A stretch of 24,000 bases of DNA from Paludibaculum fermentans (GTDB lineage: Bacteria > Acidobacteriota > Terriglobia > Bryobacterales > Bryobacteraceae). This document shows positions 1 through 24,000 of this stretch, piece by piece. The DNA is taken from positions 9,288,711-9,312,710 of the forward strand of contig NZ_CP063849.1 in NCBI RefSeq assembly GCF_015277775.1. Direction: 5' to 3'. Position 1 is the first letter of the stretch, and every line of letters starts with the position of its first letter. The notes below the pieces were generated by a model. That model was not told where the DNA came from. It worked only from the letters and a program-made list of their open reading frames with translations, and did not search any database. The translations under genes were made by a program, and so were the position numbers.

Positions 1-372
1 CTTGGTTTGCGAACCACGGGCAACGCGGCGAGGGGCATTACGGGCAACGCTTCGGTCGGACATGGGAATTTGTTTCTCCAACCGGGCACCCAGAAGCCGG
101 ACGCGATAATTCGTGGCGTGAAAAATGGCTTGTATGTGACCGAACTTCTCGGTTCCGGTGTCAATATAGTCAACGGCGATTATTCCCGGGGTGCGGCCGG
201 AGTTTGGATCGAGAATGGTGAGTTGACTTGGCCCGTCCACGAGGTTACGATTTCGGGTAATCTTCGCCGGATGTTCGAGCAGATTGAAGCAGTGGGCGAC
301 GATCTGGAGTTCCGCGGTTCAGTCGCCTGCCCCACGCTGCTGGTAGGGGAGATGACGGTCAGTGGTCACTAG
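1..372 (+). CDS. pmbA: PmbA/TldD-family protein (PmbA-like), C-terminal fragment; 5' end lies outside the window
   Basis: The frame is open from base 1; the ORF-track start at 7 is only the first TTG. The tail ...GDYSRGAAGVWIENGELTWPVHEVTISGNLRRMFEQIEAVGDDLEFRGSVACPTLLVGEMTVSGH matches the PmbA/TldD C-terminal pattern as I recall it (..ENGE..PV.E.TI.GN....GND...... ..P.....M.V.G). Stop TAG at 370-372. Confidence 0.75.
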   Translation, partial: LGLRTTGNAARGITGNASVGHGNLFLQPGTQKPDAIIRGVKNGLYVTELLGSGVNIVNGDYSRGAAGVWIENGELTWPVHEVTISGNLRRMFEQIEAVGDDLEFRGSVACPTLLVGEMTVSGH

Positions 373-844
373 TACTCGTAACAGTCAAAAGCTGTCGTTC
401 AACTCGACCCCGCTGGTCATTTTGACCGTCGTGGTCCTGATCGCCGCCATAGGTTTCTACGTTCTCTTCCTGCGGGGTTCGAATCAGTCGTTGCAGCCGA
501 CCGCCCTTACCGCCGAAGCGAAGAGCTATGTCCGGAATCTCGCTCTCTCGGATGTCGAGATGAAGGCGAGCGAGAACTACATGAAGACGATGCTTGTCGA
601 GATCGTCGGCAAGATCACCAACAACGGGTCGAGAACGCTCGGGTTGGTGGACATCAACTGTGTCTTCTATGACCCGTACGGTCAATTGGTCCTGCGGGAA
701 CGCGTGGCTATCGTCAAGATGTCGGGCAAGGGCCTGAAACCCGGCGAGACCCGCTCGTTCCGGCTTCCGTTTGACAGCATCCCCAGTTCCTGGAATCAGG
801 CGTTGCCGCAGTTAGTCATCGCCCGCATTGAGTTCGCTGAGTAG
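362..844 (+). CDS. Hypothetical single-pass membrane protein with a beta-rich C-terminal domain (DUF3426/FxLYD-like, tentative)
   Basis: GTG at 362 overlaps the pmbA stop (370-372). There is one hydrophobic helix (PLVILTVVVLIAAIGFYVLFL). It is followed by a ~110-aa domain with alternating beta-like pattern (LVEIVGKITNNGSRTLGLVDINCVFYDPYGQLV...). The coding-like composition contrasts with the Arg/Pro-rich antisense ORFs. The family assignment is weak. Confidence 0.55.
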   Translation: MVTSTRNSQKLSFNSTPLVILTVVVLIAAIGFYVLFLRGSNQSLQPTALTAEAKSYVRNLALSDVEMKASENYMKTMLVEIVGKITNNGSRTLGLVDINCVFYDPYGQLVLRERVAIVKMSGKGLKPGETRSFRLPFDSIPSSWNQALPQLVIARIEFAE

Positions 845-863
845 CCCCCATATATCCTTTCGA

Positions 864-2492
864 ATGCCAAGAATCCTTGTTGTGGAAGACGACGCGGATC
901 AGCGTGAGATCCGTTGCCTGATACTGGAGCGGAGCGGCCACACGGCGCAGGCGGCGGCTTGCTCCGCTGATGCCCTGGCTCACGTCGATGCGCACGATTC
1001 AGACTGTGTTTTGATGGACTTGCGGTTACCCCGGCCCAGCGACGGGCTGCAGTTGATCCAGGATATCCGGGCGCGCGACGCGCGGCTCCCCCTGGTGGTC
1101 CTTTCCGGCTGGCCGGAGGATCTGGAGAAGAGCCCATTGGCCGGGGCGGTCAGCGCCACGTTGAAGAAGCCGGTGGCGACCGATCGCCTGCTGCGGACCA
1201 TCAACCGCCTGCTGCCGGTCCTGCTGCTGCTGTTGATTTGTGCCGGGATGTCGAGGGCTCAAAGCCGGGCGTTCCCCTTCCAGGTGGCCCAGGCCGGGGA
1301 AGTGCTGGCGGAGCTCACGATGTCGTCGCCCGGGTCCGACTGGGCAGTGGCGGGTAAAGAAGGCTCTTTGGCGGCGATCAGCGTGGACGCGCAGCCGGCC
1401 CAGCACCTGATGGTGACCGGGCCCGAGCGCACTTACCACATCTTTCTCGGTCAACTTGCAGCGGGGCCTCATACCTTAAAGGTGGAACGGCAGGCCGCGG
1501 ACTCGGCCGCCGGTGCCGGCCTGGCGGTTTTCGGCGCGCGGTTCGAGAAGTCCGGCAGCGACTTCATCGCGAACGCGCCCATCCTGCTGGCGCGCCTCAA
1601 CACCTTGGGCAAGTTCACTGACGTGCCCCTGATGGCGTACTGCACACGGGGCCACGACGAAGACGGCTCCTTCCTGGAATACACGGTGATCTTCACCAAT
1701 GAGGACGGCGGCACCTCGACGCGCGACCTCATGGCCCGCTGGGGCCGTACCACCGATATCGAGTACATCTATCGGGTTTGGCTGGATGCGGCCGGGAAGC
1801 CGAAAAAGACGCTCATCCAGACCAAGGGACACGAGGACGTACCGTACAACGGGATCCGGATTGGCTCGCACCCTGTACTCATGCCGGTGACCGATAACAA
1901 TATGGTGGAGCCGGCCGCCGAGAACGCCTCGCGGCTGCGCTATCAATTGACTCCGGTGCTGGCCGACCTGAGCGACGGCGCCCGCGAGAAAGTCATGGAT
2001 GCGGCTCCTTTCACCTATGAGATCGCGTCGAAGGAGCTGCAGCGGGAAGGGAAGCTGCGCCCTTTCGGAACCTTCCAGGGCGAGAATATCAGCGACGCGA
2101 GGAACTATCTGGTGGTGGAGCTGAAGGTGAGCTCGACACTGGCCGGTGTCCAGGTGCTCATCCAGCGCAAGGGCGAGAAGAAGTGGCGCGGCTCGGCCTT
2201 GGGCTTGGGGAAAGACTTCATCGAGCGCAGCGGTTGGGTTCGGACGCGTGTGGAACTGCCGCCCGGCACCACGGCTTCCGACCTGACGGGCTTTGGCGCG
2301 GAGTGCCTCTCGCAGCGCGATCTCGTACGCCAACCCATTGCAAAGAATGGACGTTGCGCTGTGGAAGCGATCGGCCGGATCTTCTTCCTGGACCGGGACT
2401 ACAAACCGGGACCGCGCATCCCCATCGCGGGCTTCCCCGACGGTGGGTGGCAGATGGAGGCGGGCGAGTTGTTCACGCTGGCCCTGCAGTAA
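864..2492 (+). CDS. Response-regulator receiver domain fused through one TM / signal-peptide-like helix to a ~400-aa uncharacterised C-terminal domain
   Basis: ATG 864 (MPRILVVEDD...) lies just after the upstream stop at 842-844; the ORF-track TTG 828 would overlap that gene. REC hallmarks are all present: acidic pair VVEDD, phospho-acceptor VLMDLRLP, VVLSGW and LKKP. This is followed directly by RLLRTINRLLPVLLLLLICAGMSRA|QS (about nt 1190-1265) and then ~410 aa with no motif I recognise. It is a single uninterrupted frame to TAA 2490-2492. Confidence 0.75.
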   Translation: MPRILVVEDDADQREIRCLILERSGHTAQAAACSADALAHVDAHDSDCVLMDLRLPRPSDGLQLIQDIRARDARLPLVVLSGWPEDLEKSPLAGAVSATLKKPVATDRLLRTINRLLPVLLLLLICAGMSRAQSRAFPFQVAQAGEVLAELTMSSPGSDWAVAGKEGSLAAISVDAQPAQHLMVTGPERTYHIFLGQLAAGPHTLKVERQAADSAAGAGLAVFGARFEKSGSDFIANAPILLARLNTLGKFTDVPLMAYCTRGHDEDGSFLEYTVIFTNEDGGTSTRDLMARWGRTTDIEYIYRVWLDAAGKPKKTLIQTKGHEDVPYNGIRIGSHPVLMPVTDNNMVEPAAENASRLRYQLTPVLADLSDGAREKVMDAAPFTYEIASKELQREGKLRPFGTFQGENISDARNYLVVELKVSSTLAGVQVLIQRKGEKKWRGSALGLGKDFIERSGWVRTRVELPPGTTASDLTGFGAECLSQRDLVRQPIAKNGRCAVEAIGRIFFLDRDYKPGPRIPIAGFPDGGWQMEAGELFTLALQ

Positions 2493-2497
2493 TCCCC

Positions 2498-2767
2498 GTG
2501 GACCTGGACGCGCTGCGGAACTCGTTGAAAACAGACGGCCGTCTGGCTCTACAGATCCGGGTGATTCCAAAGAGTCCGAAGACTCAGTGGGCGGGCGAGC
2601 TCGGCGACGGATCCTTAAAGGTGAAGCTGGCCGCCGTGCCCGAGAAGGGCAAGGCCAACGAGGAACTGATCCGCTTCCTCGCCGGGGAGTTCGGCGTGCG
2701 CCGGCAGCAAGTGGAGATCGTGGCGGGCGCCACCAATCCACATAAACAAGTCCGGATCATCGCCTGA
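2498..2767 (+). CDS. DUF167 / YggU-family small protein
   Basis: GTG 2498 lies 5 nt after the upstream stop; the rest of the 2183 ORF overlaps the previous gene. The 89-aa product has the pattern LQIRVIPKSPKTQWAGELGDGSLKVKLAAVPEKGKANEELIRFLAGEFGVRRQQVEIVAGATNPHKQVRI. This is typical of DUF167 (..V.P.a......g.....lkv.v.apP..GkAN..l..fLa..l.v....v.iv.G..sr.K.v.i). Confidence 0.75.
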   Translation: MDLDALRNSLKTDGRLALQIRVIPKSPKTQWAGELGDGSLKVKLAAVPEKGKANEELIRFLAGEFGVRRQQVEIVAGATNPHKQVRIIA

Positions 2768-2770
2768 CTA

Positions 2771-3631
2771 TCAAAGCCCGCGCACGGGCACGGTGAAGAC
2801 GGCGGTATTCACCACTCCCAGCCGCTGGAATTGCACCCACAGCCGGTGCATGCCGGGCCGTGGAAACACGACGTTGAACTGCAGATTCGGTCCGCCGCTG
2901 GCCAGGAACGGGTGGGTGTGGATCAGGTCGATCAGATCCGCGCTGGCGACCAGCATGTGCCCCCAGGCTCCGAGATACGGCTCAAGTCCATTGCCCGGCT
3001 CGAGCTCGAAGAACAACATCGTCTTGAGACCCGCAATCGGAGCGGCGGGCTCGGTGCGCAGCGCGACCTTCAGATTAGTTGCCGATTGCGGAGACGTCTG
3101 CGCGGCGAGACGCGGCGTGGCGAACGAGATCTGCCCGCTGCCCGCGCTGAGGATACTCAGGACGGCTAATTGCGGGGTTCCGCCCTCCGGATAGAAGTCG
3201 CCCAGGATCCGGTAGAAGCCAGCCTTCGGCAGCACGGTCTCGAACAGCAGCGTCCCGTCCGGTTGCGGCTCGGGGTGCTCGTGCGCGAAGAACGTTAGAT
3301 CGCCGCTCACAATAAACAAGTGAAAGAGCTTCTCGTGGATCACCTGCAGCTTCGTGACGCGTTGATTGGTGTGCGGATCCCGGATCTCGAAGCGCATCCG
3401 GACCGGCTGGCCCGGTTTCCAGGCGGAAGGTGTGATGTCGAGCAGCAGGCGGTATTCGACCGGCTCCGGAATGCCTGGCACGAGCTTCATGCCGCAGCGC
3501 GGGCAGACCCCCGGTTTGGCCGACCGGACGTCCTTGTCCATCGGGCACAGCCACTCCACCTGGTCCTGCGGCGGTTGACCCAGCAGCACCGGCAGACCGG
3601 CGGCAGTGGCAAGGAAGTGTCGCCTGTACAT
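2771..3631 (-). CDS. Tat-signal periplasmic protein: N-terminal heavy-metal-binding domain (HMBD, CPMD..V....PG.CP.CGM.L) plus two related His-containing beta-sandwich-like domains
   Basis: ATG at 3631 (cat 3629-3631) gives MYRRHFLATAAGLPVLLG, a twin-arginine RRxFL signal. Next comes WLCPMDKDVRSAKPGVCPRCGMKLVP, the HMBD motif seen in CusB-type and copper-related proteins. Two repeated segments then carry FFAHEHP...GFYRILGDF and LIHTHP...GMHRLWVQF. The upstream 88 codons of the 2771..3895 ORF overlap the SDR gene and are rejected. Confidence 0.7.
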   Translation of the reverse strand: MYRRHFLATAAGLPVLLGQPPQDQVEWLCPMDKDVRSAKPGVCPRCGMKLVPGIPEPVEYRLLLDITPSAWKPGQPVRMRFEIRDPHTNQRVTKLQVIHEKLFHLFIVSGDLTFFAHEHPEPQPDGTLLFETVLPKAGFYRILGDFYPEGGTPQLAVLSILSAGSGQISFATPRLAAQTSPQSATNLKVALRTEPAAPIAGLKTMLFFELEPGNGLEPYLGAWGHMLVASADLIDLIHTHPFLASGGPNLQFNVVFPRPGMHRLWVQFQRLGVVNTAVFTVPVRGL

Positions 3632-4416
3632 CAGGAGGCGGGCTGGAACGGCCACACCGAACACGTGGAGAACCCGCCATCGACCGCGATCACCTGGCCG
3701 GTCACGTAATTGGCGCCAGGGCTGGAGAGATAGACCGCCAGCGGAGCAATGTCTTCGGCCGAGCCCATCCGCTGGTTCGGCTGCACCGAAGCGAGCCAGT
3801 TCTGCATCTCGGGCTTCTGCCACATCTCGCGGTTGAGGTCGGTCAGGATGAAGCCGGGCGCGATGCAATTCACCTGGATGTCGTACTGGCCCCACTCGGC
3901 GGCGAGGGCCCGCGAGAAGCCCGCGAGGGCCGATTTCGTAATGGTGTAGACCGTCAGGTAAGGCAGTCCCAGGATCGAGGTCAGGCTGCCGATATTGACG
4001 ACTTTGCCGCCCTGGCCGCGCGCAATCATGCGTTTGCCGACGCCCTGGGTAAACTCGAAGATGCCGTGCAGGTTGGTGTTCAGGATGCGGTCGTACTCTT
4101 CGGGCGTATAGTCGGTGAACCGTTTGCGCAGGTTGATGCCGGCCACGTTGATCAGGATGTCGACGTCAGGGATGGCTTCGAGCGCCTTTTCCCGGGAGTC
4201 GCGGGAGGCGATGTCGAGCTCCACGGCGTCGGCCTGCAGACCCTCCGCCCGCAGCGACCGCGCAATGTCGGCGAGAGCCGGCAACGAACGTGCGGCCAGG
4301 ATCGTGTGGGCGCCCGCGCGGGCGACTCCTTCCGCGATTGCCTGTCCAATGCCCCGGCTGGCTCCAGCGATCAGGGCGGTTTTGCCGGTGAGTGAAAACG
4401 GGTTCACATGGGCCAT
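3631..4416 (-). CDS. Short-chain dehydrogenase/reductase (SDR) family oxidoreductase (gluconate-5-dehydrogenase/FabG-like)
   Basis: ATG at 4416 (cat 4414-4416). Rossmann motif TGKTALIAGASRGIGQAIA, NVAG, catalytic Ser (NIGSL) and YTITK (YxxxK), then IAPGFI...GQVIAVDGG. 261 aa. The stop TGA (3631-3633) shares one base with the ATG of the downstream HMBD gene (TGATG). The rest of the 621-aa ORF (4417-5496) is antisense to the dehydrogenase gene and is Arg/His-rich shadow. Confidence 0.9.
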   Translation of the reverse strand: MAHVNPFSLTGKTALIAGASRGIGQAIAEGVARAGAHTILAARSLPALADIARSLRAEGLQADAVELDIASRDSREKALEAIPDVDILINVAGINLRKRFTDYTPEEYDRILNTNLHGIFEFTQGVGKRMIARGQGGKVVNIGSLTSILGLPYLTVYTITKSALAGFSRALAAEWGQYDIQVNCIAPGFILTDLNREMWQKPEMQNWLASVQPNQRMGSAEDIAPLAVYLSSPGANYVTGQVIAVDGGFSTCSVWPFQPAS

Positions 4417-4440
4417 GTCCCACAGGCTAGCATGGACGTT

Positions 4441-5505
4441 ATGAAGAAGCTGTCGATTGCCCTGTTGCCGGGAGACGGCATTGGAATGGAAGTCGTTCCG
4501 GCGGCCCGCAAGGTGTTGGAAAAGAGCGGCGCCGCGGCCGGCGTACACCTGTCGTTCGAGCAGTTCGACTGGGGCTCGGATCACTATTTCCGCATGGGCC
4601 AGATGATGCCCGTCGATGCCTTGGAGCGGTTGCGGGCGCACGACTCGATTCTTCTCGGTGCCGTGGGGCATCCCGACATTCCTGACCACATCACTCTGAA
4701 TGGCATGCTGCTGCCCATCCGGCGCGGCTTCGATCTCTATGTGAACGAGCGGCCGGCCTATCTCTACGCGGGTGTCGAGAGTCCGCTGAGAGGCTACGAA
4801 CCCGGAGCGATCGATATGGTGGTGGTGCGCGAGAACACTGAAGGCGAGTACACCAACGTCGGTGGGTTCGTCTATCACCATCTGCCGGAAGAGGTAGCCA
4901 TCCAGACCTCCGTCTTCACCCGGCATGGCTGTGAGCGCATCATTCGCTATGCGTTCGACCTGGCGCGGCGCCGCAACCAGAAACGCAAGGTGGCTTCCAT
5001 CACGAAGTCGAATGCGCAGGGTTACGGCATGGTGTTGTGGGACCGCATTTTCCGCGAGGTGTCGGCCGAGTATCCCGACATTGAGACGGAATCGCTGCTG
5101 GTGGACGCGGCGGCCATGAACTTCGTGCGGCGCCCGGCCAGCTTCGATGTCGTGGTGGCTTCGAACCTGTTTGGCGACATCCTCAGCGACCTGTCGGCGA
5201 TTGTGACGGGCAGCATCGGGCTGGCGCCCAGCGCGAATCTGGACCCGCGCCGCAACGCTCCATCGCTGTTTGAGCCGGTGCACGGCTCGGCGCCCGATAT
5301 CGCGGGCAAAGGCGTATCGAACCCCCTGGCGACGATTCTGGCGGCGGCGATGATGATGGACCACCTGGGCGAACCGGAGATGTCGGCCTCGATTGAAGGC
5401 GCCGTGCGCGCGGTGCTCGCCGACGGCAAAGTGCTGACCGCCGATCTGGGCGGCCGGAGCACGACCGCGGACGTGACAGCCGCCGTGTTGGCCCATTTGG
5501 CCTGA
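4441..5505 (+). CDS. Isocitrate/isopropylmalate dehydrogenase-family enzyme, closest in pattern to tartrate dehydrogenase/decarboxylase (D-malate dehydrogenase) type
   Basis: MKKLSIALLPGDGIGMEV..., FDWGSDHYFRMGQMMP, LLGAVGHPDIPDHITL, VVVRENTEGEY, ITKSNAQ, SNLFGDILSDL, FEPVHGSAPDIAGKG.NP. The FDWGSD..Y and PDHITL blocks are those I recall from TtuC-type tartrate dehydrogenases rather than LeuB. The start is chosen at ATG 4441 to avoid overlapping the divergent SDR start. ATG 4432 or 4408 are also possible. Confidence 0.85.
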   Translation: MKKLSIALLPGDGIGMEVVPAARKVLEKSGAAAGVHLSFEQFDWGSDHYFRMGQMMPVDALERLRAHDSILLGAVGHPDIPDHITLNGMLLPIRRGFDLYVNERPAYLYAGVESPLRGYEPGAIDMVVVRENTEGEYTNVGGFVYHHLPEEVAIQTSVFTRHGCERIIRYAFDLARRRNQKRKVASITKSNAQGYGMVLWDRIFREVSAEYPDIETESLLVDAAAMNFVRRPASFDVVVASNLFGDILSDLSAIVTGSIGLAPSANLDPRRNAPSLFEPVHGSAPDIAGKGVSNPLATILAAAMMMDHLGEPEMSASIEGAVRAVLADGKVLTADLGGRSTTADVTAAVLAHLA

Positions 5506-5586
5506 GTCACAACTTTTCGCACATTCTCCTCACACAGCCGGCACAGGCGCCGATGAGCCTTCCAGAGCTAGGGAGGCTTACGTTCT

Positions 5587-5958
5587 ATGTCCTTGGACGT
5601 GATGATCGTCGACGACTCGGCGGCCATACGCAAGATCCTGCACAGGGTACTAATCCAGGCCGATGTGCCTCTAGGAAAGGTGATCGAGGCCGGTGATGGC
5701 CAGGAGGCCCTGGATAAGTTGAAGTCCGCGATGGTCGGGTTGATCCTCTCCGACATCAACATGCCGAACATGGACGGGCTGCAATTGCTGGGCGCGCTGA
5801 AGACCCAGGAGGCAACGAAGGCGATCCCCATCATTATGGTGACGACTGAAGGCAGCAGCGCCAAGGTGATGGAGGCGGTGTCGTTGGGCGCCTCGGGCTA
5901 TGTCCGGAAGCCTTTCACGGCGGAGCAGATCAAAGAGAAGCTGGCGGGGCTCATCTAG
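5587..5958 (+). CDS. cheY: CheY-like single-domain response regulator
   Basis: 123 aa. Motifs: DVMIVDDS, ILSDINMPNMDG (phospho-acceptor Asp), IIMVTTEG and YVRKPF. SD GGGAGG at 5571-5576 lies 10 nt upstream of the ATG. CheX and CheW genes follow immediately. Confidence 0.85.
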   Translation: MSLDVMIVDDSAAIRKILHRVLIQADVPLGKVIEAGDGQEALDKLKSAMVGLILSDINMPNMDGLQLLGALKTQEATKAIPIIMVTTEGSSAKVMEAVSLGASGYVRKPFTAEQIKEKLAGLI

Positions 5959-5984
5959 GCCGGTTGCCCAACAAGGAGAGATCC

Positions 5985-6521
5985 ATGACACACGAGAGAC
6001 TGGTGACGATGATCCGTCAGGCGACGAAAGACGTATTCGCCACGATGCTGGGCATCGAACTGGAAGACCACCCCGAATACCTGGGTGTCACAGCGCCCGG
6101 CCCGAGTGAAGGCGTATTGGCGATTGTGGGACTGGCCGGCGCCTGGGCGGGGTCGGGTTCCTTCTCCTGTTCCGCGTTGATGGCACAGAAGATTTCGGGC
6201 CAACTCCTAATGCAGGAGTATTCGGCGATCGACGACGACGTGTTGGACGCCATCGGGGAGGTGACCAACATGGTCCTGGGGAATGTGAAGACGGTGCTGG
6301 AGGAAGAACTGGGCCCGATGGGGTTGAGCATCCCGACGGTCATCTATGGCCGGAACTTCACGACGCGGAATGTGGGCAAGAGCCAATGGACGGTGGTCCC
6401 GTTCCAGTGCATCGGGGAAGTTGTGGAGGTGCATCTTTGCCTGGAGCCGGGAAAAGAACTCTCGGCGAAGATCTCCGTGGCGCAGCAGCAGGTTCCGGCG
6501 ATCTTGACGATGCTCGGATAG
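5985..6521 (+). CDS. cheX: CheX-family chemotaxis (CheY-P) phosphatase-like protein
   Basis: ATG 5985 is preceded by a strong SD AAGGAGAG (5972-5979). That SD lies inside the ORF-track TTG 5964 extension, so the extension is rejected. Pattern ..ATKDVFATMLGIE..., GLAGAWAGSGSFSCS..., DAIGEVTNMVLGNVKT fits the CheX/CheC-like fold (..v..vf.tMlg......; ..d.l.E..N.i.G..k). The assignment is from memory. Confidence 0.7.
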   Translation: MTHERLVTMIRQATKDVFATMLGIELEDHPEYLGVTAPGPSEGVLAIVGLAGAWAGSGSFSCSALMAQKISGQLLMQEYSAIDDDVLDAIGEVTNMVLGNVKTVLEEELGPMGLSIPTVIYGRNFTTRNVGKSQWTVVPFQCIGEVVEVHLCLEPGKELSAKISVAQQQVPAILTMLG

Positions 6522-6531
6522 GAGGGCCGCC

Positions 6532-6948
6532 ATGGCGGTCGGCGAGCGATTCCTCGTGGTTCGGTTGGCCGGACAGGAGTACGCGATTCCTTCCGGCCGG
6601 GTCTGCGGCATGCTGCAGACGCGTGGTGTGGAATTGCAGCGTGTGGATGGCCGCGGTGCACTGCGCTATCTGACCAGCGTGCACGGCCGGACTGTGCCCA
6701 TCTATGTTCCGAATCGCACCCTGGGCCTCGCGGAGCGGGCGATCTCCGCCCGCAGTTGCCTGCTATTGATCCGCCAGGCGGAAGCCGATACGGAGGCCCT
6801 CCAGGAAGCCGAATTCGCTCTTGCGGTCGACTCGGTCTCGAGGCTGGAGGTGCTGCCTCCGGCCGCGGTGCGGGCGAACGCCGGCCTGGTGCGCTTGGGC
6901 GACAAGTGGCGGACAGTGCTGGACTTGGAGGCTCTCCGGGCGGCTTGA
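6532..6948 (+). CDS. cheW: CheW-like coupling-domain protein
   Basis: SD GGAGGG at 6521-6526. ERFLVVRLAGQEYAIPSGRVCGML... is the classic CheW-domain opening (..fL.F.l.g..yai....V.ei). The product is 138 aa, the size of a single CheW domain. Confidence 0.7.
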   Translation: MAVGERFLVVRLAGQEYAIPSGRVCGMLQTRGVELQRVDGRGALRYLTSVHGRTVPIYVPNRTLGLAERAISARSCLLLIRQAEADTEALQEAEFALAVDSVSRLEVLPPAAVRANAGLVRLGDKWRTVLDLEALRAA

Positions 6949-7046
6949 CGGTCCGATCTCAGCCCGGGCGACATCTTCTGGATTGCAGGGATCACCCAAA
7001 TCAGGATTTCAACGAAGATGTTACACACCGCGACGACCCTCATTCG

Positions 7047-7052
7047 TATATA
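7047..7052 (+). promoter_or_regulatory. Candidate -10 element (TATATA) 5 nt upstream of the ADOP permease ATG; possible leaderless transcript
   Basis: The 6949-7057 spacer is the most AT-rich intergenic stretch in the window. TATATA (7047-7052) ends 5 nt before ATG 7058, and no Shine-Dalgarno is visible (tataggtccATG). The only -35-like hexamer, TTACAC (7021-7026), is 20 nt away, which is a poor spacing. Confidence 0.25.
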
Positions 7053-7057
7053 GGTCC

Positions 7058-9565
7058 ATGCGAGGCATCGGACCGGATTTCAAGTACGCTCTGCGCACCC
7101 TGGCGCGCAGCCCATTGTTCACCCTGGCGGCCGTGTTTTCACTGGCCCTGGGCATCGGCGCAAATACAGCGATCTTCACCCTGATGGATCAACTGCTGCT
7201 GCGGCTGCTGCCCGTCAAGGACCCGGCCCAGTTGGTCATGATCTGGTCGAACGGCCCGCACATGGGCAATAACAACGGGGACCGCGCGCAGTCCTATCCG
7301 ATGTACCAGGCGTATCAGAAGCAGGCATCCTTCTTCTCCCATGTCTTCTGCCGCTATCTCGACAGTGCTTCCCTGAGCGTCGACGGGCAGACGGAACGGG
7401 TGATCTCGGAAATGGTCTCCGGCAACTACTTCGATGCGCTGGGCGTGAAGCCCGCCGTCGGCCGGGTCTTCTCCCCCGAACTGGACGACCGGACCTATAA
7501 AGGCCATCCGACCGTAGTTCTCAGCTACGACTACTGGCTGAACCGCTTTGGCGGCAAGGCCTCGATTGTGGGCCAGAAAGTTCTGGTGAATAACTACCCG
7601 ATGACCATCGTCGGGGTCTCCGCGCCCGGGTTCCTGGGCCTGGATCCGGCGCGGTCGCCGCAGATCCGGGTCCCCATCCAGATGGCGCCCATTATGACGC
7701 CCGGCCGCGACAGCATGGGCGAGTACCGCAGCCAGTGGATCCAGATGTTCGCGCGCTTGAAGCCCGGTGAGACGGTGGACACCGCGCGCGGTAAGCTGCA
7801 GGCGATCTTCACGCGGCAGTTGGAATACGAATCGACGTTGCCCGGCCTGAGGACGGCCTCGAAGTACCAGATGGACCGCTTCTTCAAACGGAAGGTCCGG
7901 TTGGAGCAGGCCTCGAACGGCTATTCCGACATCCGCAATGACTTCGGCAAGGCGCTGATTGTGCTCATGTCGATGGTGGGCCTGGTGCTGCTGATCGCGT
8001 GTGCCAATGTGGCCGGGCTGCTGGTGGCGCGGGCCGTGGCACGGCAGAAGGAACTGGCGGTCCGGCTGGCGATTGGAGCCTCCCGCAAGCAGTTGATCCG
8101 CCAACTGCTCGTCGAGAGCCTGCTGCTCTCCATCGGGGGCGCGCTGCTCGGGATCGTGCTCTCGGTCTGGACCATCAAGGGCCTCATCGGCTTCCTGCCC
8201 GAGCACGGGACTCCGCTCATGCTGACGGCGTCACCCGATTTGCGGATCCTCCTGTTCAACCTGCTGCTGGCGGTGTTGACTGGTTTGCTGTTCGGCGTGG
8301 CTCCGGCTTTCTTTGCGACGCGCATCGACCAGTGGAACGTGTTGAAGGATGCGGGCGGCGCGGTGTCGGGCACGGGCGGCGGAGTCCGCCTGCGCAAAAT
8401 CCTCGTAACGGCGCAGGTCGCGCTGTCCTTCCTCCTGCTGGCCGGCGCCGCCCTGTTCTCCAGAAGCCTGGGGAACCTCAAGGGCACTTCCACCGGCATC
8501 CAGGGCATGTCGAATCTCGTGACGTTCCAGGTGAACCCGTCACTGAACGGCTATACAGTGGAGCGCGAAAAGGCCTTCTACCAGGAGTTGCTGGCGAATG
8601 TGCGGGGCCTGCCCGGAGTGCAGACCGCCGCCGTCGCCTCCGTGCCGATCCTCCACGGCTGGGAATGGGACTCCAGCATGTCGGTGGAAGGCCATCAGAA
8701 CAAGGACGGCGAGGACATTCAGGCCTTCATGAACGCCTTGTCGCCCGGCTACTTCCAGACGATGGGCATCCCCGTGCTGGAAGGCCGCGACCTGCGGGAC
8801 AGCGATATCGGGGATGACGTCAAAGTAGCCGTCGTGAACCGCGCGTTCTCTGAGTATTACTTCGGCAAGGGTAGTCCAATTGGACGGCACATCGGCTTTG
8901 GCGGTGGTCCGGACACCAAGCTCAGCATCGAAATCGTGGGCATGGTGGAGAACACCTTGTACGAAGGGCCGCGGGAGGGCGTGCACCGGCAGGTGTTCGT
9001 GCCGAGGTTCCAGTCGAAGTTTCCGGGCTCGGTGGCATATTACGTCCGCGGAAGCATGGATACGAAGTCGATGATGGCCGGGTTGCGTGAGGCCGTGCGG
9101 CGGCTGGATCCGCGCCTGCCTCTGTATGAAGTCACGACGCTCGAGAACCAGCTCGACCAGACCCTGTCGACGGAGCGGATCATTGCCGCCCTGTCCATTG
9201 CGTTCGGCTGCCTGGCGACGCTGCTGGCGGCCATCGGGCTGTACGGCGTCATGGCGTTCGTCGCGGCCCGCCGCACGCGCGAGGTCGGGTTGAGGATGGC
9301 GCTGGGGGCTCAGCCCTTCGATGTCCTGCGGTTGATGATGCGGGAAGTCATCATCCTGCTGGTGGCCGGCTTGGCCGTGGGGGTTCCCTCCGCCTATGCC
9401 TTGAGCAAGTACATCTCGTCGCAGATGTTCAATGTGAAGGTGAACGATCCGTGGCTGGGCCTGGCGGTGATCGGGCTACTGGCGGGCGTGGCCCTGCTGG
9501 CGGGCTTCCTGCCGGCGCGCCGGGCCAGTACGGTGGATCCGCTGGAGGCGCTGCGCTACGAGTGA
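7058..9565 (+). CDS. ADOP-family permease (acidobacterial duplicated orphan permease; MacB-like, two FtsX domains)
   Basis: ATG 7058 gives MRGIGPDFKYALRTLARSPLFTLAAVFSLALGIGANTAIFTLMDQLLLRLLPVKDPAQLV..., the stereotyped ADOP N-terminus. A second module repeats the pattern (LRKILVTAQVALSFLLLAGAALF...) and the protein ends ...GFLPARRASTVDPLEALRYE. 835 aa. The preceding 79 codons of the ORF overlap cheW and are rejected. Confidence 0.9.
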   Translation: MRGIGPDFKYALRTLARSPLFTLAAVFSLALGIGANTAIFTLMDQLLLRLLPVKDPAQLVMIWSNGPHMGNNNGDRAQSYPMYQAYQKQASFFSHVFCRYLDSASLSVDGQTERVISEMVSGNYFDALGVKPAVGRVFSPELDDRTYKGHPTVVLSYDYWLNRFGGKASIVGQKVLVNNYPMTIVGVSAPGFLGLDPARSPQIRVPIQMAPIMTPGRDSMGEYRSQWIQMFARLKPGETVDTARGKLQAIFTRQLEYESTLPGLRTASKYQMDRFFKRKVRLEQASNGYSDIRNDFGKALIVLMSMVGLVLLIACANVAGLLVARAVARQKELAVRLAIGASRKQLIRQLLVESLLLSIGGALLGIVLSVWTIKGLIGFLPEHGTPLMLTASPDLRILLFNLLLAVLTGLLFGVAPAFFATRIDQWNVLKDAGGAVSGTGGGVRLRKILVTAQVALSFLLLAGAALFSRSLGNLKGTSTGIQGMSNLVTFQVNPSLNGYTVEREKAFYQELLANVRGLPGVQTAAVASVPILHGWEWDSSMSVEGHQNKDGEDIQAFMNALSPGYFQTMGIPVLEGRDLRDSDIGDDVKVAVVNRAFSEYYFGKGSPIGRHIGFGGGPDTKLSIEIVGMVENTLYEGPREGVHRQVFVPRFQSKFPGSVAYYVRGSMDTKSMMAGLREAVRRLDPRLPLYEVTTLENQLDQTLSTERIIAALSIAFGCLATLLAAIGLYGVMAFVAARRTREVGLRMALGAQPFDVLRLMMREVIILLVAGLAVGVPSAYALSKYISSQMFNVKVNDPWLGLAVIGLLAGVALLAGFLPARRASTVDPLEALRYE

Positions 9566-9652
9566 GGCGCGGCGCGCGCCGCCCATTGGAAAAGTGTCGC
9601 CTGAATGACAAAAGCCGGCGCTTTTCGTCCGGGACTCTGTTATTCTCGTCCG

Positions 9653-10480
9653 ATGTCCTGGGCTAAACTTCTCACTCTGGGTTTGCTGGTCTCCGCACCC
9701 TTCGCGACCGCCAGTCCGGTCACTGCGTCCTCGTCCCTGCAGGGCGACGTGTCCGATCAGGGTTTTGCCAATCCGGTCGTCTACTTCACATTCATGGGCA
9801 AGTCCACGAATGTTAACGGTACGGTCTGGCGCGCATTTTGGGTTTTCGACCTGCCCTCCGGCCTCGCACCCGTCACGGAAGCGACGTTTGTGGTGCAACC
9901 CAGCGGCTACTTCGGCGATGGCGCGCAACACACGGTCGTGTTCACTGACTTTTTGCTGTCTCCCTCGCTCCTCTCGGCGAGCTACACGGCGGGCGACGCG
10001 ACCGGGCAGTCGATCTTCGCCGACCTGGGTGCGGGCGCCGTCTATGGCCAGTTGAATGTCGTGCCCTCCGACGCCAGGGTCGATTGCAGCACCCCCTCCT
10101 GCACCGTCCAACCAGGCCATACCCTTTCGCTCAAGTTGAATTCGGCCGGCCTTTCCGCCATCAACGCGAAACTCGGTGCGTCCTTCGTGATCGGCGGGTA
10201 CGTGTCCACCACCAGCCCCAACCTTGTCGGTGATTCGGACGGCGTGCAACTGGGCACTTACTTCAACCACAGCATCGCTGAACTCCAGCTCCAATCCGTG
10301 CCGGAACCGGGCACGGCGAGCCTGTTCGTGCTGGCTGGCCTGGCCGCATTCGCCAGACAGCGCTTCCGGCGTAGATCGCCCGGTTCGCAGGCTGCGCTAG
10401 GCGCTGCGCCGGGCCACGATCAGCGTGATGTCGTCGTGTTGCGGGGCTCCGGCGGCAAAGCGCGTCAACGCCTCCAGTAG
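9653..10480 (+). CDS. PEP-CTERM sorting-signal protein (secreted/cell-surface) with an atypical 34-aa tail after the sorting signal
   Basis: ATG 9653 gives the signal peptide MSWAKLLTLGLLVSAPFATASPV. The C-terminal VPEPGTASLFVLAGLAAFARQRFRRR (PEP at 10301-10309, Arg cluster ending 10375) is a canonical PEP-CTERM motif, TM helix and basic cluster. The frame stays open to TAG 10478-10480. Confidence 0.7.
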   Translation: MSWAKLLTLGLLVSAPFATASPVTASSSLQGDVSDQGFANPVVYFTFMGKSTNVNGTVWRAFWVFDLPSGLAPVTEATFVVQPSGYFGDGAQHTVVFTDFLLSPSLLSASYTAGDATGQSIFADLGAGAVYGQLNVVPSDARVDCSTPSCTVQPGHTLSLKLNSAGLSAINAKLGASFVIGGYVSTTSPNLVGDSDGVQLGTYFNHSIAELQLQSVPEPGTASLFVLAGLAAFARQRFRRRSPGSQAALGAAPGHDQRDVVVLRGSGGKARQRLQ

Positions 10481-12793
10481 TTGATCCGCCGCCGCCTGGG
10501 CGCCCGCTCCGGGTGCGGCCCGCAGGGCGTCCAGCAGCCGGTCTTCTCCGAACTCTTCGCCCTGGGGGTTGCGGGCCTCGGTCACGCCGTCGGTGTAGAG
10601 CACCAGCATGTCTCCGGGCTGAAGGGCCGCCTCCGCCTGTTCGTACTGAGCCCGCCGCGTCATGCCCAGCCCGACGCCCGGCGTCTTTAGCCAGTGGTGC
10701 TCCCCCGTGGCTCGCAGCAGCAGGCTCGGATTATGGCCGGCACAGGAATAACGCAGGGCGCCGCCGGCTGGCTCATACACCCCGTAGAAGAACGTCGCGA
10801 AGCGGTTGGCTGGGGACGCGTCGTACACCAGCACGTTCAACTTGGCCATCAGTTCGCGCAGATCCGTCACGCCGCCCAGGATCAGGCCCCGCAGCGACGC
10901 CTGCAGCCCCGCCATCAATAGTGCGGCGGGGACGCCCTTGCCCGCGACATCGCCGATGGCCAGGCCGACGGCTCCGCCGGGTGTCGTGAGGAAGTCGTAG
11001 TAGTCGCCACCCACCGATTGGGCGGGCACGCAGCAGCCGGCGAGGTCGAGCCCCTGTATCTGTGGGGCGCGCTTGGGAAACAACCGCTGCTGGACCTGGC
11101 TGGCGATCTCGAGCTCATTGTTCAAACGTTCGCGCTGCGCGGTTTCCGTGGCGACCGTGGCCGTGAGCCGGGAGACATCCAGGGCGAGCGCGGTCTGGCT
11201 CGCGACCGATTCCAGAAGTTGCAGGTCGCGGCGCGAGTAGGGCTCCTCGGAGAGCTTGGGGCCCAGGCGCAGGGCGCCGTAATCCTGGTCGGGCGTCGTA
11301 AGCGGCAGGATGAGGTCGCCAAAATCCTGGTAGCCGCCGGCGGGCAGCAGTTCAATGCGGGTGATATGCAGTGCGGCCTGGATGCGGTCCTGCACGATCT
11401 CCAGCAGTTTCTTGGGGTCCGTAATGCGCCGGACCTGGTTGGAAAGCTCGATCAGCACCTGCTCGGTATTCACCGCCTCGCGGAAGAAACGGCGGTCCAC
11501 CCAGGCTCGGACGTGATCTGTGCCATAGCTGACCACCATAATCCCGGCGAGGCAGAGCAGGGTGACAATCCAGCCGCGGCCGCTGAAGGCGACCCAGAGT
11601 AGGATGGCATTGACCAGCAACCGCAGGGCAGTCACCGTGCGGGAGGCGAGCAGTCCCTGGCGGAAGACCACGCCAAGGTCGAACAGGCGGTCAACGAGCA
11701 TGCTGTAGGCCAGTGTGACCGGGATCAGGATGGGAGCCAGCACGCCGGGCATGAGCAGCCAGATCGGGTAGTCGTTCAGGTCCCGGTTGAGCAGCACGGC
11801 TGAGACCATCAGCGCGGTATTCGGCAGGATGCCCAGCATGAGCCCGGCGAGCATCCAGCGCATGCGGCGGCGTGCGGCGGGATGGGTTTCGGCTCGGAAT
11901 TTCACCAGGAAGCACAGCAGGCCGAGGCCAATCAGGGCAAAGTGCCACGACTGGGTGAGTGCCTTCGGGAGATGTTCCAGAGGCCGGAGGATGGCCCAGA
12001 CCTTGGGCTCGGCGAACATGCCGGCGACCAGCGCGGCGCGCGCGGCGTCATGCGGCGTATAGATGACAATCGCGGCGAGGGAGATCCACGACAGCGGCCC
12101 CCGGCGCCAGCGTCCATCGGGAAAGAGCAGCGCGACCGCGCACCAGGCGGCGGGCCAGGCGTTCGAGAATACGTCCAGCAAAATGGCGGTTCCGCTCATC
12201 CACACGCCCCAGCTATAACGCTCGTAGCCGTTGGAGCGTTGCATGAAGGCCAGGCTCAGCAGCAACCAGAGGATGGCGAGGGCGGTTGGGTCGGAGGGCC
12301 GGCGGAAGGCAACCAGGAAGCCGAGCCCGATGCAGAGGACGGGCAGGATGATGTTCAGGCCAAGGGTGAACGCAAAGTCGCCCAACTCGGTCATGGTCTG
12401 GATGGGGGTCACCAGATCGACGGTGCGGGGCGGACCGTCCCCCGTACGCACCGTAAATTGGACGTGCGTTCCACCCGGCCTGGCGAAGAACTCATGGGCG
12501 GCATCGAAGCCGGAGTGGATCGGCACCCCGTTGACCGCCAGCAGCGTGTCCCCTTCCTTGATTCCGCCGTGCGTCGCAAACTCCTTCACCTGGCCCAGGG
12601 CGAGGTTCTCGGGATCAATGACTCCCGGAATACGCGGGACTTGCTGGAAGAGTGGCGTGAGCGAAGTGTAGATGAACCGCGCCTCCACCGCTCCGCAAAT
12701 CACCAGCAGGGCGGAGAGGGCAAGGCGCTGTTTCCAATGCGTCAAGTCCAAATTATAGATCCTGTCCGTCGGTGGCCGAGGATTCCTGGGCAT
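10397..12793 (-). CDS. Membrane-bound PP2C/SpoIIE-family serine phosphatase with N-terminal PDZ domain, polytopic TM region and GAF-like domain
   Basis: ATG at 12793 (cat 12791-12793) gives MPRNPRPP.... The PDZ-like segment is GIKEGDTLLAVNGVPIHS...VQFTVRTGDGPPRTVDL, followed by about 8-10 hydrophobic helices. The GAF-like block is LLEIVQDRIQAALHITRIELL...YGALRLGPK. The PP2C/SpoIIE block is ASQVQQRLFP...GGDYYDF...LAIGDVAGKGVPAALLMA...GHNP...LVLYTDGVTEA...DDITLIV. The longer ORF start at 12964 would overlap selD. Confidence 0.85.
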   Translation of the reverse strand: MPRNPRPPTDRIYNLDLTHWKQRLALSALLVICGAVEARFIYTSLTPLFQQVPRIPGVIDPENLALGQVKEFATHGGIKEGDTLLAVNGVPIHSGFDAAHEFFARPGGTHVQFTVRTGDGPPRTVDLVTPIQTMTELGDFAFTLGLNIILPVLCIGLGFLVAFRRPSDPTALAILWLLLSLAFMQRSNGYERYSWGVWMSGTAILLDVFSNAWPAAWCAVALLFPDGRWRRGPLSWISLAAIVIYTPHDAARAALVAGMFAEPKVWAILRPLEHLPKALTQSWHFALIGLGLLCFLVKFRAETHPAARRRMRWMLAGLMLGILPNTALMVSAVLLNRDLNDYPIWLLMPGVLAPILIPVTLAYSMLVDRLFDLGVVFRQGLLASRTVTALRLLVNAILLWVAFSGRGWIVTLLCLAGIMVVSYGTDHVRAWVDRRFFREAVNTEQVLIELSNQVRRITDPKKLLEIVQDRIQAALHITRIELLPAGGYQDFGDLILPLTTPDQDYGALRLGPKLSEEPYSRRDLQLLESVASQTALALDVSRLTATVATETAQRERLNNELEIASQVQQRLFPKRAPQIQGLDLAGCCVPAQSVGGDYYDFLTTPGGAVGLAIGDVAGKGVPAALLMAGLQASLRGLILGGVTDLRELMAKLNVLVYDASPANRFATFFYGVYEPAGGALRYSCAGHNPSLLLRATGEHHWLKTPGVGLGMTRRAQYEQAEAALQPGDMLVLYTDGVTEARNPQGEEFGEDRLLDALRAAPGAGAQAAADQLLEALTRFAAGAPQHDDITLIVARRSA

Positions 12794-12819
12794 CAGCCGG
12801 AAAACGGCGGCGTTGCATG

Positions 12820-12836
12820 CTGGATAATAGATCCAG
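12820..12836. promoter_or_regulatory. Inverted repeat CTGGAT-AATAG-ATCCAG in the divergent phosphatase/selD intergenic region (candidate operator and -10-like AT patch)
   Basis: Read directly: 12820-12825 CTGGAT, 12826-12830 AATAG, 12831-12836 ATCCAG, giving perfect 6-bp arms. It contains GATAAT (plus strand) and TATTAT (minus strand), the only -10-like hexamers in the 70-bp spacer. Confidence 0.3.
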
Positions 12837-12863
12837 GCCGCAGTGGCCTTGAGAGCCTTTGCA

Positions 12864-13850
12864 ATGAAGAAATTGACCGCGCACGTCAAAGCCGCCGGTT
12901 GAGCGTCCAAGCTCAGTCCAAAGGTTTTGGACCAGGTGCTGCCAGGCGTTCCGCGCCTGCGCAATTCTAACGTTCTGGTGGGGTTTGATACGTCGGACGA
13001 TGCCGGCGTCTACAAGCTCAGCCCGGAGTGTGCCCTGGTGCAGACAGTGGATTTCTTCACGCCAATCGTCGATGATCCTTACACTTACGGGGCCATCGCG
13101 GCGGCCAATGCGTTGAGCGATGTGTACGCGATGGGTGGGCGGCCGGTAACCGCGTTGTCGGTGCTGTGCTACCCGGGCAAGGGCGACCTGGAGGATCTGG
13201 AAGCGATCCTGAAGGGCGGCGCCGAGAAGATGATCGAGGCGGAATGCGCGGTGGTGGGCGGGCATAGCGTGAACGACGAAGAGATCAAATTCGGCTATGC
13301 GGTGACGGGCACGGTTCATCCTGACAGGATCTGGACCAATGCCGGCGCGCGGCCGGGCGATGTTCTGGTACTGACGAAGCCGCTGGGCACGGGTGTGATC
13401 TCGACGGCGCTGAAACGCGGCTTGGCCAGCGACGAGCATGTTGCGGCGTCCATCGCGTCGATGCTGAAGTTGAACAAAGTGGACACCGAGGCCCACGGCT
13501 GCACCGATGTTACTGGCTTTGGCCTGATGGGCCATGGGCGCGAGATGGCGCTGGCCAGCAACGTGACCTTGGAGATTGATTCGTCGGCACTCGAGTTCCT
13601 GGCAGGGGCATTGGAGTATGCCGCGGCGGGGGCTGTGCCCGGCGGGCTGAACAACAACCGGGCGTTTGCGTCCTCGTGCGTCCTGGTGAGCGAAGGAATC
13701 CGGCCCGAAGTGGAAGCCCTGCTCTACGATCCTCAGACCTCGGGCGGGTTGCTGTTGTCGCAATCGCCGGAGCAGGCCGAGGGGCGACCCGTGGGCCGGG
13801 TGATTGGCCGTGTCCTGGAACGGGGCGCAAAGCCCATTCAAGTCTTATGA
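12864..13850 (+). CDS. selD: Selenide, water dikinase (selenophosphate synthetase) SelD, selenocysteine-containing form; in-frame TGA at 12900-12902 read as Sec
   Basis: The body is unmistakably SelD: NVLVGFDTSDDAGVY, VDFFTPIVDDPYTYGAIAAANALSDVYAMGG.P, VVGGHSV, LTKPLGTGV, TDVTGFGLMGH, AVPGG...N, DPQTSGGLL. Reading the same frame upstream of the ORF-track TTG 12927 gives ATG(12864) MKKLTAHVKAAG-TGA-ASKLSPKVLDQVL. This aligns with E. coli ..SHGAGCGCKISPKVLETIL, placing TGA on Cys17 and Lys at +3 on Lys20. A stem-loop follows the TGA. Confidence 0.85.
12910..12940 (+). promoter_or_regulatory. Candidate bacterial SECIS stem-loop downstream of the selD UGA
   Basis: The upper stem GTCCAAA (12916-12922) pairs with TTTGGAC (12926-12932) around GGT. 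It is more likely a 6-bp stem with loop AGGTT. The lower stem is AGC (12910-12912) pairing with GCT (12938-12940), plus C12914-G12935, with an internal loop or bulge. The upper stem starts 13 nt after the UGA and the G/U-containing apical loop lies about 21-24 nt after it. That is similar in geometry to the E. coli fdhF SECIS. Paired by hand only. Confidence 0.45.
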
Positions 13851-14542
13851 ACTACAACCCCATCATTGTTGCCCTCGACGTGCCGGACGCCGGAGAGGCG
13901 CTCAGCCTGGTCGACCGGCTGGCGACGACCGTCGATTTCTATAAGGTCGGCCTGGAGCTGTTTACCGCCGAAGGTCCGGCGGTGGTCCGGGAGATTATCG
14001 CCCGGCGCAAGCAGGTCTTCGTGGATCTGAAGATGTACGACATCCACGAGACCGTCAAGCGGGCGGCGGCGCGCGTGGCCGCCTTGGGCGGCAGCCTGTT
14101 GACCGTCCATTCCAGCCCGCAGGTGATCCGGGCGGCTCGTGAGGCGGCGGCCGGTACGAATCTGCGGATTCTGGCTGTGACCGTGCTGACGAGCTTCGAC
14201 CAGGCGGATCTGGAAGACGTCGGGATCACGGGCCGCACGGTGGCCCAGCAGGTGGAATGGCTGGCCGCGAAGGCGGTGGACGCCGGGGCAGACGGGCTGG
14301 TGTGCTCGCCCCTGGAGGTGGAGCGGCTGAGGAGCCTGATCCCGCGCGAGACGCTGCTGGTGGTGCCGGGAGTCCGGTCGGCTGGCGCGGATCATGGTGA
14401 CCAGAAGCGTGTCGCGACGCCCACGTCGGCCATGGAGGCCGGAGCCAGCTACCTGGTGGTGGGCCGCGAGATTACCAGGGCGGCGGAACCGGCGGCCGCG
14501 GCGGATGCGATCCTGCGCGCGCTGGGAACTCAACTACACTAA
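13847..14542 (+). CDS. pyrF: Orotidine 5'-phosphate decarboxylase
   Basis: ATG 13847 overlaps the selD stop (ATGA, 13847-13850). Motifs: MNYNPIIVALDV, FYKVGLELF, VFVDLKMYDIHETV (DxKxxDI), LLTVH, VLTS, LVVPGVR, VVGR.I. 231 aa. The upstream part of the 13676 ORF overlaps selD and is rejected. Confidence 0.9.
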   Translation: MNYNPIIVALDVPDAGEALSLVDRLATTVDFYKVGLELFTAEGPAVVREIIARRKQVFVDLKMYDIHETVKRAAARVAALGGSLLTVHSSPQVIRAAREAAAGTNLRILAVTVLTSFDQADLEDVGITGRTVAQQVEWLAAKAVDAGADGLVCSPLEVERLRSLIPRETLLVVPGVRSAGADHGDQKRVATPTSAMEAGASYLVVGREITRAAEPAAAADAILRALGTQLH

Positions 14543-14546
14543 GGCC

Positions 14547-14987
14547 ATGGCTCGCTTTTTCACGCTCGAGCAGGCGCAACAGCTGGTGCCGGAGGTGCGC
14601 CGCATGCTCAATGAAGCGGTGGAGGCGCGCGCCGAACTGGAGGAGTCGCAGCAGGAGATCGCCGAGTGCATGCGGAAAGCCCACCAGATGGGCGGCGTGG
14701 ACCTCGACACCGGGCGGCTGGTGTTGCTGCGAAAACGAGTGGATGAGCTGGGAAAAAAGCTCAAGGAGATCCTCGATCAGTTCGAAGAGTTAGGGATACA
14801 GGTGAAGGATCTCAACATCGGGCTTGTGGATTTCCCCACGAAGTACCGCGGTGAGGAAGTATTGATCTGCTACCAGCTCAACGAGACAGGTGTCGGCTAC
14901 TGGCACGGTCTGGATGAGGGGTTCCGAGGCCGCAAGAGGATCGACCGGGACTTCCTGGATCATCACGAAGGCGATCTCGTTCATTAA
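14547..14987 (+). CDS. DUF2203-family protein
   Basis: ATG 14547 lies 4 nt after the pyrF stop. MARFFTLEQAQQLVPEVRRMLNEAV...LEELGIQVKDLNIGLVDFP...GEEVLICYQLNE..VGYWHGLDEGFRGRKRI fits the DUF2203 pattern as I recall it (k.FTleEAn.lLP.v......; G..vKd...GLvDFp......v.LCW..gE..i.yWH....G...R..i). Confidence 0.65.
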   Translation: MARFFTLEQAQQLVPEVRRMLNEAVEARAELEESQQEIAECMRKAHQMGGVDLDTGRLVLLRKRVDELGKKLKEILDQFEELGIQVKDLNIGLVDFPTKYRGEEVLICYQLNETGVGYWHGLDEGFRGRKRIDRDFLDHHEGDLVH

Positions 14988-15013
14988 TCCGGGCACCCGG
15001 GAGATGAGTTGAC

Positions 15014-17737
15014 ATGGCTTGCCGGGGAAAGCGTCGAATGATCGCTCCCTCGCATGGAATGACCATTCTGTGCCTGTTGGCGATGACGGCCGGAGTGCGG
15101 GCGGGCCAACCGTCCACGCCGGGCGCGGAGGTGTCTCCGCCCAAGCGCAATGTCCTGATCCTGAACTCCTATCACCAGAACTTCCCCTGGACGAATGATC
15201 TCGTGCTGGGCGTGGAGGACGTGCTGTCGTCGCTGCCTTTCGAGGTGGAGGTCTGGACGGAGTTCCTGGACGCGAAACGCAAGAGCGGCCCGGCCCACGA
15301 GGCCTGGATGCAGGAGACTCTGCGGGAGAAGTACCGGACCCTGCGGCTGGATCTCATTGTTTCCTCGGACGACGACGCCCTCCAGTTCCTGCTGAAGCAC
15401 CGCGACAACCTGTTCGGCCCCGTGCCCGTCGTATTTTCCGGAGTTTCCAGCCCGGAGCTCATCCAGCAACTGCCGAGGGATTCGTACACGGGGGTAGTGG
15501 AGGAGTTTGATCTCCAGAGCTACCTGGACACGGCGCTGCGGCTCTTCCCGAAGGTACGGCACGTGTTTGTGGTCTCCGACGCATCGGCTTCGAACCAGGT
15601 ACACCTGCGGGCGTTGCGGAACATTGCACGGCGGCGGACTCCGCTGCATTTCGAATTCCTGGACGGCTCGCTGCTGTCGTTCGGCCAGATCCTGGAGCAG
15701 TTGCGGGCGTTGCCGCCGGATTCCATGGTGATGACGACGAGCTTTACCCACGACAGTTCCGGCCTGTATGTGCCGCTGGCGGACGCGGGCGCCCAGATCG
15801 TGCGGGCCGCGGGGGCGGCGCCTGTGTTCAGTCCGAACAGCGCGCAACTGGGCCAGGGGCTTGCGGGGGGCTGCGCCAACAACGGCCGCGCGCATGGCCT
15901 GCAGGCCGGCAATCTCGCGAAGCGGGTGCTGGAAGGCGCGGCGCCCGGGGGCATGTCGCTGGTGCGGCACGGCGTGCTCCAGATGGTGCTCGACTATGCG
16001 GTGCTGGAGCGGCATGGGGTGGCCCCCGGGCTGATCCCGGCCGGCGTGCTGGTGATCAACCGGCCCGACAGGATGACCGATTTCTATGCCCGCAACCGCC
16101 GTCTGCTATGGGCCGGCGCGGCCTTTACACTGATCCAGTTCCTGATCATCGCCGCGATGGTGGCGAATGTCCTGCGGCGGCGGCTGGCGGAGCGGCAACT
16201 GCGCGCCAGCCAGGCTCACCTGGAACGGGCCCAGAAGCTGGCCCGCCTCGGCAGTTGGGAAAAGGATCCGCACACGGGGGCGCTTCGCTGGTCCGATGAG
16301 GTCTACCGGATCCATGGGCTGAATTCGGAAATCTTCGAGCCTACGTTCGACCACCTGATGGAACTTGTCCATCCGGATGACCGCGAGCGCATCCGGACCA
16401 TGGCCATGACGGCCGATAAGGAGTCGCGGAACCGGGCCATGGAGTACCGGATCATGCGCCCGGACGGCCGGGTCCGCCACGTCCGGTCCTACGGCGAGTT
16501 CACCCAGTTGCGGGACGGCCGGCACATGGTGATGGGCACGGTGCAGGACGTGACGGAGATGAAGGAGATTGAGGAGCAGTTCCGCCATGTGCAGCGCGTG
16601 GAGTCGCTGGGTACCCTGGCCGGCGGGATTGCCCACGACTTCAATAACCTGCTGACGGTCATCAACGGCTACAGCCAAATGCTGCTGGGGCGCATCGGGG
16701 AAGGGGACCAGAACCGCCGGCTGCTGGTCGAAATTCAAAGGGCCGGGCAGCGCGCGGCCGACCTGACGAGGCAGCTTCTGGCGTTCAGCCGCAAGCAGGT
16801 GCTGCAGCCGCAGGTTCTGGATCTGAATGAAGTGGTTGTGTCCATGCAGGGTTTGCTCGTCCCTCTGCTGGGTGAGACCGTGGAACTTCGATTCCAGACC
16901 GCAAAGCCGCTGATGAGGGTGCGGGCCGACCGGACCCAACTGGCGCAGGTCCTGCTGAACCTGGCGGCCAATGCGCACGATGCGATGCCGGTGGGCGGCG
17001 CGTTCACGATCCGGACCGCGAATGAGGAGATCACCGAGGCGCGCTCGTCCCAGTCGATGGATCTCCAGCCGGGTTCCTATGTGGCGCTGTACGCCATGGA
17101 CACGGGCTCGGGCATGGACGAGGCGACGCGGGAGCGGATTTTTGAGCCGTTCTTCACAACCAAAGAGGTAGGGAAGGGCACCGGACTGGGGCTGTCCAGC
17201 GTGTATGGAATCGTGAAGCAGAGCGGTGGGCACATCTCCGTCTTCAGCAAGCCGGGCCAGGGCGCGACGTTCCGTATCCTGCTGCCGGCGGTGGGTGACC
17301 CGGAAGCCGAGGCCGCGGTGCAGTCGTGGGGGCCCGGCAGGCAGGCCAGCCAGCACGTCATTCTGCTGGTGGAAGATCAGGGGCAGGTGCGGGAACTTGC
17401 GCGGGAGACTTTGTCCCAGTTGGGCTACCGGACGTACGCGGCGTCCAGCGGCGAGCAGGCGCTGGAACTGTTCGGCAAGGCGGATCCACCGGTGGAGCTA
17501 CTCATCACCGACGTCGTGATGCCGGGCATGAGCGGACCGGAACTCGCTGAGCGGCTGCTGCAGCTCAATCCCAGGCTCGGCGTGCTCTACATCTCGGGCT
17601 ATCCCGGTGATTCATTGGAATACGAGAACGGTTCCGGGACGGGTCGCATCCTGCGTAAGCCATTCCTTCCGAAAGACTTGGAAGTCATGGTGGAGGAAAT
17701 GCTCGCCGCGGTGGGTGAACCTGACGGAGTGGAATGA
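15014..17737 (+). CDS. Hybrid sensor histidine kinase: periplasmic ABC-substrate-binding-like sensor domain, TM, PAS, HisKA, HATPase_c and C-terminal receiver
   Basis: GGGAGA lies 10 nt upstream of ATG 15014; ATG 15038 or 15059 are alternatives. N-terminal helix [33 protein letters not shown]... is typical of the periplasmic ABC_sub_bind-type domain fused to kinases. Second TM: [27 protein letters not shown]: [10 protein letters not shown]...HPDDRE...[10 protein letters not shown]-box: [20 protein letters not shown] boxes: [28 protein letters not shown]: ILLVEDQ...[13 protein letters not shown]...YISGY...LRKPF. Confidence 0.9.
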
Positions 17738-17802
17738 TTTGGAGCGCTTTTCCGCATGCTGCTAGACTGGAAAGTAGTCCGGTTAGCTTCTGAGTTCGCA
17801 GG

Positions 17803-18390
17803 ATGCTCCTCGCCAAAGAATTCGTCACTTATCTAAGCCGCCAACTGGCAGCAAAGCTTGGTTCCAACATCATCGAAATCTCCAACCCCACCGCCGTGGC
17901 GGAGTTGATGGGGACGATCATTACCGATGAGTTGTCCGTGGAAGACAAGCTGAATGACGAGGTGCGCACGCTGTTGGAAGAGTACTCCGTGTACATGTCC
18001 AACAACAGCATCAGTTATTCGGAGATGTTCCGCCGCATCAAGAACCAGTTGGTTGCCCAGCGCAAAGTGGTGAAGGCCAGCGGCCGCGATACCGGCGATC
18101 CGATGAAGCTGAGCCGCGACAAGATCAACGAGATCTCGCATAAAGTGGTCACCGCGCTGCGCAAATCGCGGGATTGCCGCTTTCGCCGGGATTCCAATGA
18201 CGTGCGGCTGGAACTGGTCCGGCTGATCTCCGAGATCCTGCAGAATGAAGACAAGGCGGAGAAGGCGGCACGCGCCAAGATCCGCACGATGAAGAAGGAA
18301 ATTCCCGAGGGCAGCGAGGAGTGGGATCTGCTGCACAAGCGGTATTACGCCGAAGAGCTCCGGAATTTCGGTATCGACCTGGCTCACTAG
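17803..18390 (+). CDS. Conserved hypothetical protein, DUF507-like (tentative)
   Basis: 195 aa, rich in Lys/Glu/Ile/Asn. Segments such as MKLSRDKINEISHKVVTALRKS and ELVRLISEILQNEDKAEKAARAKIRTMKKEIPEGSEEW resemble the DUF507 family as I remember it. The codon pattern looks coding, and the antisense ORFs are Arg-rich shadow. Confidence 0.55.
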   Translation: MLLAKEFVTYLSRQLAAKLGSNIIEISNPTAVAELMGTIITDELSVEDKLNDEVRTLLEEYSVYMSNNSISYSEMFRRIKNQLVAQRKVVKASGRDTGDPMKLSRDKINEISHKVVTALRKSRDCRFRRDSNDVRLELVRLISEILQNEDKAEKAARAKIRTMKKEIPEGSEEWDLLHKRYYAEELRNFGIDLAH

Positions 18391-18472
18391 TCCAAGCGTC
18401 CCCCCCAAGGCCCGTCCCTCCGCGCTCCTGGGCCTTCCCCTCGTTCGTCCCCGCCTGTGCAGTAAGATACCC

Positions 18473-19417
18473 ATGATGCAGATCCCCTCGTTGGTCGTCA
18501 CCGGTTCGTTGAACATGGACTTTGTGGTGCAGGTCGACCGTCTGCCCGCGCCCGGAGAGACCACGCTGGGCGGCAACTTCCAGATGATCCCGGGCGGCAA
18601 GGGCGCGAACCAGGCGTGCGCAGCCGGGAAGCTGGCGACGAACGGCCGGGTGCGGATGGTGGGGTGCGTCGGGCTGGATCCGTTTGCCGACCATCTGAAG
18701 GCGAGCCTGGCGGCGGCGGGCGTGGACGTTTCCACTGTGCGTGCCGCGCGGCAGACCCCCACGGGTGTGGCGCTGATCTGGGTGGAGAAGTCGGGGCAGA
18801 ACTCGATCGTGGTGGCTCCGGGTGCCAATGCGATGCTGGCGCCGGGCGATATCGAGTCGGCCCACGCGGCTTATGAAGGAGCGCGTTGCGCCCTGTTCCA
18901 GCTCGAGACTCCGCTGGAGGCCGTGGCGGCGGCGATGCGCGCCGGCCACAAGGCAGGGGCGCTGACGATCCTGGATCCGGCTCCGGCGCGGCGGCTGCCG
19001 GCCGAGTTGCTGGCGCTTGTCGACATCCTAACTCCGAACGAGAGCGAGGCGTGCATCCTGCTGGATCGGGTACCGACCCGGGTGACCTTTGCCGAGGCGC
19101 CGGAGATCGCCAGGGCGTTGCGCGCTCTGGGGCCGAAGGCCGTGGTGTTGAAGTTGGGTGACCAGGGCTGCTTCTACTCGGATGACCAGCGGGAACTCGC
19201 CGTGCAAGGTTTCACGGTCGAGGTAGTGGATACAACCGCGGCGGGCGATACGTTTAACGCGGGATTGGCCGTGGCATTGGCCGAGGGCTTCGAAATCCCC
19301 ACGGCATTGCGGTTTGCCAACGCGGCGGCGGCGCTCTCCGTGACACGCCTGGGCGCACAGGCCTCGGCGCCATCGAGGGAAGAAGTCGACGCGTTTATTG
19401 CCCGGTCGGACGGGTAG
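18473..19417 (+). CDS. rbsK: Ribokinase (PfkB family)
   Basis: VVTGSLNMDFVVQVDRLPAPGETTLGGNFQMIPGGKGANQACAA is the ribokinase N-terminal signature. Other motifs: NSIVVAPGAN, LTPNESEA and VVDTTAAGDTFNAGLAVAL (the DTxGAGD anion-hole motif), ending with PSREEVDAF. Confidence 0.85.
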   Translation: MMQIPSLVVTGSLNMDFVVQVDRLPAPGETTLGGNFQMIPGGKGANQACAAGKLATNGRVRMVGCVGLDPFADHLKASLAAAGVDVSTVRAARQTPTGVALIWVEKSGQNSIVVAPGANAMLAPGDIESAHAAYEGARCALFQLETPLEAVAAAMRAGHKAGALTILDPAPARRLPAELLALVDILTPNESEACILLDRVPTRVTFAEAPEIARALRALGPKAVVLKLGDQGCFYSDDQRELAVQGFTVEVVDTTAAGDTFNAGLAVALAEGFEIPTALRFANAAAALSVTRLGAQASAPSREEVDAFIARSDG

Positions 19418-21020
19418 CGAGCACGGCCCAGTCGGAGTTCGAATAGACCGGCGTGGCGGCCGGGGGCCGATTGGCGGTGCGGACTACGATGTAGTCGACG
19501 CCCATGGCGCGATAGTCTTCCAGCGGCAGCAGCGGCAGTTTCGCCTCGTGCACAGCGTTCCAGCGTTGCCACCACAGGCGGGCAAAATCCTCCAGCAGAT
19601 TGGCCTGCCCGCCGCCCTTCCAATCGACATAGATGCTGCGCTTGGCATCGTTACGGAAGACGCCGGGCTGCAGGCCGTGGCCGACATCGGCGAACAGGAA
19701 CATGGCGTCCTGCGGCGTGGACTCGTGTGCCCAGGCAGAGAGTGCCCGCAGTGGAGCGGTGTGGAGCACAGGATAGTTCCGGACCCCGCCGAAGCCGGGG
19801 ATCAGGAAGATCGCGGCGGCGGGTACCAGGACGGCCGTGCGCGGCCACTTTACAGCCATGACCGCGACAGCGGCCAGGGCAAGAACGAGCGTCAGTTTCC
19901 GGGCGTCCGGCACCGTGAAGAGCTGAATCACGAGGCCGTTCGTGGGAATTGCGAAGACCACGACGAACCAGGCGAACGCTTCCAGGCGGCGGCCCGCCGT
20001 GGCGGCGTGCCATCCGGCAGCCACGCCGAGCAGCAGGGCCATGGCAGTGATGAAGAGCACGGCGCGGGCCGGCTGGAACTGCGGCATGAGGATCCACTTG
20101 CCGACATCCAGCAGCAGGTATTGCAGCGGCACCATCAACATGCCGTAGACGGCCACGGCGAGTGAGAAGAAGCGGGCCTCCGGCGACAAGCGCGTCCGGA
20201 TGCGCCACCAGGCGCCCGCGCTGAAGAGCAGCAGGGCCGGATATTGCCAGAACCAGGGGCTCGGCCAGAACTGGATCCAGTTGTACATCGCCCGGAACTT
20301 CTGCACGGTTTCGAGCTGGGTGGGGATGACACCGAACCAGACCTGCCGTTCCGTCTCCCCATGCTGCAGGGTTGCGCAGAGGAGCACCGTGCCGATGGCG
20401 GCGGCGCAGCCGACGGCCAGCGGCCAAAGCTCCCTGCGCGATTTGGAGACCAGGAAGTAGAGGGCGGCGCAGGCCCAGAAGGGAGCGGTGGAGGTGGGGT
20501 GGTAGATGGTGGCCAGGAAGGCCAGGACAGCGGACACGCGCCAGTAGCGGTTGGCGGCGCAGCCGAAGGCGCCCATTAAGAGGAGGATGGCGAAGGCGCG
20601 CGGTACGGGCTCGTACTCCAGGGTGAGGACCGCCGGGCCGTTGATCACGGCGCCGAGTCCGAAGCAGGCGGCGGCAAAAAGGGCGGCGGGCAGGCCGAGT
20701 CCCATTGCCTGGGCGAGCAGGAAGGCGCCGGCCAGGCCTATGAAGCGGAAGACGAGCTGCTGGCCGCCCAGGACCTGTTCCAGGTCCGCTCCGGTGAGGT
20801 GGCGCAGACCGAAGGCGATCTCGTCATACAGGGTCCAGGTAACATGCGGGCGAAGGGCGAGTTCGTCCTTGGGAACCAACGCCGGATCCAGCATGCGATC
20901 CAGCATGGGCGCGTAGATCTGGGTATCGGACTGGAGCCAGGTGTGGCCCGGAAACACGAAGAAACCCAGCAGCGTCAGCACCAGGAGAACGAACGCGATG
21001 GCCGGGTACTGCTGCTTCAC
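19395..21020 (-). CDS. Large polytopic membrane protein with C-terminal soluble domain (GT-C glycosyltransferase-like, speculative)
   Basis: GTG at 21020 overlaps the stop of the upstream TPR gene (GTGA). 541 aa with about 11-13 hydrophobic segments across the first ~410 aa, then a hydrophilic ~120-aa tail (HESTPQDAMFLFADVG...YVDWKGGGQANLLEDF...). I recognise no family motif. The 3' end overlaps the rbsK 3' end by 23 bp. Confidence 0.7.
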   Translation of the reverse strand: MKQQYPAIAFVLLVLTLLGFFVFPGHTWLQSDTQIYAPMLDRMLDPALVPKDELALRPHVTWTLYDEIAFGLRHLTGADLEQVLGGQQLVFRFIGLAGAFLLAQAMGLGLPAALFAAACFGLGAVINGPAVLTLEYEPVPRAFAILLLMGAFGCAANRYWRVSAVLAFLATIYHPTSTAPFWACAALYFLVSKSRRELWPLAVGCAAAIGTVLLCATLQHGETERQVWFGVIPTQLETVQKFRAMYNWIQFWPSPWFWQYPALLLFSAGAWWRIRTRLSPEARFFSLAVAVYGMLMVPLQYLLLDVGKWILMPQFQPARAVLFITAMALLLGVAAGWHAATAGRRLEAFAWFVVVFAIPTNGLVIQLFTVPDARKLTLVLALAAVAVMAVKWPRTAVLVPAAAIFLIPGFGGVRNYPVLHTAPLRALSAWAHESTPQDAMFLFADVGHGLQPGVFRNDAKRSIYVDWKGGGQANLLEDFARLWWQRWNAVHEAKLPLLPLEDYRAMGVDYIVVRTANRPPAATPVYSNSDWAVLATRPTGQ

Positions 21021-21715
21021 TTCTCGGGCGTCTTTTCCAGTTGTTGCTTGGTCCAGAGGCGCTCAGGGTGGAGTTCCTGGCTCTTGGCGAGGGCCTTGCG
21101 GGCATCGGCGTTGCGCGCCAGTTTGCGCAGGATGATGCCCTTCCACAACCAGGCGTCGGCATCCTTGGGATCGAGTTCCAGCGCCTTGTCGACATCCTTG
21201 AGAGCGAGTTCGGGGCCGCCGCCGAAGGAGGCCGGCAGATAGTAGTTGCCGACGGCGCGGCTGAGGTAGCCGGAGGCGGCCTTGGGCGCCAGCTCGACGG
21301 CCTTGTTCACTTCGTCGAGGGCGCACTTGCCGTACTTCATCCCGGCGAGCACGTTGGCGGGGATCACCTGGCCGCAGAGCGTGCCCAGGATCCTGTGGTA
21401 CTCGCCCATGTTGGGCTTGAGGGCGACGGCCTTTTCGGCCACGCGGATGCCGGCCTCGGCGGCGCCGCGGGCGGCGTTCTTGTCGCGCAGCTCCATCGAG
21501 ACTTCCGCGCGGATCAACTGGGCCTGGGCGGCTTTATAGAGGACCGCGGCGTCATTCGATTTGGCCTGGGCCTCGGAGTCGGCAGCGGCGGCGATTTTGT
21601 CGAGGGCCGCACGGTCCTGGGCGTCGCGCGCCTTGAGGAGATCGGCCGGCAGATCGGCCGCGAAACAGGATGCCATCAGAAGGGGAAGCAGGATCCGCAT
21701 GGAACAATTCACCAT
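21017..21715 (-). CDS. Secreted TPR-repeat protein
   Basis: Signal peptide MRILLPLLMASCFA, starting at ATG 21715 or ATG 21700. Repeated Ala/Leu/Tyr-rich TPR-like helices follow (GEYHRILGTLCG, ASGYLSRAVGNYY, ELALKDVDKALELDPKDADAWLWKGIILRKLARNADARKALAKSQEL). Confidence 0.75.
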   Translation of the reverse strand: MVNCSMRILLPLLMASCFAADLPADLLKARDAQDRAALDKIAAAADSEAQAKSNDAAVLYKAAQAQLIRAEVSMELRDKNAARGAAEAGIRVAEKAVALKPNMGEYHRILGTLCGQVIPANVLAGMKYGKCALDEVNKAVELAPKAASGYLSRAVGNYYLPASFGGGPELALKDVDKALELDPKDADAWLWKGIILRKLARNADARKALAKSQELHPERLWTKQQLEKTPEK

Positions 21716-21754
21716 TCTATCCAGACGCGTCTCGCAGGGCGCGTGGTTACCAGA

Positions 21755-22960
21755 TCATAGGGCGGCGATCTTGCGCTGAACCAGCAGTAGGTAGAGGGCC
21801 AGACATGCCAGCACTACGCCATACACCGTGACAACAATGGGCGCACCCAAGTGGGGCACCAGGGAGCCGGTGATGAGGCTGCCGATGGGCATGCCGCCGC
21901 GGAAAGCAACGTTGTAGATGCTCATTACGCGGCCTCGCATTTCATCGGTCGCCACCATTTGCACCAGCGAGCTGAGGAGTGAAAAACAGGCGATCAGCCC
22001 CATGCCGGCCAGGAAGAGGAAGACCAGGGCCACGTATAGATTGCGGCTCAGGGCAAAGGCCGCCTCGAAGACGCCGAGCCCGATGAGGGCCAGAATCGCA
22101 TCGCGGCCCACGCCCGCGCCCTTGCCGCGCGCGGCCACCATCAGCCCGCCGCAGATGGCGCCGGCCGCTTCCACCGAAAGCAGAAGAGTATAGGTGGCGG
22201 CCGTGCCCCCGAAGACTTCCTTGGCGAAGACGGGCAGAAAGACGATGATGGGGATGCCCAGGAACGTACAGACGAAGGCAACCCAGATGAGCGGCAGCAT
22301 TTCGGGCTTCTGGCGGATGAAGGCGATGCCGCCCTTCATGCTCTCCATTACGGTCTCTTTGGTCTTGCCCGGGGTGAAGTCGATGGTGATGAGCAGCAGC
22401 GAGATGATCACCGCCACGAAGCTGAGGCCATTCAAGCCGAAGCACCAGGCGGCGCCCAGGCTGGTCAGGGCAAAGCCGCCGATCACCGGGCCGATGACGC
22501 GCGCCAGGTTGAACTGGATGGAGTTCAGGGCGATGGCGTTGGGCAGGTTCTCGCGGGGGACCAGGGAGGGAATCAGCGACTGATAGGCGGGTGCTCCAAA
22601 AGCCTGAGCGACGCCCACGACGAAGCTGAGGGTGAGGATCTGCCAGACGCTGGCGTGGTTGGTGGCGAAGAGGATGGCCAGCAGGAAGGCGCAGCTCATC
22701 TGCACGAACTGTGAGACGAGCAACACCCGGCGGCGGTCGAAACGATCGGCCGCGACGCCGGCGAACATAGCCAGCACGAAGATGGGCGTCCCGCCGAGGA
22801 ACGAATCCAGCCCGAGATAGAAGGGCGATCCGGACAGCTTCAGCACCATCCAGCTTTGAGCCAGACTCTGCATCCAGGTCCCAATGCTGGAGGTGCAGGC
22901 GCCTGCCCACATCAACCGGAAGTTTCGGGATTCGAAGGCGGTAAAGATCCGGCTTAGCAA
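21755..22960 (-). CDS. MFS transporter (MFS_3 / EntS-like 'transmembrane secretion effector' type)
   Basis: TTG start at 22960 (caa 22958-22960). ...FESRNFRLMWAGACTSSIGTWMQSLAQSWMVL..., GVAADRFDRRRVLL, and 12 predicted helices. 401 aa. It begins 12 nt after the VOC gene stop. Confidence 0.85.
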   Translation of the reverse strand: MLSRIFTAFESRNFRLMWAGACTSSIGTWMQSLAQSWMVLKLSGSPFYLGLDSFLGGTPIFVLAMFAGVAADRFDRRRVLLVSQFVQMSCAFLLAILFATNHASVWQILTLSFVVGVAQAFGAPAYQSLIPSLVPRENLPNAIALNSIQFNLARVIGPVIGGFALTSLGAAWCFGLNGLSFVAVIISLLLITIDFTPGKTKETVMESMKGGIAFIRQKPEMLPLIWVAFVCTFLGIPIIVFLPVFAKEVFGGTAATYTLLLSVEAAGAICGGLMVAARGKGAGVGRDAILALIGLGVFEAAFALSRNLYVALVFLFLAGMGLIACFSLLSSLVQMVATDEMRGRVMSIYNVAFRGGMPIGSLITGSLVPHLGAPIVVTVYGVVLACLALYLLLVQRKIAAL

Positions 22961-22972
22961 TGGGCGGTACCG

Positions 22973-23350
22973 TTACGGCAGAGGCTGGGGACGCGAGATG
23001 AGATGCAGAATGTTGCCATCCGCGTCAGCGAAGAAGAGCAGGCGGTTGCCTTTGAGGTTGAGCGGTTCCCCGAGGAACTTGACGCCCTTGCCTTTCAGGT
23101 CTTCCTGGCCGGCGTCGAAGTCGCTGACCGAGACCGCGATATGGCGGATGCCCGGGGTGCGCATGGCGGTTTCGGGCGCATTGCCCTGTGATGGAATGAT
23201 CTCCAGCATGGCGCCGTCGGGGGCTTTCACGAAGAAGTTGCCGTCGTATTCGTGATTGATCCGGAAACCCAGCGTGTCGACGTACCACTGTGCGAGCCGC
23301 TTTGGTTCAGGGGAGGCCAGGGCCGTATGCTCCAGTCCAGTGAACAACAT
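22973..23350 (-). CDS. VOC-family (glyoxalase/bleomycin-resistance/dioxygenase) protein
   Basis: 125 aa. LEHTALASPEPKRLAQWYVDTLGF...GIRHIAVSVSDFDAGQEDLKGKGVKF...LLFFADADGNILHLI is the paired beta-alpha-beta-beta-beta VOC pattern, with His/Glu metal ligand positions. Confidence 0.8.
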   Translation of the reverse strand: MLFTGLEHTALASPEPKRLAQWYVDTLGFRINHEYDGNFFVKAPDGAMLEIIPSQGNAPETAMRTPGIRHIAVSVSDFDAGQEDLKGKGVKFLGEPLNLKGNRLLFFADADGNILHLISRPQPLP

Positions 23351-23404
23351 TATCTAAGTCTAGCAAGCGCACCCGCGTTTCGCGCCGCCGAGGGACGAGA
23401 GTTT

Positions 23405-24000
23405 TCAGGTGCGGTAGCTGGCGTTGATGTCGATATAGCCATGGGTGAGGTCGCAGGTCCAGAAGCGGCAGGAGCCCTTGCCCTCGCCAGCAATGAGGAA
23501 GCGGATGCTGCAGTCCTTCTCGTCGAGCCTGGTCTTCAGGGCTGCCTCGTCAAACGGGGCGGCGAGTCCCCTGCGGCAAACTTTTACACCTTGCAGGAAG
23601 ATGTCGACCTGTTCGGGTTCAAAAGTCGCGCCGGAGTAGCCGGCCGCGCACAGGATGCGGCCCCAGTTGGCATCGCTGCCGGCGATGGCGGTCTTGACGA
23701 GTGGGGAGTTGGCGATGGCGCGGGCGATGCGGGTGGCGGAGGCCTCGTCCTTCGCCCCTGAGACTTCGATCTCGACGAACTTCTGGGCGCCTTCGCCATC
23801 GCGGGCGATCTGTTTGGCGAGGGACTGGCAGACCTCGTCGAGCGCGGCCTGGAACTCTTCCCGTTTGGGCCTGATGCCGCTGGCGCCGTTGGCCAGGACC
23901 AGCAGGGTGTCGTTGGTGCTCATGTCGCCGTCGACGCTGAGCCGGTTGTAGCTGCGGCCGACGGCCACTTTCAGGCAGGACTGGAGGACGGTGGGCGAGA
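23405..24000 (-). CDS. argJ: Bifunctional ornithine acetyltransferase / N-acetylglutamate synthase ArgJ, C-terminal part (5' end outside the window)
   Basis: ...SVDGDMSTNDTLLVLANG..., GEGA.KF.E..V.GA...A..IARAIANSPLVKTAIAGSDANWGRI..A.G, and the terminal ...CDLTHGYIDINASYRT are classic ArgJ motifs. The frame stays open to the window edge, so the ORF-track start at 23968 is not a real start. Confidence 0.9.
   Translation of the reverse strand, partial: SPTVLQSCLKVAVGRSYNRLSVDGDMSTNDTLLVLANGASGIRPKREEFQAALDEVCQSLAKQIARDGEGAQKFVEIEVSGAKDEASATRIARAIANSPLVKTAIAGSDANWGRILCAAGYSGATFEPEQVDIFLQGVKVCRRGLAAPFDEAALKTRLDEKDCSIRFLIAGEGKGSCRFWTCDLTHGYIDINASYRT

Follow-up and report, generated by a model that had tools for sequence, protein, structure and literature searches.

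An acidobacterial selD gene with an in-frame UGA that is probably read as selenocysteine

Selenide, water dikinases (SelD) of the selenocysteine (Sec) type and the in-frame bacterial SECIS hairpin have been known for decades, as has the fact that the pathway needs its own product; SelD of Haemophilus influenzae and that of Aquifex aeolicus, whose PDB entries 2yye/2zod show Cys at the site, are examples of the Sec-type bacterial enzyme. In the Cys-type enzyme of E. coli, biochemical work has established that the Gly-rich loop with Cys17 and Lys20 is essential. Sec is encoded by 19% of prokaryotic SelD genes, at a site that never varies, which bears out the remark in the initial annotation of the present locus that Sec-type SelD is established in other bacteria; selenoprotein genes are usually misannotated owing to the UGA (Mariotti et al., 2015, PMC4561486). 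SelD and FdhA are the most widespread bacterial selenoproteins, and three selenoprotein families have been counted in Acidobacteria (Zhang et al., 2006, PMC1794560). In some genomes no selenoprotein other than SelD is noted, and SelD may there be what preserves the Sec trait (Zhang et al., 2006, PMC1794560). The further selenoproteins that the initial annotation expected in this organism thus need not exist, and the self-reinforcing loop of a SelD that itself needs Sec was an established idea already. The general features of bacterial SECIS elements, compensatory maintenance included, are set out in the same work (PMC1794560). Eukaryotic SPS2 (SEPHS2) is likewise a selenoprotein at the homologous site, in a pathway that needs its own product (PMC4561486), but its SECIS is a kink-turn in the 3′ UTR read by SBP2, whereas the bacterial element is an in-frame hairpin read by SelB.

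The selD gene described here lies in the window, by which is meant the whole 24,000-nucleotide stretch of DNA that was analysed. Like known Sec-type bacterial selD genes, it has a UGA at the same codon, a Gly-rich loop and a hairpin directly 3′ within the coding sequence. It differs from them in its lineage, which is that of Bryobacterales/Solibacter-like Acidobacteriota, and in its short hairpin (7 bp with a 3-nt GGU loop). The catalytic loop GxG-C/U-xxK-hSP is common to this SelD and that of E. coli (3u0o); unlike the window gene, however, the E. coli gene has a Cys codon (TGC) and needs no recoding element. With the SECIS elements of E. coli fdhF and Moorella thermoacetica fdhA the window hairpin shares an in-frame stem-loop just 3′ of the UGA and a G(U) 5′ in the apical loop, although the sequences are unrelated and no Rfam model matches. 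The upper stem of the minimal fdhF element lies 11 nt after the UGA, compared with 13 nt in the window selD.

Judged from sequence comparison, the gene is best explained as a selenocysteine-type selD in which the UGA at 12900 is decoded as Sec with the help of the hairpin, and we put the probability of this reading at roughly 0.88. Translation would begin at or near the ATG at 12864. The UGA would then be met by SelB-GTP carrying Sec-tRNA(Sec) and held by the mRNA hairpin at 12916–12932, which would serve as a bacterial SECIS within the coding sequence. Sec would be placed at residue 13, in the Gly-rich N-terminal loop and at the point where Cys-type enzymes have the catalytic Cys, after which translation would run on to the ordinary stop at 13848. 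SelB binding, the presence of selA, selB and selC in the source genome and the incorporation of selenium we infer. The features of the locus are collected in Table 1.

Table 1. Features of the selD locus in window coordinates, with Sec gene clusters of relatives in the coordinates of their own loci
Feature	Position	Strand	Detail
selD coding sequence, if read through	12864..13850	+	328 codons including the putative Sec codon; selenide, water dikinase
Likeliest selD start, ATG	12864..12866	+	12 codons 5′ of the TGA
Gly codon GGT directly 5′ of the UGA	12897..12899	+	Synonymous choice apparently constrained
In-frame UGA, putative Sec codon (residue 13)	12900..12902	+	Alignment to 3u0o and 2yye; TGA/Cys alternation
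Possible weak lower stem	12911..12937	+	12911–12913 with 12935–12937, G-U/C-G/U-G; RNAalifold consensus columns 24–26/48–50
Predicted SECIS, upper stem-loop	12916..12932	+	7 bp, 12916–12922/12926–12932; loop GGU 12923–12925
False starts of ORF and gene callers	12927..12938	+	TTG 12927 (307 aa); GTG 12936 (304 aa)
ATGA overlap, selD stop TGA (13848–13850) and pyrF ATG (13847)	13847..13850	+	Ordinary UGA stop in selD
Compact Sec gene clusters in Acidobacteriota	L022:1268-5941; L050:2808-6930

After the ATG at 12864–12866 come eleven sense codons, MKKLTAHVKAAG, and then the TGA at 12900–12902; past it the frame continues as ASKLSPKVLD... for 315 further open codons to the TGA at 13848–13850. The initial annotation had read the ATG, the TGA and the ASKLSPKVLD segment in just this way, which is correct codon by codon, and had given a 328-aa product with U as residue 13, for which the frame and the stop at 13848–13850 are confirmed. 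Its observation that the ORF call begins at TTG 12927 also holds, as this is the start in the mechanical ORF list; the gene caller on the source contig begins at GTG 12936. Both of these starts remove the catalytic N-terminal loop.

With the TGA scored as Cys, the 328-residue product matches the NCBIfam selD model TIGR00476 with 359.8 bits (cut-off 125), profile positions 1–310 of 311 corresponding to product residues 3–304. Since the match starts at residue 3, the selD profile spans the TGA and takes in the upstream peptide. A second equivalog model, NF002098, scores 304.5 against a cut-off of 299, and the Pfam domains AIRS (PF00586) and AIRS_C (PF02769) are recorded on the called, shortened product. 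The best match among solved structures is E. coli SelD 3u0o (E=6e-67, residues 3–304). In this alignment the TGA lies opposite Cys17 and Lys16 opposite Lys20, in agreement with the placement of both residues in the initial annotation. Aquifex aeolicus SelD (2yye/2zod) gives the same alignment, again with a Cys opposite the TGA (E=4e-57), so that AAG-U-ASK is aligned with GAG-C-GCK (3u0o) and SSG-C-AAK (2yye). On this alignment, the Gly-rich loop with the catalytic Cys/Sec and Lys would exist only with read-through of the UGA.

A search in which each species was represented by a single genome yielded 80 selD loci related to the gene, the closest of them 80% identical. Nearly all are from Acidobacteriota (Bryobacterales/Solibacter and Terriglobia); Chloroflexota, Deltaproteobacteria and Neomoorella contribute a few. 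The codon equivalent to the window TGA was identifiable in 77 sequences, that is, in 76 loci and the window. It is TGA in 61 of the 77, the window included, and TGC or TGT in 16, the 61 being mostly from one phylum, so that the counts do not represent independent events. Among the acidobacterial-type loci sampled, 52/68 are of the Sec type (TGA). Among orthologues of the window gene, 60 share its TGA and 16 have Cys. Outside the TGA codon selD is intact and highly conserved. Cys-type relatives about 70% identical occur inside the same clade, which indicates that switching between Sec and Cys is frequent.

The predicted stem-loop, GUCCAAA-GGU-UUUGGAC at 12916–12932, lies inside the coding sequence and is present in the MFE fold of 12897–12960. 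Counted from the UGA, the stem begins at +13 nt and the apical loop at +20 nt. The fold energy is −5.9 kcal/mol for 12916–12932 alone and −8.7 kcal/mol for 12910–12940. In the window sequence by itself such a hairpin is within chance and is weak evidence: the fold z-score is −1.78, and of 337 UGA triplets on the window's + strand, 30 are followed by a 7-bp hairpin that starts 8–19 nt to their 3′ side. As the single-sequence hairpin is not significant, weight was placed on the comparison with relatives. Searches of Rfam, with the window at gathering thresholds and with 12800–13050 at E≤10, returned no SECIS or relevant family, the sole hit in 12800–13050 being a meaningless snoRNA match (E=6.7). 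In our judgement this does not count against the hairpin, since a short lineage-specific SECIS may have no model.

To assess pairing, the 61 TGA-type sequences were aligned without gaps, and partners slid by 1–3 columns and 500 shuffles served as controls. Standard pairs fill 91.5% of the pair cells in the seven stem pairs, compared with at most 52.4% in the slid controls. There are 46 double-change cells, and two of the stem pairs switch (GC to AU and back, or CG to AU/GC) in 22 sequences each. None of the 500 shuffles matched the observed pairing or covariation, and RNAalifold finds most of the 12916–12932 stem unprompted. In the 16 Cys-type genes, on the other hand, the hairpin is absent, the stem cells being 52.7% paired, which is no improvement on the 48.2% of a slid control. 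The mean MFE over 48 nt from the codon follows the same division, at −19.2 kcal/mol for TGA, −13.2 for TGC and −9.1 for TGT.

Because the stem codes for conserved residues, S-P-x-x-L-D, the synonymous choices were compared between the two groups. The Ser codon is AGT or AGC in a ratio of 51 : 1 in TGA forms and of 4 : 6 in Cys forms. A Leu codon with a final G (NTG) is used in 56/61 TGA forms and in 5/16 Cys forms, and the Pro codon is CCA or CCG in 55/61 and 3/15, respectively. The loop opens with G in 50 of the 61 TGA forms and in one of the 16 Cys forms. This loop G agrees with the G described as conserved in the apical loop of bacterial SECIS elements (PMC1794560). The comparison thus shows that it is the UGA-bearing genes alone that keep the predicted hairpin, through compensatory and synonymous changes.

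The two claims of the initial annotation about this element fared differently in their parts. Of the stem-loop it had drawn at 12910–12940, the upper portion at 12916–12932 with its GGU loop is real, but the lower portion is weak, with three pairs of which two are G-U. This lower stem is equally paired in Cys-type genes and is therefore not specific evidence. As evidence for Sec, the hairpin is statistically unconvincing on its own; what gives it force is its conservation with compensatory changes in the TGA forms only. Another hairpin in the MFE fold, UGAGC/GCUCA over the UGA itself (12900–12915), was considered as a conserved element and rejected, as it is complete in only 7/61 TGA-type sequences. 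It is probably incidental and competes with nothing downstream. In a Cys-type (TGC) selD from a Terriglobia MAG (L027:3019-3084), a hairpin, GAGUCCAAGCAUCCUGGAUUC, was observed at the SECIS position, in a segment with an MFE of −19.2 kcal/mol. It looks like a SECIS remnant left by a recent change from Sec to Cys, such as is known for other genes (PMC1794560).

A further difference between the groups lies in the Gly codon directly before the UGA. GGT is found there in 57/61 TGA-type sequences and in 3/16 of the Cys type, nine of which have GGC. The third-position entropy of this codon is 0.46 bit, compared with 1.55–1.95 for the two preceding Ala codons. These figures point to selection on the U immediately 5′ of the UGA, with codon context or pairing as possible causes.

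The UGA might also be passed without Sec, either by a near-cognate tRNA for Cys or Trp with the hairpin as a stimulator or because UGA has been reassigned. UGA-adjacent hairpins that promote non-Sec read-through have been discussed for insect SPS1 (PMC4561486). Furthermore, the source contig (Logan SRR12931342_98, 40,430 bp) showed no selA, selB or tRNA-Sec over the roughly 34 kb that were covered, namely the window, some 10 kb on its upstream side and the 300 bp or so between its other edge and the end of the contig; the 24,000-nt window itself holds no tRNA genes. Reassignment, however, is excluded, since TGA serves as an ordinary stop more often than any other codon in the window, terminating 10 of the 22 called genes, selD itself among them; any recoding at the selD UGA must consequently be local. 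Read-through by Cys or Trp has against it that residue 13 is the sole position at which SelD enzymes alternate between Sec and Cys (PMC4561486), and that relatives with the same TGA and hairpin have selA and selB adjoining selD. In an acidobacterial MAG of the TGA type (L022), selA is just upstream of selD (TIGR00474, 549 bits) and selB just downstream on the opposite strand (TIGR00475, 328 bits). In Terracidiphilus (L050), which is of the Cys type, tRNA-Sec, selD, selA and selB stand in a row, the tRNA-Sec being called by ARAGORN and scoring 69.4 bits against 47 with Rfam RF01852. The Sec trait is present in Acidobacteriota and travels with selD of this kind. Non-Sec read-through is accordingly very unlikely. 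selA and selB were also seen to adjoin selD in a TGA-type locus from Chloroflexota (L070), in which an odd ARAGORN tRNA call proved by Rfam to be an ordinary tRNA.

Alternatively, the UGA could be a true stop, with SelD made from TTG 12927 or GTG 12936 and the upstream codons forming a leader peptide or no coding sequence at all. A downstream start is, after all, what gene calling gives for the source contig and for most relatives in public collections. The product of such a start, however, would be without the Gly-rich loop that bears Cys/Sec17 and Lys20, and AAAGG lies just 2 nt from TTG 12927, which leaves this start without a well-placed ribosome-binding site. The codons upstream of the UGA, moreover, fit the selD profile from position 1 and are free at their third positions. 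In the 30 nt before the TGA, the mean entropy over 59 distinct TGA-type sequences rises from 0.54 and 0.56 bits at codon positions 1 and 2 to 1.49 bits at position 3; the ten codons vary mainly at the third position and so are translated in the selD frame. The peptide [KR]LT..VKAAG ahead of the codon is kept in both the TGA and the Cys groups, and Cys-type orthologues translate the same segment uninterrupted. A lack of conservation across 12864–12926 among orthologues had been named beforehand as an argument against a Sec-type gene; what is found upstream is selection at the protein level. A true stop is therefore highly improbable. As for where the read-through frame would begin, TAA and TAG codons in frame with selD at 12825–12830 bound its 5′ extension, sequence conservation among relatives stops at about 12864, and a weak Shine-Dalgarno-like GAGAG is situated at 12851–12855, ahead of the ATG. 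An in-frame start 5′ of the TGA is present in 16/16 relatives examined, at a distance of 12–19 codons in 15 of them. On these sequence features the ATG at 12864 is most likely the start of selD, GTG 12843 and TTG 12849 being possible alternatives.

That the gene is simply broken, a pseudogene or artefact in which the TGA arose by nonsense mutation or through a misread or misassembled TGC or TGT, is barely credible: TGA is indeed one base away from either codon and the contig is an automated assembly from a single sequencing run, but 60 further independent assemblies share TGA at this codon, the rest of selD is intact, and the hairpin co-occurs with TGA, not with TGY.

If the UGA is decoded as Sec, the finding amounts to an annotation correction, since the recorded 304-aa product is without the catalytic loop. 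The exact shortened product is present in a public protein collection, in an unnamed cluster of two members. Most near SelD relatives in public collections (P0002–P0121) are 290–313 aa long and start past the Sec codon. Among them is a 303-aa protein (P0081) recorded at NCBI as 'MAG: selenide, water dikinase [Bryobacteraceae bacterium]', which is also shortened; the full-length database SelD proteins examined all have Cys at the catalytic position. The selD of this clade thus looks to be systematically truncated in databases. The corrected gene marks this Solibacter-like acidobacterium as a probable user of selenocysteine and adds to the picture of selenium use as common in soil Acidobacteriota. 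It raises no new mechanistic question, being of a long-known and widespread kind that will not surprise a specialist. A broader generalization, which at present is speculative and rather doubtful, is that Sec-type SelD is the norm among Bryobacterales and other soil Acidobacteriota, with an unusually compact SECIS and a constrained U, that it is perhaps the sole or main selenoprotein by which these mostly aerobic bacteria retain the Sec machinery, and that it is almost everywhere stored as a catalytically meaningless truncated protein. If true, a Sec-type SelD as the acidobacterial rule would be a point of annotation and ecology at the scale of a lineage, not a new mechanism.

The genes around selD offer several minor observations. 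The selD stop overlaps the start of pyrF, which encodes OMP decarboxylase, and the adjacency is kept in 16 related acidobacterial loci, an arrangement that suggests translational coupling; no functional connection between the two is known to us. On the minus strand, a SpoIIE-domain phosphatase (10397–12910, 837 aa) is called from TTG 12910 and overlaps the 5′ coding region of selD at 12864–12910. This call probably reaches too far upstream, the N-terminal part of selD having been treated as non-coding, and an ATG at about 12793 (MPRNPRPP...) is a candidate alternative. The N-terminal conservation of the minus-strand ORF at 10397–12964 mirrors the 5′ coding region of selD and says nothing about the SpoIIE gene; similarly, the long antisense ORF at 12753–13841 is a shadow of selD. 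Farther away, the minus strand at 2771–3631 encodes a 286-aa protein with a Pfam HMBD heavy-metal-binding domain (motif CPMDKDV...CPRCGMKL), adjoined by a short-chain dehydrogenase and an isopropylmalate/isocitrate-type dehydrogenase, and a CheY-CheX-CheW trio occupies 5587–6948. Neither the HMBD protein nor the trio is related to selD.
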